Shown in pieces: positions 1 through 64,000 of a stretch of 64,000 bases of DNA. Where the stretch lies: NCBI GenBank assembly GCA_964194555.1, contig CAXMMT010000007.1, positions 1,117-65,116 on the forward strand. The letters run 5' to 3'. The position numbers were made by a program, and so were the translations under genes. The notes under the pieces are model-generated. The model was not told the DNA's origin and searched no databases. It saw only the letters and a program-made list of their open reading frames with translations. Numbering within the stretch: the first letter of the stretch is position 1; every line of letters starts with the position of its first letter. The stretch comes from an uncultured Boseongicola sp. (lineage in GTDB: Bacteria; Actinomycetota; Acidimicrobiia; Spongiisociales; ZC4RG35).

Positions 1-656
1 GCTGCTATCACCGTGTCGGTGGCGATGGACGATCCGTTGCTCAGCGCGACACCGACTACGTGCCCTGACTCGACATGAATGTTGGTGACCTCCGCTGAAA
101 TGAGCTCGGCACCCTGGGCCTTTGCCTGATCCACCATCCAGACGCCCAGTTGCTGGGCGCTGAACCATCCGGCCCGGCGTACGTGAACGGCTCCAACGGC
201 CCGTTCGGTGATGTACTGAAAGTGCTCACGCAGCTCGCCGGGCCCGAGGATGTCTACGCCGTCGGGTGCATTCCCATATGGATCAGGGCCGGGATGTTGT
301 CTCACCAGCCCGGCCGAGAACCCGGATGTGATGTGAGCCTGGTCGACCATTGCCCGCAATCGTTCGGGCTCGGACGTGACGAACAAGTAGCCGCGTCTGT
401 TTAGACCGAATATGTCGGATGACTCCTCGGCCATCTTCTCGAGAAGGTCAATCGACCGGTTCATCAGTCCGACCATCGGCTTGTTGGGCCACCAGTTCCG
501 ATAACACTCGGTCGACTTGTCCGACGTGAGAGTCAAGGGCGCTCTCGGATCGACCATCACCACATCGCCCAGACCTTCTCTGACAGAGAGGTGAAACGTC
601 GCCGAGACACCGGCGATGCCGGCACCGATGACCACGGCGCTTGCCCGTCGGCTCAC
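1..656 (-). CDS. FAD-dependent oxidoreductase (DAO / sarcosine-oxidase-like), N-terminal part; the gene runs off the left edge
   Basis: Open minus-strand frame with no in-window stop, so it is absent from the ORF track. My own translation from GTG at 656 gives VSRRASAVVIGAGIAGVSATFHL..., a Rossmann GxGxxG FAD-binding N-terminus. It continues ...TECYRNWWPNKPMVGLMNRSIDLLEKMAEE...RGYLFVTSEPE. The start lies 3 nt downstream of the tkt stop. Confidence 0.75.
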   Translation of the reverse strand, partial: MSRRASAVVIGAGIAGVSATFHLSVREGLGDVVMVDPRAPLTLTSDKSTECYRNWWPNKPMVGLMNRSIDLLEKMAEESSDIFGLNRRGYLFVTSEPERLRAMVDQAHITSGFSAGLVRQHPGPDPYGNAPDGVDILGPGELREHFQYITERAVGAVHVRRAGWFSAQQLGVWMVDQAKAQGAELISAEVTNIHVESGHVVGVALSNGSSIATDTVIA

Positions 657-659
657 CAC

Positions 660-2609
660 TCAGGGCGAGAGGTGGGCCCGGACCCGCGCTGTCACGGATT
701 CGGGAGTGAAGCCGAGGCGGTCGGCAAGTTCGTCAGCAGGAGCCGAGGCACCGAAGCGGTCGATCCCGATGCTCAATCCGTCTGAGCCCACGATCGCACT
801 CCAGCCGAACGTCGATCCGGCCTCTACCGATATTCTCGGAACGGCACCGAGAACCCCGGATCGGTATTCGTCGGATTGTTCGAAGAAGAGCTCCCAGCAG
901 GGCAGGCTCACGACCCGGGCGGTGACACCTTCGCCGGCGAGTAGATCGGCGGCATCGAGTATCAACGGCACCTCTGATCCGGTGCCTATCAGGGTCACGT
1001 CACTGCCCTCTCGCACGACGTATCCGCCCTTGGCAACTCCCCCAGGGTGCGGCTCCAGCGTCGGAAGCCCCTGACGGGTGAGGGCGATAGCCACAGGGCC
1101 ATCCTTGCGATTGAGGGCAATCTCCCACGCCTCGATTGTCTCGTTGGCGTCGGCCGGACGGATCATCCAGAGGTTGGGCATGGCCCGCAGCGAGGCCAGG
1201 TGCTCGATTGGTTGGTGTGTCGGTCCGTCCTCTCCGAGGAATATCGAGTCGTGGGTCCAAACCCAAATCGAGGGGATTTTCATCAGGGCTGAGAGTCGGA
1301 CCGCGGGACGCATGTAGTCGCTGAATACGAAGAAGGTGGCTCCGTAGGGTCTGAGCCCTCCGTGTATGGCCATCCCGTTGACCAGCGCTCCCATGCTGTG
1401 CTCTCGAATTCCGAAAGGGATGTCGCGGGCGGCCGCATCGTCTTTGGCGAAGAGTCGACTCGAGTCGATGACGGTCTTGGTGGACCCGGCCAGGTCGGCT
1501 GAGCCACCTATGAATCCGGGAACCTTCTCTGCGATCTCTGCGAACAACCTTCCCGACGAGGCACGGGACGCCACCTTTTCGCCGACCTTGAAACCGGGTC
1601 CGTCCAGGGTCACCGCTGAGTTCGAGTGGAGGGAATGCCAGAGATCCTTCTGTTCTTGGGTGGCGTCGTCAAACCGGTGGTTCCAGTCGGCGTGCGCGGT
1701 TCGCCCGCGGTTCATGGCGTCGCTGAAGAAGGTGTAGACCGTGTCGTCGACCCAGAAGTCGGGATCGATCGGATAGCCCATCGCCTCTTTGGTCATCTTG
1801 ATCTCGTCGTGACCGAGCGGCTGACCATGGGAGGCCGCGGTGTCCTGAAGGTTGGGGGCGCCGTGGGCGATGTGAGTCCGACAAATGACCAGAGAGGGGC
1901 GGTCCTCTTCGGAAACGGATTCCTCGATGGCCTGGCCGATGGCCGTCCGGTCGTGACCATCGACCCTGAGCGTGTGCCAACCCTGCGCCGAGAACCTCGC
2001 GGCGATGTCCTCGCTGAAGGTCATGTCCGTTGAGCCATCTATTGAGATGCGGTTGTCGTCGTATAGGTAGATCAGCCGGCCCAGGCCGAAGTGACCTGCG
2101 ATCGAGGCGGCCTCCGAGCTGATGCCTTCCATGAGGTCGCCGTCTGAAACGAAGCCGTAGGTCCGATGGTCAACCAGATCTGGTCCAAGGCGACTGCGGA
2201 GATGGGTCTCGGCAACGGCCATTCCGACCCCCGCGGCGAATCCCTGGCCGAGGGGGCCGGTGGTCATCTCGATACCAAGGTCGTGATCGATCTCGGGGTG
2301 GCCGGCGGTGTGACTATCCCACTGCCGGAAGTTGCGGATGTCGTCGAGAGTCAGCCCGAACCCGGAAAGGTGGAGGATGGAGTAGAGGAGCATCGATCCG
2401 TGTCCGTTGGAGAGCACGAACCTGTCCCGGTCGGGCCATTCTGGAGCATCCGGGTCGACGTTGATGAACCTCGACCAGAGCGTGACCGCAATATCGGCCA
2501 TTCCCATCGGCATGCCCGGGTGACCCGAGTTGGCACTCTGGACCGCGTCCATCGCCAGAGCCTTGATCGTGTTGACGGCTAACTGCTCGGCTGATTGCGA
2601 ATTCGACAT
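660..2609 (-). CDS. tkt: Transketolase
   Basis: 649 aa. N-terminus AVNTIKALAMDAVQSANSGHPGMPMGMADIAVTLW, plus GDGDLMEG and the full-length pattern typical of transketolase. Confidence 0.97.
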   Translation of the reverse strand: MSNSQSAEQLAVNTIKALAMDAVQSANSGHPGMPMGMADIAVTLWSRFINVDPDAPEWPDRDRFVLSNGHGSMLLYSILHLSGFGLTLDDIRNFRQWDSHTAGHPEIDHDLGIEMTTGPLGQGFAAGVGMAVAETHLRSRLGPDLVDHRTYGFVSDGDLMEGISSEAASIAGHFGLGRLIYLYDDNRISIDGSTDMTFSEDIAARFSAQGWHTLRVDGHDRTAIGQAIEESVSEEDRPSLVICRTHIAHGAPNLQDTAASHGQPLGHDEIKMTKEAMGYPIDPDFWVDDTVYTFFSDAMNRGRTAHADWNHRFDDATQEQKDLWHSLHSNSAVTLDGPGFKVGEKVASRASSGRLFAEIAEKVPGFIGGSADLAGSTKTVIDSSRLFAKDDAAARDIPFGIREHSMGALVNGMAIHGGLRPYGATFFVFSDYMRPAVRLSALMKIPSIWVWTHDSIFLGEDGPTHQPIEHLASLRAMPNLWMIRPADANETIEAWEIALNRKDGPVAIALTRQGLPTLEPHPGGVAKGGYVVREGSDVTLIGTGSEVPLILDAADLLAGEGVTARVVSLPCWELFFEQSDEYRSGVLGAVPRISVEAGSTFGWSAIVGSDGLSIGIDRFGASAPADELADRLGFTPESVTARVRAHLSP

Positions 2610-2783
2610 CGCCGACGAGATTACATCGACACCACTAGTGGTCTGTCGCCCAAATAGCTATGCGGTCTCACCGGCCCTCGACGCCCCTGGCAGCATCCTC
2701 CGCCTCGACGCAGCTAAGCCTGCGCCTTCGTTGTGCGTCCTTGCCAGATGACGCCGATGACTCGGTGACAACCGCGGTATCAA

Positions 2784-3677
2784 TTGAGCGACAGACCACT
2801 AGCTCTTGTGCCGGGTGATACTCCGAGGGTGGCGCAGCACAACGTCGGACCGTTTCGAGTCGAGGGAACGGCAGAACGAATCCGGACAGCGGTTGGAGCC
2901 GGCGTTCTCATTGTTCTGGGAGAGCCGGTCTTGAGCGGGCTGGCGAGATGGGCCGAACCCGAGGCCCTCCACAGAGCTATCTCGGTCTGGGCCAATATGA
3001 CTGCTCGCTTTCTCCGTATGCAGGTTGATGTAGAGGGCCTTCATCATGTCGATCCTGACCAGACCTATGTGGTCGCCCCGCTGCACGAGGGCTTTGCCGA
3101 CCCTCTGCTGCTGAGTCGTCTTCCGCTCCGTCTCCGCTATCTGGTCAGAGACGAGTTGTTCGACTGGGCTCATCTCGGAAGATTTCTCAGAAAGTCAGGT
3201 CAGATCGAGGTTGTGAGAACTCTGGAAGCTCGCGAGGCGCGGCAACTACTCGGCGACTGCCGTGACGTTCTCGATGGAGGAGAAAGTCTTGTGGTGTTTC
3301 CTCAAGGCTCGATACTGGGTGTGGAGGTTGCTTTCACCCGTGGCGCTTTCGTGCTTGCCGACCGCCTTGACCGCCCCCTTCTGCCGGTGGTCCTGACTGG
3401 AACCCACCGGGTATGGGAGCACCCCTACTCGCCAACACTTCGCTACGGCCAGCCGGTCAGCATGCGAGTTCTCCCACCTGTTTCGGTGGGTGAGGCGCTC
3501 GCCTCGATGGGTGACGTCGAGAACCGGATGAAGACAATTGCCCTTGCAAACACTTTGTCCCATGTTCGTCACTTCGATCCCGAGCGCGACGGCTACTGGG
3601 ACGGGTACAGCTATGAGATCGACGCGCGATTCCCTGACGTTGCAGCACTCGTCGAGTCGCACCGTGCCCCGGATTGA
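2784..3677 (+). CDS. Lysophospholipid (1-acyl-glycerol-3-phosphate) acyltransferase family protein
   Basis: HX4D acyltransferase motif (VAPLHEGFADPLLL) and a second block VVFPQGSI. The exact start is uncertain. Confidence 0.75.
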   Translation: MSDRPLALVPGDTPRVAQHNVGPFRVEGTAERIRTAVGAGVLIVLGEPVLSGLARWAEPEALHRAISVWANMTARFLRMQVDVEGLHHVDPDQTYVVAPLHEGFADPLLLSRLPLRLRYLVRDELFDWAHLGRFLRKSGQIEVVRTLEAREARQLLGDCRDVLDGGESLVVFPQGSILGVEVAFTRGAFVLADRLDRPLLPVVLTGTHRVWEHPYSPTLRYGQPVSMRVLPPVSVGEALASMGDVENRMKTIALANTLSHVRHFDPERDGYWDGYSYEIDARFPDVAALVESHRAPD

Positions 3678-3687
3678 CCCACAACTT

Positions 3688-4584
3688 TCAATCGGCCCAG
3701 GCTTCGACGGCAGCTCTTGCAATCTGCTCACCCCACTCCTGGACGAAGTGACCAGCCTCTTCGACCCGCATCGGCTCCGGGCAGTTGCGAATGATTGAGT
3801 GAATCCGCTCCATGACAGGAGGCCCCAGGACCGGGTCGGTCATGCCGATCGCCATGAAGGAGCGACCGTCGAATTGCTCGGACCACCATTTGATGGCCTC
3901 ACGGGACACCTCGACACCCCCCATCGACGGGTCGGTTGGCACCAGGGCAGGGAATGTCCGAACGCCGGCCTTGTGCTCGGGTGTGGGGAAGGGGGCGTCG
4001 TAGGCCGCGATCTCTTCGGGCCCGAGATGGGGCACGGTTTGGCCCATCAGACGCCCAACTCCGAAGTCGGGTGTCTTGGCCACATAATCTCGCCAGGCAA
4101 TGAACCCGTCGCTCGGGTTGACGCCTTTGGCGAATGCCGTGTTCATGATCAACAGACCTGAGATACGGTCCGGAAATGCGACCGGGAGGGTGAGTCCCAA
4201 TAGCCCACCCCAGTCCTGGACCACGAGGGTGATCTTGGAGAGGTCGAGGTGCTCGACGAATGCGACCAGTGCGTCCCGGTGGAAGCCGAAGGTGTACACG
4301 GCATCTTCAACAGGCTTATCCGACCGTCCGAAACCGAAATAGTCGGGCGCTACCACTCGATAGCCCGCTTCGAGAAAGACAGGGATCATCCGCCGATACA
4401 GGTACGCCCATGTCGGCTCTCCGTGCAGGCACAGCATCACCTCGGCGTCGGGAGGACCCTCGTCGATGTAGTGCAGTCGCAGCCCCTCATAGCCGGGAAG
4501 ATCTTTCACATACTGAGGGGAGTAAGGCCAGTCAGGAAGGTCGTCAAACCGGCGGTCGTCGGTGCGTAGTGCTTCGATACCCAT
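3688..4584 (-). CDS. Haloalkane dehalogenase-like alpha/beta hydrolase
   Basis: 298 aa. LHYIDEGPPDAEVMLCLHGEPTWAYLYRRMIPVF...APDYFGFGRSDKP and nucleophile block VVQDWGG, matching the DhlA/DhmA-type architecture. Confidence 0.8.
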   Translation of the reverse strand: MGIEALRTDDRRFDDLPDWPYSPQYVKDLPGYEGLRLHYIDEGPPDAEVMLCLHGEPTWAYLYRRMIPVFLEAGYRVVAPDYFGFGRSDKPVEDAVYTFGFHRDALVAFVEHLDLSKITLVVQDWGGLLGLTLPVAFPDRISGLLIMNTAFAKGVNPSDGFIAWRDYVAKTPDFGVGRLMGQTVPHLGPEEIAAYDAPFPTPEHKAGVRTFPALVPTDPSMGGVEVSREAIKWWSEQFDGRSFMAIGMTDPVLGPPVMERIHSIIRNCPEPMRVEEAGHFVQEWGEQIARAAVEAWAD

Positions 4585-4709
4585 GATTCTGACCCTACCC
4601 TGGCCACACCACCCTGATCACCAGGAACCGATTTTCATGCTTACCGGTGCGTGCCATCAGACTCAGAGAAGGATCTAGTCTTGCGTTGACTTCGGAACGG
4701 AGAACCGCG

Positions 4710-5039
4710 ATGGACATCAAGACGATCGACCGAGAAGACCTCAAAGCGAAACTCGACCGAGGCGACGAGTTCAAGCTCGTGATGACGCTCCATGATTGGG
4801 CGTTTCGCGCTCAACACATACCCGGATCGATTCACTTCCCCTCCGTTGAAGATGCTCTTGCCGGTCTCGACGTTGACGACGAGATAGTTGTCTATTGCTC
4901 GAATGTGGATTGTGTCGCGAGTCAATTTGCCTATCGGGGTCTTGTCAGCAACGGGTATACCAATGTTCGCCGATATTCGGGTGGGCTCGCCGATTGGGAT
5001 GCGGCCGGGCTTCCCCTGGAAGGCGAAGCCGCAGGCTGA
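4710..5039 (+). CDS. Rhodanese-like domain protein
   Basis: MDIKTIDREDLKAKLDRGDEFKLV...HIPGSIHF...VVYCSNVDCVASQ...YSGGLADW. This is a single rhodanese fold with an active-site loop Cys. ATG at 4710 is chosen inside the longer tracked ORF 4647..5039. Confidence 0.8.
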   Translation: MDIKTIDREDLKAKLDRGDEFKLVMTLHDWAFRAQHIPGSIHFPSVEDALAGLDVDDEIVVYCSNVDCVASQFAYRGLVSNGYTNVRRYSGGLADWDAAGLPLEGEAAG

Positions 5040-5068
5040 GGACCTGCGATTGGGACAGCAGATTCCTG

Positions 5069-5995
5069 TCAGATACCATCCTCGTTCTTCAGCCCGATCA
5101 CCTCATGGGCCACGACCAGCCCGGTCTTTCCTCGAAGGTCGAGATCAAAACTCTGCCCGAAGTCGACGTCCGGACCACAGTTCTTGAACACGATGTCCGT
5201 TACGAGCATGCTGGTCCCGGTTTCCTTGTTGGCCGCTTCGAGACGACTGGCCACGTTGACCGTGTCACCGATCGCCGTCTCGCGAGCCGATGGCTCGACC
5301 CCCATCAGGCCGAACACCACCTTGCCGTAATCGACGCCCACTCGGACTCCGAAACTCATTCCGTACATTCGCTCTACGTAGTGGGAGAGGTCTCTGGCGA
5401 TCTTGAGAACCCCAAGACCAGATCGAATCGCCGATAGGGCAGGCTTTGGCTCTCCGTCGACGCCGAACAACGCAAGGACGGCGTCGCCCATGTAGTTGTC
5501 AACTCGACCTGAGTGCGACACGACTTCCGCGCTGACGTTGTGGAAGAAGCGGTTCAGCAGATGCACAATGTCGTAGGCGGGAAGAGCATCCGCCATGGTG
5601 GTGTATCCGACGACATCGGTGAACAACACCGCAACATCCACCTCTCGACCGACCGGGCCTGTGAACGCGTGTTTCCCGATTTGTGTGGATAGGGCAATGT
5701 CGGTCTTGTCAAGCACGAGCCTGCCCAAGCTCACCGACTCTGAAGCGATGGTCTGACAGGCAAGACGAATCTCATCGGGAAAGTCGAGTCTCTCGGCCAT
5801 CGCCAATTCCTTCTCGGTGCGTTGCGACAGGTCCGACAGCCCTTCGGCGATCTTCACCCTGCAGGTCGAGCAACGGGCCTTGCCGCCACAGAGATGAGTG
5901 ATTGGGATGCCTCCCTCGACAAGGGCTGCAAGAAGGTTGACCTGACCGTCAAAAGGTATCGTCACTTCGTCTGGCCAGGTAGTGATCTCCGGCAT
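5069..5995 (-). CDS. 2Fe-2S ferredoxin domain fused to a class III adenylate/guanylate cyclase
   Basis: The N-terminal ~90 aa carry the plant-type ferredoxin Cys pattern (HLCGGKARCSTCRV...LACQT). The C-terminal part has cyclase blocks VAVLFTDVVGYTTMAD...GRVDNYMGDAVLALFG...GVDYGKVVFG. Confidence 0.85.
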   Translation of the reverse strand: MPEITTWPDEVTIPFDGQVNLLAALVEGGIPITHLCGGKARCSTCRVKIAEGLSDLSQRTEKELAMAERLDFPDEIRLACQTIASESVSLGRLVLDKTDIALSTQIGKHAFTGPVGREVDVAVLFTDVVGYTTMADALPAYDIVHLLNRFFHNVSAEVVSHSGRVDNYMGDAVLALFGVDGEPKPALSAIRSGLGVLKIARDLSHYVERMYGMSFGVRVGVDYGKVVFGLMGVEPSARETAIGDTVNVASRLEAANKETGTSMLVTDIVFKNCGPDVDFGQSFDLDLRGKTGLVVAHEVIGLKNEDGI

Positions 5996-6277
5996 GGAAC
6001 CGAGTCTATTCCCGACGGTAACGTTCTAGTTGCGGAGCGCCCGCCAGACGCCAATCAACCCAAGCAGCAGCGTCACACCGATCTTGGTGAAAGGCTTGAT
6101 GGTTGACGGTAGGTCGCTCCGAGAACGAACCATCGGGTTGATACCAGTAACGCGAGTTCTCTACTGACGAGTTTCACCGAGTGCCCGGCGGATTCGATCG
6201 TGCCTTCCGAAACCTGACTCCGGCGAACGCTGATCATCGTGTCGATCCGACGCGTGCCGGGCGGGATCGTCGCGTTG

Positions 6278-7036
6278 TCAGCAGCATGGCCGGCAGAGCT
6301 CGCATGCTCGAAACCCTGCGCTCTCTGCCTGGTCGAGTGAGCGAAAGTCGACCACGTTCTCTGTCTTGGAACGTCTGATGGCGTGACAAGTCGGGTGGCA
6401 GTAGATCTTCGTTGAAGTGTTTCCCTGAAGACGAACATGCTTTGAGGCGAGGTCTTCCAGCCAATCGGGATGCGCGCCCTCATACTCGAGCAGATCGTGC
6501 TTGTTGTCGGGCCCGCCAAGGGAGTAGTTGCCGATATGCCCATCGGCCCGGACCACTCTGTGGCAGGGAATGATCAGCGGGATCGGGTTCCGGGCGACGG
6601 CTGACCCAGCTGCCCGTATTGCTCCAGGCCGGTTCACTTCATGGGCGAGCCAGGCGTAGGGACGCACTTCGCCTTTCGGAATCGTGGCGGTCCGCGTCAG
6701 AACCTCCGCCTGGAACGACGTGACCGAGCGAAGATCGATGGGCAACCTCCCCGGTGTTCCCGCCTCGATCGCTGCGGGAATGTGCCGGCTCCATGCTGAC
6801 GGGGCCTCGGCGCGGATCAGCCTGCGGCCAAACCTGTCGGCGAACCTGTCTTCAAATGCCTGATCTGCGATGTCGACCGATGAAACACCCCCAGGATTGA
6901 AGGTGACGGCGACATCTCCGATGGCGGACTCGTAAAGGTCATATCCGTCGGCAAGGCCGGTGCCGAGGGCGACCCCTTCGGTCACCCCATCGGGCAGAAT
7001 GCCGACCAGGTTCCCAAGTTGGCTTTCGATGCTCAC
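6278..7036 (-). CDS. Methylated-DNA--protein-cysteine methyltransferase (Ogt/AGT) with a C-terminal Ada-type Zn-binding domain
   Basis: AGT active site IPCHRVVRADGHIGNYSLGG. The C-terminus IYCHPTCHAIRRSKTENVVDFRSLDQAESAGFRACELCRP matches the Ada N-terminal Cys4 Zn module. GTG at 7036 overlaps the sigma-factor TGA as GTGA. The longer tracked ORF (to 7330) would overlap the sigma gene. Confidence 0.85.
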   Translation of the reverse strand: MSIESQLGNLVGILPDGVTEGVALGTGLADGYDLYESAIGDVAVTFNPGGVSSVDIADQAFEDRFADRFGRRLIRAEAPSAWSRHIPAAIEAGTPGRLPIDLRSVTSFQAEVLTRTATIPKGEVRPYAWLAHEVNRPGAIRAAGSAVARNPIPLIIPCHRVVRADGHIGNYSLGGPDNKHDLLEYEGAHPDWLEDLASKHVRLQGNTSTKIYCHPTCHAIRRSKTENVVDFRSLDQAESAGFRACELCRPCC

Positions 7037-7548
7037 TGTTCCTCCTCGATTGTCTGCTTGAGCCGGGCCAGGCCCCGGTGAATATCTGCTTTGACCGTGC
7101 CTTCGGGTCGGCCGGTTGATTCGGAGATGTCGCTGATTCCCATTCCGACGACATGGCGGAGTACGACAGCCGTCTTCTGATGACCGTTGAGATGGCTGAG
7201 CCGGCGCTCCCATGCCTGTCCGTCGGGGAGTTCGGGGTCTGATTGACCTGTCTCGATCATCCCGACATAAGTGGGTCGTCTCGATCTGTCTCTCAGGTGG
7301 TTCCGTCCCAGGTTGAGGGCGATTGTCCACACCCAGGGCTGGAGATTGATCCCCCTGATCCGAGCCGTGTCATAGCCGGAGAGTGCCTGGTAGGCCCTTA
7401 TGAATGTCTCCTGGGTCAAGTCCTCCGCCTCCTGGTGGTTTCCGGAGAGACGGCGAAGACCCCAATAGATCCTCTTTCCCATCTCATCGACCACCCTCGG
7501 GAACGCCCCGTCCAGATCGGTGGCAAGGGCGGGTCCAATCTCGTTCAT
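7033..7548 (-). CDS. ECF-type sigma-70 family RNA polymerase sigma factor
   Basis: 171 aa. Region 2 is EAEDLTQETFIRAYQAL...WVWTIALNLGRNHLR. Region 4 HTH is KTAVVLRHVVGMGISDISESTGRPEGTVKADIHRGLARLK. Confidence 0.9.
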   Translation of the reverse strand: MNEIGPALATDLDGAFPRVVDEMGKRIYWGLRRLSGNHQEAEDLTQETFIRAYQALSGYDTARIRGINLQPWVWTIALNLGRNHLRDRSRRPTYVGMIETGQSDPELPDGQAWERRLSHLNGHQKTAVVLRHVVGMGISDISESTGRPEGTVKADIHRGLARLKQTIEEEQ

Positions 7549-7613
7549 CAGCAGTCAGAACCCCAACGGGGATAATTCGGTTGCACCCTCTTGACGGTAC
7601 CTATCGTGGGGGC

Positions 7614-8294
7614 GTGGAATCTACGAGCATCGAACAGGCTCTTGCAGCTGCCGAGGCGCAGGTCGCGGCCGGGCATGGGCTCGCTGGTACCCGATTCTGG
7701 GCGGCTGTCGCCGAGGTGAAGACGAACGACGGGTTGGTTGAGAGTTACGCCGCCCGGATTGCTTCTATCGACCAGGCAGCTTTTCCCCAATGGGCTCTCC
7801 TCACGATGCCGAAAGGCCTGGGGACAACTCTGGCGTTTCTGGGCACGGCCACCGGGCTGATCCTCGTTGGCGCCAGTTATCCGCTGGATGGGTTGGCGGC
7901 AGTCCTCGTGTTCTACCTCGGTCTTGGGGCTCTGCTCGCCTCAACTCACGCCCTTACCCACCTGATCGTCGGGCAGATCCTGGGTATTCGATTCACCGGC
8001 TGGTTCATTGGCTCGCTGACCCGGCCTCAACCTGGCGTGAAGATCGACTACGAAAGCTATCTGCGCACCCCGGCGATTCGTCGGGCATGGATGCATGCTT
8101 CTGGGGCCATTGTCACCAAGATCATCCCGTTCGTTCTGATAGGCGCAGCCATCGCTGCGGGATTGCCGACATGGGCTGTTCTCGGGCTAGCGGTGATCGG
8201 AATCGTGACGATTGTCACCGACATGCTGTGGTCGACAACCACTTCCGACTGGATGAAGTACCGCAGGGAGATGAAGTTCGCTCAGACGTCCTGA
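7614..8294 (+). CDS. Integral membrane protein, unknown function
   Basis: In-frame GTG at 7614 lies just past the divergent sigma gene. There are several hydrophobic spans (LAFLGTATGLILVGASY..., IIPFVLIGAAIAAGLPTWAVLGLAVIGIV). No family recognised. Confidence 0.55.
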   Translation: MESTSIEQALAAAEAQVAAGHGLAGTRFWAAVAEVKTNDGLVESYAARIASIDQAAFPQWALLTMPKGLGTTLAFLGTATGLILVGASYPLDGLAAVLVFYLGLGALLASTHALTHLIVGQILGIRFTGWFIGSLTRPQPGVKIDYESYLRTPAIRRAWMHASGAIVTKIIPFVLIGAAIAAGLPTWAVLGLAVIGIVTIVTDMLWSTTTSDWMKYRREMKFAQTS

Positions 8295-9934
8295 TCGGGA
8301 ACCGGAATCGACCCGTCTACCTGGTGCAGTTCCTCGTGTGTCGCCACCAGGTCGTCAAAGTCGGGCGGTTGCTCGACGTCGATCGCGATGAGATGACGGG
8401 TCTTCGGACCATCGCCTCGGTCGAAAGAGCGAGCATGCGCGATCAGGGCTGCTGCTGTGTCATCTATCCGGGTGTGCTGTGCCAGATGCTTTTCCCAGCT
8501 CTCCACGGCGAAGAGTTCGGTCAGGCGTGTGGGGTCCGACGTGTTTCGGAACAGACGCCACCGATAAGCCCCAGTGCTCAAGCGCACCAGGCGGATCTCG
8601 TTCATGATGTCGGCAAAGGCAGCAAACTCCGCCTCGTTGATCGTCCATGTGTTGAGGACGATCACCGGTCCTCCTTCGAGTGTGATCTCGGTGTGTGGCT
8701 GAACAACGCGTTCGGGGGTGAACTCCGGCGTTTCGATGTCATCGATTCGGGGTACCCCGAATCGGGGGCTAATCAGACCTATGACCAATGCTCCGGAACT
8801 GAAAACCACCAGCGACCCGCTGGTACCGATCTGGTCGGCGACCATTCCGGAGAGAATCGAGCCCAGGGGGAGGATCCCGGCAAATGCGAGCGTGTAAAGC
8901 GACATCGCCCTACCCCTGATCCACTCCGGCGCCATCAGTTGGGCACTGGCGTTGAGTGTGGAGAGAGTCAGCAGCCAAAAGAATCCGACGAGAATCATCG
9001 CTACGCCTGCGATCACGAGATTGGGCGCGAGACCGAGCATGATTCCCGATGCTCCGAATAGCGTGATCGTGTAGGGGACCAGATTTCCCTCGAGGCGCCT
9101 CAGGATCTTGGGTCGGAGGAAGGCGCCGGCGAGCGCGCCGACTCCCATTGCCCCGAGCAGGATGCCAAACATGGCGGCGCTTCCCCCGAGATAGTCGGTG
9201 TGCACCGGCAGAGTGGCCTGGACCACGGCGGAAGTCAGAGCAAAGAGCGCAACCAGGGCAAGCAGGTTGCGAAAGGCAGGGGTGAAGCGGGCGAAGCGGA
9301 TTCCGAGGGTTATCGCCGACCCCATGGAAGCCGTTTCGCGTTCTCGAACGGCGAGTTGGGGTCCGATTATCAGCAGGACCACGATTACCGCGATGTAGGT
9401 GAGGGAGTTGATCGCGAAACCCGCCTCGGGTCCGAAGGCGACGATGATCACTCCACCCACCGCCGGACCGACTGCGCGAGCAGCGTTGAAGGCAGCCGAC
9501 TGGAGCGCCACCGCTGATGCCACCATCCCGCGTGGAACCAGATCTGGAACAAGGGCCTGCCATGCCGGGATGTTGAGTGCCAGCCCGGCTCCGAGTACAA
9601 GTCCGAGGCCAAGTAGCAGAGGGGGGTTGATCAGGTCCATGTAAGTGAGAACCGCCATGGCCACCGCTGATCCTCCCATGATCCCTTGCGCGATCAGCAT
9701 CAGCTTGGTCCGGTCGAAAATGTCCGCCAGAGCACCTGCAGTGAGAGATAGAAAGAAGAGAGGAAGAAGGGAAGACGCCACCATCCAGCCAACCCACGTG
9801 CTCGATCCGGTCAACTCGAACATCAGCCATGAGGCCGCAACGGCCTGGATGAAGGTGCCCGAGGCCGAGAAGACGGTTGCTCCCCACAACGAGCGGAAGT
9901 GGGGGTACTTGAGGGGCGCAACTGCCGACGTCAT
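8282..9934 (-). CDS. MFS transporter with an extra ~150-aa cytoplasmic C-terminal domain
   Basis: 550 aa. About 12 TM N-terminal body (MFS_3/EntS-like beginning FRSLWGATVFSASGTFIQAVAASWLMF). The soluble tail reads VIVLNTWTINEAEFAAFADIMNEI...ESWEKHLAQH, resembling a dimeric alpha-beta barrel/ABM-like fold. Confidence 0.8.
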   Translation of the reverse strand: MTSAVAPLKYPHFRSLWGATVFSASGTFIQAVAASWLMFELTGSSTWVGWMVASSLLPLFFLSLTAGALADIFDRTKLMLIAQGIMGGSAVAMAVLTYMDLINPPLLLGLGLVLGAGLALNIPAWQALVPDLVPRGMVASAVALQSAAFNAARAVGPAVGGVIIVAFGPEAGFAINSLTYIAVIVVLLIIGPQLAVRERETASMGSAITLGIRFARFTPAFRNLLALVALFALTSAVVQATLPVHTDYLGGSAAMFGILLGAMGVGALAGAFLRPKILRRLEGNLVPYTITLFGASGIMLGLAPNLVIAGVAMILVGFFWLLTLSTLNASAQLMAPEWIRGRAMSLYTLAFAGILPLGSILSGMVADQIGTSGSLVVFSSGALVIGLISPRFGVPRIDDIETPEFTPERVVQPHTEITLEGGPVIVLNTWTINEAEFAAFADIMNEIRLVRLSTGAYRWRLFRNTSDPTRLTELFAVESWEKHLAQHTRIDDTAAALIAHARSFDRGDGPKTRHLIAIDVEQPPDFDDLVATHEELHQVDGSIPVPDQDV

Positions 9935-9968
9935 GCCCGCAGCGTAGATGTCGGTCTAGGTTTGGCCT

Positions 9969-10625
9969 GTGGTCCGCGATCTCGCCTACTTCGTCCAGGA
10001 TGACGCCGGCCCCGGACCGGGGGTGTTGATACTTCATTCCTTTTGGGGGCTGACCTCTTCGGTGAAGAATCTGGCCGATGGTCTCGCCGACAGGGGTTAT
10101 ACGGTTCTGGCCCCGGATATCAACTTCGGTGAGCTGCCCGAGTCGGAGCAAGACGCCCTCAACCACCTCGGGGACGCCAGTCCCGACCGTCTCGCCTCGC
10201 TGGTCATCTCCTCGGCCAGGTTGCTTCATGAGAGATCGACTGAGGGTCAGATCGGAATCGTCGGATTCGGGATGGGCGGGTCGCTCGGTTTGTGGGCTTC
10301 GGTCCGTCTCGCGGATCTTGTCGGCGCCGCAGTTTCGTTCTACGGAACCCAGCAAATTGATTTCGCCGGCTCCAAATCGTCCTATCTCATCCATCTGGCG
10401 GAAGAGGACGAGTTCATCACTCACGACGAAGTCGCCTTCATGGAGGCGACCATGGGTCTCGAGTCATTGCCAGTCGACGTGGTGCGTTACCCGGGAACGA
10501 AGCACGGCTTTTGTGAGCCTGATGGTGACACTTTCCACCCGGACGCCTTCGAGGGCGCTTGGACTACGACACTCGCTTTTTTCGCTGCCCAGCTCTTCCG
10601 GATCGAAATGGGAGACCGGCGATAG
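9969..10625 (+). CDS. Dienelactone hydrolase family protein
   Basis: 218 aa. GVLILHSFWGLTSSVKNLADGLADRGYTVLAPD, nucleophile block VGFGMGG and C-terminal YPGTKHGF. Confidence 0.8.
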   Translation: MVRDLAYFVQDDAGPGPGVLILHSFWGLTSSVKNLADGLADRGYTVLAPDINFGELPESEQDALNHLGDASPDRLASLVISSARLLHERSTEGQIGIVGFGMGGSLGLWASVRLADLVGAAVSFYGTQQIDFAGSKSSYLIHLAEEDEFITHDEVAFMEATMGLESLPVDVVRYPGTKHGFCEPDGDTFHPDAFEGAWTTTLAFFAAQLFRIEMGDRR

Positions 10626-10641
10626 GCTCGCATCAGTGGCC

Positions 10642-11409
10642 GTGTCAAGATTGAGGTATGGGCAACTGCGTGTTGTCTCCGCAGTGGCGGTCATCGGGTT
10701 TCTACTCGCCTCTTGTGGCGGTTCCTCAGATGCTTCGGATGAGATTCGTATTTCGGCGGCATCCTCGTTGAGTCACGCGTTCGCTGCCCTGGAGTCGGCT
10801 TTTGAGGCTTTGAACCCGGGTGTTGACGTGGTTTTGAATCTTGGTGCTAGTTCGCTGCTGCGTGAGCAGATTCTGGAGGGCGCTCCGGTTGATGTGTATG
10901 CATCGGCAAGCGCGGACACGATGGCTCCCATCATCGATGGGGGTTTCTCCGACGGAAGTCCAATCATGTTTGCCCATGGGTCTCTGGCGATTGCCGTCCC
11001 GGCCGGCAATCCGGCTCGCGTGGCCGGACTTGACGACTTCGGCAACGAGGAGCTTCTCATCGGACTGTGCGACGTCGTTGTCCCCTGTGGGGCGTATGCG
11101 CATCAGGTTATGTCAAGGGCCGGGGTGGAACCGGCGATCGACACCAACGAACCCAACGTCCGGTCTCTGCTGACCAAGATCGAGGCAGGTGAGTTGGATG
11201 CGGGGATCGTGTACATGACGGATGTGAGGTCGGCGAGCGGAGGGGTGGAGGGAATCGAAATCCCGGACGCGGTCAATGTGGCGGCTGACTATCCGATTGC
11301 TGTGATAGTGGAGGGGCCCAACACAGTAGGAGGAAGGGCTTTTGTTGACTTTGTCATGTCCGGGGTCGGTCAGGAGATCCTCGCTGGATTCGGGTTCGTG
11401 ACACCGTGA
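10642..11409 (+). CDS. modA: Molybdate ABC transporter substrate-binding lipoprotein
   Basis: GTG at 10642 gives a signal peptide with lipobox (VAVIGFLLASCGG). It continues IRISAASSLSHAFAALESAFEALNPGVDVVLNLGASSLLREQILEGAPVDVYASA, typical of ModA. The longer tracked ORF upstream overlaps the DLH gene. Confidence 0.88.
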   Translation: MSRLRYGQLRVVSAVAVIGFLLASCGGSSDASDEIRISAASSLSHAFAALESAFEALNPGVDVVLNLGASSLLREQILEGAPVDVYASASADTMAPIIDGGFSDGSPIMFAHGSLAIAVPAGNPARVAGLDDFGNEELLIGLCDVVVPCGAYAHQVMSRAGVEPAIDTNEPNVRSLLTKIEAGELDAGIVYMTDVRSASGGVEGIEIPDAVNVAADYPIAVIVEGPNTVGGRAFVDFVMSGVGQEILAGFGFVTP

Positions 11410-12212
11410 GCCGCGAGAAAGCCAGACACGGGCAGTCGAGACCCCCGATCGCTTTCGTGGTGCTCGCCGCCATAGCGGTGGTGTTCTTCTTGCTTCCTCT
11501 GATCGGTCTGCTCGCCCGTACACCGTGGAGTGATCTGGTCAGTCTCCTTGCAAGCGAGGTGGTGGCGGATGCACTCGTGTTGTCGGCTATTGCATCGTTC
11601 GCGGCCGTGACCATATCCACGGTCGTTGGAGTGCCTTTGGCCTGGGTGCTGGCGCGAGTCGACTTCAGAGGACGCGCCCTCGTTCGTGGGTTGGTCTTGT
11701 TTCCCCTGGTGCTGCCACCAGTCGTCGGTGGTGCTGCGCTGTTGTTCGCTCTGGGGAGACGAGGGGTGGTGGGTGAGCCGCTATATGAGGCGACAGGACT
11801 CGTCCTTCCCTTCTCTATTTGGGGTGTGGTGATTGCCGTGACCTTCGTGTCGATGCCCTTTCTCATCTTGACGGTGGAGGGCGCTTTGCGAAATGTGGAT
11901 GTCCGTTTCGAGGGTGCGGCAGCATCTTTGGGAGCCGGAGGTTGGACAGTCTTTCGCCGGGTCACCCTCCCTATGATCGGTCCCTCGCTAGCAGCCGGAA
12001 TGGTCTTGACGTGGGCGCGCGCCATAGGTGAGTTCGGCGCCACGGTGACATTCGCCGGGAACCTGGCTGGAGAGACCCAGACTCTCCCTCTCGCCGTGTT
12101 CGTTGCCCTCGAGACCAACCGGGATACCGCCACCGCCCTGAGTCTGCTGATGGTGGCGATATCGCTCGCGGTTCTCGTGCTCCTCCGTGACAGATGGCTG
12201 AGGCCCCGGTGA
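11406..12212 (+). CDS. modB: Molybdate ABC transporter permease
   Basis: 268 aa, multi-TM. It has a 4-nt overlap with modA and an EAA-like loop (AASLGAGGWTVFRRVTLPM). Confidence 0.88.
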   Translation: MSREKARHGQSRPPIAFVVLAAIAVVFFLLPLIGLLARTPWSDLVSLLASEVVADALVLSAIASFAAVTISTVVGVPLAWVLARVDFRGRALVRGLVLFPLVLPPVVGGAALLFALGRRGVVGEPLYEATGLVLPFSIWGVVIAVTFVSMPFLILTVEGALRNVDVRFEGAAASLGAGGWTVFRRVTLPMIGPSLAAGMVLTWARAIGEFGATVTFAGNLAGETQTLPLAVFVALETNRDTATALSLLMVAISLAVLVLLRDRWLRPR

Positions 12213-13264
12213 CCCTGAACGCCAGAATCATTGTCAAGAGGGGCGACGAGTTCACCCTTGAAATGTCGATTCGTGTCGAGTCCGGGAAGACCGCTGCGCT
12301 GCTCGGTCCTAATGGCGCGGGCAAGTCGACCGCCGTAGCGGCTCTGGCCGGTTTGCTCCCGATCGATCAGGGTCGAATTGTGCTCGGAGACGAGGTTCTC
12401 GATGACCCCGATGCAGGAGTGTTTGTCCCCCCGGATGAGAGGGGGATCGGCGTCGTTTTCCAGGATTATTTGTTGTTCGGGCATTTGACCGTCGCTGAGA
12501 ACGTCGCCTTCGGGCTCAGGAGCAAGAAGAAGGAGCGTGATGCGGTCGAGGCCAAGACGTCAGCCTGGATGGAACGGCTCGGTCTCTCTCAGCTCTCCAA
12601 CAGCAAGGCGAGAGATCTCTCCGGTGGTCAGGCACAGAAGGTGGCGGTCGCCAGGGCATTGATCACCGACCCGGGACTGCTCCTTCTGGACGAGCCCATG
12701 GCCGCCCTCGATGCGACAACGCGGGTCGAGGTCAGACGCGACCTGGCCGATCATCTATCCGAGTTCGCCGGTCCCCGACTCCTGATCACACACGACCCGA
12801 CTGAGGCGTTCCTCCTTGCCGACGAAATCCACGTCATCGAGGACGGACGTATCACCCAGGTGGGAAGCGCCGAGGACGTACGCCTGCGACCTAGGACCCG
12901 TTACGTGGCTGACCTGGCTGGTTCCAACCTGTTGACCGGCACCGCATCGTCCGGCGCTGTCACCGTCGGCACGCACGTCCTTCAGGTGGGGGACACCGCT
13001 ATTGCAGGGTCGGTGCTCGCCACGATTCACCCTCGGGCAATCTCGGTTCATCGCCAACACCCGGAAGGAAGCCCCCGCAACGTCTGGAAGACCACGGTCG
13101 TTCGGATCGAGCACTTTGGTGACAGGGTCCGGCTGCAGACAGGCGACCCTTTGCCGCTGGCTGTCGAAGTTACGCCGGCGGCCGTCGATGCTCTCGGGCT
13201 GAAGGGCGAGAGCGAAATCTGGCTCTCGGTGAAGGCGACGGAGATCGGTGTCGAGCCCGGCTGA
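12194..13264 (+). CDS. modC: Molybdate ABC transporter ATP-binding protein with C-terminal TOBE-like domain
   Basis: Walker A GPNGAGKST, signature LSGGQAQKVAVARAL, Walker B LLLLDEP and a ~120-aa C-terminal extension. Confidence 0.88.
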   Translation: MAEAPVTLNARIIVKRGDEFTLEMSIRVESGKTAALLGPNGAGKSTAVAALAGLLPIDQGRIVLGDEVLDDPDAGVFVPPDERGIGVVFQDYLLFGHLTVAENVAFGLRSKKKERDAVEAKTSAWMERLGLSQLSNSKARDLSGGQAQKVAVARALITDPGLLLLDEPMAALDATTRVEVRRDLADHLSEFAGPRLLITHDPTEAFLLADEIHVIEDGRITQVGSAEDVRLRPRTRYVADLAGSNLLTGTASSGAVTVGTHVLQVGDTAIAGSVLATIHPRAISVHRQHPEGSPRNVWKTTVVRIEHFGDRVRLQTGDPLPLAVEVTPAAVDALGLKGESEIWLSVKATEIGVEPG

Positions 13265-13278
13265 TCCGCGGTGAAGAC

Positions 13279-13328
13279 GAACCTGAGGTAGTTAGGCCCG
13301 GATACGGGGGCCTAACTACCTCAGGTTC
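13279..13328. terminator. Perfect 21-bp stem / 8-nt loop hairpin between convergent modC and the 13342 gene
   Basis: GAACCTGAGGTAGTTAGGCCC (13279-13299), loop GGATACGG, then GGGCCTAACTACCTCAGGTTC (13308-13328). There is no U-tract, which is common in high-GC actinobacterial terminators. Confidence 0.6.
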
Positions 13329-13341
13329 ACAAAGGAGGGCC

Positions 13342-13851
13342 TCAGCCCTCGCTCATCTCGGCGAGGTCGGCTTCGAGCGTCTCCCTCTCTTCGGTGTCTT
13401 CGATTTCTGGGAGAGCGGCCTTTGCCAGATCCAAATGCTCGGTGAAGGTCTCCACATCGTCGACGTCGGCCGCGGCTCGTGCAATCGCCTCATGGGCGAA
13501 ACCGGTCACGAATGGCCCGAGGTCGTGCTCCTTTGCGAGTTCGAGCGATCGGGCGCCAAACCGTCGGGAAAGGTCGGCGTAGCCGAGCACGGCGGCCACC
13601 CTCGACACTTGCCAGTCGGCGACTGCCCAGTTCCTCGGCTCACCGACTTTGTACCAGTGATGACGCTGCGCGAATGTGGACGCAAGCATCTCCTCTTCCT
13701 GCTCGCGGGTCAGCTCGGTCTCGTCGAGCAGGGTCCACGTGTGGTTGAACGCCCTTGGTGCGAATGTGCGATGCCACCGGGCTACCTCTTCGGCGTTCGG
13801 GTTGTCGACGGGATTGGTCACTTGCCTGCCTCCGTTGGTGTCGGAAACCAT
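13342..13851 (-). CDS. Hypothetical protein (acidic, soluble)
   Basis: 169-aa ORF with coding-like composition. An alternative GTG at 13821 would form a GTGA overlap with the upstream aminotransferase stop. No family recognised. Confidence 0.55.
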   Translation of the reverse strand: MVSDTNGGRQVTNPVDNPNAEEVARWHRTFAPRAFNHTWTLLDETELTREQEEEMLASTFAQRHHWYKVGEPRNWAVADWQVSRVAAVLGYADLSRRFGARSLELAKEHDLGPFVTGFAHEAIARAAADVDDVETFTEHLDLAKAALPEIEDTEERETLEADLAEMSEG

Positions 13852-15500
13852 CTGAGATCTTCTGCTTCGGTGGAGAGAGTCTGTTCGATCCCGTCATCGA
13901 GTGGCGCCTCGCTCAGGATCCTCTTTGCTTCTTCGATGTAGTCGTCCAGGGCGTCCAACGACACGGTCTTCGGTGCGGGCTGGGAGCCGGTGAAGTCGGC
14001 GTCCCACAAGCTCGCCGGGGGTTTGGGCAGTCCGTCGCGGTGTCTCCAAACACCCGTTTCCGTTTCGTATGTGTAGAGGGGGAGAAGCCGCCAGCCATCG
14101 GAGGCAATCATGTGGACTGCGTCAACGATGTATTCGAACTCGGCATCCGAGATGAAATAGTTGAAGTTCAGTCGTACCCATCCCGGTTTGAGAACCTCGC
14201 AGCCAGTGGCGATGACATCCTCGAAGCGACTGCTGGTTTCGAGGTCGATCCCGAGGAGACGGTGGCCGTAAGGCCCGGCACATGAGCACCCGCCGCGCGC
14301 CTGGATACCGAAAAGGTCATTGAGCAGGGCGACGACATAGTTGTGATGGAGTACTTTGTCCTCGGTCCTGATCACAAAGCTGACGATGGACAGCCGCTCG
14401 GCTTCGTGGTTGCCCAGAATATCGATACTGGGGTTGGTACCCCACGATCTGATGGCGCGCCGGATGAAGTCGTGTTCGAGCTCGCGGATGCGATCGGGGC
14501 CTACCTCGCTCTTCAGCTTGAAGACGAGTCCGGCTCGGATCGAGCCGATGATCGCAGGAGTGCCGGCCTCCTCCCGATGCTCCTGGTCGGCGATATAGGT
14601 GTGGTGGTCCGGGGACACGTATTGGACGATTCCTCCCCCCGGCACTGCGGGAACCTTGTTGGTGAGCAGGTCGCGGCGAGCAACCAGCAGACCCGGAGAC
14701 CCGGGTCCGCCGATGAGCTTGTGCGGCGAGATGAAGATGGCGTCCTTGTAATCCCCGTCATCCAACTCGGCGGATCCCATGTAGATCCGGACATAGGGTG
14801 CCGAAGCGGCGAAGTCCCAGAAGCTGAGGGCGTCGTGTGCATGAAGAATCCGTGAGATGGCGGCGGTGTCGGAGATGATCCCTGTCACATTGGAAGCGGC
14901 TGAGAACGAGCCGATCTTCAGCGGCCTTTGGGCGTATTCGACAAGACGTTCTTCGAGTTCGCCCAAATCGATCTGACCGTCGGAGTCCTCGTTGATCTCG
15001 ACGACGTCGGCAATCGACTCCCGCCAGGGAAGCTCGTTGGAGTGGTGCTCGTAAGGCCCGACAAACACGACCGGTCGACGGTTGTCGGGGATGGCGTCAC
15101 CAAGGTGGTATTCCTTGTCGAGCGAGTCGGGAATTCGCAGTCCGAGGATCCCAATCAGCCGATCAACGGCCCCGGTGGCTCCGTTCCCGGCAAAGATCAC
15201 GGCATGCTCGTCGTTGTTGGCGCCGATGCACTGTTTGATGATGTCGCGGGCGTCCTCGCGGAACCGTGTGGTTTGGAGCCCGGTCCCAGAAGTTTCGGTG
15301 TGGGTGTTGGCATACATGGGAAGGACCTGATTCCTGATGTAGTCCTCGATGAAGGACAGGGACCGGCCCGACGCCGTGTAGTCGGCATAAGTGACCCGAC
15401 GCAGGCCGAAGGGAGTCTCCACGGCGGTGTCCTTGCCGATTACCGAATCGTGGATTGTCTTGACGAGGTCCACCCTGAGGGGCCGCCTTCCTAAGGTCAC
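13818..15500 (-). CDS. Aminotransferase class V-fold PLP-dependent enzyme (cysteine-desulfurase-like, long form)
   Basis: 560 aa. YADYTASGRSLSFIEDYIRNQVLPMYANTHTETSGTG..., followed by a class V fold-like body. Confidence 0.8.
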   Translation of the reverse strand: MTLGRRPLRVDLVKTIHDSVIGKDTAVETPFGLRRVTYADYTASGRSLSFIEDYIRNQVLPMYANTHTETSGTGLQTTRFREDARDIIKQCIGANNDEHAVIFAGNGATGAVDRLIGILGLRIPDSLDKEYHLGDAIPDNRRPVVFVGPYEHHSNELPWRESIADVVEINEDSDGQIDLGELEERLVEYAQRPLKIGSFSAASNVTGIISDTAAISRILHAHDALSFWDFAASAPYVRIYMGSAELDDGDYKDAIFISPHKLIGGPGSPGLLVARRDLLTNKVPAVPGGGIVQYVSPDHHTYIADQEHREEAGTPAIIGSIRAGLVFKLKSEVGPDRIRELEHDFIRRAIRSWGTNPSIDILGNHEAERLSIVSFVIRTEDKVLHHNYVVALLNDLFGIQARGGCSCAGPYGHRLLGIDLETSSRFEDVIATGCEVLKPGWVRLNFNYFISDAEFEYIVDAVHMIASDGWRLLPLYTYETETGVWRHRDGLPKPPASLWDADFTGSQPAPKTVSLDALDDYIEEAKRILSEAPLDDGIEQTLSTEAEDLRWFPTPTEAGK

Positions 15501-15534
15501 ATGCCGTACATGTACAGCACAACCTTAGGTTCGC

Positions 15535-16536
15535 ATGGCTGATCACACCACCGTGATCCTCGATGGCGAGGAGGTGCGCATCAGCAGTCCGGGGAGGGTT
15601 GTGTTCCCCGTGCAGGGTTGGACGAAGCTCGATGTGGTCGAGCACTTCGTTCGTGTAGCCGGGGGTGCCGTTCGTGGGATCAAAGGTCGGCCGACGATGC
15701 TCAAGCGGTATATGGAGGACGTGACGGTCGATCCGATCTATCACAAGCGTGCGTCGAAGAACACCCCCTTCGAGACTGTCGATATCAGGTTTCCCTCACA
15801 GCGACCCGGGCGGATGAACGTTCCCCGCACCGGGGCCGACGTGGTTCGACTGGCCCAACTCGGCTGTCTCGATTTTCACCCATGGCCTGTCAGAGCCGAG
15901 GATATCGACCATCCCGACGAACTCCGACTCGACTTTGATCCCACGCCGGGGATCACCTTCACCCAGGTCAAGCAGGCTGCCGCCGGAGCAAACGAGCTTC
16001 TTGGCGAGGTCGGATTGGTCGGCTGGCCGAAGACATCGGGGAGTCGTGGGATGCACGTGTACATGCGTATCGAGCCCATCTGGGATTTCTTCCAAACACG
16101 GAGAGCGGTGCTTGCTTTTGCCCGCGAGTTGGAGCGGCGGATGGAGGGCCTGGTCACCACCAAGTGGTGGAAAGAGGAGCGAGAGGGTGTGTTCGTGGAC
16201 TACAACCAGAACGCCCGCGACAAGACGATGTCCTCGGCGTATGGGGTGCGGCCCACCGGCTTTGTGTCGACTCCGATCACCTGGGATGAGTTGGACGATG
16301 TCGCAATCGAGGACTTCCCGCTCGGTGGTTTTGTCGATCGCTGGGATTCGGTCGGTGACCTCACCGCCGGCATTGACGATTCACATGGACAGATAGGCAC
16401 CCTGATGGAGTGGGTGATTCGTGATGAGGAGAACGGCATCGGTGACGCCCCCTGGCCTCCCCACTACCCCAAGATGCCAGGCGAGCCACCTCGGGTCCAG
16501 CCTTCGAAGCAACGACGACCAGACGACGAGTACTAG
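15535..16536 (+). CDS. AEP primase-polymerase (LigD polymerase-domain / Prim-Pol type)
   Basis: 333 aa. ...RISSPGRVVFPVQGWTKLDVVEHFVRVAGGAVRGIKGRPTMLKRY..., LDFHPW, DELRLDFDP and KTSGSRGMHVY are the catalytic blocks of LigD PolDom. Confidence 0.85.
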   Translation: MADHTTVILDGEEVRISSPGRVVFPVQGWTKLDVVEHFVRVAGGAVRGIKGRPTMLKRYMEDVTVDPIYHKRASKNTPFETVDIRFPSQRPGRMNVPRTGADVVRLAQLGCLDFHPWPVRAEDIDHPDELRLDFDPTPGITFTQVKQAAAGANELLGEVGLVGWPKTSGSRGMHVYMRIEPIWDFFQTRRAVLAFARELERRMEGLVTTKWWKEEREGVFVDYNQNARDKTMSSAYGVRPTGFVSTPITWDELDDVAIEDFPLGGFVDRWDSVGDLTAGIDDSHGQIGTLMEWVIRDEENGIGDAPWPPHYPKMPGEPPRVQPSKQRRPDDEY

Positions 16537-16557
16537 TGCTACACCTATGGAGACGAG

Positions 16558-17109
16558 TCAGACCCTCGAAGGCGACTCCGTCCGATTCGTTGTGATCCCA
16601 CTCGACTCGAGGCTGGCGCCGACACTCATGGCTGCGGCCAGCAACACGAGGTTCTTGAGTATGAACTCCCCTTCCACGGTCAAGTTGAAGGGGTTTCCGC
16701 TGTAGAAAGCAACGTCGGGCAGGATCACAAACACCAAGAAAGTTCCGATCATCTGAAAGACAAGGACCAGAAGCACCAGCCGAAGTGCTCGCCCTAGTGC
16801 CAGGCCAACGCCGACCAGAACCTCGATCACACCGAGAGCGGGAACAAACCAGTCCGAGTCGACCCAGTAGACGGTGGAGGCGACCAGTTCGACCACCGGC
16901 GAGGAACCCACGATCTTGAGTGCTCCGAACCAAATGAACACGACCGCGAGTGACACCCGCAACGCCGGTGTCGACCAGCGTCGAAGGAAGGGGAGGAGAA
17001 CCTTGTCGATCCGGGCGATGAGCGCTCTCACACTCTGATCTTGCTTGAGTTTAGGGAGCAACCAGAAGTCGACTCGAAGCACGACGTGGTCTCCGTAGGC
17101 TGAGCGCAT
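16558..17109 (-). CDS. Small integral membrane protein, DUF417/YkgB(RclC)-like
   Basis: LRVSLAVVFIWFGALKIVG..., four hydrophobic spans. The start is uncertain: ATG at 17109 and GTG at 17031 are both possible. The tracked start at 17148 overlaps the divergent gene. Confidence 0.5.
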   Translation of the reverse strand: MRSAYGDHVVLRVDFWLLPKLKQDQSVRALIARIDKVLLPFLRRWSTPALRVSLAVVFIWFGALKIVGSSPVVELVASTVYWVDSDWFVPALGVIEVLVGVGLALGRALRLVLLVLVFQMIGTFLVFVILPDVAFYSGNPFNLTVEGEFILKNLVLLAAAMSVGASLESSGITTNRTESPSRV

Positions 17110-17989
17110 GGACCTCGATCGCACGACTCTGCAGAAGAACATCAACAAGCTCTATCGGCGCGAGCACGATGATCTCGGCAACTCAGAGACCTATCGGATG
17201 CTCGATGAAGCTCGTCGTTGGGACTTGAGTGCAACCTTGGCCAGCGGGGGTGTCGTTGGCTTCGCTCACGTGAATGTCGCCGACTGTGGAGTCCATGTAG
17301 CGGCGGCCGTCAACGCATGCCTCGACACCGATGCCGATACGGTGCTCGCCATCAGTGTGCTGCATGCCTTCACCGAAGAAATGGAGTTCGCACGCAGGGA
17401 CGTCGCCGAAGGAGGCTCCTCGTCGGAGCATGCCACATGGGGTATCCAGGGACCGGGTCTCGACTTCCGCGACCAGTGGCGAGGGGACCACGCCATGCGC
17501 AGTCTGCGTCACTTCTGGGCCGCTGAGACCAAGCGTCGTGGCATCACCGACCGCAGAGTCGTCGAGCGCTATCCCTACCTTGCCGGCGGTAAGCCAGGTG
17601 ACCTTCCCAACGTAGACGAGGTGGTTCGGATCGCTGAGAACGCGGTAATCGTGACCACCGGGGATCAGTTTCACCACGGCATCGGGTACGGCACACCGCG
17701 AGCTAGCGCCCTCGAGGTTGAGCCGGATGGTTTGCTTGCCGCTCGCAGCAGCATGGAAGCGGGGATGAGGCTGATCGAAGTTGGTGACTATTGGGGATAC
17801 AACCAACACTGCGTTTCCGCGAAGAGCGATGATCGCGACGTCGCTCAACTGTTTCGCTATCTGAGAGGGCCGTTGCGTGGGACGCTGCTCGATATCGGTC
17901 TGTCGGACTCGACCGAGCTTTACGACACCCCGTCCCCAACCTGGGCCGCCGGCGGCTTCATGAAGTTCGAGAAGGTTGCCCGAACGTGA
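17108..17989 (+). CDS. Hypothetical protein
   Basis: 293-aa ORF with good coding character. A weak resemblance to the Memo/LigB-type fold (GVVGFAHVNVADCG...TVLAISVLHAF...GDQFHHGIGYG) is a guess only. Confidence 0.55.
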   Translation: MDLDRTTLQKNINKLYRREHDDLGNSETYRMLDEARRWDLSATLASGGVVGFAHVNVADCGVHVAAAVNACLDTDADTVLAISVLHAFTEEMEFARRDVAEGGSSSEHATWGIQGPGLDFRDQWRGDHAMRSLRHFWAAETKRRGITDRRVVERYPYLAGGKPGDLPNVDEVVRIAENAVIVTTGDQFHHGIGYGTPRASALEVEPDGLLAARSSMEAGMRLIEVGDYWGYNQHCVSAKSDDRDVAQLFRYLRGPLRGTLLDIGLSDSTELYDTPSPTWAAGGFMKFEKVART

Positions 17990-17999
17990 TCTAGTGATG

Positions 18000-18397
18000 T
18001 CAGCCGGTGATGTTGTCGCGCCCTACGAGCTCGCCGTCGACTCCGTTGCGGGCACCGAACTCCTCGGCTCTGTCCTCACCCATGTAGAGGCCGCCTGAGC
18101 GTGGCGATCCGGCGCACCTCCTCGAGGTCATCAGATATTTCGACCGTTCCCTCGACAAGGACATACCCATAAGGAGGTTCTTCATAGTCGACCACCAGAG
18201 CTGCTCTCGAGTCGGCGGCAAGATTGCGCGCCTTCAGGCTGCTGTACCAGGCGTTGAAGACAAGATCCTCTCCTTCGACTATGAAACACACAGTAACGAC
18301 ATGAGGCCGTCCATCAGGCCTCAAAGTGGCCAGCTTGCTGGTGTGAGTGCGTCCGGAAAGAAAAGGCCAGGCCCTCTGATCTACTCATCTGTCGCAT
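18000..18397 (-). pseudogene. Pyridoxamine 5'-phosphate oxidase (PPOX / F420-dependent family) gene disrupted by two frameshifts
   Basis: Three frames together spell one PPOX-like protein. They are MRQMSRSEGLAF / (F)LSGRTHTSKLATLRPDGRPHVVTVCF...EEVRRIATL / GGLYMGEDRAEEFGARNGVDGELVGR. The shifts lie near 18355-18365 and 18085-18100. Confidence 0.6.
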
Positions 18398-18398
18398 C

Positions 18399-19127
18399 TC
18401 AGAGGGCGTCGCGTTTGCGTAGTGCCCAGGTGAGTACCACAAGACCGACCAACACCGTACCCGCGATCTTGGCAACACCTCCGCCGACGCCGGCAACGAC
18501 CGGGCCGAGAGCCTCTGAGGCTTCATCGCCGAACACAGAAGCCATATCTGCGTAGATCGACAGGGCAATTCTCCAGATCGAGAACTGGGCAATTCCCGGC
18601 ACGGCGGAGGCGAGGATTGTCTCCACGACGATTATGTAGCCGAGGCCGACGAGGAGGGACCTGGGCACCAGATACCCAAGAGGCACGAACACAGCCGCGT
18701 AGCCGATTCCGGCGGCTACGAAGAGTGCAAGTCCGGGCAATGCGATCGAGATGTCAGCTCCTAATGCGACGGTGGCCAGGGCGGTCGTCAGCCAACCGCC
18801 AAGAGCAACAGTCAGGACGGCGGCGATCGCAGCCAGCATCGAGGAGATGGCCAGGGACAAGCGAGACATCGGCCTCATGTAGATGTAGGGGAGGGTCCCG
18901 GCATCCCTCTCCTCGCGCAAGGTAGCCACAGTGAGTATCAGGGCCGCAATGGCGAATGAGTAGCCCGCGATCGCGATGATGTCGGAGTAGAGACCGGCCA
19001 GTTCGTCTGGGTCGGCATCGAAAGCGGCAAGCCAGTACACGAAGCCCGGAACCGAGGCGAGAGCCACGAGGCCGATGACTCTCCACTTCCGCATTAACCG
19101 GCGATACAGGTGACGCGCCAGAACCAT
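18399..19127 (-). CDS. ABC-2-type transporter permease-like membrane protein
   Basis: 242 aa, ~6 TM. Its start overlaps the stop of the upstream ATPase by 1 nt. Confidence 0.65.
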   Translation of the reverse strand: MVLARHLYRRLMRKWRVIGLVALASVPGFVYWLAAFDADPDELAGLYSDIIAIAGYSFAIAALILTVATLREERDAGTLPYIYMRPMSRLSLAISSMLAAIAAVLTVALGGWLTTALATVALGADISIALPGLALFVAAGIGYAAVFVPLGYLVPRSLLVGLGYIIVVETILASAVPGIAQFSIWRIALSIYADMASVFGDEASEALGPVVAGVGGGVAKIAGTVLVGLVVLTWALRKRDAL

Positions 19128-20044
19128 CAGCTTCCTTCGACCAGGTATCGAAAGACCGACTCCAACGACTCGTCTAGAGGCTCAACATTTGTGATGCTGA
19201 TAGCCGAGTCCAGAGCGACCTGGGGCAACAAACGAGCCAAACCTCCCGCATCGGAAGCTTCGATCCGAAGCTGGCCATCTTCGACATGGACACCCACGAC
19301 GCCATCGGAACCGATCAGCTCCGCCGCCAATTTTCTTGGCTCGGAGCACTCAACGAACACCTGAAGGGGTCTGTCGGTCATGGCGGCCCGAATCGTCGGA
19401 ACGCTTCCAACGGCAGCCAACCGGCCATCCACCATCGCCACGACACGATCCGCCATCCGCTCCACCTCCACAAGCACATGCGAGGAGACGATGACGGTTC
19501 GTCCGGCCGCTCCGAGGTCCTTGAAGAGTTCGATGAGCTGCGCCCTTTGCACCGGATCGGCGCCATTGAGAGGCTCGTCGAGTAGCAAGACGTCCGGGTC
19601 GGTCACCAGGGCAGCGGCAACTTTGGCGCGCTGACGCATTCCCTTGGAGAACCCACCAAGCTTGCGATGAGCGCTGTCGAGAAGCTCGACAGTTCCCAGC
19701 ACAGTCTCGGCACGACCTTTGGAGTCATCGACGCGGGCTAGACGAGCCGCCAGCTCGACAAATTGGCGCCCGGTCAGACGCTCATAAATGGCTTCGTCCT
19801 CGGGGACGAGCGACATTCTCTGGTAGATGGCCGAGTCGGCTCTCGGATTCACGCCGAGAACTGTCACCTCGCCCTGTGACGGGCGTTGCAACCCGGCTAT
19901 CACCCTCAGCAGAGTCGTCTTACCTGCACCGTTGGGCCCGAGAAGTCCCGTGACACCAGGCCCGAATCCAATGGAAACCTCGCTGACCGCAACCTTGGGC
20001 CCAAACCACTTGGAAAGCTCGGTGACGACGACGGTATCGGTCAT
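19127..20044 (-). CDS. ABC transporter ATP-binding protein
   Basis: Walker A GPNGAGKTT, signature FSKGMRQRAKVAAAL and Walker B LLLLDEP. Confidence 0.9.
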   Translation of the reverse strand: MTDTVVVTELSKWFGPKVAVSEVSIGFGPGVTGLLGPNGAGKTTLLRVIAGLQRPSQGEVTVLGVNPRADSAIYQRMSLVPEDEAIYERLTGRQFVELAARLARVDDSKGRAETVLGTVELLDSAHRKLGGFSKGMRQRAKVAAALVTDPDVLLLDEPLNGADPVQRAQLIELFKDLGAAGRTVIVSSHVLVEVERMADRVVAMVDGRLAAVGSVPTIRAAMTDRPLQVFVECSEPRKLAAELIGSDGVVGVHVEDGQLRIEASDAGGLARLLPQVALDSAISITNVEPLDESLESVFRYLVEGS

Positions 20045-20922
20045 GCCAGTTTCCGATATCGCCGGCGAACAATGACGACCGCTGCCACTACGACCACCAC
20101 GACCACAGCAACGGACGTCCAGACTCCGAAACCTGCAATCTCGGCGGGATATTCGACAGTGTCCTCGAACAGGGCATCGCGGATGATTCGAGGGTGTTGG
20201 TCAAAAGCCAGCAAGGATGCCCAGCGTGCTCCAGGGAAAGATGCCTCGGCCACTCTGGCGGCGATGCCTCCGCCGGCTGTCAGCAGCCCGAAGAAGGCGG
20301 CGGCGGCGATTCCGGTTCTGTCTATCAGAGCCGAAAGAACGAAGACAATGGCGCCGTTGAGTGCAATGAATGCAAGAGTCGTCACCGGAACCTTCCACAA
20401 GACGTCCAGTGTTTCCCCCATGTACGGAAGAAACCCGTCGCTGGCGATGAGTCCGAGACCGAGGTGCAAGACAATCTGGGGGACCATGTAGATCGCCGCG
20501 ACCACCGTCACAAAGGCACCCACCTTCGAGACGAGATATCCGTCCACTGTCAGTGGCCGGGAGAAATAGACCGAGAGAACGCCCCTACTGCGGTCCGGTA
20601 TGAGCAGAAGTGGTCCCGCCAGAGTCATGAACAGCAGGGAAATGGCCGAGTAGAAATCGAATAGGCCGCCGTAGGTCGGAACACCCTCACGGAGACTCTC
20701 CTCGATGTTTCCTATGGCCCAGTGAATACCAATGAAGACTGCGGCCGCGATGAGGCCGACCGAAAGCAGTCCCCACGGGATGATCTTGAGCATTGCCTTG
20801 CGGCGTAGACCTAGTACCCGTCGAATTCCGTCCTTGTAGACGGCCGATCTTGCTCCCGATGGTCCAGTGCGAGGCCCGTCGTAGGTGCGGTATCCGCGGT
20901 CGTAGATGATCTGGTCTGTCAC
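20041..20922 (-). CDS. ABC-2-type transporter permease-like membrane protein
   Basis: 293 aa, multi-TM, with 4-nt overlaps on both sides. Confidence 0.65.
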   Translation of the reverse strand: MTDQIIYDRGYRTYDGPRTGPSGARSAVYKDGIRRVLGLRRKAMLKIIPWGLLSVGLIAAAVFIGIHWAIGNIEESLREGVPTYGGLFDFYSAISLLFMTLAGPLLLIPDRSRGVLSVYFSRPLTVDGYLVSKVGAFVTVVAAIYMVPQIVLHLGLGLIASDGFLPYMGETLDVLWKVPVTTLAFIALNGAIVFVLSALIDRTGIAAAAFFGLLTAGGGIAARVAEASFPGARWASLLAFDQHPRIIRDALFEDTVEYPAEIAGFGVWTSVAVVVVVVVAAVVIVRRRYRKLA

Positions 20923-21830
20923 GCGTCTTCTCCTTGGCGAAGAAAGAGGTCCTCGAGCGAAGCTGAACCTCTGACCATGCGAACCAGGCCGGAGCCGACG
21001 CCCGCCGCCTCTTCGACGATGGCCTGCTCGAGGGTCTCATCGCCAGGTCCGACAACGAACCGATGCCCTTCAACGGTGGTGTCAAAACCTCTCGCTCGGA
21101 GTCTGGTGGCCACCATCTCAGCATCATCGAGCACCTCGACCAGCACAGTTCCCAGCCTCTCGAAACCCTCCAAGGGACCCGAACGAAGAAGACTTCCTCC
21201 GTCGAGCATCACTACCCAGTTGCAGGTGTCCTCGATGTCGGTCAGTACATGTGAGCTGATGATGACGTTGATATCGAACTCGCCCAGCCTTCTGATCAGT
21301 CGGAGCATCTGCACCCGTCCCTCAGGGTCTAGACCGGAAGCCGGTTCGTCCAGCAGAAGAAGATCCGGATCGTGAACGATCGCCTGGGCGAGTTTGACTC
21401 GCTGCTGCATTCCCGTGGAGAAGTCGCCAAGGAAACGGAATCTCTCTTCCTCCAGGCCGACCAGGAAGAGGGTCTCTGATGATCTTCGCTTCGCCTCTCG
21501 GGAGGGGATGCCGGCGAGCTGGGCTGCATAGGAGACAAAGTCGGCTGCTGTTTGATCCTTGGGGAGGCATTCGACTTCGGGCATGTACCCGATACGTGCG
21601 CGCACGGCGAGGGGTTCGGTCTGTGGATCGTGACCGAGGACACTCATCCTCCCGGAAGTGGGATGAAGGAGTCCCAGCATCAAGCGGAGCATCGTTGTCT
21701 TGCCCGCTCCGTTGGCGCCAACCAGACCGGTGATTCCCGGAGGCACCTGAAGGGAAAGATCTTGGAGGGCAACCACGTCGCCGTAATCGTGGGTCAGGTC
21801 GGAGACCTCGAGGATGCTGCTCAGACCCAT
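20919..21830 (-). CDS. ABC transporter ATP-binding protein
   Basis: Start at ATG 21830 (MGLSSILEVSDLTHDYG). Walker A GANGAGKTT, signature FSTGMQQRVKLAQAI and Walker B LLLLDEP. The tracked N-terminal extension to 22007 is rejected because it overlaps the ligase 3' end. Confidence 0.88.
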   Translation of the reverse strand: MGLSSILEVSDLTHDYGDVVALQDLSLQVPPGITGLVGANGAGKTTMLRLMLGLLHPTSGRMSVLGHDPQTEPLAVRARIGYMPEVECLPKDQTAADFVSYAAQLAGIPSREAKRRSSETLFLVGLEEERFRFLGDFSTGMQQRVKLAQAIVHDPDLLLLDEPASGLDPEGRVQMLRLIRRLGEFDINVIISSHVLTDIEDTCNWVVMLDGGSLLRSGPLEGFERLGTVLVEVLDDAEMVATRLRARGFDTTVEGHRFVVGPGDETLEQAIVEEAAGVGSGLVRMVRGSASLEDLFLRQGEDA

Positions 21831-21870
21831 TGCCGCGAAGTGTGGCAGCTTCTCGCCGCCACCATGGCGG

Positions 21871-22890
21871 TCAGACCACGACGTCGCGGAAGCCTGGCCC
21901 TTCAGGACGTTCCAACTGGTCCATTGTGCACTCCGTGGCGTCCTTGTCGGGACGCCAGCGGTGAAAGCGGGTGGCGTGACGGAAGCGGTCTCCTTCGAGC
22001 TGGTCATAGCTCACCTCAACCACCACGCCGGGTTTCACCGGTGTCCACCGGTTGTCTTTGCCTGCCGACCAGCGGCTGGGGCCGCCCGGAGCGCGGGCAG
22101 CCTCGTCGAAGCTCTCATCGGACCGCAACTCCATGAAGCGGTCGTAGATCTCCACTCGGTCAGCATTGGGGAATCCGGAACAGTGTCCGATGAAGTGAAA
22201 ATCGCTGTTGTCGTTGTACAGCCCGAGGAGCAGCGATCCGATCTTCCCGCCATCCTTATGCTCACGAAAACCGCCGACCACGACGTCGATCGTGCGACGG
22301 TGCTTGATCTTGATCATCGCCCTTTTGCCATGCTGATAGGCCAGGTCAGCTCGTTTGGCAATGATCCCGTCACATCCGGCCGGTTCGTATTCGTCGAACC
22401 ACACTTTGGCGACATCTTCGCTCGTTGTCTGCGGGGTGAGATGCCAAGGATGGGTGAGCTCTTCGACGAGAGCCACTAGATGTTGGCGTCGTTCGGAGAA
22501 AGGTTCCTCCTTCAGGCTCTCGCCCCGATAGGCAAGGATGTCGAAGGCGACCAATTCGGCCGGTGTTGCCTCCGAGAGCAGGTTCACCCTCGACTCGGCG
22601 GGATGGATGCGCTGTTGCAGCGAGTCGAAATCTGTGACCCCGTCGACTACAACCACGATTTCTCCATCGACCACGGTGCCGGGTGGTAGTTGTTGCAGCG
22701 CCGCTACCAGCTCCGGAAAGTAGCGCAACAGGGGTCGTTGGTTGCGTGAGTCCAGTCTCAGATCTGGTGCCGACCAGGAGAGGGACCGGAAGCCGTCCCA
22801 CTTGGGCTCGTAGACGAAGTCCCCTTTCGGCCAGCGCTCCGACACCTTTGCCTCCATGGTCTTCAACGGTGCAGGAAAGGGATGGCTCAT
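21871..22890 (-). CDS. ATP-dependent DNA ligase (stand-alone LigC/LigD ligase-domain type)
   Basis: Adenylation motif I YEPKWDGFR, then OB-fold-like C-terminus (...RFHRWRPDKD). ATG at 22890 (MSHPFPAPLKTMEAKV) avoids overlap with the divergent yihY-like gene. Confidence 0.88.
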   Translation of the reverse strand: MSHPFPAPLKTMEAKVSERWPKGDFVYEPKWDGFRSLSWSAPDLRLDSRNQRPLLRYFPELVAALQQLPPGTVVDGEIVVVVDGVTDFDSLQQRIHPAESRVNLLSEATPAELVAFDILAYRGESLKEEPFSERRQHLVALVEELTHPWHLTPQTTSEDVAKVWFDEYEPAGCDGIIAKRADLAYQHGKRAMIKIKHRRTIDVVVGGFREHKDGGKIGSLLLGLYNDNSDFHFIGHCSGFPNADRVEIYDRFMELRSDESFDEAARAPGGPSRWSAGKDNRWTPVKPGVVVEVSYDQLEGDRFRHATRFHRWRPDKDATECTMDQLERPEGPGFRDVVV

Positions 22891-22926
22891 TGGAAGTGAT
22901 TGTATTCCCGATAGCCTGAGCGACCG

Positions 22927-23928
22927 ATGGTGGCCAAGATCAGATCCGGAGCGCATTTTGCCTTTGACATTCTTCTCGCTGCGGCTCATGAATACGGAGT
23001 CGATCGTGTCAGCCGGATGTCTGCAGCCGTTGCCTACCGAGGCATGTTCGCAATCGCGCCGATGTTGATTATTGCGGTTGGTGTTCTAGGCGCCGTCGTC
23101 GGTGGTTCGGAGGAGGCTCAGCAGGAAATCTTCGAGTCAATCGAACGCTTCGCGGGAGCGGAAGTAGCCGACGCGTTGACGACTTTCGTGTCGTCGGCGG
23201 TGACCGTGGGCAACACCGCGGCGATTGTCGGGATCATCCTGCTTCTGTGGACGTCTTCGAGTCTTTTCTATGAGATCCAGAACGATCTGAACGACATCTT
23301 CCACGTCCCTTACGAGTACACCTCCGGCATCATGGGGTTCGTCAAGAAGCGCGGCGTTGGGTTCCTGTGGGCTGTAGGACTCGGCATAACCCTGATCGCT
23401 GTTTGGTTTCTGAATCTGCTGTGGCGATTCTTCGGAGGTGTCTTTCCCGACGATCTCTCATGGGTTCACCGTCTCATCGCCCTTCTCACGCCGCTGGTCT
23501 CCGTCATCGTTCTGCCGGTCCTGTTTGCTCTCATATTCCAGTCGATGACGGCGATCAAGGTCCGATGGCGGGCGGTGTGGCTCGGAGCGATCTTCACCGC
23601 TGTCGTTTTCCTGACGGCTGCCTACGGAACCGGTCTCTACTTCGCTTGGGATGACGGTGCTTCCGCTCTATCCCTTGCCGGTGCGTTCTTCGTCCTCCTC
23701 CTGCTTGCCTACGTCCTGGCCAGTGTGTTTCTCTTTGGAGCGGTGGTCACCAAGGTCTACGACGACTTTCTCGATGCGGGCGACATCAAGTCACCAAGCC
23801 TCCGCGACAAGGAGACCGGCCCCACCCCGAACGTGCTGATCGCAGAGCCTCCCGAGCCAGTGCCGGTGGCCACGGTTTTAGCCTTTCTCGGTGGTTTGTT
23901 CGTCGGCTGGCGGCGCAACCGTCGTTAG
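22927..23928 (+). CDS. YihY/BrkB (virulence factor BrkB / RNase BN-like) family membrane protein
   Basis: HEYGVDRVSRMSAAVAYRGMFAIAPMLIIAVG... plus ~6 TM. Confidence 0.8.
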   Translation: MVAKIRSGAHFAFDILLAAAHEYGVDRVSRMSAAVAYRGMFAIAPMLIIAVGVLGAVVGGSEEAQQEIFESIERFAGAEVADALTTFVSSAVTVGNTAAIVGIILLLWTSSSLFYEIQNDLNDIFHVPYEYTSGIMGFVKKRGVGFLWAVGLGITLIAVWFLNLLWRFFGGVFPDDLSWVHRLIALLTPLVSVIVLPVLFALIFQSMTAIKVRWRAVWLGAIFTAVVFLTAAYGTGLYFAWDDGASALSLAGAFFVLLLLAYVLASVFLFGAVVTKVYDDFLDAGDIKSPSLRDKETGPTPNVLIAEPPEPVPVATVLAFLGGLFVGWRRNRR

Positions 23929-23981
23929 TGCCCTGTTACTAGTTCCCCACAAAGCTCTCTTCTCGAATAACCTCACATGCA

Positions 23982-24551
23982 ATGAACGTTGACATCGCCG
24001 GCTTCGTCACTGATCTGAAAGAGCATGCCACCGAGCATGGGTTTCACGTACATGACGAGCGCCACTTCGTCGAGACCTATTCATTGAGACAGTCCTGGGA
24101 GGTCGATGTCCACCCGGAAGCCGGGTGCGGAGGTCCTATCGATCTGCACCTTGCGCTCGACGTCGACCCCAAAGTGGTTCTGTCGCTACGCGATCGGCTC
24201 GATGAGATGGACGCCGAGTTCGAGGAACCGGAGAACGACTACCACCTCGACCTCTATTTCAACTGGGCCGTGCCGCCACTGCTCAATCCTCCCGATCTAC
24301 TGATTCTGGCAACCGATCTGGCAGGAATCGGGGGGACAACGTTGTCGACCGAAGTGTCTGCAATCGACTCTTATGCCGCGGTAACGGACGCTCCTGAGCG
24401 CAGGCTGATGCTCCAGGGGAAGTCCTCGGTCAGCCTGGTCGACATCCTCATGGGCCGTGAGCAGCTATGCGAGGTTCTCGACCAGTCGCACGAGACCTCG
24501 GAGTATCTGCTCGACCGTGTCGAGGGATGGATGGAACTGCCCGCCCAGTGA
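23982..24551 (+). CDS. Hypothetical acidic protein
   Basis: 189-aa ORF with clean coding character. No motif recognised. Confidence 0.5.
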   Translation: MNVDIAGFVTDLKEHATEHGFHVHDERHFVETYSLRQSWEVDVHPEAGCGGPIDLHLALDVDPKVVLSLRDRLDEMDAEFEEPENDYHLDLYFNWAVPPLLNPPDLLILATDLAGIGGTTLSTEVSAIDSYAAVTDAPERRLMLQGKSSVSLVDILMGREQLCEVLDQSHETSEYLLDRVEGWMELPAQ

Positions 24552-24558
24552 CGCACCA

Positions 24559-24996
24559 CTAGCCTGCGAGCAAGCTCATTACAGCCCACAATCCGAGGGA
24601 TGCAGTGACACCGGCCAGAGCGTAAAAGGCGACACGGGTCGCCGGCTTCGGCGGCGGCGCTTCGTCAGGATTCTCCTGTGGAGCAGACTCCTCCACCTTT
24701 TCGGGCCCGACGTTTTCTGTCTCATGTTGCTCGGTCACACGCTCCGGGATTGGAGTCACCTCTCCGTTCAGCCTCGCCGCAAAGAGACCCGGGTTGTTGG
24801 GGATGAACTCGAGGGCCTCGCCCTCCGCCGTGATCGTGTAGACGCCTTCGCCGTCATGGTCGAGCGAGTACTCGCCCTCGGCCCATTTGCCGATCTCTGC
24901 CCCACCAGAAGACATTCGGAGTGCGGCATCCTCGAATGAAATGATGACCGAAATCCGGTTGTTGTCGAGGTTGATCACACCTTCATAGATCGTCAT
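24559..24996 (-). CDS. Hypothetical protein with C-terminal membrane anchor
   Basis: MTIYEGVINLDNNRISVI... with C-terminal TM RVAFYALAGVTASLGLWAVMSLLAG. ATG at 24996 is preferred over the tracked 25029. Confidence 0.45.
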   Translation of the reverse strand: MTIYEGVINLDNNRISVIISFEDAALRMSSGGAEIGKWAEGEYSLDHDGEGVYTITAEGEALEFIPNNPGLFAARLNGEVTPIPERVTEQHETENVGPEKVEESAPQENPDEAPPPKPATRVAFYALAGVTASLGLWAVMSLLAG

Positions 24997-25059
24997 CGGC
25001 CGTTCCCCGTGGCTGTTGCACGAGCACAAACTAGGCGATTGTGCATCCGGTTTGTTGGT

Positions 25060-25755
25060 CTAGAACGGGATCTCGACTGCGTCGCAGAGAAAGCGGGCGA
25101 ATGCCGAGCCTTTGGTGTACATGGATGCGAGCTCGGCGTCGAACCCGGCGGAGGTCACCTGAGCCTGACTCAACCGTCCTCCGGCGATGAAGCTCCTCAT
25201 CCGTAAGTCGTCGGGGTAGGGATGTCCATCGTCCAGTTCTTTGGGGACTCTCTTGAGCATGTCGTTCTCGTCGGGTGCAATCGACCATGTGTTTGAGAAG
25301 GCCTTTCCCTTCGAGGCTTGGCTCCATCCGGTCGGGTCGTCGTGAATCGCCTGACGTATAGCTCGCGCCACCGGAGCTTCCGGCCGCCAGAGTCCGACGC
25401 CGGCGAAACACGCTCTCGGCTCTATGTGGAGGTAGAAGCCTGGTGCGTGGATGTCCTTGCCCTGTTCGTGTCGGAATTGAATGCCCACGTTGGTCTTGTA
25501 TAGCGTTTTGTCTTTGGAGAAGCGGACGTCCCGATACGGTCTCATCAGGGATCCTCCGACGGTGCGTGAGTGTGCGACGAAGTGTGGTGAGATCTTCTTC
25601 AACCTGACCTCGAAGTCGTTGATGAACTCGAGAGCCGGCTCGCGGATCACATGGGTGTAGCGATCTTTGTTGTCCTCCCACCAGGCTTTCTCGTTGTTCG
25701 ACTCCAACTCGTTGAGGAAGTCAAAAACACCCCTGGTGAAATATCTCTTGGCCAT
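25060..25755 (-). CDS. DUF2461 (TIGR02453) family protein
   Basis: FTRGVFDFLNELESNNEKAWWEDNKDRYTHVIREPALEF... is the characteristic N-terminus. Confidence 0.8.
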   Translation of the reverse strand: MAKRYFTRGVFDFLNELESNNEKAWWEDNKDRYTHVIREPALEFINDFEVRLKKISPHFVAHSRTVGGSLMRPYRDVRFSKDKTLYKTNVGIQFRHEQGKDIHAPGFYLHIEPRACFAGVGLWRPEAPVARAIRQAIHDDPTGWSQASKGKAFSNTWSIAPDENDMLKRVPKELDDGHPYPDDLRMRSFIAGGRLSQAQVTSAGFDAELASMYTKGSAFARFLCDAVEIPF

Positions 25756-25907
25756 TGCTGTCCCTTTCGGTTTGCACTCACCAACCTAAGCGAGGCAGGG
25801 GACAGTTTGGAAGAGGGTTGTGAGGGTACGCGGACGGTGCCCACCCATTTTAGCTGGAACGATGAGGTCTGAAGTCGTCGTTTGGGGGCCCGGCATAGGA
25901 GAGTTGA

Positions 25908-27092
25908 TCAGCCCAGGACCCGTCGGCAGCTCCACGCACGCCAGAAGTATTGGCCGAGTTCCTCGTATCGGTTGCCAAGCCAGGCGGCGGAGGCGACATT
26001 GGCCTCCGACTCGAACGCGCTGTGCCCGCCGTATCCGGCCTTGGGGGCCGTTGATGCCCATGTGCTCGGAATGAACTGGAACAGACCCGAGGCACCGGAG
26101 TAGGGGTTGTAAGCGCCAGGGTCGCCGTTGCTCTCGCAGTCGATGATTCGGAGTGCTTCTTCTACCCGGTTCGATGGGAAGAACTGCTGGACAAGGGGGC
26201 GCCATCGCTCAACCGCCGGGGGATGATTCCACGAGGCTCCACCATCACTGGTGGCGGTTGTGGTGTTGGAAAGTGTTGTGGTGGTCGACGAAGTGGACGG
26301 TGGTGATGCGGGTGGTGTGGTTTCCGGTGGGCTCGTTGTACTCGGTGAGGTCGTTGTCGTGGTCGTAGCCCTGTCCTCCTGTCGGCTGCGCTCCTCCTCC
26401 CGGGCGCGAGCGAGGTCGACTGCACTCAGGGCCTCTCGGTATTCGGCGTCAGCTCGCTGAGCTTCACGAACGGCGGAGGCAACAGCGCTGCCGGCCTTGT
26501 CGTAAAGCTCGGCGAGATGCTCAACTTCAGCGTCGACTTCCTCCTGGAGGACGCGGTATTCCTCCTGCTCTGCGAGGTATGTCAGTTGGAGTTGCTCGAG
26601 GCTCCGCCGCTTGATGACCAGCTCGTCGACGTTTGCTCGACCGCTGGCTACCACATCCTCGACGACCGATGATGCCACCAATGCCTTCTCGACAGATTCG
26701 GAGTTGACCAGCGAAACGGTTGGCGACGACAACACCGTCATGTACGCGTCGACGGCTTGAACCTCGATCTGAGCCCGGATTCCAGCAAGCTCCACATCTG
26801 CAAAGCCGAGCTGCTCCGCGGTTCGGTCCAGACCCGTTCCGACAATGGACAACTGGGCTGAAAGCTCGTTGACCCTGGCGATGGAGTCGGCTAGCTCATT
26901 CTCGATCTGCTCTCGTTCGGCGACTGCGCTGTCGACCAGACCGGTGGCGGCATCAGTTTTGTCCTTGGCGTCGTCGGCGTCCTCTTCGGCGTCATCGACA
27001 CTTTGGGCGTAGGCGAGGGGTCCGTCTACCGAGGCGACAGACAGAAACAGCGAGAACGCGATGACAGCCGGGAGGAAGCGAAAGAGCCGCAT
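25908..27092 (-). CDS. Secreted cell-wall lytic transglycosylase (signal peptide, coiled coil, Thr/Pro/Ser linker, SLT-like domain)
   Basis: ATG at 27092 gives MRLFRFLPAVIAFSLFLSVASVDGPLAYA. A long heptad-rich region follows, then TTTTTSPSTTSPPETTPPASPPSTSSTTTT. The catalytic block is IIDCESNGDPGAYNPYSGASGLFQFIPSTW. The tracked extension to 27557 is rejected. Confidence 0.8.
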   Translation of the reverse strand: MRLFRFLPAVIAFSLFLSVASVDGPLAYAQSVDDAEEDADDAKDKTDAATGLVDSAVAEREQIENELADSIARVNELSAQLSIVGTGLDRTAEQLGFADVELAGIRAQIEVQAVDAYMTVLSSPTVSLVNSESVEKALVASSVVEDVVASGRANVDELVIKRRSLEQLQLTYLAEQEEYRVLQEEVDAEVEHLAELYDKAGSAVASAVREAQRADAEYREALSAVDLARAREEERSRQEDRATTTTTTSPSTTSPPETTPPASPPSTSSTTTTLSNTTTATSDGGASWNHPPAVERWRPLVQQFFPSNRVEEALRIIDCESNGDPGAYNPYSGASGLFQFIPSTWASTAPKAGYGGHSAFESEANVASAAWLGNRYEELGQYFWRAWSCRRVLG

Positions 27093-27135
27093 GGGGATGG
27101 GAAAAGCGTAACCAACCGACGCCACTGCGAGAAGT

Positions 27136-27156
27136 GGAGACTCGCGATCAGTCTCC
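27136..27156 (-). other. 7-bp hairpin in the transglycosylase 5' leader
   Basis: GGAGACT-cgcgatc-AGTCTCC, 44-64 nt upstream of the ATG at 27092. Confidence 0.3.
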
Positions 27157-27168
27157 GACCAGGGACAA

Positions 27169-27266
27169 TGCGTGTGCTTGACATCGGGCCCACGCCCCCA
27201 ATCTGTGCACACGGATGACGGTTGCGTGTGCATGACGTCGGCCCCACGCTCCCAACCTGTGCACAC
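27169..27266. repeat. Two tandem 44-nt units (period 54 nt), each ending in the palindrome TGTGCACA
   Basis: 27169-27212 is TGCGTGTGCTTGACATCGGGCCCACGCCCCCAATCTGTGCACAC. 27223-27266 is TGCGTGTGCATGACGTCGGCCCCACGCTCCCAACCTGTGCACAC. They match at 39 of 44 positions by my count. Each unit is bounded by inverted GTGTGC...GCACAC. Confidence 0.75.
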
Positions 27267-27284
27267 CCTTCTACCCTTGTGGGG

Positions 27285-27668
27285 ATGACACGGCAGACCA
27301 TCTCCTCTGGATCTCCTTTCGAGACCGAGTTCGGATTCAGCCGGGCGGTTCGTGTCGACGACCGGGTGGTGGTAGCGGGTACGGCTCCTATCTGGCCCGA
27401 TGACTTCGTCGACCCCGATCCCAAGGTGCAGACAAAACGTTGTCTGGAGATCATGCTGGCCGCCCTCGCTGAAGCCGGCGGCTCTCCCCAGGATGTGGTC
27501 CGGACCCGGATGTTCATCACCGACGCTTCCCACGCCGGTGCGGTTGGAGAGGCCCATGGCGAGGTCTTCTTGGACATCCGACCGGCAGCCACAATGGTTG
27601 TCGTCGGCGGTCTGCTCGACGAGCGTTGGAAAGTCGAAATGGAACTTGAGGCTGTCTTAACCGGTTGA
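27285..27668 (+). CDS. RidA/YjgF/L-PSP family protein
   Basis: MTRQTISSGSPFETEFGFSRAVRVDDRVVVAGTAP...DVVRTRMFITD...PAATMVVVGGLLDERWKVEMELEAV. Confidence 0.82.
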   Translation: MTRQTISSGSPFETEFGFSRAVRVDDRVVVAGTAPIWPDDFVDPDPKVQTKRCLEIMLAALAEAGGSPQDVVRTRMFITDASHAGAVGEAHGEVFLDIRPAATMVVVGGLLDERWKVEMELEAVLTG

Positions 27669-27697
27669 CTGCTGTGATGGCGCCCAGGAGGTAACGA

Positions 27698-28348
27698 ATG
27701 TTTGGAAACAATAAGACAGAGATGGCCACTCCCGAAGATGCGCTGCCCGGTCGGAGCGAGGTCGTCACGGTGCCACCCGCGCACTTCGTCAATGACAACC
27801 CCCTAACCGACCCCTTCCCCGAAGGAACCGAGACGATCGTGTTTGGGATGGGTTGCTTCTGGGGAGCGGAGCGACGTTTCTGGCAGATGCCCGGTGTGTT
27901 CACCACATCAGCCGGCTACGCCGGTGGCGTTACACCTAACCCTTCCTACGAGGAGGTTTGCAGTGGCCGCACCGGTCACACCGAAGTCGTGATGGTCGTC
28001 TACCGCCCTGACGAGGTCTCTTTCGACGATCTGCTCCGGGTGTTCTGGGAGACCCATGACCCCACCCAGGGTTACCGGCAAGGCAACGACGTGGGGACCC
28101 AATACCGGTCGGCGATCTACACCACGACGGATGGTCAACTCGACGAGGCGAAGCGATCCCAGGACACCTATCAGGCGGAACTTACCCCGCTGGGGTTTGG
28201 TGAGATCACCACCGAGATCGGGGAGCTCGCCGAGTACTACTACGCCGAGGACTATCACCAGCAGTACCTGGCAAAGAACCCACACGGCTACGACTGTCAT
28301 GCCAACACGGGAATCGCATATCCCGGGCTGGACTCGGTAGCGCGCTAG
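27698..28348 (+). CDS. msrA: Peptide-methionine (S)-S-oxide reductase
   Basis: [18 protein letters not shown]...GYAGG...[17 protein letters not shown]...DYHQQYL. Confidence 0.95.
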
Positions 28349-28357
28349 CCGCGGTCC

Positions 28358-30010
28358 TCAGCCGCGGAGGTCTCTCGTCTGGAACAGCGGGATGGACAGC
28401 GCTACCAGAGCGATGAAGATCCCGGCGAGTACGGCAGCGTCTCCCCATGCCATTCCGTTCACCAAGGGGTTGGAGGTCTGGTAGTAGTAGAAGGGCGAGA
28501 GCTTGGCCCAGCCAGCGTAATTCTCGCTGAGTGGCATGAACGAGTTGAGGAAGTAGGCGAAGAGGGTCACGCCGGCGGCGGCGTAGGCGGACAACCGCAC
28601 TCGCCCGGTGGCCGAACCGACCAGAAGGGCGACTCCTCCAATCACAAGCCCAAGCAACGTCAGCAGCAGCGACGTGGCTGCGATGTTCCCCACCGGGATG
28701 TCGAGCCCGCCGAGCAGCACCGATCCCCATGTTCCGAGGAATGTGACGACTCCGAGTACAAAGGAGTATCCGACCATCGCCAGAGTCTTCTCGGAGACGA
28801 TTCTCGAGCGGGTCACCGGGCTCGCCAGAAGCAAGCCCATCGTCTTTTTCTGCTCCTCGCCGGCAATCGCCCGCGAGCCGATCAGGACGGTGAGAACTGC
28901 AAACGTTGCCGGAGCGGTTATCGCGAAGATCTCCGCCGTCAGGTATCCCTCAGGCGTGGACATGTCGACGCCCCCGATCATGGCCAGCAAAGCATCGGGT
29001 AACTGTGTGGCCAGGCTGAGGATCGCTTCATCCATGACGCTGTAGATGGGACCCATCATCAGCGCCAAGAGGAAGATGGTGATCGAGCAGATCACCAGCA
29101 CGCCCTGATGCTCCGAGACGGTGTTTGTGGCGATGCGCGACACACGCGCCGAACCTGCAATCCGCTCGGCGAACCTCTTGGTCAGCGGCTGCTCACGCAT
29201 CCGGTCAAAAAGCGTTCTGCTGGTGGCGCGGTTCCTGAGATCACGGCGGTTGACTCCAACCACGGCCGCGACGAGGAGGAAAGCCGAGAGGCCACCGAGG
29301 ACGGCCATATCCCCCCAGTCGATCCCGTTTGCTATCGGGCTGCTGCTGCTGAAGTAGTTCCAGGGGGAGAGCTTGGCGAGATTGTCGGCTCCCTCGATCA
29401 GCGGCAGTATGCCCGTGGCCAGATACGAGATGATCATCACCCCTATCGCTGTGCCCGATGCGGCCTTGGTGGCGCCGGTCCATGCGCCGACTGCCATGGC
29501 GAGCAGGCCGTAGAAAACGGCGTTCACCGAAATGTGGAAGACCAGGGCACCGACGTGGAAACCGGTCATGTCCACACCAAGCAGGTCCGGAATGACATAT
29601 CCCGCACCCCACAGAATCAGGCCACCGACGACGACCACGACGAGCATCGACAGAGTCTTTGAGAGGAGAACCAAGGTTCGGCTCTTGGGGTTGCCCAGCA
29701 GCAGACCCATCGTGCCGTTCAATTCCTCTCCGGCAATGGAGGCTGTTCCCATGGAGATGGCGAGCCCGGCGATAGTCAAGGCTCCCATGAAGCTGTACAT
29801 GGCTCCGAAAGCAAGTCCGGCCGCGTCACCTGCTTCCGGGATGCCCATCAGCTCGAGAAATCCCGGCGGCATCGACTCGAAGTAGAGGGTGAGGTCGACG
29901 TCTTTGTACACCGCCATTCCCATCCAGAGCATCAGTGCAATCGCGGCGGCGCCGATGACCATGCCCATGAGGCGGTCGCGTGAGGTCTTGGTGAAGACGT
30001 TGGCGAGCAT
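28358..30010 (-). CDS. ABC transporter permease (duplicated ABC-2-type, ~12 TM)
   Basis: 550 aa, two homologous 6-TM halves. It has a 1-nt overlap with the upstream ATPase. Confidence 0.75.
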   Translation of the reverse strand: MLANVFTKTSRDRLMGMVIGAAAIALMLWMGMAVYKDVDLTLYFESMPPGFLELMGIPEAGDAAGLAFGAMYSFMGALTIAGLAISMGTASIAGEELNGTMGLLLGNPKSRTLVLLSKTLSMLVVVVVGGLILWGAGYVIPDLLGVDMTGFHVGALVFHISVNAVFYGLLAMAVGAWTGATKAASGTAIGVMIISYLATGILPLIEGADNLAKLSPWNYFSSSSPIANGIDWGDMAVLGGLSAFLLVAAVVGVNRRDLRNRATSRTLFDRMREQPLTKRFAERIAGSARVSRIATNTVSEHQGVLVICSITIFLLALMMGPIYSVMDEAILSLATQLPDALLAMIGGVDMSTPEGYLTAEIFAITAPATFAVLTVLIGSRAIAGEEQKKTMGLLLASPVTRSRIVSEKTLAMVGYSFVLGVVTFLGTWGSVLLGGLDIPVGNIAATSLLLTLLGLVIGGVALLVGSATGRVRLSAYAAAGVTLFAYFLNSFMPLSENYAGWAKLSPFYYYQTSNPLVNGMAWGDAAVLAGIFIALVALSIPLFQTRDLRG

Positions 30011-30912
30011 CAGGTGGGCGGTTCCTCGTCTTCGTAATATGTGAGGAAGATCTCTTCGAGATCGGCCTCCTGGCTATTGATGTCGACGAGGTGGTAGCGG
30101 CTGGTTGCGACCTTCAGGAGTTGGTCCATGTGCCCGTCGAATGACAGCACGATGCTTTGCTGGTTCTGTCTCGCCTCCCGAACCCCCGGGACCGCCTCGA
30201 AGATCGAGCCGTCAATATCCGAGTCGAAGAACAGCTCCACGCGGCGGATCGCCTTGGAGCGCAACCCGTCGACCGACTCGACGGCCACCAGCCTTCCGTG
30301 ACGGATGATCCCGACGCGATCCGCTACACGCTGGACCTCGGAGAGCGTGTGACTGGACAGGAAGACGCAATGTCCTTCAGAGGCCACCTCCCTCACCAGC
30401 TTCTGGAACTCACGCTGGACCAGAGGATCGAGGCCCGTGCTCGGTTCGTCCATGATCAGAACCTCCGGGCGGTTCATGAAAGCCTGGATGACCCCGACCT
30501 TTTGGCGGTTGCCGGAGCTGTAGTCCGAGACTTTGACCCCCAGGTCGCTGTTGAACCGCTCGGCAAGTTCGTCCACGTAGGACCAGTCCACGCCACCCCT
30601 CAGATTGGCAAAGTAGGTGAGGGTGTCTCGCCCTGTCAGATTTGGGTACATTGCGAGGTCACCGGGGACGTATCCGACGTGATTGCGGAGCTCCACTGAT
30701 TTCTTGTGGGTGTCCATCCCCATTATCTCGGCACGACCTGTCGTTGGTCGGATCAGATCGAGGATGGTGCGGATCATGGTCGTTTTTCCAGATCCGTTTG
30801 GTCCGAGAAAGCCGAAGACCTCTCCCATTCTGACTTCCATATCCAGGTCGATCAGTGCCTTCACCTGTCCGTAGTGCTTTGTCAGGCCCTCGGTTCGGAT
30901 TGCCGGTGTCAT
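30010..30912 (-). CDS. ABC transporter ATP-binding protein
   Basis: Walker A GPNGSGKTT, signature YSSGNRQKVGVIQAF and Walker B VLIMDEP. Confidence 0.9.
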   Translation of the reverse strand: MTPAIRTEGLTKHYGQVKALIDLDMEVRMGEVFGFLGPNGSGKTTMIRTILDLIRPTTGRAEIMGMDTHKKSVELRNHVGYVPGDLAMYPNLTGRDTLTYFANLRGGVDWSYVDELAERFNSDLGVKVSDYSSGNRQKVGVIQAFMNRPEVLIMDEPSTGLDPLVQREFQKLVREVASEGHCVFLSSHTLSEVQRVADRVGIIRHGRLVAVESVDGLRSKAIRRVELFFDSDIDGSIFEAVPGVREARQNQQSIVLSFDGHMDQLLKVATSRYHLVDINSQEADLEEIFLTYYEDEEPPT

Positions 30913-31574
30913 TTTGTTGCTCTCTGTTTGGCGTCAGGAGCCGGTTGTAGCTGTTCGATCGTCTGCTTCGTTTGTGCCATGACTTCTCTGTTGAAAAGCT
31001 CTCCGGAGAAGATCTGGAGCGTATACGGCGCCGAAGCCATCAATCCCTCCGCGGTAAGCATGTCCACCCCCAGAGCCCGGGTGAGTTGGTCGTGGAGCAT
31101 CAGGCCACCGAGTTGCATTGCAACCAATACCGCCGCCTGCTTTTGCGGGTCGCCGTGATACTCATTGATCAGGCCCTGCTCCTTGCCTTGGACAAGCTGA
31201 ACTGTCACTTCGCCAACGAATTCAGCGAAGATCCTGGCGGCGGTTTCGCTCCCGGTTCCTAGGGTCCAAGCCAGGTAGCGGAGGGTTGGTTCGGCGAGTT
31301 GGTACGTGGCTGCGATCGCGCCGGGCTCGCGATAGGCTCCAGTCTCGATCGCCTCCCGCTTCATCTCCATCGTCATGTGAACCACGTACTCATCACAGGC
31401 GCGATGCAAGCCCTCCTTCGATCCGAAGTGGTGGAGAACCAGGGCCGGCGACACCCCGGCGTTCTTGGCGATGGCGCGGACTGTGGTCCCGGCGAAACCG
31501 TCCTTGGGGAACCGCTCTATCGCCACATCGCGGATGCGGGCCCGGGTGGTCAGGTCCTCAACAACTGAACGCAT
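30909..31574 (-). CDS. TetR/AcrR family transcriptional regulator
   Basis: HTH RARIRDVAIERFPKDGFAGTTVRAIAKNAGVSPALVLHHFGSKEGL. It overlaps the ATPase start by 4 nt. The start is either ATG 31574 or TTG 31592. Confidence 0.85.
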   Translation of the reverse strand: MRSVVEDLTTRARIRDVAIERFPKDGFAGTTVRAIAKNAGVSPALVLHHFGSKEGLHRACDEYVVHMTMEMKREAIETGAYREPGAIAATYQLAEPTLRYLAWTLGTGSETAARIFAEFVGEVTVQLVQGKEQGLINEYHGDPQKQAAVLVAMQLGGLMLHDQLTRALGVDMLTAEGLMASAPYTLQIFSGELFNREVMAQTKQTIEQLQPAPDAKQRATK

Positions 31575-31602
31575 GTTCAGAATACTAAACAAACGTTCAG
31601 TT
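31563..31602. promoter_or_regulatory. Candidate TetR operator (nested inverted repeats with CTGAAC half-sites)
   Basis: CTGAAC-gcat-GTTCAG lies at 31565-31580. The outer inverted pair is AACTGAACG (31563-31571) and CGTTCAGTT (31594-31602), overlapping the tetR start region. Confidence 0.35.
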
Positions 31603-31630
31603 GGTTGGCAAACCTATGGCCGTCGTCGTG

Positions 31631-33022
31631 TCAGCTTGCAGCCACGACGGTCTCGACCAGGGCTCGCGCCTCGATCGACGGATCGAACATGATCTCGATA
31701 TCGGGGGTGACGCCGACGCCACCGAAATCATGACCGCCAGGTGTGAGCCATCTGGCGATAGTCAGCTTCAGGGCTCCTCCATTGGAAAGGTTGAACCGTT
31801 GCTGAACGGTGTTCTTCCCGAACGTGTTCTCACCCACCACAGTGGCCAGGCCACGCTCCTGGAGCACAGCCGACACCACTTCCGACGCGGAGGCACTGCC
31901 TTTGTTGACCACGAAGGTGACCTTCATGCCCGCCGGCACTATCGCCGCCCCGGTGACGGCATACGGTCTTGACTCGTCCGGGCCCTGAGTCACCACAACG
32001 TCGCCGTCCGGAAGGAAGATCGAGGTGATTTCGATGGCGGTGTCGAGGAGACCCCCAGGGTTGTTTCTGAGATCGACGACCAGCTCGTCGATGCCTTCGG
32101 CCAGGAGGTCGATCACCGCTTGTTCGAACTGCTCATCGGCGTTGGCGGAGAAGATCCGGAGTTGGATGTAACCGATGCTGCCAAAGCTCTCCGAGTTGAT
32201 CACGGGGATGATCACCGCAGCGCGTGTAATCGCAATCTCGAATGTCTCACCATCCCGATCGATGGTCAGCACTACGTCGGTGCCGGCGGGGCCCCGTACC
32301 TGTGAGGTGACCTCGTCGATGGTCCAGCCCTCTACCGAAGTGCCGTCGACACCGATGATGGCGTCGTCGCGCTGAAGCCCGGCCGCCTCGGCCGGTGCGC
32401 CCTCGATGGTTGACACGATCAGTATGCGACAGGTCTCCGAAACTATCGAGCACTGTTTGTTGTCGCCTTCGATGGTCTGGTCCTCGGGGGAGACCAGGGC
32501 CCCGATTCCCTCGATTTGGCCTTCCTGCTCCTCTTCGAGTAGTTCCAGGGCCTCCTGGTCGAAGTAGGTGGAGTTGGGGTCGAGGGCATGGGTTGCCAGG
32601 CCGATGACGATGGCTTCGGCAGCCTGCTCGCTATCGTCGGCTGTTGACGATGCCACCTCACAGGATGCCTTGAACTCGTCGGCAGGAAGCGCGCAGGTGA
32701 GCACGTCAGAGGACGATGTTCCGTCCAACGCCTCCAACCCCTGGACGGCGGCGGAAGCCAGGGTGGCGTCGTCGACACTGTCGACATAGTGAATTTGGAT
32801 TAGCTCATACGCCTCACAGACGATGACGACCTGCTCCGGCGCCGAGTCACAGTCCACCTCCTCGATCTGTCGGGAACTGGTGGTCGTGTTGGTTGTCCCG
32901 GTGGAGGATGGCGAGGTGACCGCTTGGCTGGTCGGTGTCGTGGCGTCAAACCCACCCGACGAACAGGCGGTCGCGATGCCTGCGAGGGTGACGATGAGAA
33001 GGGTGAGACGGTTCTTGATCAT
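31631..33022 (-). CDS. S41 family C-terminal processing peptidase, lipoprotein, with PDZ domain
   Basis: Lipobox LAGIATACSS. PDZ-like GIGALVSPED...GAPAEAAGLQRDDAIIGVDG. S41 blocks LVVDLRNNPGGLL and GSASASEVVSAVLQ. Confidence 0.88.
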   Translation of the reverse strand: MIKNRLTLLIVTLAGIATACSSGGFDATTPTSQAVTSPSSTGTTNTTTSSRQIEEVDCDSAPEQVVIVCEAYELIQIHYVDSVDDATLASAAVQGLEALDGTSSSDVLTCALPADEFKASCEVASSTADDSEQAAEAIVIGLATHALDPNSTYFDQEALELLEEEQEGQIEGIGALVSPEDQTIEGDNKQCSIVSETCRILIVSTIEGAPAEAAGLQRDDAIIGVDGTSVEGWTIDEVTSQVRGPAGTDVVLTIDRDGETFEIAITRAAVIIPVINSESFGSIGYIQLRIFSANADEQFEQAVIDLLAEGIDELVVDLRNNPGGLLDTAIEITSIFLPDGDVVVTQGPDESRPYAVTGAAIVPAGMKVTFVVNKGSASASEVVSAVLQERGLATVVGENTFGKNTVQQRFNLSNGGALKLTIARWLTPGGHDFGGVGVTPDIEIMFDPSIEARALVETVVAAS

Positions 33023-34413
33023 GACGCAGCGTCGAGGGCGGCCTGCACGACTTCTTCAATGGACATATCAGTCGTCAGCTCGAGCTCACGGTCTGGTGTG
33101 AGACCGCCGTTTCCGGCTGTAAGACCGCTGGGGGTTGCCCACCGGGCCACCGCGACGTAGAGCTCTCCGCCATTACGCAGATCAAAGGGTATCTGGACCG
33201 CGTCTTTACCGAAGGTGTTCGTGCCGACCATCACCGCGCCACGGCGATCTCTCAAGGCGCCTGCGACGATCTCCGCAGCGGACGCCGTGCCCTGGTTCAC
33301 CAGGACGATCAAACGCTCTTCAGTGGCCAGCCCTCCTTCGGTCGCCGCGTACTCGAGGTGCTCGTCGGGGGCGAACGACTCGAGGACCAGCCCTCCGCTG
33401 ATGAATTCTGAGGCCACGTCGACCGAGGCATCGACAAGGCCACCGGGGTTGTCGCGAAGGTCGATGACGATGGTGCGCGGCCTGAATTCTGAGAGAGATA
33501 TCAATGCTTCCTCCACAAGTCCGGGGATGTCGTCCTCGAAGTCGGGTATTCGCAGATATCCGACGCCGGGCAGGGAAATCTCGACACTCACCGTCGGGAC
33601 AGTGAGCTCGGACCGCTCGATGGTGAAGGTCAGGCTTTCTCCTCCTCCACGTTCCACCACCATGTCGAATGATCCGGTTTCGTCCCCGGCCATGGCGGCC
33701 GCCGTTGAGACGAAACCCTGGCCGTCGACCTGCATGCCATCAATCTCGACCACGATATCTCCGGCTTGCAACCCGGCGTCCGCTCCGGGGTTGTCTTCCA
33801 GCACGAAGACGATTCGGAGAGGGCAAGTCGTAGTGATCTTGGCGCATTTCGAACCCACCGCATCGGTGGCATCGAGGAGAAGACCGACCCCTCCGACGAT
33901 TCCGTTGGGCCGGAAGGACCCCACCTGGTCGGGCGGCACGTAATAGGAGAAGGGGTCGAGTCCGACGTCTGTCATCGCGGTGACCGCGGCATCCACCGCC
34001 GGACCGACTGCGATCCCCGACTCGTGAACCATCTGTGCGAGTTGATCGCAGAAATCGGTGAAGTCTCCGTGTGGCACCGCGCAAACAAGAGTGCGAGGCC
34101 GTGCCTCGGTCTCGGTGCTCGTGAATTCCCGGAGACTTCTCAGCGCAACGCCGGCCAGATCCGAGCTGGACCACGGTCTGTCTACATGCCATTTCTGTAC
34201 GAGCTCGTACACCTCGCATAGCGCCGAGAATGTCACAGGCGGGGCGACGCAGTTCTGCACCTGGTATGGCTGGCCGCCGACGGTGCTGCTCGGCACGTTG
34301 GACACCGCTGTTGTGGGCGGAGCCTCGAGGGTGGTCAGCGCAGACTCTGACGCCGACCCACAGGCAACTGCAGAAACCAGCAAGAGAACGAGGGCCGTGC
34401 GCATTGCCGCCAT
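33019..34413 (-). CDS. S41 family C-terminal processing peptidase, lipoprotein, with PDZ domain (paralogue)
   Basis: ATG at 34413 gives MAAMRTALVLLLVSAVACGS. S41 blocks IVIDLRDNPGGLV and GTASAAEIVAGALRD. It overlaps the downstream paralogue by 4 nt. The tracked extension to 34761 is rejected. Confidence 0.88.
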   Translation of the reverse strand: MAAMRTALVLLLVSAVACGSASESALTTLEAPPTTAVSNVPSSTVGGQPYQVQNCVAPPVTFSALCEVYELVQKWHVDRPWSSSDLAGVALRSLREFTSTETEARPRTLVCAVPHGDFTDFCDQLAQMVHESGIAVGPAVDAAVTAMTDVGLDPFSYYVPPDQVGSFRPNGIVGGVGLLLDATDAVGSKCAKITTTCPLRIVFVLEDNPGADAGLQAGDIVVEIDGMQVDGQGFVSTAAAMAGDETGSFDMVVERGGGESLTFTIERSELTVPTVSVEISLPGVGYLRIPDFEDDIPGLVEEALISLSEFRPRTIVIDLRDNPGGLVDASVDVASEFISGGLVLESFAPDEHLEYAATEGGLATEERLIVLVNQGTASAAEIVAGALRDRRGAVMVGTNTFGKDAVQIPFDLRNGGELYVAVARWATPSGLTAGNGGLTPDRELELTTDMSIEEVVQAALDAAS

Positions 34414-34608
34414 TATGTGGACTGGTGCTCCGACCACAAGCGTTTGCCGCGTTGAAGTCGGCCAGTGACGTCCCTGGCTGCGTCCTCGTCCTCGACGAAC
34501 GGGCCAGTGGCCAACGTCGCTGCCTCCTTGCCAGAGACCCCCCTGGCTCGCCCTCAACATCGCCAACGTTCGTGGCCAGAGCACTAATCGGCAGTTACCG
34601 TCAGCTTC

Positions 34609-35688
34609 ATGAGTACACGAGTCATTCTCCGCTCCCCATTCGGAGAAACTGTCACACGGGACATCGCCGACGGCCACTGGGCGGATCCGGTCGGCGATGC
34701 CGATTCGACGTTGGGTGAGGGCTACTGGGCGGTGCCCGGTCTGGTGGATGCCCACTCCCATCTCGCCACCACAGACCTGCCCGCGTCGAATGGGGGTTAT
34801 CAGCCAGGTGTTCTCGATGATGCCGTCACACGAGCCAGAGAAGCTCTCGCCGCCGGGATCACCCTTCTCCTCGACAAGGGCTGGTGCGACACCACCACGA
34901 TCGACCTGATGGCCGCTGTGCCCGAATCGGAGCGCCCGGAGATCGAAGCAGCCGCACAGATGATCGCCGTCAACGAGGGCTACTACCCCAACTTCGCGAT
35001 CGAGATCGATGACTCTGAAATCGACTCAGCGGTAGCCAAACAGGCGGGCATGGGAGCGGGTTGGGTGAAGCTCATCGGCGACTGGCCCCGACGGGGACGA
35101 GGCCCGGTGGCCAACTTCACCGAAGATCAATTACGCCGGGCCGTTGAGATCGCCGGCGAGTCTGGAGCCCGGGTCGCAATCCATACGCAGGCGCGGGAGG
35201 TGCCATCGATGGCAGTGGCCGCGGGAGTCCACTCCATTGAGCACGGTCTCTTTCTCACCGACTCTGACGTGGCGGCCCTTGCCGAACGTGGAGGGATGTG
35301 GGTGCCGACGGTTCTTCGGATCGAGGAGACGATCACCCAACTCGGCGCTGAGTCGGGTGGTGGGCGGCTTCTCATCGAAGGCCTCGACAACACGCGTCGT
35401 CTTCTTCCTGCTGCTTTCGAGGCGGGGGTGCGTGTGCTGGCCGGTACCGATCTCGTCGGCACTCCGGCGAACGTGGCCAGCGAGGCGATCAAACTGGGGG
35501 AATACGGACTCTCCAACCTACAGGTCGTTGAGGCGGTTACAACCGCGGGATTCAGGGCCACCGATCGCAGTTCCGACTTCGCCATCGGCGCTCCCGCGGA
35601 CGCCGTGCTCTTTCCTGACGATCCAATATCCGACCTGGAGGTTCTCAGGCACCCGACCGTTGTGATTCGGAAGGGGACCGTGGCATGA
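34609..35688 (+). CDS. Amidohydrolase family metal-dependent hydrolase
   Basis: VPGLVDAHSHLA metal-binding motif, plus later HTQA... and SIEHG... blocks. Confidence 0.78.
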   Translation: MSTRVILRSPFGETVTRDIADGHWADPVGDADSTLGEGYWAVPGLVDAHSHLATTDLPASNGGYQPGVLDDAVTRAREALAAGITLLLDKGWCDTTTIDLMAAVPESERPEIEAAAQMIAVNEGYYPNFAIEIDDSEIDSAVAKQAGMGAGWVKLIGDWPRRGRGPVANFTEDQLRRAVEIAGESGARVAIHTQAREVPSMAVAAGVHSIEHGLFLTDSDVAALAERGGMWVPTVLRIEETITQLGAESGGGRLLIEGLDNTRRLLPAAFEAGVRVLAGTDLVGTPANVASEAIKLGEYGLSNLQVVEAVTTAGFRATDRSSDFAIGAPADAVLFPDDPISDLEVLRHPTVVIRKGTVA

Positions 35689-36278
35689 GACTGGTTCTAG
35701 CCTCGGGGTCGCCCCGTCGCCGCCAGCAACTGGAGACGCTGGGCCTCGATTTTGATGTCGAACCCTCAGATATCGATGAGTCACGTCGTCCGGACGAGCC
35801 CCCAGGAGTCTATGTTGAGAGGATGGCCACGGAGAAGGCGCGAGCGGTGGCAGCCGCCGATCGTGTCGTGCTTGCGGCCGACACCGTGGTGGTGCACGAG
35901 GGGAGGATCTTGGGGAAACCCGGCCACCCTGAGGAGGCGCGCTCAATGCTGCGACGACTTCAAGGCGATCGTCATGAGGTGTTCACTGGTGTCGCAGTTG
36001 TCTCGTGGGACGATGGTCCAGTGGTTCACCCAGCCGTGGATGTGACCGAAGTGGCTTTTCTCCCCATGACCGATGATGAGATCGCTGACTACGTATCAAC
36101 CGGAGAGCCTATGGACAAGGCGGGTGCCTACGCCCTTCAGGGCGCAGGTGGGCGGTTCGTCGAGTCGGTGAAGGGCAGCCCATTCACGGTGATCGGCTTG
36201 CCGATCCATCTGCTCTCGCGTCTGATCTCGCACGCCGGACTCGATATCAGAGTATTTCAATTCGAACTGCCTGGCTGA
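35685..36278 (+). CDS. maf: Maf-like nucleoside triphosphate pyrophosphatase
   Basis: MRLVLASGSPRRRQQLETLGLDFDVEPSDIDE...KAGAYALQG. Confidence 0.9.
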   Translation: MRLVLASGSPRRRQQLETLGLDFDVEPSDIDESRRPDEPPGVYVERMATEKARAVAAADRVVLAADTVVVHEGRILGKPGHPEEARSMLRRLQGDRHEVFTGVAVVSWDDGPVVHPAVDVTEVAFLPMTDDEIADYVSTGEPMDKAGAYALQGAGGRFVESVKGSPFTVIGLPIHLLSRLISHAGLDIRVFQFELPG

Positions 36279-36296
36279 GCGGGTAGTTTTCTCGAG

Positions 36297-37253
36297 ATGC
36301 GGCCAACACTTCTCGCAATCGTTCTGGTGCTCGCCGCTTGTAGCCCGGTCTCGGAGATAGCTGATCCGACAAGCACCCTCGACGTCACCACCACGGCAAG
36401 AATCGTTACGACCACCGCGACTGTCGAGACCACCTCGACCACCGAAGACCCCACTACAACTTCCACGACGACAACCCTGGAGGCGACCACCACAACGTCT
36501 GACATTCTCGACGGAAACTGGGCCGACCAGCCGTTGATAGTGACCGGATTCGGCGCTCTTGGATGGTGGGACGGCACCGACTGGATACGTGCCGAGACCG
36601 AAGGCGCCCTCCCTGTTGTGGGTGGTGAGGACTATCAGATTGCAGTAATCGGCCTCGAGGCGACTACCACCGGCGGCCCGCAGGACCTGGTCTGTGAACC
36701 GGTGTTCAACCTCGGTGTCGTGTTGGAAGACGACCATCTGCTCGGTGGATGGCCGGGACCGTATGGGGTGGCGATATCCGCGCCGTGGGATCTCCAGCCG
36801 AATCTGTTCGAGCCCTTTGCAGACGATGGCACGTTTGCCGCTATCGCTTCGGGCCTGCTGGCCGAGCGGGGCCTGGTTGGGGCCGACCCGGTTGTCAAAC
36901 AACTCTTCCGCACCGATCTCGAAGGCGACGGGATCAACGAGATCCTTGTCGTTGCGGAGGACATCAGCGGTGGTTTCCTTCCAAAGGCGGGGGACTATTC
37001 GATCATCTTCATGCAGAAGGTGATCGAGGGCGATGTGCAAACGGTGGTCCTTGGTGATTCGGTCATAACAGACCCCGAGGGGTCGTTTGTGGTGGGCTTC
37101 TCGGTTGGAGCGGTCGCCGATCTCAGCGGCGATGGCCAGATGGAAATCGTCGTCGACTCCGCCTTCTTCGAGGGCCTTGGAGTAGACGTCTGGGAATACG
37201 TCGATGACGACATCGGTCTGTTCCCCTACCTACAGACTGGATGTGGCAGCTAG
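36297..37253 (+). CDS. Hypothetical secreted lipoprotein with Thr-rich linker and FG-GAP/VCBS-like DxDGDG repeats
   Basis: Lipobox LVLAACSP, a TTTARIVTTTATVETTSTTEDPTTTSTTTT linker, and DLEGDGINEILV and DLSGDGQMEIVV repeats. Confidence 0.6.
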   Translation: MRPTLLAIVLVLAACSPVSEIADPTSTLDVTTTARIVTTTATVETTSTTEDPTTTSTTTTLEATTTTSDILDGNWADQPLIVTGFGALGWWDGTDWIRAETEGALPVVGGEDYQIAVIGLEATTTGGPQDLVCEPVFNLGVVLEDDHLLGGWPGPYGVAISAPWDLQPNLFEPFADDGTFAAIASGLLAERGLVGADPVVKQLFRTDLEGDGINEILVVAEDISGGFLPKAGDYSIIFMQKVIEGDVQTVVLGDSVITDPEGSFVVGFSVGAVADLSGDGQMEIVVDSAFFEGLGVDVWEYVDDDIGLFPYLQTGCGS

Positions 37254-37660
37254 TGAAGAACCCTTTCGAGGACCGTCCCACCTATGTCGGTCTCAGTGGC
37301 ATCGAACTGACCGAGACCTCATCAGAGTTCGCCGCTGGCCGTATTGAGATTACCGAGCACCACATGCAGCCCTACGGAGTGGTGCATGGAGGTGTCTATT
37401 GCACATTTGCGGAGACACTGGCTTCGACCGGTGCCGCAATGTGGGCCGTGGAGCAGGGATTGGAAGGGGCAGTGGGGGTCAGCAACAAGACGGACTTCCT
37501 CCGGCCCACCACCGGTGGGGTTCTGATTGGAGAGGCGACGCCGATTCATCGCGGTCGTACCCAACAACTCTGGCAGGTGAACATCATTAGGGAAGACAAC
37601 GGCAAACTCGTTGCCCAGAGTCAGGTCCGTCTTCAGAACGTGAACAGCACCGAGTTCTGA
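37241..37660 (+). CDS. PaaI-family hotdog thioesterase
   Basis: ...HHMQPYGVVHGGVYCTFAETLASTGA...PIHRGRTQQLWQVNI. Confidence 0.82.
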   Translation: MWQLVKNPFEDRPTYVGLSGIELTETSSEFAAGRIEITEHHMQPYGVVHGGVYCTFAETLASTGAAMWAVEQGLEGAVGVSNKTDFLRPTTGGVLIGEATPIHRGRTQQLWQVNIIREDNGKLVAQSQVRLQNVNSTEF

Positions 37661-37661
37661 T

Positions 37662-38198
37662 TCAGGGCGTGGACAGCCAGCGAGTCAAATCGATGACGAC
37701 CTCTTGAAAATCTTGTCCGTGTCCGGAGGACACGGCGTGAGCCACCTCATGTAGGACTATCCAGGCCTGGGCCGGCCGTTCGACGAGGATCGTCCTTGTC
37801 GTCGGGTCGTAGCTTCCCTTGATTCGGCCTTCGAGACGGTCGATCACCACCAATTCCACCGTGCTCACGCCCAGATGGTCAGCCAGTGAGTCGGCGAGTT
37901 GGCTTGCCTCTTCATCGGTGAGATAGGTGTTGGCGAGCCGGATCATGACCTGGTCCAGACCGGCCAACCTCACGCCCTCTTGAACGGTGCAGTAGTCGAA
38001 TCCGCATATCTCGAGTCCGTTGTCGGCGAAGGGCGGATCCCGGTCGATCAAGTTGTATAGGGGAACCATGGCCATAGCGAAGACCGTCACAGTTGCGACA
38101 GCGATTAACACCAGCCGGCGCCATGGCGAACGTTCCAGCGGTTCGAAGGAATCCTCCTCGACATCCCAGTCTTCGAAGACTGGTTCGTCCTGGATCAC
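37662..38198 (-). CDS. Membrane-anchored hypothetical protein with HExxH motif
   Basis: GTG at 38198. One TM (RRLVLIAVATVTVFAMAMVPLY) and C-terminal WIVLHEVAHAVSSGHG. The tracked extension to 38414 overlaps the CoA-transferase stub. Confidence 0.5.
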   Translation of the reverse strand: MIQDEPVFEDWDVEEDSFEPLERSPWRRLVLIAVATVTVFAMAMVPLYNLIDRDPPFADNGLEICGFDYCTVQEGVRLAGLDQVMIRLANTYLTDEEASQLADSLADHLGVSTVELVVIDRLEGRIKGSYDPTTRTILVERPAQAWIVLHEVAHAVSSGHGQDFQEVVIDLTRWLSTP

Positions 38199-38349
38199 TA
38201 CTTGAGAGCCTCTTTGATCACATGCGAATGGTAAGGCAGGCCACGAGCAACGGCTTTCGAGACCAAATGGCGTCCTTGGCTTATCGGGGGCATCCTGGCG
38301 CCCTCGCCGCATGACAGGTCGCAGATGAGCGTTGCCAGGCTGGCCCGGT

Positions 38350-38661
38350 CTAGGCCTCAACTTCCTCGTCGACAGCCAGGGCAACGATCTTCGGCACCGG
38401 GCCGCAGTGCCCACCGATGATTCGTTTCAGCAGGCCGGGGTAGCCGAGATGATTGAGACCCCTGTTCTCGGAGTCACCTTGTCCACCGGCCCATACGAGG
38501 GCCAGGTCTCGAGGTTTGGCATCCTCTATGTATTGCTGTTCGAGCGCAGCAAGTATTTCCTCGGCGACTCCGTGACCCTCATAGCCCGAACTCACGATTA
38601 CGTCTCGATCGTGTATCACCGAGACGGCCTCGCGTGCACCAACAACTTTGTTGATAGTCAT
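38350..38661 (-). pseudogene. N-terminal stub (~103 aa) of an acyl-CoA:acetate / propionate CoA-transferase
   Basis: MTINKVVGAREAVSVIHDRDVIVSSGYEG...RDLALVWAGGQGDSENRGLNHLGYPGLLKRIIGGHCGPVPKIVALAVDEEVEA* matches the first ~100 residues of ~500-aa family I CoA-transferases. It then stops, and the remaining ~400 aa are absent. Confidence 0.5.
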
Positions 38662-38763
38662 GATCGACTCCCGGTCCGAACCTACATCTTGATAACACGG
38701 CTGGCGATGATTCGTGGCCCGAGTGAATCCTTATTGGGCCCTTCTCCAATATCCTTGTAGCCA

Positions 38764-39879
38764 ATGTCGTTCCAGATCGGCCCACTTGTCGTTGACCCCC
38801 CGGTGGTCCTTGCCCCGATGGCAGGCGTGACCAATGCTCCGTTTCGCCGTCTGTGCCGCGAGTTCGGGGCGGGTCTCTACGTCTCGGAGATGATCGGCGC
38901 CAGGAGTCTTGTGGAGAAGAGCGAGAAGACGATGGCTCTGGCCCGTTTCGACGACGATGAGAGCCCCAGATCGATTCAGCTTTACGGCACCGACCCGGGA
39001 GCTCTTGGTGAGGCGGTTGCCTTTCTTGTCGAAGATCACGGGGTTGACCACATCGACATGAACTTCGGATGCCCGATGGGCAAAGTGACGAAACACGGAG
39101 GAGGGGCCGCCCTCCCCTGGAAGACCAGCCTGTTTCGTTCTGTAGTTCGCGCCGCGGTCATGAACGCCGGCGATGTCCCGGTGACGGTGAAGTTCCGGCT
39201 GGGCATCGACGAGGAACACCTGACATTCATCGACACCGGCCTGATCGCCGAAGAGGAAGGAGTTGCCGCGGTCGCACTCCACGCCCGCACCGCCCGCCAG
39301 TTGTACTCAGGCAAGGCCAGGTGGTCGGCGATCCGTGAGTTGAAGGAGGCGGTGACCACCGTGCCTGTGGTTGGTAACGGTGACATCTGGACGGCGGACG
39401 ACGCTCTCGAGATGATGCGTTCAACCGGTTGTGATGGAGTCGTGGTTGGCCGCGGGTGTCTCGGGCGCCCCTGGTTGTTCCGGGACCTGGCCGACGTGTT
39501 CGCGGGACGCCAGGCCCAGGTTCCGCCAAATCTTGGCGAGATTGGTCGGATCATGCTCCGCCATGCCCAACTGCTGGTTGACCACTTCGGAGAGAAGGTC
39601 GGTCTCAACCTCTTCCGCAAGCATCCCTCGTGGTATCTGAAGGGCTTCCCTGTTGGACCGGTTCTTCGTGATGGCTTCGCCAGGGTGGCCTCGATCGAGG
39701 AGTTGACGTATCTGGTCGGGAGGCTCGATCCGGATGTCCCGTTTCCTGAAGAGGCCAATCGCATGGTTCGTGGGCATAGTCACGGGCCACGTCCGGTGCG
39801 TCTACCCCACGGATTTCTCGACGATCGGGAAGCCGAGCGGGTAGCCGACGAGGCCGAGCAGGTGGTCAGCGGCGGCTAG
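38764..39879 (+). CDS. dus: tRNA-dihydrouridine synthase
   Basis: VVLAPMAGVTNAPFRRLCREFGAGLYVSEMI...IDMNFGCP...VTVKFRLG. Confidence 0.9.
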   Translation: MSFQIGPLVVDPPVVLAPMAGVTNAPFRRLCREFGAGLYVSEMIGARSLVEKSEKTMALARFDDDESPRSIQLYGTDPGALGEAVAFLVEDHGVDHIDMNFGCPMGKVTKHGGGAALPWKTSLFRSVVRAAVMNAGDVPVTVKFRLGIDEEHLTFIDTGLIAEEEGVAAVALHARTARQLYSGKARWSAIRELKEAVTTVPVVGNGDIWTADDALEMMRSTGCDGVVVGRGCLGRPWLFRDLADVFAGRQAQVPPNLGEIGRIMLRHAQLLVDHFGEKVGLNLFRKHPSWYLKGFPVGPVLRDGFARVASIEELTYLVGRLDPDVPFPEEANRMVRGHSHGPRPVRLPHGFLDDREAERVADEAEQVVSGG

Positions 39880-40504
39880 AGGACTCACTAGGGCTCCTTT
39901 TGAGCTGCGTCGCCACCTCGACCTCGCTGCGGGTCGAGTGGTATCGGGTCAGCATCAGTATCGAACCGACCAGACCGACCACCGAGAATGTGAGAATCCC
40001 GACGTCGGCCCAGAACCATCCGTAGTACCCCCAGAGGAAGGCCTCTGCAATCCCGATCCACCACGTCCCCGGTGAGATGCCGGAAGGGTCGGCGGTGCGA
40101 TACGCGGTCCAGACCGAGGGGGTGAGCATCACTCCGTAGGACAATCCGAGAATCACTCCGAGTGCTGTCCATCCTGCGACAAGTGCTGTTGTGGCGAGCA
40201 GGACACCCCAGACTGCTCCCAACAGACAACTCTGCCGAGGATCGCGCCCGGTCCGAACCAGCGCCCACATGGTCAACGCATACGCAACGACGGTGAACAC
40301 GGGAGCGAGGATCGCGATCCAGAATCCTTGACTGACCAAATAGGCGGCCCACCCGACATTGGTGACCAACCCCAGGGATGCCCAGGTGGTCGAGACGCCG
40401 GATGAGTCACCGGTTCGGATCAGCTTGGAGATCTGTGGAACCAGAAAGGCAATCGTGCCAATGGTGGCGGCCACAACGGCAATGTTGGCCAGTGTCTCGT
40501 TCAT
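39866..40504 (-). CDS. PQ-loop / SemiSWEET-like repeat membrane protein
   Basis: 212 aa, ~7 TM. FLVPQISKLIRTGDSSGVS is a PQ-loop-type motif. Its 3' end overlaps the dus 3' end by 14 nt (convergent). Confidence 0.55.
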   Translation of the reverse strand: MNETLANIAVVAATIGTIAFLVPQISKLIRTGDSSGVSTTWASLGLVTNVGWAAYLVSQGFWIAILAPVFTVVAYALTMWALVRTGRDPRQSCLLGAVWGVLLATTALVAGWTALGVILGLSYGVMLTPSVWTAYRTADPSGISPGTWWIGIAEAFLWGYYGWFWADVGILTFSVVGLVGSILMLTRYHSTRSEVEVATQLKRSPSESSSRR

Positions 40505-40541
40505 CGGTAGTTAGAACACCATTCCGGGTCGTCTGGTTGCA

Positions 40542-41435
40542 TCAACGTTGGCTGTAACCGGCGACGGCGGACAGAAAAACATGGGCCATGGAGTCGAGTG
40601 TCAACCCATTGACATCCGCCTCGGCGTCAACCTCAACAAAGTCCATCGCTCGCACCTTGGGGTGACGGGCACACCGGCGAACGCCCTCGGCGAGTTGGCG
40701 GATGGTCAAGCCACCGGGACTGGCCCCCGGACATGCGGGGGCGAAGATCCGATCGAGCACGTCGAGGTCAACGTCGACATATATCGATTCACATCGTTCA
40801 CCCAAACTGGAAAGGACACCCTCGACGACGCTGCGAATACCGTCCCGCTCCACCTGTTCTACGGTGACCACACTGATGCCTGCTTCGTCGCAGTAGGCCC
40901 GATACTCCGCAGAGTTGGCAAAGGAGTGGATTCCGATCTGGGCCACGTTGGCTCCGGGAAGCCCGTGCTCTTCGATCAGGCCGCGTATCGGGGTCCCGTT
41001 GGTGGGTCCGTTGGTGAGGGAGCGCACGTCGTGGTGGGCGTCAAAGGTGATGACGCCGACCTGTGATAAGTCTTTGGCCATACCGGCGACCAGAGGACGG
41101 GTGATGGCGTTGTCACCGCCGATGTAGAGGGTCAGAGAAGCTTCGGGGAGCTCGGTCGCCAACTCGGTCACAGCCCCGGGCATTGTTTGCATGTCCAGTT
41201 CTGAGATCGGCCAGTTGCCGACGTCCCGGACGGTCACATCGGCGAGGTTCGCCCCCCACTCGCTATGGAAGGTGGAGAACCGGGTCAGGTGGTCACGGAG
41301 GGCAAATGGCGTCAGGTCGGCTCGCGACGGGGTGAGAGATGCCTTGGATGAGGGCACCCCGACAACCAGGAGGTCCGGATCAGGGTGATCCTGTGCCAGC
41401 CAGACGTCGGCGCGAGGCCAACCCGGATCAAGCAT
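40542..41435 (-). CDS. hutG: Arginase-family hydrolase, probably formimidoylglutamase
   Basis: Mn-binding blocks [14 protein letters not shown] and DVDLDVLD. It overlaps hutU by 8 nt in the same operon. Confidence 0.72.
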
Positions 41436-43095
41436 TCGTGTCGAGCATCGGGATGTCGACTCCGCGATCTCGGGCGACTTGTTTGGCCTTTTCGTAGCCT
41501 GCGTCTGCGTGTCGCATCACGCCGGTTCCCGGGTCGTTGGTGAGGACGCGTTCGACCCGAAACGCCCCCTGCTTTGTGCCGTCGGCCACTACCTGGGCTC
41601 CGGAATGGATCGAGTTCCCGATTCCGACTCCACCGCCATGGTGAACGGCAACCCAGGCTGCACCCGAGGAGACGTTGAGCATGGCATTGAGGATGGGCCA
41701 GTCGGCGATCGCGTCTGACCCGTCGGCCATCGCCTCGGTTTCCCGGTACGGGGATGCGACCGAGCCCGAGTCGAGATGGTCGCGGCCGATGACAATGGGC
41801 GCCGAGACCTCGCCGGAGGCGACGAGTTCATTGAAACGGAGGCCGGCGAGGTGGCGCTCGCCGTAGGAAAGCCAGCAGATGCGGGCAGGAAGCCCCTGGT
41901 AGTGGATCTTCTGCTGAGCCAGTCGGATCCAGCGTGCCAGGGCATCATTCTCGGGGAACAGGTCGAGCAGGGCATGATCGGTAACGGCGATATCGGCCGG
42001 GTCACCGCTCAATGCCACCCACCGGAACGGCCCAGAACCCTCACAGAAGAGATCGCGGACGTAGGCGGGCACGAAACCCGGATACGAGAAGGCGTCTTGA
42101 TACCCGGCTGTCTGCGCTTCCCCGCGCAGGTTGTTTCCGTAATCAAATACCTCGACTCCCTCACTCTGAAAGCCCACCATTGCCTCACAATGAGCGGCCA
42201 TCGACTCCCGGGCAGATTTGATATAGGTGTCAGGGTCGTCGTCTCTCAACCGGGCAGCTTCGTCGACGCTGTAGCCGGACGGGATGTAGCCGTAGAGCGG
42301 ATCGTGAGCCGAGGTCTGATCGGTCACGATGTCGACATCCAGACCCATTCTCAGCAACTCGGGGTACAGGTCGGCGGCGTTTCCAAGAAGGCCGATCGAT
42401 AGCGCCTTGCGGTCTCGCTTCGCAGCCAGGGCAAGGTCGACTGCGTCCTCGATCGAGTCTGCCCGCACGTCGAGATACCCGGTCTCGATACGACGCTGGA
42501 TCCGATATGGATCCACTTCGATGCATAGAGCGACACCGCCGTTCATGGTTATTGCCAGAGGCTGAGCGCCACCCATGCCGCCGAGGCCACCTGTCAATGT
42601 GAGCGTGCCGGCAAGGCTTCCACCGAACCTCTTCTCGGCGATAGCTACAAACGTTTGATAGGTGCCCTGGAGAATTCCCTGAGTTCCGATGTAGATCCAG
42701 GAGCCTGCCGTCATCTGCCCGTACATGATCAAACCTTCGGCTTCGAGCTTCCAGAAGTGCTCGAGGGTGGCCCATTTGGGAACGAGGAGACTGTTGGCAA
42801 TGAGAACGCGAGGCGCCATGTCGTGAGTCCGAAACACACCGACCGGTTTGCCTGATTGGACCAGAAGCGTCTCGTCGTTCTTCAGCCTTTGCAGGGTTGC
42901 CACGATCGCATGGAGAGATTCGAGGTTGCGCGCTGCCTTGCCCCGTCCGCCATAGACGATCAGATTCTCGGGGTCTTCGGCAACTTCGGGATCGAGGTTG
43001 TTGAGGAGACAGCGAAGGACGGCTTCCTGGAGCCAACCATTGGTGTTCAGGTCGGTCCCATGCGGGGCTTGGAGCGGAAAGGTCAGATCGAGCAT
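41428..43095 (-). CDS. hutU: Urocanate hydratase
   Basis: 555 aa. [38 protein letters not shown]...[10 protein letters not shown]... is canonical HutU. Confidence 0.97.
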
Positions 43096-43159
43096 GCGCG
43101 AGACGGAGCCTAACGACGCGTGTTCGGCTGCATTCCTTGTATGTTCGCCGCGAACAACT

Positions 43160-43501
43160 ATGAACGAAGCGAATGCACCCGAAGTAGCCGTCCGCGACGA
43201 TGGCGAGCACGATCGTTATGTGGTTGAGGTCGATGGCGTGGCTGCTGGGTTCACCGTGTATCACATGCGTGGCGGGCGACACTTCTTCGTTCATACCGAG
43301 GTTGATGCCAAGTTCACAGGTCAGGGTGTCGGCTCGGCTCTCGCCCGTTATGCGCTTGACGACGTCAAGGCAAAAGGCGGGAGGATCGTCCCTATCTGCC
43401 CGTTCATCAGGGCCTTTGTCGATGAGAACCCCGAATATGAGGCATTGATCGACCACGAGTTGTGGGACCGGATCGATGCGCGGCTGCGACCCGACGGATG
43501 A
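43160..43501 (+). CDS. GNAT-like N-acetyltransferase (YjdJ / Acetyltransf_CG type)
   Basis: ATG at 43160. ...[65 protein letters not shown]. Confidence 0.72.
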
Positions 43502-43649
43502 TCACCTATTGGTGTGTGGTGAAAGTGGCACTAACGGCGTGAAGCCGATGACTCCATCGCGCGAGTAGATGCGGCCTTGACTGCTATGACGATCAGTGTG
43601 GGTTTGTTCATGGGGAATCGTCGCCTTCTCAGCGCTCGGCGCATTCCGC

Positions 43650-44357
43650 TCAGGTTGGACCTGGCGGGTTCACACTCGGTGCCTCCCGATGTCGACGGAG
43701 GAAGTCGTCCACAGTGCGCTGTGCCTCCGTCTTGATCTCCCGATACCAGAACCCTTCATCCCATGGGTCATCTATGGACGCGTCGAAGAGGTCGTCTTCG
43801 TAACTGGTGTGCCGGTGTCGGATCACCGCCCGCGCCGCCAGCGACGCTCGTTCGTCCAAAGAGAGCATCCGGGTGCGTCCAACCCGTCCACTCCCCACCT
43901 CCGCAGCCCGTGTCGCTGCCTCCCGGGCAATCTCGTCAGCGAGGTCGACGTGTTCCGGAGCGAAAGCGAGGAACCAGCGGATAGCGTCTTCGAGCTCGTC
44001 GCGGTATGCGTCCTCCTGCTTCATTCGACTCCGGGCGCTGTGTTCCCTGTGCTTCGAGCGCTGGGTCTCGGTGGCGGCTGCCTCGGCCTCGGCAGCCTCA
44101 ATCGCCTCTTTGGGTGCCCACAATCCGAGCCGGCGACGATGCGCCCGGTTCCGGCCCCGTGGACGCCACGCCACCCAAAACCTCCCCGCCGCTTTCACTC
44201 GCCGCGTCACAAACGCATCACCCGACGGCAGAAAGTCCCAGTCGTCGGGGATCTCGATCTCGCCATGATCCGGGTTCCACGGGCCTTTGCGCGTCACGTA
44301 CACGTCGAACTGCAGATTGGTCAGATCGGTCTCTTCCATGCCCCAACTCTCGCTCAT
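43650..44357 (-). CDS. DUF2293-like protein
   Basis: C-terminal block RTRMLSLDERASLAARAVIRHRHTSYEDDL...YREIKTEAQRTVDDFL. The start is uncertain: ATG 44357 or GTG 44402. Confidence 0.55.
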   Translation of the reverse strand: MSESWGMEETDLTNLQFDVYVTRKGPWNPDHGEIEIPDDWDFLPSGDAFVTRRVKAAGRFWVAWRPRGRNRAHRRRLGLWAPKEAIEAAEAEAAATETQRSKHREHSARSRMKQEDAYRDELEDAIRWFLAFAPEHVDLADEIAREAATRAAEVGSGRVGRTRMLSLDERASLAARAVIRHRHTSYEDDLFDASIDDPWDEGFWYREIKTEAQRTVDDFLRRHREAPSVNPPGPT

Positions 44358-44401
44358 AATGACGTGCCGCGTGGGTCCCCCGCTACGGGTACGAACAGTC
44401 A

Positions 44402-44414
44402 CGCATAATGCCGG
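44402..44414. repeat. Island repeat core, copy a (CGCATAATGCCGG on + strand)
   Basis: It lies in the gap between the DUF2293 and SnoaL-like genes. The flank CTAGATGTGCGGCC resembles the flanks of copies c/d read on the other strand. Confidence 0.6.
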
Positions 44415-44427
44415 CTAGATGTGCGGC

Positions 44428-44817
44428 CTAGTTGAAGTTCCAGATGTAGCGGGCGATCTTCCATGAGCTGTCGGCCTGTCGCTGCAGAATCCACAGGCCC
44501 TGTAGGACCGACTCGGTGGATTCTCCAGAATCAGTTGACTTTTCCGCCGTGGTGAGCGTGAAACGGTCAAACGCCAATGCTCCGTTGACCACGACTTCCT
44601 CGGACGTGGTGAAGTGGATGGGCCGGTTCGCCTCTGCGAAAACCTTCCCCCACTCTCGGAACGCATCTTTGCCGACTACCGCCGGTTCATCTTCCGGCAT
44701 CCAGACAGCGTCGTCGGTGAAGTAGTTCAGGAAGCCTTCAAAGTCGCCATTCTTGAATGCCTCCGTCGCTTCAACTCGGATCGCGTGGATCGCTTCTACG
44801 TCAGACTCCGCTATCAG
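44428..44817 (-). CDS. SnoaL-like / DUF4440 (NTF2 fold) protein, probable non-ATG (CTG) start
   Basis: The tracked ORF (90 aa from ATG 44700) lacks the conserved N-terminal half. The same frame upstream reads IAESDVEAIHAIRVEATEAFKNGDFEGFLNYFTDDAVW with no ATG/GTG/TTG back to a TGA. CTG at 44817 sits 7 nt after GGAGGAGGA. Confidence 0.65.
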   Translation of the reverse strand: MIAESDVEAIHAIRVEATEAFKNGDFEGFLNYFTDDAVWMPEDEPAVVGKDAFREWGKVFAEANRPIHFTTSEEVVVNGALAFDRFTLTTAEKSTDSGESTESVLQGLWILQRQADSSWKIARYIWNFN

Positions 44818-45045
44818 GATTCCTCCTCCATGAAGACCGACTCACCTCTTCGCATTCAACCCACGTGGAGCCGCACGGTTGTTAGCGGTTCCGGTCAACC
44901 TAACCGAACGATACTCAACGCACCGCTAGCAACATGCGAACCAAGGAACAACCGCAACGCCTTCGATCCCAGACGCATACATAAGTGCCTGATTGATGAT
45001 GGGGGTGTTCAAGACTTCACAGATGTGTGACTGGTCAGTTCAGAG

Positions 45046-45360
45046 CTATCTGAGGCACTCGCTGTCGCTGCGCTGTCCCCAGTCGATGAGAGTGATCTTG
45101 CCGTTCTCAACGGTTGCTTCGTGGCCCACGCCTCCTGAGCACCCAGCCCCACGGGCTGCGGCGATCCCGTCCGCGCCGTAGAAGAACTTGGTATTGAACG
45201 TGGCTGTGCTGCCCGACACCACCATGTCGAGGTATTCGATCCCATCACCTGACCCTTGGATGGCGGGAATCTGCTTTTCTAGGGCTCGAATCTCGTCGAC
45301 TCCGGTAGCAACGCCGACTACTACCGTCAAAACGTCCCCACCGAACCGGTGAAGACTCAA
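45046..45360 (-). CDS. Hypothetical ORF, in frame with the truncated sigma fragment upstream; possibly a decayed SnoaL-like C-terminal extension
   Basis: It is separated from ORF 45373..45684 only by an in-frame TAG plus 4 codons. The tail ...GHEATVENGKITLIDW resembles the last strands of an NTF2/SnoaL fold. Confidence 0.3.
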   Translation of the reverse strand: MSLHRFGGDVLTVVVGVATGVDEIRALEKQIPAIQGSGDGIEYLDMVVSGSTATFNTKFFYGADGIAAARGAGCSGGVGHEATVENGKITLIDWGQRSDSECLR

Positions 45361-45372
45361 ACCCCCGAGTCT

Positions 45373-45684
45373 CTATGAAACCCGGGGCGCTTCAAAACCT
45401 TCCAAGGCCGGCACCAAACCAGGCTCCACCCAAATCTCACCAGACGAGCCAGGCACAAGGTCAGGCCTCACTGGTGACTGTTTCATACGACGAGCCCGAT
45501 CCCGCCCAACCCGATACAAATACCCAGCCGGATTGTCCATATCCCCCACCCGGTCCCAATGCTCCCACCCATAGGCAAACGCCTCAGCCGCCGCCTCACG
45601 GCCCACCTCGTCACCAAACCCTGCAGTCAACGCACGACGCAAACGAGGCTCCACATCAACAACAAACGCCTCGAAAGAGACCAC
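45373..45684 (-). pseudogene. Truncated ECF sigma factor (region 2 only)
   Basis: FEAFVVDVEPRLRRALTAGFGD...AAAEAFAYGWEHWDRVGDMDNPAGYLYRVGRDRARR...WVEPGLVPALEG, then TAG. No region 4 HTH follows in any frame I read. Confidence 0.5.
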
Positions 45685-45761
45685 AGCCGTCGTATCCCTA
45701 ATCAGCAGAACTCCTCAACACCATCAACCTATAAGAGCAACCAACCCCCAAGTCGTACGGC

Positions 45762-45791
45762 ACCCGCAAATCGCAGGCATTATGTGCGGGT
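45762..45791. repeat. Island repeat core, copy b
   Basis: ACCCGCA-aatcgcaGGCATTATG-TGCGGGT. The core is embedded in a 7-bp inverted repeat, about 80 nt upstream of the sigma fragment. Confidence 0.55.
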
Positions 45792-45828
45792 AGTCCCAGC
45801 GAAGATGCTGGTAAAATGTGGCGAGGGG

Positions 45829-46035
45829 TTAGCCGAGGTCTTCGATGGCGACGATGTCTCTGGCTCTGACTGCGTGGACCTTTTCGCCGCCTGCTTGTGT
45901 GCCGTCGCGTCTGGCGGACATCATCATGTACTTGTTGTCATCTTCCGTAGGTCCTGATTGTTCGACGAGCCATTCGTAGTCTCGGTCGGATGTGACAAGG
46001 ACGTGGCCTCCTGTGAGCATGACTCTGCATGCCAT
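45829..46035 (-). CDS. Small hypothetical protein (68 aa)
   Basis: ATG at 46035 is preceded by GAGAGGAA 6 nt upstream. The sequence begins MACRVMLTGGHVLVTSDRDYEWLVEQSG. No family recognised. Confidence 0.45.
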   Translation of the reverse strand: MACRVMLTGGHVLVTSDRDYEWLVEQSGPTEDDNKYMMMSARRDGTQAGGEKVHAVRARDIVAIEDLG

Positions 46036-46170
46036 TGATGTTCCTCTCGTTGGGTGTAGAGAGGCTACGCGCAGCCCCATAAATGATGCTTGGTAACTCC
46101 GTTTAGTGGCCGAACACCACATCAGGACCGAAGAGAGCGATCCGCAGAGCCATGACTTGCCAATTTAACT

Positions 46171-46235
46171 CCCGACCCGCCCATAGCAACCGGCATTATG
46201 AATCGATCCGTGATCACGCATAAGTGCTGCCGTTA
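46171..46235. repeat. Island repeat, copy c (extended ~60-nt form)
   Basis: CCCGACCCGCCCATAGCAACCGGCATTATGAATCGATCCGTGATCACGCATAAGTGCTGC aligns along its length with copy d. Confidence 0.65.
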
Positions 46236-46355
46236 TATGCGGCTTCGATGGACTCGCGTCCATCGTTCACGAGGCCAGCGTCGCGTAGTTGCCCCAGGGC
46301 CTATTGGTGCTCGGCTCTCGTTGGGTCGCCCGGACTGCCCGTCACGGTGCGATGT

Positions 46356-46619
46356 TCAGTCGGGTTCGATTCCGAGTTCGGCAAGGATTCGAGACCGCTC
46401 GCGGGTGTAGCGGTCTTCGCTTATCGCACCGGCCTCGCGTTCGGCGTTGAGCCGGGCGAACTCCTCGAAAAGGGCAGTCTCGTTGGTAGCCGATAGGCGG
46501 GCGGTGTCGTCTGTTCGGGCTTCCCGTTTGGTCTGTTTGGCCTGTTTCTTTACTGCACGAGCTTGTTCCCTCGCTCGCTTCGCGACCGCTTCGCCTCGGC
46601 TTTTAGCCATGCCGGCCAA
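46356..46619 (-). CDS. Small basic/acidic hypothetical protein (87 aa), SHOCT-like C-terminus
   Basis: Lys/Arg-rich N-terminus, then FEEFARLNAEREAGAISEDRYTRERSRILAELG. Confidence 0.45.
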   Translation of the reverse strand: MAGMAKSRGEAVAKRAREQARAVKKQAKQTKREARTDDTARLSATNETALFEEFARLNAEREAGAISEDRYTRERSRILAELGIEPD

Positions 46620-46706
46620 TAGAGTGGACGCTTGGGAACGCCAAGATCGGAGAAGACAGCATCATCTCTGGCCTAGCGGCCGGCTAGCGCGGTGTAGTCG
46701 AATGGG

Positions 46707-46958
46707 TCAGGAACGCTCTTTGGCGATGTTGACATTGAGGCTGCGGCCTTCAAAGTCAGATCCGTTGAGCGCACTGATCGCATTCTGGGCGCTGTCGGCC
46801 GATCCCATTTCGACGAAACCGAAACCGCGGGAGCGGCCGGTGTCGCGATCGGAAATCACCTGAGCTTTGGTGACGGGACCGTGCTCGGCGAACAAGCGCT
46901 CAAGATCGGACGAATCGGTAGAAAACGCGAGATTCCCCACGTAGATATTTGTGGACAT
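46707..46958 (-). CDS. RRM (RNP-1/RNP-2) RNA-binding protein
   Basis: MSTNIYVGNLAFSTDSSDLERLFAEHGPVTKAQVISDRDTGRSRGFGFVEMGS.... RNP-2 is IYVGNL and RNP-1 is RGFGFVEM. ATG at 46958 has an AAAGGAG RBS. The tracked extension to 47225 is rejected. Confidence 0.9.
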   Translation of the reverse strand: MSTNIYVGNLAFSTDSSDLERLFAEHGPVTKAQVISDRDTGRSRGFGFVEMGSADSAQNAISALNGSDFEGRSLNVNIAKERS

Positions 46959-47245
46959 TGCATGCTCCTTTGAGCTGAACCGTCTACTTGTTGGCACCTG
47001 ACAGGCCGAGCAACTCAGATCCCGGTCAGATCGACCGAGAAACGGGAGCACCCTGCTGCGACACCGACGGAACGACAGAAGCAGAGAAAGGCGAAGCACG
47101 TGAACCGTGCAATAAGCACACCCTAACCAATCACCCCCACTAACCACGCCAGCTCGCTGTGGAACAACGATCCACCTTCGAACCACGAGGCGAAGGGGTC
47201 CTTCAAAGGATTCGACCAGCCGCACAAAGTGTAGAAAGTCCTACA

Positions 47246-47302
47246 GGCCCCGCCTATAGCCGGCAATATGTATCCCTCGGTGGACACGCATAAGTGCGGC
47301 GG
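47246..47302. repeat. Island repeat, copy d (extended ~60-nt form)
   Basis: GGCCCCGCCTATAGCCGGCAATATGTATCCCTCGGTGGACACGCATAAGTGCGGCGG, about 290 nt upstream of the RRM gene. Confidence 0.65.
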
Positions 47303-47523
47303 TTTCAAGGGGTCATTGCAACGCTTTCGCATTTGTCACGTTTGGCAACGCCGAAGCCTCCTTGTCTGCTCCTACCTCCATCGGAGAGTCAGAGGGTCTA
47401 AGAGTGTTCCTTGATGCTCCGGGACAGTGGGGACTCGTCTGCTTCGACCTTTCGGGAGGTGAGCACGACGGAGCCGGACTCGACTACGTGACAATGTTCA
47501 CCGTCAACGAATAGCCAATAGGT

Positions 47524-47660
47524 AGCGCATAACCGGCATTATGCGTTCCTCGTAGTGCCTGGTCACGGGCTGCTTCTCACTCGGCTGACAGGGTATCTGA
47601 CACTGAAATGAGAGGGTACGAAAAGTAAAAGGTGGCCCTGACGACGTGATCCCGATCACA
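47524..47660. repeat. Island repeat copy e (core, in the palindrome CGCATAA-ccggca-TTATGCG) plus ~100-nt element R1
   Basis: The core lies at 47532-47542. R1 (47557-47660) reads CCTGGTCACGGGCTGCTTCTCACTCGGCTGACAGGGTATCTGACACTGAAATGAGAGGGTACGAAAAGTAAAAGGTGGCCCTGACGACGTGATCCCGATCAC. Confidence 0.7.
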
Positions 47661-47824
47661 GCGGTGTCGATCTCCGGAGCCGGTCGCGTGGCGCCTGGTC
47701 TAGCGCATGTTTCTTTCGTTGGTTGATCTTGAAGCCTTGCCGGGCTTCTGGGAGGAATACGCTGTGGTTGTGGATGCTGGGTGGATGACCACGATGGCAT
47801 CGTGCGCTCGCCCGGTCGACGAGG

Positions 47825-49237
47825 ATGGAGCTTGTGATGGTTGGCCGTCGGATTGTTATGACGTTGGCGTTTTATCCACGAGGTGGATCGGCGCAGGTGG
47901 TGCGCTATTTGGGCGGAACGCTTGAGAAGTTGGGGCACGCGGTGACGGTGTGTTGTGGGTCGCTGGGGCCGTCGGGATCTTCCTCTCATGCGGCGACGTT
48001 CTTCGCGGGCCTTGACGTGCAGGCGCTTGACTTCTCCGAAGCAGCGACATGGTTCGAACAGGGACAGGATCCGATGGCTGCGCCGGTGCCCTTCCCCCCG
48101 TCGTTTGAGGATCGACCCGACGTGCCCGACCGGGTGTTCGTCTCGTTGGACGACGACGCTTACCACCGTCAGGTAGCAATGTGGCAGTCGCTGCTCGAAC
48201 GGGTCGGGCTACCGGATCTGTATCACATACACCATCTGACCCAGGTCAACGATGCGGTGGCGGCTGTCGGGGATCGACCCACTGTTGTTCACCTGCATGG
48301 CACCGAGCTGAAAATGCTGGCCAAGATTCATCTCGGCGGTGGGGAGCCATGGAAGCATGCGACCGAGTGGGTTCAGCGTCTGGTGAGGGTTGGCCGTCGG
48401 GCCGATCGTCTCGTGGTCATTTCACCAACAGATCGTCAGCTGGCAATCGACCTGTTGGGAGTGGCCCCTTCGCTCATCGAAGTCGTACCGAACGGGGTTG
48501 ACCTCACCAGGTTCGCACCCCTCCGCTTGCCAGGGAGTGAACGGTTGGTCCGCTGGCGTCAGTGGCTGGTGGACAAGCCACAAGGCTGGGATGAGAGCGG
48601 CCAGCCGGGAACGATCCGCTACTCGGACAACGACATCGACCGTTTCTTTTTGGACCCGGCGTCAGGAGAGCTGCTCCCAGTGCTGCTGTTCGTCGGCCGC
48701 TTCTTGGACTTCAAACGGGTCCCGCTTCTCGTCCGTGCCTACGCCGCGGCCCGTGAGGCGCTGGGACAGTTCGCACCGCCGTTGGTGATCTGGGGTGGTT
48801 ATCCCGGCGAGTGGGAAGGCGAACATCCCCACACGGTGGCGACCACGTTGGGGGGCGACGGGGTCTTCTTCGTCGGCTGGCGGGGCCATGAGGATCTCAC
48901 CGCGGGGTTGAACTGTGCTGACGTGTTCGTGGCACCCTCGGTCGATGAGCCCTTCGGCCAGGTCTATCTGGAGGCCATGGCCTGCGGCCTCCCAGTAATC
49001 GCCACCGATTCGGGCGGTCCCCAATCGTTCGTCAACACCGATCAGGCTCGGCCCAACGGCTGGCGGGTCACACCCGACAACGAGACAGAACTCACAGACG
49101 CCATAATCGAGGCGACCTCCGACAAGGCCACCCGACGTCAACGAGGGCGCAACGCCCGACGGCTGATCGAACGCCAATACGACTGGCGTCGCATCGCCGA
49201 GCACATCGACCGAATCTACAACGATCTACTCGCCTAG
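47825..49237 (+). CDS. GT4-family (GT-B fold) glycosyltransferase
   Basis: 470 aa. N-terminus IVMTLAFYPRGGSAQVVRYLGGTLEKLGHAVTV. The EX7E block is EPFGQVYLEAMACGLPVIATDSGG. The exact start is uncertain between 47825 and 47861. Confidence 0.85.
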   Translation: MELVMVGRRIVMTLAFYPRGGSAQVVRYLGGTLEKLGHAVTVCCGSLGPSGSSSHAATFFAGLDVQALDFSEAATWFEQGQDPMAAPVPFPPSFEDRPDVPDRVFVSLDDDAYHRQVAMWQSLLERVGLPDLYHIHHLTQVNDAVAAVGDRPTVVHLHGTELKMLAKIHLGGGEPWKHATEWVQRLVRVGRRADRLVVISPTDRQLAIDLLGVAPSLIEVVPNGVDLTRFAPLRLPGSERLVRWRQWLVDKPQGWDESGQPGTIRYSDNDIDRFFLDPASGELLPVLLFVGRFLDFKRVPLLVRAYAAAREALGQFAPPLVIWGGYPGEWEGEHPHTVATTLGGDGVFFVGWRGHEDLTAGLNCADVFVAPSVDEPFGQVYLEAMACGLPVIATDSGGPQSFVNTDQARPNGWRVTPDNETELTDAIIEATSDKATRRQRGRNARRLIERQYDWRRIAEHIDRIYNDLLA

Positions 49238-49263
49238 CGAGCAAAGGTCCCCGTCGCTGTTTA

Positions 49264-49297
49264 TTCCGGTTCTAGAACGCCGGTTCTAGAACCGGAA
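49264..49297. terminator. 15-bp perfect hairpin after the glycosyltransferase gene
   Basis: TTCCGGTTCTAGAAC-gccg-GTTCTAGAACCGGAA, starting 27 nt after the stop. It contains two GGTTCTAGAACC palindromes, so an operator role cannot be excluded. Confidence 0.55.
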
Positions 49298-49317
49298 CAC
49301 GCTCGCTTGAAGAGGCT

Positions 49318-49404
49318 ACTGACACTCGGCTGACAGGGTGGTTGACATCGGAGTTGAAGGGTCGGAAAGTGATGGCTCGCTCTGACGACGTGGGCTCCGA
49401 TCAG
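49318..49404. repeat. ~100-nt island element, copy R2
   Basis: ...CTCGGCTGACAGGGTGGTTGACATCGGAGTTGAAGGGTCGGAAAGTGATGGCTCGCTCTGACGACGTGGGCTCCGATCAG. It contains the complementary pair ATCGGAG / CTCCGAT. Confidence 0.7.
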
Positions 49405-49424
49405 TCGATCGCGCGTCCATCACA

Positions 49425-49526
49425 CCTGGTTACGTGCTGCTTGTCATCCGGTGACAGGGTGGTTGACACTGAGATCGGAGGGATGCGAAAAGTGACGAGC
49501 GGCACTAGCGACGGGAACCCGATCAC
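49425..49526. repeat. ~100-nt island element, copy R3
   Basis: CCTGGTTACGTGCTGCTTGTCATCCGGTGACAGGGTGGTTGACACTGAGATCGGAGGGATGCGAAAAGTGACGAGCGGCACTAGCGACGGGAACCCGATCAC. Confidence 0.7.
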
Positions 49527-49598
49527 GGGCGCCGGTTTCGTGAGCCGTGGGGTCACGTCCATGGACGCTATGTGTTGCAATAACCACCTGACCTCGCA

Positions 49599-49609
49599 GG
49601 CATTATGCG
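49599..49609. repeat. Island repeat core, copy f (GGCATTATGCG)
   Basis: The context TCGCAGGCATTATGCGTGG is nearly identical to copy b (TCGCAGGCATTATGTGCGG). Confidence 0.55.
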
Positions 49610-49956
49610 TGGTTTGTGGCTCTTCCTTCCCGGGTTGTCGCCGAGATCAAACTCGGATCAAACGCGACCCCATGGAGCGTATAGAGCCTTTCGAGTCTGA
49701 AACGGATATCGGGCCGGCTTGGTAAATCCTGGGAAGTGTCGAGATCCCCGACGTGCTTTGTGGAGATACGATAATGAAATCGAAACCCCACCGAATAAAC
49801 GTTGGGCAGTCCATGTGAGACTGGCATGCGGGAGACATCGAAGCGTGGCCCCGAACCGGTGTGATTTCGGGGAAACGGTTGCGACACTTTCGACGAGGAT
49901 TGTCGTCTCGTTATCGAGGTGCCATGTGGAACGGTTTCGCTAAGTCGAGCGAGATC

Positions 49957-50760
49957 CTATTTGCGCAGCATCGCGTCGAGTCGGCGGTTGGCGATGGCTG
50001 CTCCGACCAAACCCATCACAGCCAGGTAGGCGGCATGACCAATCATGGTCCAGTCGACGAGGCCAAGTGTGAACCCACGAAGTAGTTCGGTGCCGTGATA
50101 GAGCGGTGAGATCTTGGCGACGTTCTGGATCAGCGGTGGGTAGACGTCGAGAGGATAGAAAGTACCGGAGAACAGGAAGAGGGGCATCGTCACCAGGGTC
50201 ACGAGATCGAAGTCCTGCCAGGAGCGCATGAAGGTGGTGGCCGCCATACCGACTGCGCCGAAGGCGAATCCGACCAGTGTTGCGGCCGGGATGGCCAGCA
50301 GCGCCGTCCAGGACTCGGTCAATCCCATGGCGAACATGACCACGACAAACGCTGTGGAGTAGAGGACGCCACGCAGCAGGGCCCAACCGATCTCGCCGAT
50401 GGCGATGTCGGAGGGCTGCATTGGCGTCGTGAGAACACCTTCGTACACCTTCTGGAACTTGAGCTTGAAGAAGATGTTGAACGTGGTCTCGATGACTGCT
50501 CCGTTCATAGCCGATGCGGCCATCATCGCCGGAGCGACGAAGGAGGCATATGGGATCTGTGTGCCGTTTGGCAGTGTCACATCGCCCACCAGCGCACCGA
50601 CCCCGATTCCAACTGCGAAAAGGTAGAAGACAGGCTCGAAAAACCCGCTGAAAATGATCTTCCACAAACGGCGATAAGCGATGTAATTCTTCTCCCAGAT
50701 CCGCTGGGCCCGGAATGGAGTCACCTTCGGAGTGAGCCTGGCAGGAGCCGAGAGACTCAT
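49957..50760 (-). CDS. ABC-2 type exporter permease (DrrB/NodJ-like)
   Basis: ATG at 50760 (MSLSAPARLTPKV...) forms an ATGA overlap with the upstream permease stop. It has ~6 TM. The tracked extension to 51279 is rejected. Confidence 0.82.
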   Translation of the reverse strand: MSLSAPARLTPKVTPFRAQRIWEKNYIAYRRLWKIIFSGFFEPVFYLFAVGIGVGALVGDVTLPNGTQIPYASFVAPAMMAASAMNGAVIETTFNIFFKLKFQKVYEGVLTTPMQPSDIAIGEIGWALLRGVLYSTAFVVVMFAMGLTESWTALLAIPAATLVGFAFGAVGMAATTFMRSWQDFDLVTLVTMPLFLFSGTFYPLDVYPPLIQNVAKISPLYHGTELLRGFTLGLVDWTMIGHAAYLAVMGLVGAAIANRRLDAMLRK

Positions 50761-51545
50761 GGCCGGAGCTTCCGGTCGAGAAGGCGCACAGAGAGGTAGA
50801 TACCGATCGCTGTCATCACGATTAGGTAGAGAAGCGAGGCCCAGATCGGCAAGCCAGTCACGATCGATGCGTTGGCACCTGGAAGGGCGATCTTCCGAAC
50901 CAGTTCGACCCCATGAAACAGAGGAGTGATGTACGCCACGGGTTGGAGGAAATCGGGGAGTTGGCTTATCGGAAAGAAGGTCCCCGAGAACAGGAACAGA
51001 GGCACGATGGCAAAACGAAACAGAGTGGAGAGGCTTGTCCCATCCTTCTGAGTAAGGGTCCATGCGGTGATGACGGTGGTAAATGCGATACCCGTCAGCA
51101 CAGCGGGCGGAATCGCCAAGAGGGCCGGTCCAAGTTCCATGGCCCCGAACAAGACAGCGATGACCGCGAACACGCAAAGCACGAAGACGAGACGCGCCAC
51201 ACCCCAGATCAACCTGCCCAAGATGATGTCTGCCGGGCCCAGGGGTGTCGTAATGGTCCCATGAAAGTTCTTGCGCCATATGACCCCGGCCATCACCGGA
51301 AACGATCCGTCCCCGGCACCGTTCTGCATCGCTGTGGCAGCCATCAACCCGGATGCCACAAAAACGAGATAGGGGATGCCCAGGTTGCCGCCGCCGGCAT
51401 CGACGAGTGAGCCGAGCCCGGCGCCCATGGCTGCAAGAAAAAGCACCGGGTTGACGAAGGAGGTAATGACTGTGCCCCGCCAGGTCCGGCGGTAGGCGAT
51501 GACCTCCGATTCGGCGAATCGGAGTGAGCGGGAGACGGTTGTCAT
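50757..51545 (-). CDS. ABC-2 type exporter permease (DrrB/NodJ-like)
   Basis: 262 aa, ~6 TM, paralogous to the downstream permease. It overlaps the ATPase stop by 1 nt. Confidence 0.82.
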   Translation of the reverse strand: MTTVSRSLRFAESEVIAYRRTWRGTVITSFVNPVLFLAAMGAGLGSLVDAGGGNLGIPYLVFVASGLMAATAMQNGAGDGSFPVMAGVIWRKNFHGTITTPLGPADIILGRLIWGVARLVFVLCVFAVIAVLFGAMELGPALLAIPPAVLTGIAFTTVITAWTLTQKDGTSLSTLFRFAIVPLFLFSGTFFPISQLPDFLQPVAYITPLFHGVELVRKIALPGANASIVTGLPIWASLLYLIVMTAIGIYLSVRLLDRKLRP

Positions 51546-52471
51546 CAGTCGATCAGTCTCCGGCCGGTGAGACGGAGGAAGACATCTTCGAGCGTCGACC
51601 TCCGGACCAGCACCTGCTCGGGGTGGATCCCACGCTCGTGAAGTGCGCGCTGGGTGTCGTCGGCGTCATCGGTGTAGAGAAGAACTCGATCTGCCAAAAC
51701 CTCAGACCGTGGCGCAACGCCGTCCATCTTGATGACTGCGTCGTCGTTGTGCTCGTCATCGAATCTGAGTTCGAGGACTTCCCGCGGCGCATACTGCTCG
51801 ATGAGCTCGCGGGGTGATCCTTCGGCGACGATCTTGCCCTGGTCCATCACCACGAGCCGGTCGCAGAGTTGCTCGGCCTCGTCCATGTAGTGAGTTGTGA
51901 TTATGAGCGTGGCACCATCACGCTTGAGCCGATAGAGCCGATCCCAGAGGAGGTGGCGGGCCTGGGGATCCAGCCCGGTGGTCGGCTCGTCGAGGATGAT
52001 CAGGTCAGGGTCGTTGATCAGGGCACGTGCGATGGTGAGACGCCGCTTCATCCCCCCGGAAAGAGGTTCGACTTCGGAGTCCTTGCGCTCGGTGAGTTGC
52101 GCAAAATCGAGGAGCTCCTCGATTCGCGGCATTATGTCGGCCTTCTTCATGTCGTGATAGCGGCCGTAGATATAGAGGTTCTCTGCGACGGTCAGTTCGA
52201 GATCGAGGTTGTCCTCCTGGGGGACCACGCCGATGCGTTGACGGATTGATCGACCTTGCGTGGTCGGGTCGAGGCCGAACACGGTCATCTTGCCCTCGGT
52301 AATGGGACTGACGGTTGTGATCATCTTCATCGTCGAGGTCTTTCCGGCGCCGTTCGGGCCGAGGAAGCCGAAAGCCTCGCCCTTGCGGATGTCGAAGTCG
52401 ATGGCGTCGACAGCGGTGAAGTCGTCGAATCTCTTGGTGAGGCCGCGCGCCTCCACGAGGATTTCAGTCAT
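51545..52471 (-). CDS. ABC transporter ATP-binding protein (DrrA/NodI-like)
   Basis: Walker A GPNGAGKTS, signature LSGGMKRRLTIARAL and Walker B LIILDEPTTGLDP. Confidence 0.92.
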   Translation of the reverse strand: MTEILVEARGLTKRFDDFTAVDAIDFDIRKGEAFGFLGPNGAGKTSTMKMITTVSPITEGKMTVFGLDPTTQGRSIRQRIGVVPQEDNLDLELTVAENLYIYGRYHDMKKADIMPRIEELLDFAQLTERKDSEVEPLSGGMKRRLTIARALINDPDLIILDEPTTGLDPQARHLLWDRLYRLKRDGATLIITTHYMDEAEQLCDRLVVMDQGKIVAEGSPRELIEQYAPREVLELRFDDEHNDDAVIKMDGVAPRSEVLADRVLLYTDDADDTQRALHERGIHPEQVLVRRSTLEDVFLRLTGRRLID

Positions 52472-52507
52472 GAATCAATTGACGGTAGTTGGGGCTCGTT
52501 CCGCCTA

Positions 52508-53002
52508 CTAATACCGGTCGAACCTGATTATTGACCTGGTTGATTTCCGGCCACCCATCTTGGCTGGTTTGGCGTCGGCCGTCGGATACCCGAGGGCAAC
52601 CGCGTATCTGACGACGGTGCCGCTCGGTGCGCCCATGTACTCACGGGCGTTGATGTCGCGGTGAAGAGTGATTGGACACGATGCGACGCCGATCGCCTTG
52701 GAGGCGAGCATCATGTTCTGGGCGGCCCTACCGATATCGAACATGTTTCCGCCCTCTTCCTGGACGAGAACCACCGTCGCCGCCGAGTCTCGGACCGGTT
52801 GGGTGAAGTCCCCGTGTTCGGCAAGACCCTGAAGAAGGTTGGGATCGGTGACAGCGATGAAGGACCAGTCCTGTCGGTTCTTGGAGCTGCCGGTCATTCG
52901 GCCGGCTTGGAGAATCGCCTCGAGATCCTCAGTCGCGAGTGGATCGGTCTTGTAGTCGCGAATGGCTCGCAGGTTGAGAATGAAGTCGTAAGTATCGGAC
53001 AT
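52508..53002 (-). CDS. Nitroreductase family protein
   Basis: 164 aa. ...RAIRDYKTDPLATEDLEAILQAGRMTGSSKNRQDWSFIAV... Confidence 0.8.
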   Translation of the reverse strand: MSDTYDFILNLRAIRDYKTDPLATEDLEAILQAGRMTGSSKNRQDWSFIAVTDPNLLQGLAEHGDFTQPVRDSAATVVLVQEEGGNMFDIGRAAQNMMLASKAIGVASCPITLHRDINAREYMGAPSGTVVRYAVALGYPTADAKPAKMGGRKSTRSIIRFDRY

Positions 53003-53082
53003 GGTTCGAGCTTAGAGCTCACGGTTCACCCGGATGATCGGATAGGTTGTGGCCGACCGAGAATCCGAGGAGCTAATCCGTC

Positions 53083-53802
53083 ATGCCCACCCCACACATC
53101 TCTGCCGAGAAAGGTGATTTCGCACCCTCGATTCTGCTACCCGGTGACCCGCTCCGTGCCCAGCACATCGCAGAGAACTTCCTCGAGGACGTCGAGCAGG
53201 TAAACGCGGTCCGCAACATGTTGGGCTACACGGGGACCTACTCGGGCATCCCGATTTCGGTGATGGGCACCGGCATGGGCATCCCCTCGGCGTCGATATA
53301 TACAACCGAGCTCATTGCTGAGTACGCCGTGGAGCGATTGATCAGGGTCGGGTCCTGTGGCGGAATATTGCCTTCTGTGAAGATCCGCGACGTGGTTCTC
53401 GCGATTGGAGCGTGCACCGACTCCGGGGTCAACCGGGTTCGCTACGGCGGCGATGACTTCGCTGCGACAGCAGACTTCTGGCTGCTTCAGGCTGCGGTTA
53501 CCGCGGCGGCGGCCAAGGGAGTCGAGGTGAAGGTTGGAAACGTCCACTCGGTGGACCTCTTCTACAACCCCGACGGTGAGGCTTTCGATCGCATGGAGGC
53601 GATGGGTGTCCTGGCTGTGGAAATGGAGGCAGCGGGTCTCTATGGCGTTGCTGCCGAGAAGGGTGGTCGGGCGTTGACGATTGCGACGGTCTCCGATCAT
53701 GTCAGGACCGGCGAAGCCACCAGCGCCGAAGAGCGGCAACAGACCTTTGACGAAATGGTCGAGATTGCTCTGGAAACCGTCAAGATCGACGTCGAGCGAT
53801 AA
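53083..53802 (+). CDS. deoD: Purine nucleoside phosphorylase, DeoD type
   Basis: [53 protein letters not shown]...GMGIPS...VEMEAAGLY. Confidence 0.93.
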
Positions 53803-53813
53803 CTCGCAACACG

Positions 53814-54494
53814 ATGTCGCTGGATCGCTCCATCATCAAACAAGGCATTGCCGACGCCTTGCCGCTCTTTGTGCCGGCAATCCCCTTTGCGTTCGTCATT
53901 GGCGTGGTGATCGTCGAGTCGGGAATCAACCCCGTCGTCGGCTGGTCAAGCTCCTGGCTCATCTTCGGTGGCGCAGCCCAGCTGACACTCATCTCGCTGC
54001 TCGGCTCGGGCGCGGCCGTGGCGGCAGCGATCAGCGCCGGTCTCGTGGTCAACGTCAGGCATCTGATGTACTCGGCCGCGATGGCCCCGGTGTTCCAACA
54101 CCAGCCTCGCTGGATGAGATGGATCGGTTCTTATCTCCTCATCGACCAGCAGTTCGCCCTGGCGATGCTTCGCGCCGACGACGATCCGAGGACGTTTCGG
54201 ACCTACTACCTGGCTTCCGGTCTTGTCTTCTGGACCCTGTGGCAGATCATCACGGCGGTGGGCATCGTCCTCGGGCCCATCGTGCAGCAGTCCTGGAGCA
54301 TCGAGTTCGCCATCTCGATTCTGTTCGTTGGCTTGATCGTCATGGGCATCGACAAATACCCCAAGCTGGTTGCCGCACTCGTGGGAGCCGGGGTTACCTA
54401 CCTGTCAGCAGGTTTGCCCAATCGTGCCGGTCTTCTGGTCGGGGCCTTTGCGGGGATCTTGGTCGGCACCATTGCTGAAAGGCTCCGAGGGTGA
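53814..54494 (+). CDS. azlC: AzlC family branched-chain amino acid exporter subunit
   Basis: 226 aa, multi-TM. GIADALPLFVPAIPFAFVIGV...AAQLTLISLL.... It is followed by an overlapping azlD-like gene. Confidence 0.82.
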   Translation: MSLDRSIIKQGIADALPLFVPAIPFAFVIGVVIVESGINPVVGWSSSWLIFGGAAQLTLISLLGSGAAVAAAISAGLVVNVRHLMYSAAMAPVFQHQPRWMRWIGSYLLIDQQFALAMLRADDDPRTFRTYYLASGLVFWTLWQIITAVGIVLGPIVQQSWSIEFAISILFVGLIVMGIDKYPKLVAALVGAGVTYLSAGLPNRAGLLVGAFAGILVGTIAERLRG

Positions 54495-54799
54495 CTGACC
54501 TCCTCGCCATCCTCGCGGTCGGCACCGGAACCTATCTGAGCCGGGGGGTATTCATCCTTGCCCTTGCCAACAAGAAGATTCCCGACTCTGTGCTGGTTGC
54601 GCTTCAGTTCGTGGCGCCGGCGGTGCTGAGTGCGTTGATAGTGGCGCTCCTGATCGACAATGACGGGAACATCGCCATCGGAGTTGCCGAGGTATCAGCT
54701 TTTGTCGTAGGGGGCGCCGTGGCATACAAGACCCGCAACCACATCTTCACTCTGATCGCAGGTATGGGTGTGTTCTGGCTGATTCGGGCCCTGATATGA
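54491..54799 (+). CDS. azlD: AzlD family protein
   Basis: 102 aa, 3-4 TM, with a 4-nt overlap with azlC. Confidence 0.78.
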   Translation: MTDLLAILAVGTGTYLSRGVFILALANKKIPDSVLVALQFVAPAVLSALIVALLIDNDGNIAIGVAEVSAFVVGGAVAYKTRNHIFTLIAGMGVFWLIRALI

Positions 54800-54846
54800 G
54801 AGAAGGGGCTCGAAGGCCCCTTCTCTACTCTGTCGGCTCTTGGATC

Positions 54847-56244
54847 TCAGCCGAATAGGTCTGCGATGAATCCGGTCTGGTTGGCGATGATCAACACCGT
54901 GAGAATCCACATCATGATGTGGATCTCCTTGAACTTTCCGCTTATCGCGTAGAGGAATGTGTGGGCAACAATCGCCAGACTGATGCCAAACGTGATCGAG
55001 AAGGTGAAGGGCATTCCAACAATCGCCAAGAATGCAGGTATCGATTTTCGATAATCTGTCCAGTCGACCTTGGTGGCACCGGTCATCATCATTGCTCCGA
55101 TGATGATCAGCGCACCTGAGGTCGCGATAGACGGTATGGCCTGCGCCAGCGGTGATAGGAACATCGCCGCAAAGAACAGGAGAGCAACGGTGAGAGCGGT
55201 GAGCCCGGTCTTTCCGCCCTCCTCGACCCCTGCCGCTGATTCGATGTAGGTGGTGGTGCTCGACGTTCCGAGCGCCGCACCTATCGAAGTGGCCGTTCCG
55301 TCGGCTGCGAACGCCGCACGGGGTGCCTGGATGTGTCCTTCGTCATCCAGCATCCCTGCTTTCTCGGTGAGCCCGATGAGGGTTCCCGCTGTGTCGAAGA
55401 AGTCGACAAAAAGGAAGGTGAACACAACGCTCACCACTCCGAGGGCAAAGGCCGCACCTAGATCCATGGCCAGGAACAGGTCGGTAGGCGCCGTGAACCC
55501 GACAATCGAGCCCCCAAAACCGCTGAAGGCCTCCAAACCCTCACCGCCATAGTTGTAGGCGTTGAGGTCGAAGATGATCACAACGGCGGTCACCATCACG
55601 ATCCCGATCATGATGGCGCCTTTGATCTTGTTCGCCAGAAGTGCGCCTGTAATCACAATGCCACCCAATGCCACCCAGGGAAGCCAGGTGCTGAAGTCAC
55701 CGACTTGGACGAAGGTGGCCCCCGAATCCTGAATGAAGCCCGCTCCGATGAAGCCAATGATCGCCAGGAACGCCCCGATGCCGGCCGTGATGGCGTGCTT
55801 CAGATGCAACGGAATGGCATTCAAGATCCACTCGCGCATGCCGGTGAGGGCAATGACCACGAAGAGGATTCCTGAGATGAAGACCGCGCCAAGCGCCGTC
55901 TGCCAGGGAATACCCAGGGTGAGAACGACCGTGAACGTGAAATACGCGTTCAGACCCATTCCCGGGGCCATGGCGAAGGGGAGCCTGGCCCATAGGGCCA
56001 TTATCAGTGTCCCGATGCCGGCCGCGAGCGCCGTGACGGTCAGGAGTTGGGGAAACGCTCCCTCGAAGTCGATAGCGTTGGAGAGAATCGCCGGATTCAC
56101 AAAGATGATGTAGGCCATCGCCAGGAATGTGGTGATGCCCGCCCTCACCTCCTGTGAAGTAGACGAGCCCCTCTCGCTTATCTGGAAATAGCGATCGAGC
56201 CCGCTGGTGTCGCCTGTTTCCGGCGGCGTTTCCGTTATCGCCAT
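54847..56244 (-). CDS. NCS2-family purine (adenine/guanine/hypoxanthine) permease
   Basis: ATG at 56244 (MAITETPPE...) has a GGGAGGAG RBS. ...LDRYFQISERGSSTSQEVRAGITTFLAMAYIIFVNPAIL... is typical of AzgA/PbuG-type permeases. Confidence 0.88.
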   Translation of the reverse strand: MAITETPPETGDTSGLDRYFQISERGSSTSQEVRAGITTFLAMAYIIFVNPAILSNAIDFEGAFPQLLTVTALAAGIGTLIMALWARLPFAMAPGMGLNAYFTFTVVLTLGIPWQTALGAVFISGILFVVIALTGMREWILNAIPLHLKHAITAGIGAFLAIIGFIGAGFIQDSGATFVQVGDFSTWLPWVALGGIVITGALLANKIKGAIMIGIVMVTAVVIIFDLNAYNYGGEGLEAFSGFGGSIVGFTAPTDLFLAMDLGAAFALGVVSVVFTFLFVDFFDTAGTLIGLTEKAGMLDDEGHIQAPRAAFAADGTATSIGAALGTSSTTTYIESAAGVEEGGKTGLTALTVALLFFAAMFLSPLAQAIPSIATSGALIIIGAMMMTGATKVDWTDYRKSIPAFLAIVGMPFTFSITFGISLAIVAHTFLYAISGKFKEIHIMMWILTVLIIANQTGFIADLFG

Positions 56245-56364
56245 TCGAGGTCTCCTCCCTGTGGATGGCGACACAAAGGTACCGATCGGAACATGGTCGA
56301 TGTCGTCTGGAGTTTCAGATGGTTTTCGCGAACTGCCGCAGTCTCCCCTGTTGAGCCTGAAGCC

Positions 56365-56727
56365 CTATGCGCCGGCGAGTGTTGTCGCCTGGACGAATCT
56401 CAGTTTCCAGGAGTCGTCAGTGTTGACCCATATCGATGACCGCCGCGCCCGCTGAGGCGAGCCGTTGTTGATGACGGTGTTCTCGTATGTCACGAGAGCC
56501 ACGGTCGGAGCGAGAAGCTCGACGTCGAAGTTGTTGAACGGAAACTCCACTTTGAGGTCGCTCGCCTCTGACTCGATGAGATCGTCGCGGTCGTAAACGT
56601 GGCCGAACCGGCAGAAGTCGGTGAAATCCTGAGCGAGGATCCCATCGAGGAATCCACTGTCCGATCGGGTCTCCTGGCGCCAGAGACCCTCCTCGAGGGC
56701 CCTGAAGAACTCAACATCGGTAGTCAT
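56365..56727 (-). CDS. DUF4440 / SnoaL-like (NTF2 fold) protein
   Basis: 120 aa. ...FFRALEEGLWRQETRSDSGFLDGILAQDF..., C-terminal RRSSIWVNTDDSWKLRFVQAT. Confidence 0.72.
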   Translation of the reverse strand: MTTDVEFFRALEEGLWRQETRSDSGFLDGILAQDFTDFCRFGHVYDRDDLIESEASDLKVEFPFNNFDVELLAPTVALVTYENTVINNGSPQRARRSSIWVNTDDSWKLRFVQATTLAGA

Positions 56728-57056
56728 GGGACTGAGTATCCCACGGCCTCGATCACAGCATCGAGGGGAAGAGGGCCATAGATATGTGGGAACAGCTCGT
56801 TCGGCTCATACAGATCCTCGTACACGAGCCTCGATCCCACCTTCACTGCGGCGATGGAAAGCAGGGTCAAGTCGTCCCGTCCTGCGTAGAGGCTGCTGGC
56901 GACACGGTCGAGTTGGGCCGCTGTAGAGCAGTGGATGAAACCCTCTTCTTCGAAGCCGGCGGGGGTGTAGGAGTCCGACCGGGATGCCCAGGCTTCGGTT
57001 TCCGCAATGTGGAAGACGTGGGCCGGTCGCTGAACTGCACCGACCCCGTAGAACAT
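56724..57056 (-). CDS. DUF952 family protein
   Basis: VFHIAETEAW...EEEGFIHCSTAAQLDRVASSLYAGRDDLTLLSI...FPHIYGPLPLDAV. ATG at 57056. It overlaps the downstream gene by 4 nt. Confidence 0.75.
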   Translation of the reverse strand: MFYGVGAVQRPAHVFHIAETEAWASRSDSYTPAGFEEEGFIHCSTAAQLDRVASSLYAGRDDLTLLSIAAVKVGSRLVYEDLYEPNELFPHIYGPLPLDAVIEAVGYSVP

Positions 57057-57067
57057 TGCCCCCGACG

Positions 57068-57403
57068 CTAGAGCGCCCTCATTCGGTTGCCGCGTGCGTT
57101 GTGCTCGACCTCGGCAAGGCCCATCGCCTCGAGAACAGGAGATACGTAGTTGCCAACTCTTCCCCGGAGACCCTTCTTCAGGCCGTACCAACCGCCGATC
57201 GGGTTGTCGTCCGAACGTGCCCAAGCTTCGACCGATCCCTCCTTCGCAGACTTCTGCTCGTCGGCGTTGCCGAGTTCCATCCAATCACCGTGCTCGACCA
57301 GCATCGTGTGCATGTCGTCAACGATGCGAAGGTCGTAGTGGAGGACGGTCTTGCCGACTGTGCACACCAGGATCGGTGGGTCGTGCTCCTCGTCACGATG
57401 CAT
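57068..57403 (-). CDS. Hypothetical protein
   Basis: 111-aa ORF with coding-like composition. No motif recognised with confidence. Confidence 0.45.
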   Translation of the reverse strand: MHRDEEHDPPILVCTVGKTVLHYDLRIVDDMHTMLVEHGDWMELGNADEQKSAKEGSVEAWARSDDNPIGGWYGLKKGLRGRVGNYVSPVLEAMGLAEVEHNARGNRMRAL

Positions 57404-57478
57404 CTGGAATTGTGATCGCAGACTTGGTGTCGACGCCAGTCCCGGTGAATTCAGCTGGACTCATGGTTCACCTCATTG

Positions 57479-57880
57479 TTAGACGCCGTGGGCCACCTGG
57501 CGCTCGTACTCGTCGGCGTCAAAGGTGCCAATCGACTCCTGGACGAGCCTATCGGCATTGAACGTCCACGCTTCCCATCCGCTGAATCGAACGGCGTTGC
57601 CGGTTCCCCCCGGCGCGGTGTTGGTCCCTTCGTAGGTCCACGAGTAGATCGCCCTGCGACCGGCTCCTCGAATCTGATCCATGATCACCACGGTGTCGGG
57701 GAAGGCGTCGAAAAAGCCCTGGAAGACCTCGGCAAGGGCAACCCGCCCGACAGCCCGATCACCATCGTTGACCGTGATCGAGCCATCCTCCGCGAAGAAG
57801 GAGGCGACCGCCTCGGCGTCGTGTGAGCACCAGGCCGCCGTGTAGCGAGTGGCGAATTCTTCAAGCTCTTTGGGACCCAT
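57479..57880 (-). CDS. SnoaL-like / ester-cyclase (NTF2 fold) protein
   Basis: 133 aa. ...FATRYTAAWCSHDAEAVASFFAEDGSITVNDG... Confidence 0.75.
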   Translation of the reverse strand: MGPKELEEFATRYTAAWCSHDAEAVASFFAEDGSITVNDGDRAVGRVALAEVFQGFFDAFPDTVVIMDQIRGAGRRAIYSWTYEGTNTAPGGTGNAVRFSGWEAWTFNADRLVQESIGTFDADEYERQVAHGV

Positions 57881-57898
57881 TCTGTCAAGGTTACGCGT

Positions 57899-60800
57899 TC
57901 AGCTGCAGCCGGTGGTGTCCCCACATGTGAGGCAGACGTAGCAACTCCCGTTGCGGATGGTCATATGACCACAGTTGGAGCACACCGGGGAATCACCCAT
58001 GTTTCCCGAGAGCACCATGTCGGATGTGGCCGCGTTGTCGCCGGCGGCCATCGCGGCAGCTACTGCGGTGACAACCTTCTCCACCATCGGCTCCGGCACG
58101 GTTCCGTTGGGTGAGTCGACAAACTCGGCCGCCCGTCGCAGCACTTCGACATCACCTTCGGTCACAGCGTCGCTCAGATCGAGCTGCAGTCCCGCTTCGA
58201 CCGCCAGGCCCTTCGGCGGTGCGGCGAGGCCACCCTCGCGATCCGGTGGAACCTGGGCGAGTTCATCCCGTTCCAGGTATTCGACGCCAAGCGCCCGGAA
58301 CACATAGTCGATGATCGAGTTGGCCATCTTGATGTTCTCATGACCCTCGACCATTCCTCGGGGCTCGAATGTCTGGAACGTGAACGAGTCTACGAACTCC
58401 TCCAACGGCACTCCGTACTGGAGACCCTTGGACACGGCAATGGCAAAACAACTGAGGATGCCTTTGAGAGTCGCCCCTTCCTTGGCCAGGTCGATGAAGA
58501 TCTCACCCAAGGTTCCGTCTTCGTACTCACCGGTGCGCAGATAGACCTTGTGGCCACCAACGCGGGCCTCCTGGAGATACCCGGCACGTCGGGCGGGAAG
58601 CAGAAACCGGGGTGGCTGCATTCCCTGGGCGTATGCCTGGCTTGGCGAGGTTCCCGCCGGGAGGTTGCCCCAGTGGATCGCCTTCTCCTGCTCGACAGCA
58701 GCGGTGATTTCGGCGGCTTCCTCCTCGCTCTCCTCGCCTTCGTCGGCCGTGGAGTTGAGGGGTTGTACTGCCTTCGACCCATCCCGGTAGAGAGCCATGG
58801 CCTTGAGACCCCACTCCCACGAGAGGTGGTATGCCTCCTCGATGGTCTCGGTGTCTACCTCATTGGGCATATTAATGGTCTTCGAGATTGCTCCCGAAAT
58901 GAAAGGCTGAGCTGCCGCCATCATCTTGATATGGCCGTTGTGGTGAATGAACCGCCTGCCGTATTTCCCGTTCTTGTTGGCAGTGTCGAAGACACTGAGG
59001 TGTTCGTCTTTGATATGAGGTGCGTTTTCTATGGTCTGTCGACCGCAGATGTGGTCGTTGGCCTCTGTGATCTGCCCTTTGCTGAACCCGAGTGCCTTGA
59101 GCAGATCGAAGTTCCACGAGGTGTACTCGTCCACTCCGAAGCCGAGTCGCTGCAATGTTGCCTCGCCAAATGTGAAGACGTTGAACGCGTGCTTCAGGTC
59201 GAAAACCCCGGGGAGCATTGCCTCGAGCTTTGCCAGGTCGTTGCTGTCGAAGCCCTTCTCGGCCAAAGCCAGATCGTTGATGTGTGGAGCGCCCTCGATC
59301 GAACTGGTCCCGACGATGTACTGCACTACGTCATTGATCTCATTGAGGCTGTAGCCGAGGCTGGTCAGGGCCGGTGCTACCGACTGGTTGACGATCTTGA
59401 AGTAACCCCCGCCGGCGAGCTTCTTGAACTTGACGAGGGCAAAGTCAGGCTCGACACCCGTAGTATCACAATCCATTAGAAGCCCGATTGTGTTGTGGGA
59501 GACAAAACCATTGGCGACATAGGTCACGTTGTTCGGGACCGACAAGTCATAGGTCAGCTGCTCCTCACCTAACTCGGCCGATGCGACACGGTCATAGAAG
59601 AAGCCGAGGAGGTGACCCAGCTCGGGGTCACCGGTCCGCTCATAGAGCTTCTGTGCCGAGCGTCGTGATACGAGACCGTTCCGACTGAGGGCCAACAGCA
59701 ATGTCTTGCGCAGGCTGTCGTTATCGGGCGCAAGCCGATCGATCATGTCCCTACTCACAGGGATGTGATCGCAGCGAGCGGCTTGTTGGACATCGATTTC
59801 TCGAACTGCTGACTGCTTTCGATCACTCATGAACCCGATCTGGGCTCCCCAAAGCTCGCCGTAGGAGAGGTTGAGTACACGAAGAACAGCCAATGGCGAG
59901 TTCCCCCAACCGGTTGTGTCGTACTTTCTTGTGGTGGGGATACCCAGGGCAAGCATCAGCGATTGCACGTCGTGCGAGAAGTCGATGCTGGTTGTCGACC
60001 ATGACTGGTAGCCAGCAGGATGGACCGTTCCATCTGCCTCGAATAGCCCTCTCAAAAAAGGCGAATAGACCGCCGGGCTGTTCGTGTGCAGGATTGTGTC
60101 AGGGATGTGTGGATGCCAGCCTTTCCCGGTGTGGCCTTCCACGGGAGCATGTTTGGCGAGTCCTGCTGCTTGCCACCACAGAGCGAGCGCCACCGAGTGG
60201 AAGGCAACTTCGTGGTAGCCGGTTTTCTTCGTCACGTGAGCTTCGAGGCTGAATAACTCCTTTCCGAGCGTGGAGAGCCTCTCCACGACATCGAAGTCTC
60301 CGGCAGTCACAGCGAGACGGATTCCCTTCGCGTGCAATGAGCCGTCACCCATGAAATAGCCGACGAACTCAGCTAACTCAGGCGTGACCGTCTCCGGCAC
60401 CCTCGTCGTGAAGTCACCGGTCCAATGCATCTCGCCAAGCAGGGGGAGCCTTACCTCCTGTGGCTCCCCGACGAGTTGGTCAAACTGAAGAGGGACGAGG
60501 TCCTCAGCTTTGATCTCGCTGAATCGTTTCCAAACCCATTCGCCATCCTCTTTGGCGACCTTGATCCGGTGGGTCGGCGTTCCCTGGATGCGAAAGCCGC
60601 GGTGCGTGCCCACTGTGACCACGGGTTCCACCCCGTTGACATAGAATTGCTCAGCTCTTCTCGGGCCCTCGTCGGTCGAGACCCGAACTCCGAGATCCTG
60701 CCATTGTGCACCATTCGGGTCGCCAAGCGACTTGAGACGCACCAGTCCTCTCTCGGTCGGAATAAGTGATCCCCCGACCAGACACCCGGTTGGCGCCAAA

Positions 60801-62572
60801 ACACTTGACTGTGCGTTGCGATAGCCGGTTTTCTCGCCACGTTCGAGAGCGAGATCCCATGATTCGCGAGCCGCGGTAAGTAGATCGTCGGGACAGACGT
60901 CTGGATCGATACCCATCACCTTGGTGGTGATGGCGTCGAAGTCGTCGCCGTCATAAGCAGCCACCCGATGGTTGCGGATCACCCGGAGCATTGAGTCCCG
61001 GTTCTCCTCGAACTTGGGGAACGGCCCGACCACTCCTGCAATCTCGGCAGAGGTGGCGTAGGAGAACCCGGTGAGGATGGAGGTCATCGCCCCGGCGATG
61101 GCACGACCCTCATCGGAGTCGTATGCGATGCCCTGACGCATCAGCAATGATCCGAGGTTGGCGTAGCCAAGGCCGAGCGTTCGATAGTCGTATGAGCCCT
61201 GGGCGATCTCCTCCGAGGGGAAGTGGGCCATTGCCACCGAGATCTCCAGCACGATGGTCCAGATCCGGATGGCGTGCTTGTAGGAGTCGATGTCGAAGAT
61301 ACCGGTCTCGTCGTCATAGAACCTGACCAGATTGACCGACGCCAGGTTGCAAGCGGTGTCGTCCAGAAAAAGATATTCCGAGCAGGGATTACTTGCCCGA
61401 ATGCGACCGCCGGCCGGACTGGTGTGCCACTCGTTGATCGTGGTGTCGAACTGGAGACCGGGGTCGGCGCATGCCCACGCAGCCTCGGCGATCCGTGACC
61501 ACAAGTCGCGCGCTTTGATCGTCTTGCGGACTGACCCGTCGGTGCGGTTGATCAGATCCCAGTCATTGTCACGCTCGACTGCTCTGACGAAGTCGTTGGT
61601 GATGCGGACAGAGTTGTTTGAGTTCTGACCGGAGACGGTGGCATATGCCTCTCCGTTGAAGTCTGCCGGGAAGCCACCATGGTTGATGAGGAGCTTGGCC
61701 TTCTCTTCCTCGACTTTCTTCCAGTCGACGAAGGTCTCGATGTCGGGATGGTCGCCATCGAGGATGACCATTTTGGCGGCGCGACGGGTTGTTCCCCCCG
61801 ACTTTATCGCGCCTGCCGCCCGATCTCCGATCTTGAGGAAAGACATGACGCCCGAGCTTTTGCCTCCACCGGAGAGCTGCTCGTTCTCCCCGCGGATCGA
61901 GGAGAAGTTGGAACCAGCACCTGACCCGAACTTGAAGATACGAGCCTCACGAACCCACAAATCCATGATCCCACCCGGGTTCACCAGGTCGTCGCTGACC
62001 GACAAGATGTAGCAGGCGTGAGGTGTTGGTCTGCTGTACGAGTCAGGGGAGGAAACGAGTTCCTCAGTCTCTCCATCGACGTACCAGAGTCCTTGGGGTG
62101 GTCCAGTCAGCCCGTAGGCCTGATGGAGACCGGTGTTGAACCATTGTGGCGAATTGGGCGCGGCCATCTGGGTGGCGAGCATGTAGCGAAGCTCGTCCTC
62201 GAAGGCCTCGGCGTCATCGGTCGACGCGAAGTAGCCCTCCTTCTCACCCCAGTGCTTCCAGGTGCCTGCCAGCCGATCGAAGACTTGCTTGGCGGAACGC
62301 TCGGGACCAGTGACGGGATTGCCGTTGTCATCGACAAGGGCCGTGCCTTCATCGTCGTACTGGGGGACCCCGGCCTTGCGGAAGTACTTGGACACCATGA
62401 TGTCAGAGGCGACCTGGCTCCATTGGGCGGGGATCTCGGCGTCGGTCATCTCAAAGACGACTGAACCGTCGGGATTGGCGATTCTGGAGTCACGAGTCGA
62501 CCACTCCAGTTGGTCGTATGGGTCGTTACCAGCCTCGGTGAAGCGACGGGTTATCCGTAGGCCTTCGCTCAT
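57899..62572 (-). CDS. nrdJ: Class II (adenosylcobalamin-dependent) ribonucleotide reductase, intein-containing precursor
   Basis: ATG at 62572 with a GGAGGAGG RBS. N-terminus MSEGLRITRRFTEAGNDPYDQLEWSTRDSRI.... Active-site region SNPCSEYLFLDDTACNLASVNL. C-terminal Zn-ribbon CSNCGHMTIRNGSCYVCLTCG. The tracked extension to 62833 is rejected. Confidence 0.95.
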   Translation of the reverse strand: MSEGLRITRRFTEAGNDPYDQLEWSTRDSRIANPDGSVVFEMTDAEIPAQWSQVASDIMVSKYFRKAGVPQYDDEGTALVDDNGNPVTGPERSAKQVFDRLAGTWKHWGEKEGYFASTDDAEAFEDELRYMLATQMAAPNSPQWFNTGLHQAYGLTGPPQGLWYVDGETEELVSSPDSYSRPTPHACYILSVSDDLVNPGGIMDLWVREARIFKFGSGAGSNFSSIRGENEQLSGGGKSSGVMSFLKIGDRAAGAIKSGGTTRRAAKMVILDGDHPDIETFVDWKKVEEEKAKLLINHGGFPADFNGEAYATVSGQNSNNSVRITNDFVRAVERDNDWDLINRTDGSVRKTIKARDLWSRIAEAAWACADPGLQFDTTINEWHTSPAGGRIRASNPCSEYLFLDDTACNLASVNLVRFYDDETGIFDIDSYKHAIRIWTIVLEISVAMAHFPSEEIAQGSYDYRTLGLGYANLGSLLMRQGIAYDSDEGRAIAGAMTSILTGFSYATSAEIAGVVGPFPKFEENRDSMLRVIRNHRVAAYDGDDFDAITTKVMGIDPDVCPDDLLTAARESWDLALERGEKTGYRNAQSSVLAPTGCLVGGSLIPTERGLVRLKSLGDPNGAQWQDLGVRVSTDEGPRRAEQFYVNGVEPVVTVGTHRGFRIQGTPTHRIKVAKEDGEWVWKRFSEIKAEDLVPLQFDQLVGEPQEVRLPLLGEMHWTGDFTTRVPETVTPELAEFVGYFMGDGSLHAKGIRLAVTAGDFDVVERLSTLGKELFSLEAHVTKKTGYHEVAFHSVALALWWQAAGLAKHAPVEGHTGKGWHPHIPDTILHTNSPAVYSPFLRGLFEADGTVHPAGYQSWSTTSIDFSHDVQSLMLALGIPTTRKYDTTGWGNSPLAVLRVLNLSYGELWGAQIGFMSDRKQSAVREIDVQQAARCDHIPVSRDMIDRLAPDNDSLRKTLLLALSRNGLVSRRSAQKLYERTGDPELGHLLGFFYDRVASAELGEEQLTYDLSVPNNVTYVANGFVSHNTIGLLMDCDTTGVEPDFALVKFKKLAGGGYFKIVNQSVAPALTSLGYSLNEINDVVQYIVGTSSIEGAPHINDLALAEKGFDSNDLAKLEAMLPGVFDLKHAFNVFTFGEATLQRLGFGVDEYTSWNFDLLKALGFSKGQITEANDHICGRQTIENAPHIKDEHLSVFDTANKNGKYGRRFIHHNGHIKMMAAAQPFISGAISKTINMPNEVDTETIEEAYHLSWEWGLKAMALYRDGSKAVQPLNSTADEGEESEEEAAEITAAVEQEKAIHWGNLPAGTSPSQAYAQGMQPPRFLLPARRAGYLQEARVGGHKVYLRTGEYEDGTLGEIFIDLAKEGATLKGILSCFAIAVSKGLQYGVPLEEFVDSFTFQTFEPRGMVEGHENIKMANSIIDYVFRALGVEYLERDELAQVPPDREGGLAAPPKGLAVEAGLQLDLSDAVTEGDVEVLRRAAEFVDSPNGTVPEPMVEKVVTAVAAAMAAGDNAATSDMVLSGNMGDSPVCSNCGHMTIRNGSCYVCLTCGDTTGCS
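59492..60784 (-). mobile_element. Intein (431 aa) with LAGLIDADG homing-endonuclease domain inside nrdJ
   Basis: The N-extein ends ...SSVLAPTG and the intein starts CLVGGSLIPT. LAGLIDADG blocks are FVGYFMGDGS and FLRGLFEADGT. The intein ends ...NGFVSHN and the C-extein resumes TIGLLMDCDTTGVEPDF. Codon positions were counted from the tracked translation and checked on the sequence. Confidence 0.9.
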
Positions 62573-62642
62573 TGATTGTGCCTCCTCCGCACTTCTCTCG
62601 TTCCGGCCGCAGGACCGAAAACATGTCCATTCATAGCTCCCA

Positions 62643-62689
62643 CCACTAGATGCTGTGGTGTGCGGGGAAGTGTCCACTACACCTGGTAT
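62643..62689. promoter_or_regulatory. Possible tandem NrdR boxes upstream of nrdJ
   Basis: CCACTAGATGCTGTGG (62643-62658) and CCACTACACCTGGTAT (62674-62689) lie 31 bp apart centre to centre, 70-120 nt upstream of the nrdJ ATG. The first resembles the acaCwAtATaTwGtgt consensus. The second is weaker. Confidence 0.35.
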
Positions 62690-62921
62690 GGACTCCAACA
62701 CTGTAATTACACGCGTGCAACTCGTCAAGAACCAAGTTATCCACAGCTCGCGCAGCGTGCTCGGAGGACCAAAACGGCCATCCGGGCGGGGAAGTGAACG
62801 CCAAAACGGACGCTCAGGGGAAGTGACCGGCACCCTATATGGGTGTCGCCGGCTCAGCTAGTCCTATGTCTGATCAGTTTTCGCGGTCGGTGGTTTTAGC
62901 GTGTACACACGCTTCCGACGA

Positions 62922-63572
62922 TCAGCGCACCGGGTGATCCCAGGAGTCCTCGGGGCGACCGGTGTCGATCGTCCAGCGGGGCAGAAAGATCTGGACGAGT
63001 GGCCCCATCAAGAGCGCGTAGAGAACGGTGCCGATCCCGAAGGTACCTCCCAACAGCACCCCGACGACGAGAACCGTCACCTCCATGATCACTCTGGTCA
63101 GACGGATGGACGGTCCTCGGCGAACGATTGCGGTCATCAGTCCGTCACGAGGGCCCGGCCCGAGGTTGGCGCCGATGTACATCCCTGAGGTCACGGCAAC
63201 GAGGAGGATTCCGACGATCATCATCCCCGCGGCCCACCAGGTGTTCGGTGCCTCCGGGACCACGGCGGCCGTCACGTCGATCATCACGCCAATGACGATT
63301 GCATTGAGAAGCGTGCCGATCCCATAACGCTCACGAAGGGGGATCCAGAAGGCCAGGACGACAAAGGACACGAGGATCGACCAAATACCCACGGTTAGTC
63401 CCATCTGAACCGCCAGACCCTGGTGAAGGACATCCCATGGGGGAAGCCCCAACCCCGACCGAAGCATCAATCCGATCCCGATTCCGAAGAAGGTCAAGCC
63501 GATGACCAGCTGGACGAGACGTCTTCCCAAGCGAAGTCCGGTGACCGGGATGAACCAACGGGAGGTGTTCAA
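62922..63572 (-). CDS. YczE/YitT-like integral membrane protein
   Basis: 216 aa. ...LVQLVIGLTFFGIGIGLMLRSGLGLPPWDVLHQGL...GIGTLLNAIVIG.... Confidence 0.65.
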   Translation of the reverse strand: MNTSRWFIPVTGLRLGRRLVQLVIGLTFFGIGIGLMLRSGLGLPPWDVLHQGLAVQMGLTVGIWSILVSFVVLAFWIPLRERYGIGTLLNAIVIGVMIDVTAAVVPEAPNTWWAAGMMIVGILLVAVTSGMYIGANLGPGPRDGLMTAIVRRGPSIRLTRVIMEVTVLVVGVLLGGTFGIGTVLYALLMGPLVQIFLPRWTIDTGRPEDSWDHPVR

Positions 63573-63722
63573 GGTCGCTCGTCAACTTGGGTTTTGACAC
63601 TCTCCTCGCTGGTCACCATGTGCGAAGCGGGAGTTCGATCATCACGATCCTTGGGCAATGGGAATGAACATGGGCTCGAGCACGCTAACAATGGGGACCT
63701 GTACCCGAGAAAGGAAGCAAAG

Positions 63723-64000
63723 TTGGCCATCGACTTCACAGTTCGCACTGCCACCGGTAGTCCATGGACGCTGTCCGATCATCTCGACGCGGCGGCCGTG
63801 ATCACATTCCACCGGGGTGACTTCTGAACTTACTGCCACGGCCAGTTGGCCGTGATGGCTCAGCGACAGGGTGAATTCCTGGAGCGGGGTGCCAGGGTGT
63901 TCGGGCTCAGTGCCGATTCTCCCGCTCAGAACTCTGCCGTGATGGAAAAGCTTGCTCTTCCGTTCCCGATCCTCTCCGACGGCGAAAGAGATCAGGCGGT
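63723..64000 (+). CDS. Redoxin / peroxiredoxin-like (AhpC-TSA fold) protein with in-frame TGA at the catalytic position (candidate selenoprotein); the 3' end is beyond the window
   Basis: TTG at 63723 lies 5 nt after AAAGGAAG. The frame reads MAIDFTVRTATGSPWTLSDHLDAAAVITFHRGDF-TGA(63825-63827)-TYCHGQLAVMAQRQGEFLERGARVFGLSADSPAQNSAVMEKLALPFPILSDGERDQA. Homology-type sequence continues across the stop. Confidence 0.55.
63837..63854 (+). other. Hairpin 9 nt downstream of the in-frame TGA (candidate bacterial SECIS)
   Basis: CACGGCC-AGTT-GGCCGTG is a perfect 7-bp stem with a G/U-containing tetraloop about 19 nt from the UGA. Confidence 0.4.

Follow-up and report, generated by a model that had tools for sequence, protein, structure and literature searches.

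An undescribed polar intergenic repeat family of Acidimicrobiia that marks the truncation point of cpaF and coincides with gene-order breaks

Three copies of an element of about 100 nt, here called R1, R2 and R3, are found around a GT4 glycosyltransferase (GT) gene in a 64-kb stretch of DNA (the window), and the question raised by this locus is what such copies are for. The original prediction, made from the letters of the window, had offered a cis-regulatory RNA leader, a small RNA family or recombination scars left by insertion of a cassette. The features with which the argument is concerned are the following.

47528-47548, + strand: S motif, a short hairpin (GCGCATAA-CCGGCA-TTATGCG), the 'core motif e' of the original prediction
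47557-47660, + strand: R1 (68 bits by profile; subfamily B alignment; cpaF junction)
47557-47584, + strand: variable 5' arm of R1
47585-47596, 47597-47608 and 47609-47619, + strand: direct-repeat units of R1, then CGAAAAG
47629-47659, + strand: cpaF-derived segment of R1
47661-47773, + strand: R1 tail, with a degenerate X/S motif at its end (about 47718-47760, GTTGGTTGATCTTGAAGCCTTGCCGGGCTTCTGGGAGG)
47837-49237, + strand: GT4 glycosyltransferase gene, cargo flanked by the repeats, an ORF whose homologues carry Pfam Glycos_transf_1 and Glyco_transf_4
49264-49297, + strand: palindrome TTCCGGTTCTAGAAC/GTTCTAGAACCGGAA, Y-type arm (TGTTTRTTCCGG) of the R2 unit
49300-49404, + strand: R2 (52 bits by profile)
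49330-49341, 49342-49353 and 49354-49365, + strand: direct-repeat units of R2
about 49374-49403, + strand: cpaF-derived segment of R2
49405-49424, + strand: R2-R3 linker, 100% identical in three related genomes
49425-49526, + strand: R3 (65 bits by profile)
49451-49462, 49463-49474 and 49475-49486, + strand: direct-repeat units of R3
49497-49526, + strand: cpaF-derived segment of R3
49574-49611, + strand: X module GTTGCAATAACCACCTGACCTCGCAGGCATTATGCGTG, containing the earlier 'core motif f'

That R1, R2 and R3 are one element, all on the + strand, is confirmed by their alignment, which has a mean column identity of 75% and contains the conserved blocks listed earlier, and the only change needed is a move of the R2 start from 49318 to about 49300. 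With a profile built from 22 copies, R1-R3 included, the three are the sole matches in the window at E values of 7e-15 to 8e-20, and TGACAGGGTNNNTGACA occurs there three times against 0.5 expected, a count reached in none of 100 shuffles. R1 ends 165-177 nt upstream of the GT4 gene, the distance depending on which ATG (47825 or 47837) is taken, R2 and R3 stand in tandem with 121 nt from start to start, and a core motif (GCATTATGCG, at 47536 and 49600) flanks R1 and R3 as first described. Indels between copies disrupt all frames on both strands, as had been proposed, and a consistently coding element is rejected.

Beyond the window, genomes and metagenomes of Acidimicrobiia yielded a family of about 150 copies of the element. 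A pattern scan restricted to a single genome from each species found 18 loci, 17 in Acidimicrobiia/Acidimicrobiaceae MAGs and one binned as Chloroflexota, a metagenome scan gave 97 further loci, and profile searching yielded 151 copies, of which 143 are unique. At least eight copies on four contigs (L001, L005, L008 and L011) come from a single MAG, and so there are many dispersed intergenic copies per genome; copies are frequently at contig ends. Each has a core of three phased 11-12-bp direct repeats (yTGACAGGGKnn) followed by an A-tract, CGAAAAG, which is nearly invariant over the whole family, and this core of 50 nt is almost unchanged among lineages with GT proteins just 60-90% identical. 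Before the core is a variable 5' arm, usually itself preceded by a short S hairpin, and the 3' end of about 30 bp consists of decayed cpaF codons, (L)VKVVLAMRPD. The element has no inverted ends, and no target-site duplication is seen around the R1 unit. The family is an undescribed polar, multi-copy intergenic repeat confined to Acidimicrobiia; in the literature the core sequence strings were unmatched and no account of such an element in Acidimicrobiia was found.

The element keeps company with several smaller modules. The S motif is a conserved 5' companion, with CCGGCATTMTGCGC found 26-31 nt before the start of the element profile in at least 12 copies elsewhere, and in the window it occurs without the element too. 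Its stem, judged by eye, varies (CATAA/TTATG, CTAG/CTAG, CAGAA/TTCTG). Together with R1 and the R1 tail, the latter similar to the subfamily B consensus tail plus X, the S motif forms a unit of about 245 bp. The X module is spaced 34-39 nt past the element in about 20 copies elsewhere and 49 nt past it in the window, and has an inverted copy at 47287-47322. Repeats of TGTTTGTTCCGGAC are found ahead of other family copies, and the structure after the GT gene at 49264-49297, taken at first for a terminator hairpin, belongs to the R2 unit. A perfect 15-bp palindrome is indeed present there, its perfection being due to an 11-nt duplication absent from the two closest relatives, but it has no T run and was left uncalled by a terminator scan, and it is at most a putative terminator. 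From its sequence the R2-R3 linker looks like an S-motif remnant; other tandem pairs in the family show the same type of linker.

The source of the 3' end is seen at tad-pilus loci, where a truncated cpaF adjoins the element exactly at the cpaF-derived sequence. At one of these (L122) an element, an SRPBCC gene, a second element, truncated cpaF, tadB and tadC follow one another, the same element/truncated-cpaF junction is present at a second (L121), and at a third (L123) the cpaF locus is intact and the element absent. Native cpaF homology begins inside the element, 15 nt before the ATG of MRPD, the Pfam T2SSE match begins at 'VALAMRPD', and in the truncated gene AAAGGTGG stands 7-8 nt ahead of the ATG; in four copies MRPDLIVVGEVRG is still readable. 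The family still marks the truncation point of cpaF, the tad-pilus ATPase gene, and the 3' part of the element so matches a chromosomal target gene as expected of an att core segment.

Adjacent copies, at spacings of 111-3934 nt, are co-oriented in 31 of 31 pairs and opposed in none, and their co-orientation persists across opposite-strand genes, the genes between and beside copies being mutually unrelated. In a comparison with replication direction just 34 of 54 loci have a positive GC skew on the element strand, too weak an excess to tie the polarity to it. Copies also coincide with gene-order breaks and with an insertion/deletion between close relatives. GT-R2-R3 is retained in two related loci, L119 and L120, with differing downstream neighbours, and in both the window and L119 the next gene converges on the R2-R3 pair. 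The R1 unit of 245 bp is missing from L120, the closest relative with sequence there, and the homology of L120 to the window begins only at 47774, directly past the degenerate X/S end of R1. In L119 and L120 the identity of R2 is 96-99%, that of GT third codon positions 82-83%, and R2 plus linker is 96-100% identical over three genomes; R3 is conserved in L119 and L120 as a family member, with a core just 76-85% identical. Among unit pairs with any flank homology seven share both sides, six the upstream side only and three the downstream side only, and the points at which similarity between copies with like cores stops span 14 nt of the cpaF-derived part.

The reading we favour, with a probability of about 0.4, is that R1-R3 are recombination-junction (att-like) DNA modules bordering small gene cassettes. 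The three phased repeats would then be putative binding sites for a recombinase or accessory protein, in the manner of phage arm-type sites, the cpaF-derived part would act as crossover core, and serial insertion at modules would build arrays of repeated module and cargo, which in the window may include the R1-only unit and the GT4-R2-R3 block. The earlier idea of the GT gene as a cassette with repeats as recombination scars fits best, given the co-orientation, the gene-order breaks, the absence of the R1 unit from L120 and the mobile GT-R2-R3 block, although the copies are more than inert scars because the core is nearly invariant and R2 is better conserved than GT synonymous sites. A larger claim, possible but doubtful, is that Acidimicrobiia have an unrecognised cassette system independent of integrons, in which single genes or gene-free units would be inserted, stacked and exchanged at non-palindromic polar sites made of three arm-type repeats and a crossover core captured from truncated cpaF, R1 and GT4-R2-R3 being two such cassettes.

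As in the lambda-type attL/attR sites of phages and integrative elements, the three phased direct repeats are about 30 bp away from sequence identical to that of the chromosomal target (here cpaF), co-oriented copies surround variable inserted DNA, and the arrays resemble tandem accretion. In contrast to lambda-type sites the family has no consistently adjacent integrase gene, and none among the Pfam-annotated genes of L122 or between copies in multi-copy loci, its units are as small as 245 bp or one gene, many of the loci to which it has spread are remote from cpaF, and the other end of the array lacks the upstream half of cpaF. With the attC arrays of integrons (PMC4889954) the likeness is in co-oriented repeated sites between unrelated, mostly small accessory genes, in a gene and its 3' site moving together (as GT-R2-R3 does) and in some units being gene-free. 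However the element is probably not an integron attC because it is not palindromic: it forms no imperfect palindrome, gives no folding signal on either strand with RNA energy parameters, and its arm complementarity is at background. The RYYYAAC/GTTRRRY boxes are not evident in it either, no IntI was found among the fetched loci and the cargo genes are not all co-oriented. Complete integrons are reported absent from Actinobacteria (Cury et al. 2016, PMC4889954).

Against the att-like reading stands that no recombinase is consistently adjacent to the elements, and by jackhmmer no tyrosine recombinase is found in the window. In favour of it, four such genes do occur among 124 fetched sources, most of whose contigs are short; two of the four share 65% identity and lie 1.3-2.2 kb from an element, in each case pointing away from it. 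XerC-like genes at L023 and L049 are candidates for a recombinase of the family. No recombinase is present among the Pfam-annotated genes of L121 or those of L122 (10 kb), or between copies in multi-copy loci, and no recombinase or transposase enrichment is apparent among the 25 most frequent families listed for 98 neighbouring ORFs. Other origins were tried and rejected, a link to tRNA genes or genomic islands with just two tRNA genes in 580 kb, and a plasmid, phage or virus origin with no matches. The tRNA-like fragments beside some copies all come from one particular locus. Further counts against att-like modules are that similarity ends are spread over about 14 nt and not at one point, and that recombination sites would not be expected to form tandem pairs joined by a conserved linker. 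A regulatory or RNA role of benefit to the host could explain the strong conservation of R2 just as well, and the gene-order breaks could also arise by homologous recombination among dispersed repeats, with no dedicated site-specific system.

A reused promoter or operator module is unlikely, and of the alternatives it survives best. In this view the short-cpaF tad operon would have supplied its 5' regulatory region, with the first cpaF codons attached, as a copy placed before other accessory genes, and the repeats would be candidate sites for a DNA-binding regulator, for example of the OmpR/PhoB type. The element does stand directly upstream of truncated cpaF, with AAAGGTGG shortly before the ATG, highly similar copies do precede unrelated genes, and R2 is under purifying selection; the next gene downstream, at distances of -28 to 874 nt, is on the same strand in 63 cases and on the opposite strand in 36 (64% co-oriented), which also fits a promoter-like role. 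Reuse of promoters is moreover already described (PMC3575422), with near-identical upstream regions before unrelated genes within and between genomes, as here. What speaks against such a module is that the partner kept by R2-R3 is the GT gene upstream of it, the downstream neighbour being variable and, in the window and in L119, convergent with the pair, that a third of the copies point away from the next gene or converge on it, and that copies remain co-oriented even over the opposite-strand genes faced by those 36 units. Sharing of upstream flanks only is also at least as frequent as sharing of downstream flanks only (the six and three pairs above), and no promoter consensus is recognised in the element by a sigma-70-like scan, whose single promoter-like site is on the - strand, over the S motif and the R1 start.

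The RNA explanations turn on structure. The complementary pairs from which an enclosing helix had been proposed (ATCGGAG/CTCCGAT in R2 and GATCGG/CCGATC in R3) are there in the sequence, but the helix itself does not hold up: its duplex energy is -10.42 kcal/mol for cognate and -10.47 kcal/mol for non-cognate arms, its 54% pairing equals that of a control with the partner shifted by one base, and there is no covariation. RNAalifold with 3, 22 or 114 copies, or with subfamily B, gave no covarying pairs and invariant pairs only, a longer enclosing stem is unsupported and has two systematic mismatches, and the top mutual-information pairs within the core are not Watson-Crick. Alignment-free arm duplexes were likewise at background (-29.5 kcal/mol cognate against -28.5 kcal/mol non-cognate; median rank 39.5 of 104). 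Folding of 59 members against shuffled sequences gave mean z scores of +0.10 (+ strand) and +0.48 (- strand), and hence no stability, the sole exception being R3 by itself (z = -3.8 for a 106-nt stretch). Neither the window nor any of 18 related loci had an Rfam match at the gathering score, in agreement with the first impression that no known riboswitch or small RNA was recognisable, and between 47200 and 49900 a threshold of E <= 10 gave just two chance matches, both outside the repeats. A structured small-RNA family, as first suggested, so finds no support from Rfam, folding stability or covariation. An RNA acting through conserved single-stranded sequence, be it a small-RNA family, a 3'UTR-derived RNA with a G-rich seed (GGAGGGG) or a set of repeated protein-binding motifs, needs no such structure and is rated improbable. 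The invariance of the core over the family agrees with it, as do tandem copies similar to multi-copy small-RNA loci, the slightly better folding of the + than the - strand, the few changes in the putative stem, which are transitions tolerable as G-U on the + strand, and the place of R2 within the conserved 3' flank of the GT gene. However there is no covariation, stability signal or terminator, and a decayed gene fragment as 3' third would be unusual in a small RNA.

Mosaic interspersed intergenic repeats are known from BIME/REP, pneumococcal BOX, ERIC and mycobacterial MIRU. Like these the element is multi-copy, lineage-specific and intergenic, it is modular in that S hairpin, Y repeats, element and X appear in varying combinations, it has tandem units and it causes assembly breaks; it differs in being strictly co-oriented within loci and in having an embedded gene fragment and a non-palindromic direct-repeat core. 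A passive dispersed repeat would make the copies functionless segmental duplicates of the cpaF-junction region, which merely offer homology for general recombination and so create the gene-order breaks. The gene fragment inside the element, the copies at contig ends, where repeats often lie, the similarity ends that are not a single point and the lack of a dedicated recombinase among the loci searched all sit well with this. The odds are nevertheless as low as those of the single-stranded RNA, since the core is almost invariant over lineages in which the GT proteins have diverged, R2 is far better kept than synonymous sites, and neutral duplicates would be expected to decay and not to be polar as all 31 pairs are.

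Last, a structured cis-regulatory RNA, a riboswitch-like leader of the GT gene as first suggested, is very improbable in spite of the place of R1 upstream of this gene on the same strand and of the z score of R3, since Rfam match, family-wide stability and covariation are all lacking, R1 is missing in L120, a GT-specific leader is rejected because three loci from two GT homologues (84-86% identity) are without the element, and the element has no constant position in 5' leaders of related genes, the downstream genes being unrelated across the family (52 Pfam families among 56 downstream proteins).

Overall, if the modules are recombination sites, as in the att-like reading, they would constitute a route of accessory-gene shuffling in a poorly studied and mostly uncultured actinobacterial class, and would illustrate clearly how a gene fragment, that of cpaF, can give rise to a family of sites. 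In any case the family accounts for many contig breaks in assemblies of Acidimicrobiia, points to a truncated tad-pilus ATPase gene that is widespread, and is a caution against annotating these repeats as RNA genes or short ORFs.

The three copies of the approximately 100-base repeat (the element; R1, R2 and R3) were correctly located by the original prediction, all on the plus strand with a mean column identity of 75%, and its conserved blocks are confirmed, as is its view that the element is non-coding, since all reading frames are broken by indels between copies. The window contains TGACAGGGTNNNTGACA three times, where 0.5 occurrences are expected and none of 100 shuffles gave three, GCATTATGCG lies at 47536 and 49600, and a sequence profile search of the 64 kb window found no further element copies. 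The relevant features are:

47557-47660, plus strand: R1
47825 or 47837 (two alternative starts) to 49237: GT4 glycosyltransferase gene
about 49300-49404, plus strand: R2
49425-49526, plus strand: R3
44401-44414 (minus), 45774-45787, 46190-46234, 47260-47304, 47533-47546 and 49597-49610 (all plus): copies of the companion S motif, CCGGCATTATGYR hairpin
49574-49611: X module, a second companion sequence
47287-47322: inverted X module

The hairpin following the GT gene (49264-49297), initially taken for a terminator, is a perfect 15-bp palindrome without a T run, and the terminator scan makes no call there. It is particular to the window (compared with L119:1470-1500 and L120:3395-3425 in the two closest relatives), and originates from an 11-nt duplication (GCCGGTTCTAG) missing from both relatives.

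Scanning one genome per species with an exact pattern yielded 18 loci, 17 in Acidimicrobiia/Acidimicrobiaceae MAGs and one binned as Chloroflexota, and a looser pattern gave 97 metagenome loci; a profile search across all loci counts 151 copies (143 unique), with up to four per locus. Plasmid, phage and viral-contig collections held no copies, and the core strings had no match in the literature searched. Many copies lie 100-250 nt from a contig end, as is expected for a repeat. The near-invariant core (CTGACAGGGTGG / TTGACACTGAAA / TTGGAGGGGTRC / GAAAAGT...) may be read as yTGACAGGGKnn repeated directly three times in units of 11-12 nt, and some members have TTGACAGGGTTA as unit two, TGACAGGGGTA as unit three or an extra fourth unit. 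The 5' arm is variable, and 26-31 nt 5' of the profile start stands the S motif CCGGCATTMTGCGC, which is the previously described core motif and forms a short hairpin that, by eye, has a variable stem and a constant loop, CCGGCA, among copies. The element follows just one of the window S motifs listed. Ahead of other copies are Y repeats, direct repeats of TGTTTGTTCCGGAC, and the palindrome before R2 is of the same kind; as a second repeat module they occur ahead of many elements in 2-3 copies of about 15 nt period (L012:6780-6830, L023:2200-2260, L001:4470-4490 and L015:6620-6645). Members of subfamily B, R1 and R3 among them, share a conserved tail, and the X module GTTGCAATGACCCCTTGAGCCGGCAGGCATTATGCAC follows 34-39 nt later. 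An insertion sequence (L011:6210-7475) with a rve / Mu-transposase-C-type transposase and its own repeated CTGACCCCTT end motifs truncates one copy (L011:6084-6138) at profile position 56.

The genes downstream of the element are mutually unrelated, with 52 Pfam families among 56 proteins, and include adenylate cyclase-STAND, Usp, SnoaL, SRPBCC, DUF498, a hydrolase-cyclase fusion, CobQ, alcohol dehydrogenase, PLP decarboxylase, Rce1-like proteases and GT4. GT homologues of 84-86% identity sit in different neighbourhoods without the element. Approximate gene calling places the following gene on the same strand as the element in 63 cases and on the opposite strand in 36. A promoter or operator module reused before many genes (PMC3575422) seems a somewhat unlikely explanation. 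Adjacent copies within a locus are always co-oriented (31 of 31 pairs, none opposed); eight pairs stand in tandem with a spacing of 111-123 nt, and 19 are 1-4 kb apart with genes between, some on the opposite strand. GC skew on the element strand is positive in 34 of 54 loci, a weak hint that orientation is linked to replication direction.

Between 44.4 and 49.7 kb the S motifs of the window mark off units 0.3-2 kb long, whose small genes are SnoaL, GT4, one for an RRM RNA-binding protein and several unknowns, and so this region resembles a cassette array. The RRM-type gene (46707-46961, minus strand) has an upstream region of about 330 nt (46962-47322) starting at the inverted X module. Elsewhere a conserved non-coding segment of about 190 nt (L018:290-478, L002:1200-1390, L015:6360-6560 and L117, minus strand) has at its 3' end a structure resembling tRNA-Met but lacking the D arm (Rfam tRNA 32.5 bits; no ARAGORN call), exactly where inter-locus homology ends, and reverse-strand tRNA-like fragments lie directly 3' of the element in L018 and L001; tRNA genes number just two in 580 kb. 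A fluoride riboswitch (RF01734, 41.5 bits) at L012:4453-4520 is unrelated to the element.

The 3' part of the element derives from cpaF, the tad-pilus ATPase gene. Several copies read ...LTGWLTLKLEGCEKSKVALAMRPDLIVVGEVRGAEAFELTRAVNAGCG in one frame, and at locus L089 an ATG in the element opens a 156-aa ORF corresponding to the C-terminal third of CpaF, with its Pfam T2SSE match beginning at VALAMRPD. This ORF matches more than 1800 database proteins, and the best 120 are almost all 150-270 aa, so truncated cpaF is widespread in the clade. The 761-kb contig L122 carries, in this order, an element, an SRPBCC gene, a second element, the C-terminal part of cpaF, tadB, tadC, flp and tadE. L121 shows the same element/cpaF junction, and an intact locus (L123: cpaB, cpaE, cpaF, tadB, tadC) is without the element. 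Homology between truncated and intact versions starts 15 nt 5' of the ATG, within the element (native GTCAAGGTGGTCTTGGCCATGCGGCC, element ...CGAAAAAGCAAAGGTGGTCTTGGCTATGCGACC), and so the consensus GTCAAAGGTGGCACTGGCGAYG... common to R1-R3 represents the codons (L)VKVVLAM(RPD) in decayed form. Longer cpaF remnants persist in 4 of 58 anchored copies and the ATG in 19. Truncated CpaF of about 155 aa with an MRPD start (L121:289-771, L122:5001-5468, L089:260-730; protein clusters P0121-P0240) is the first gene product of the tad operon in a great many contigs of Acidimicrobiia, and its conservation at 62-88% identity suggests that this short protein is functional rather than the product of a dying pseudogene.

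In L119 and L120 the GT gene is about 90% identical to that of the window at the DNA level, and the Y-type arm, R2, linker and R3 are retained 3' of it, with a different gene after R3 in each relative and in the window.

Identity across the three genomes:
GT third codon positions: 0.82-0.83
R2 core: 0.96-0.99
20-nt linker: 1.00
R3 core: 0.76-0.85, family-invariant positions retained in L119 and L120
after R3: below 0.55

L120 has no R1 (the L119 contig begins beyond the stretch needed for this comparison). Homology of L120 to the window begins at 47774, right past a degenerate X/S motif (about 47718-47760), and so S, R1 and tail form a unit of about 245 bp, present in the window and absent in L120. 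In 85 units with both flanks available, pairs with any flank homology comprise seven sharing both flanks, six the upstream only (four independent cases) and three the downstream only; either side of the element can thus be exchanged. Where copies with like cores differ in their tails, similarity stops inside a stretch of about 14 nt in the cpaF-derived part. That the element is a passive repeat feeding homologous recombination is an improbable account of these breaks. A jackhmmer search with an E. coli XerD query detected tyrosine recombinases in four of the retrieved loci and nowhere in the window, and a resolvase query gave no matches. Those in L023 and L049 are XerC-like, 65% identical and each oriented away from the element at 1.3-2.2 kb, with no recombinase enrichment among 98 neighbouring ORFs; they are a lead and not an association.

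The Rfam search gave no match at the gathering score in the window and 18 related loci, and at E <= 10 around the repeats just two chance matches, both beyond them. Taken singly, R3 has a stable fold (z −3.8), unlike R1 (−0.8) and R2 (−0.2), and the mean over 59 family members is +0.10 on the plus and +0.48 on the minus strand. In alignments of 22 and 114 copies RNAalifold detects no structure with covariation, and it returns invariant pairs only in subfamily B, where the long stem enclosing R3 has two systematic mismatches and one-sided changes only. True pairing predicts that a 5' arm binds its own 3' arm better than those of other copies; in this alignment-free test the values were −29.5 for own and −28.5 kcal/mol for other arms (median rank 39.5 of 104). 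The enclosing helix predicted earlier gave −10.42 for own and −10.47 kcal/mol for other arms, and is 54% paired in the family alignment, a partner shifted by one base being as good. The top mutual-information pairs in the core track subfamilies and are not base pairs. With no Rfam match, family z near zero and uniformly negative pairing tests, structured RNA is rejected; conservation is of sequence, not fold. An unstructured RNA is unlikely, and a structured leader of the GT gene barely credible.

Overall the element is polar, includes a fragment of a target gene, separates unrelated genes and lies at gene-order breaks and one indel. It can move together with a gene, as in GT-R2-R3, or by itself, as R1 does. 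Its position at the breaks and the indel between relatives favour the scar or cassette role among those originally proposed, and the structured RNA roles fall away. The best explanation is an att-like recombination-junction module, tentatively given a probability of about 0.4 for want of a recombinase associated with the element and of a defined crossover point. Integron attC sites are rejected, since they are palindromic and the element is not, and complete integrons are reported absent from Actinobacteria (PMC4889954). The likeness is rather to an attachment site with arm-type sites: the three phased repeats would be putative protein-binding sites, the cpaF-derived part would be the crossover core beside them, and the element may function as a cassette boundary.
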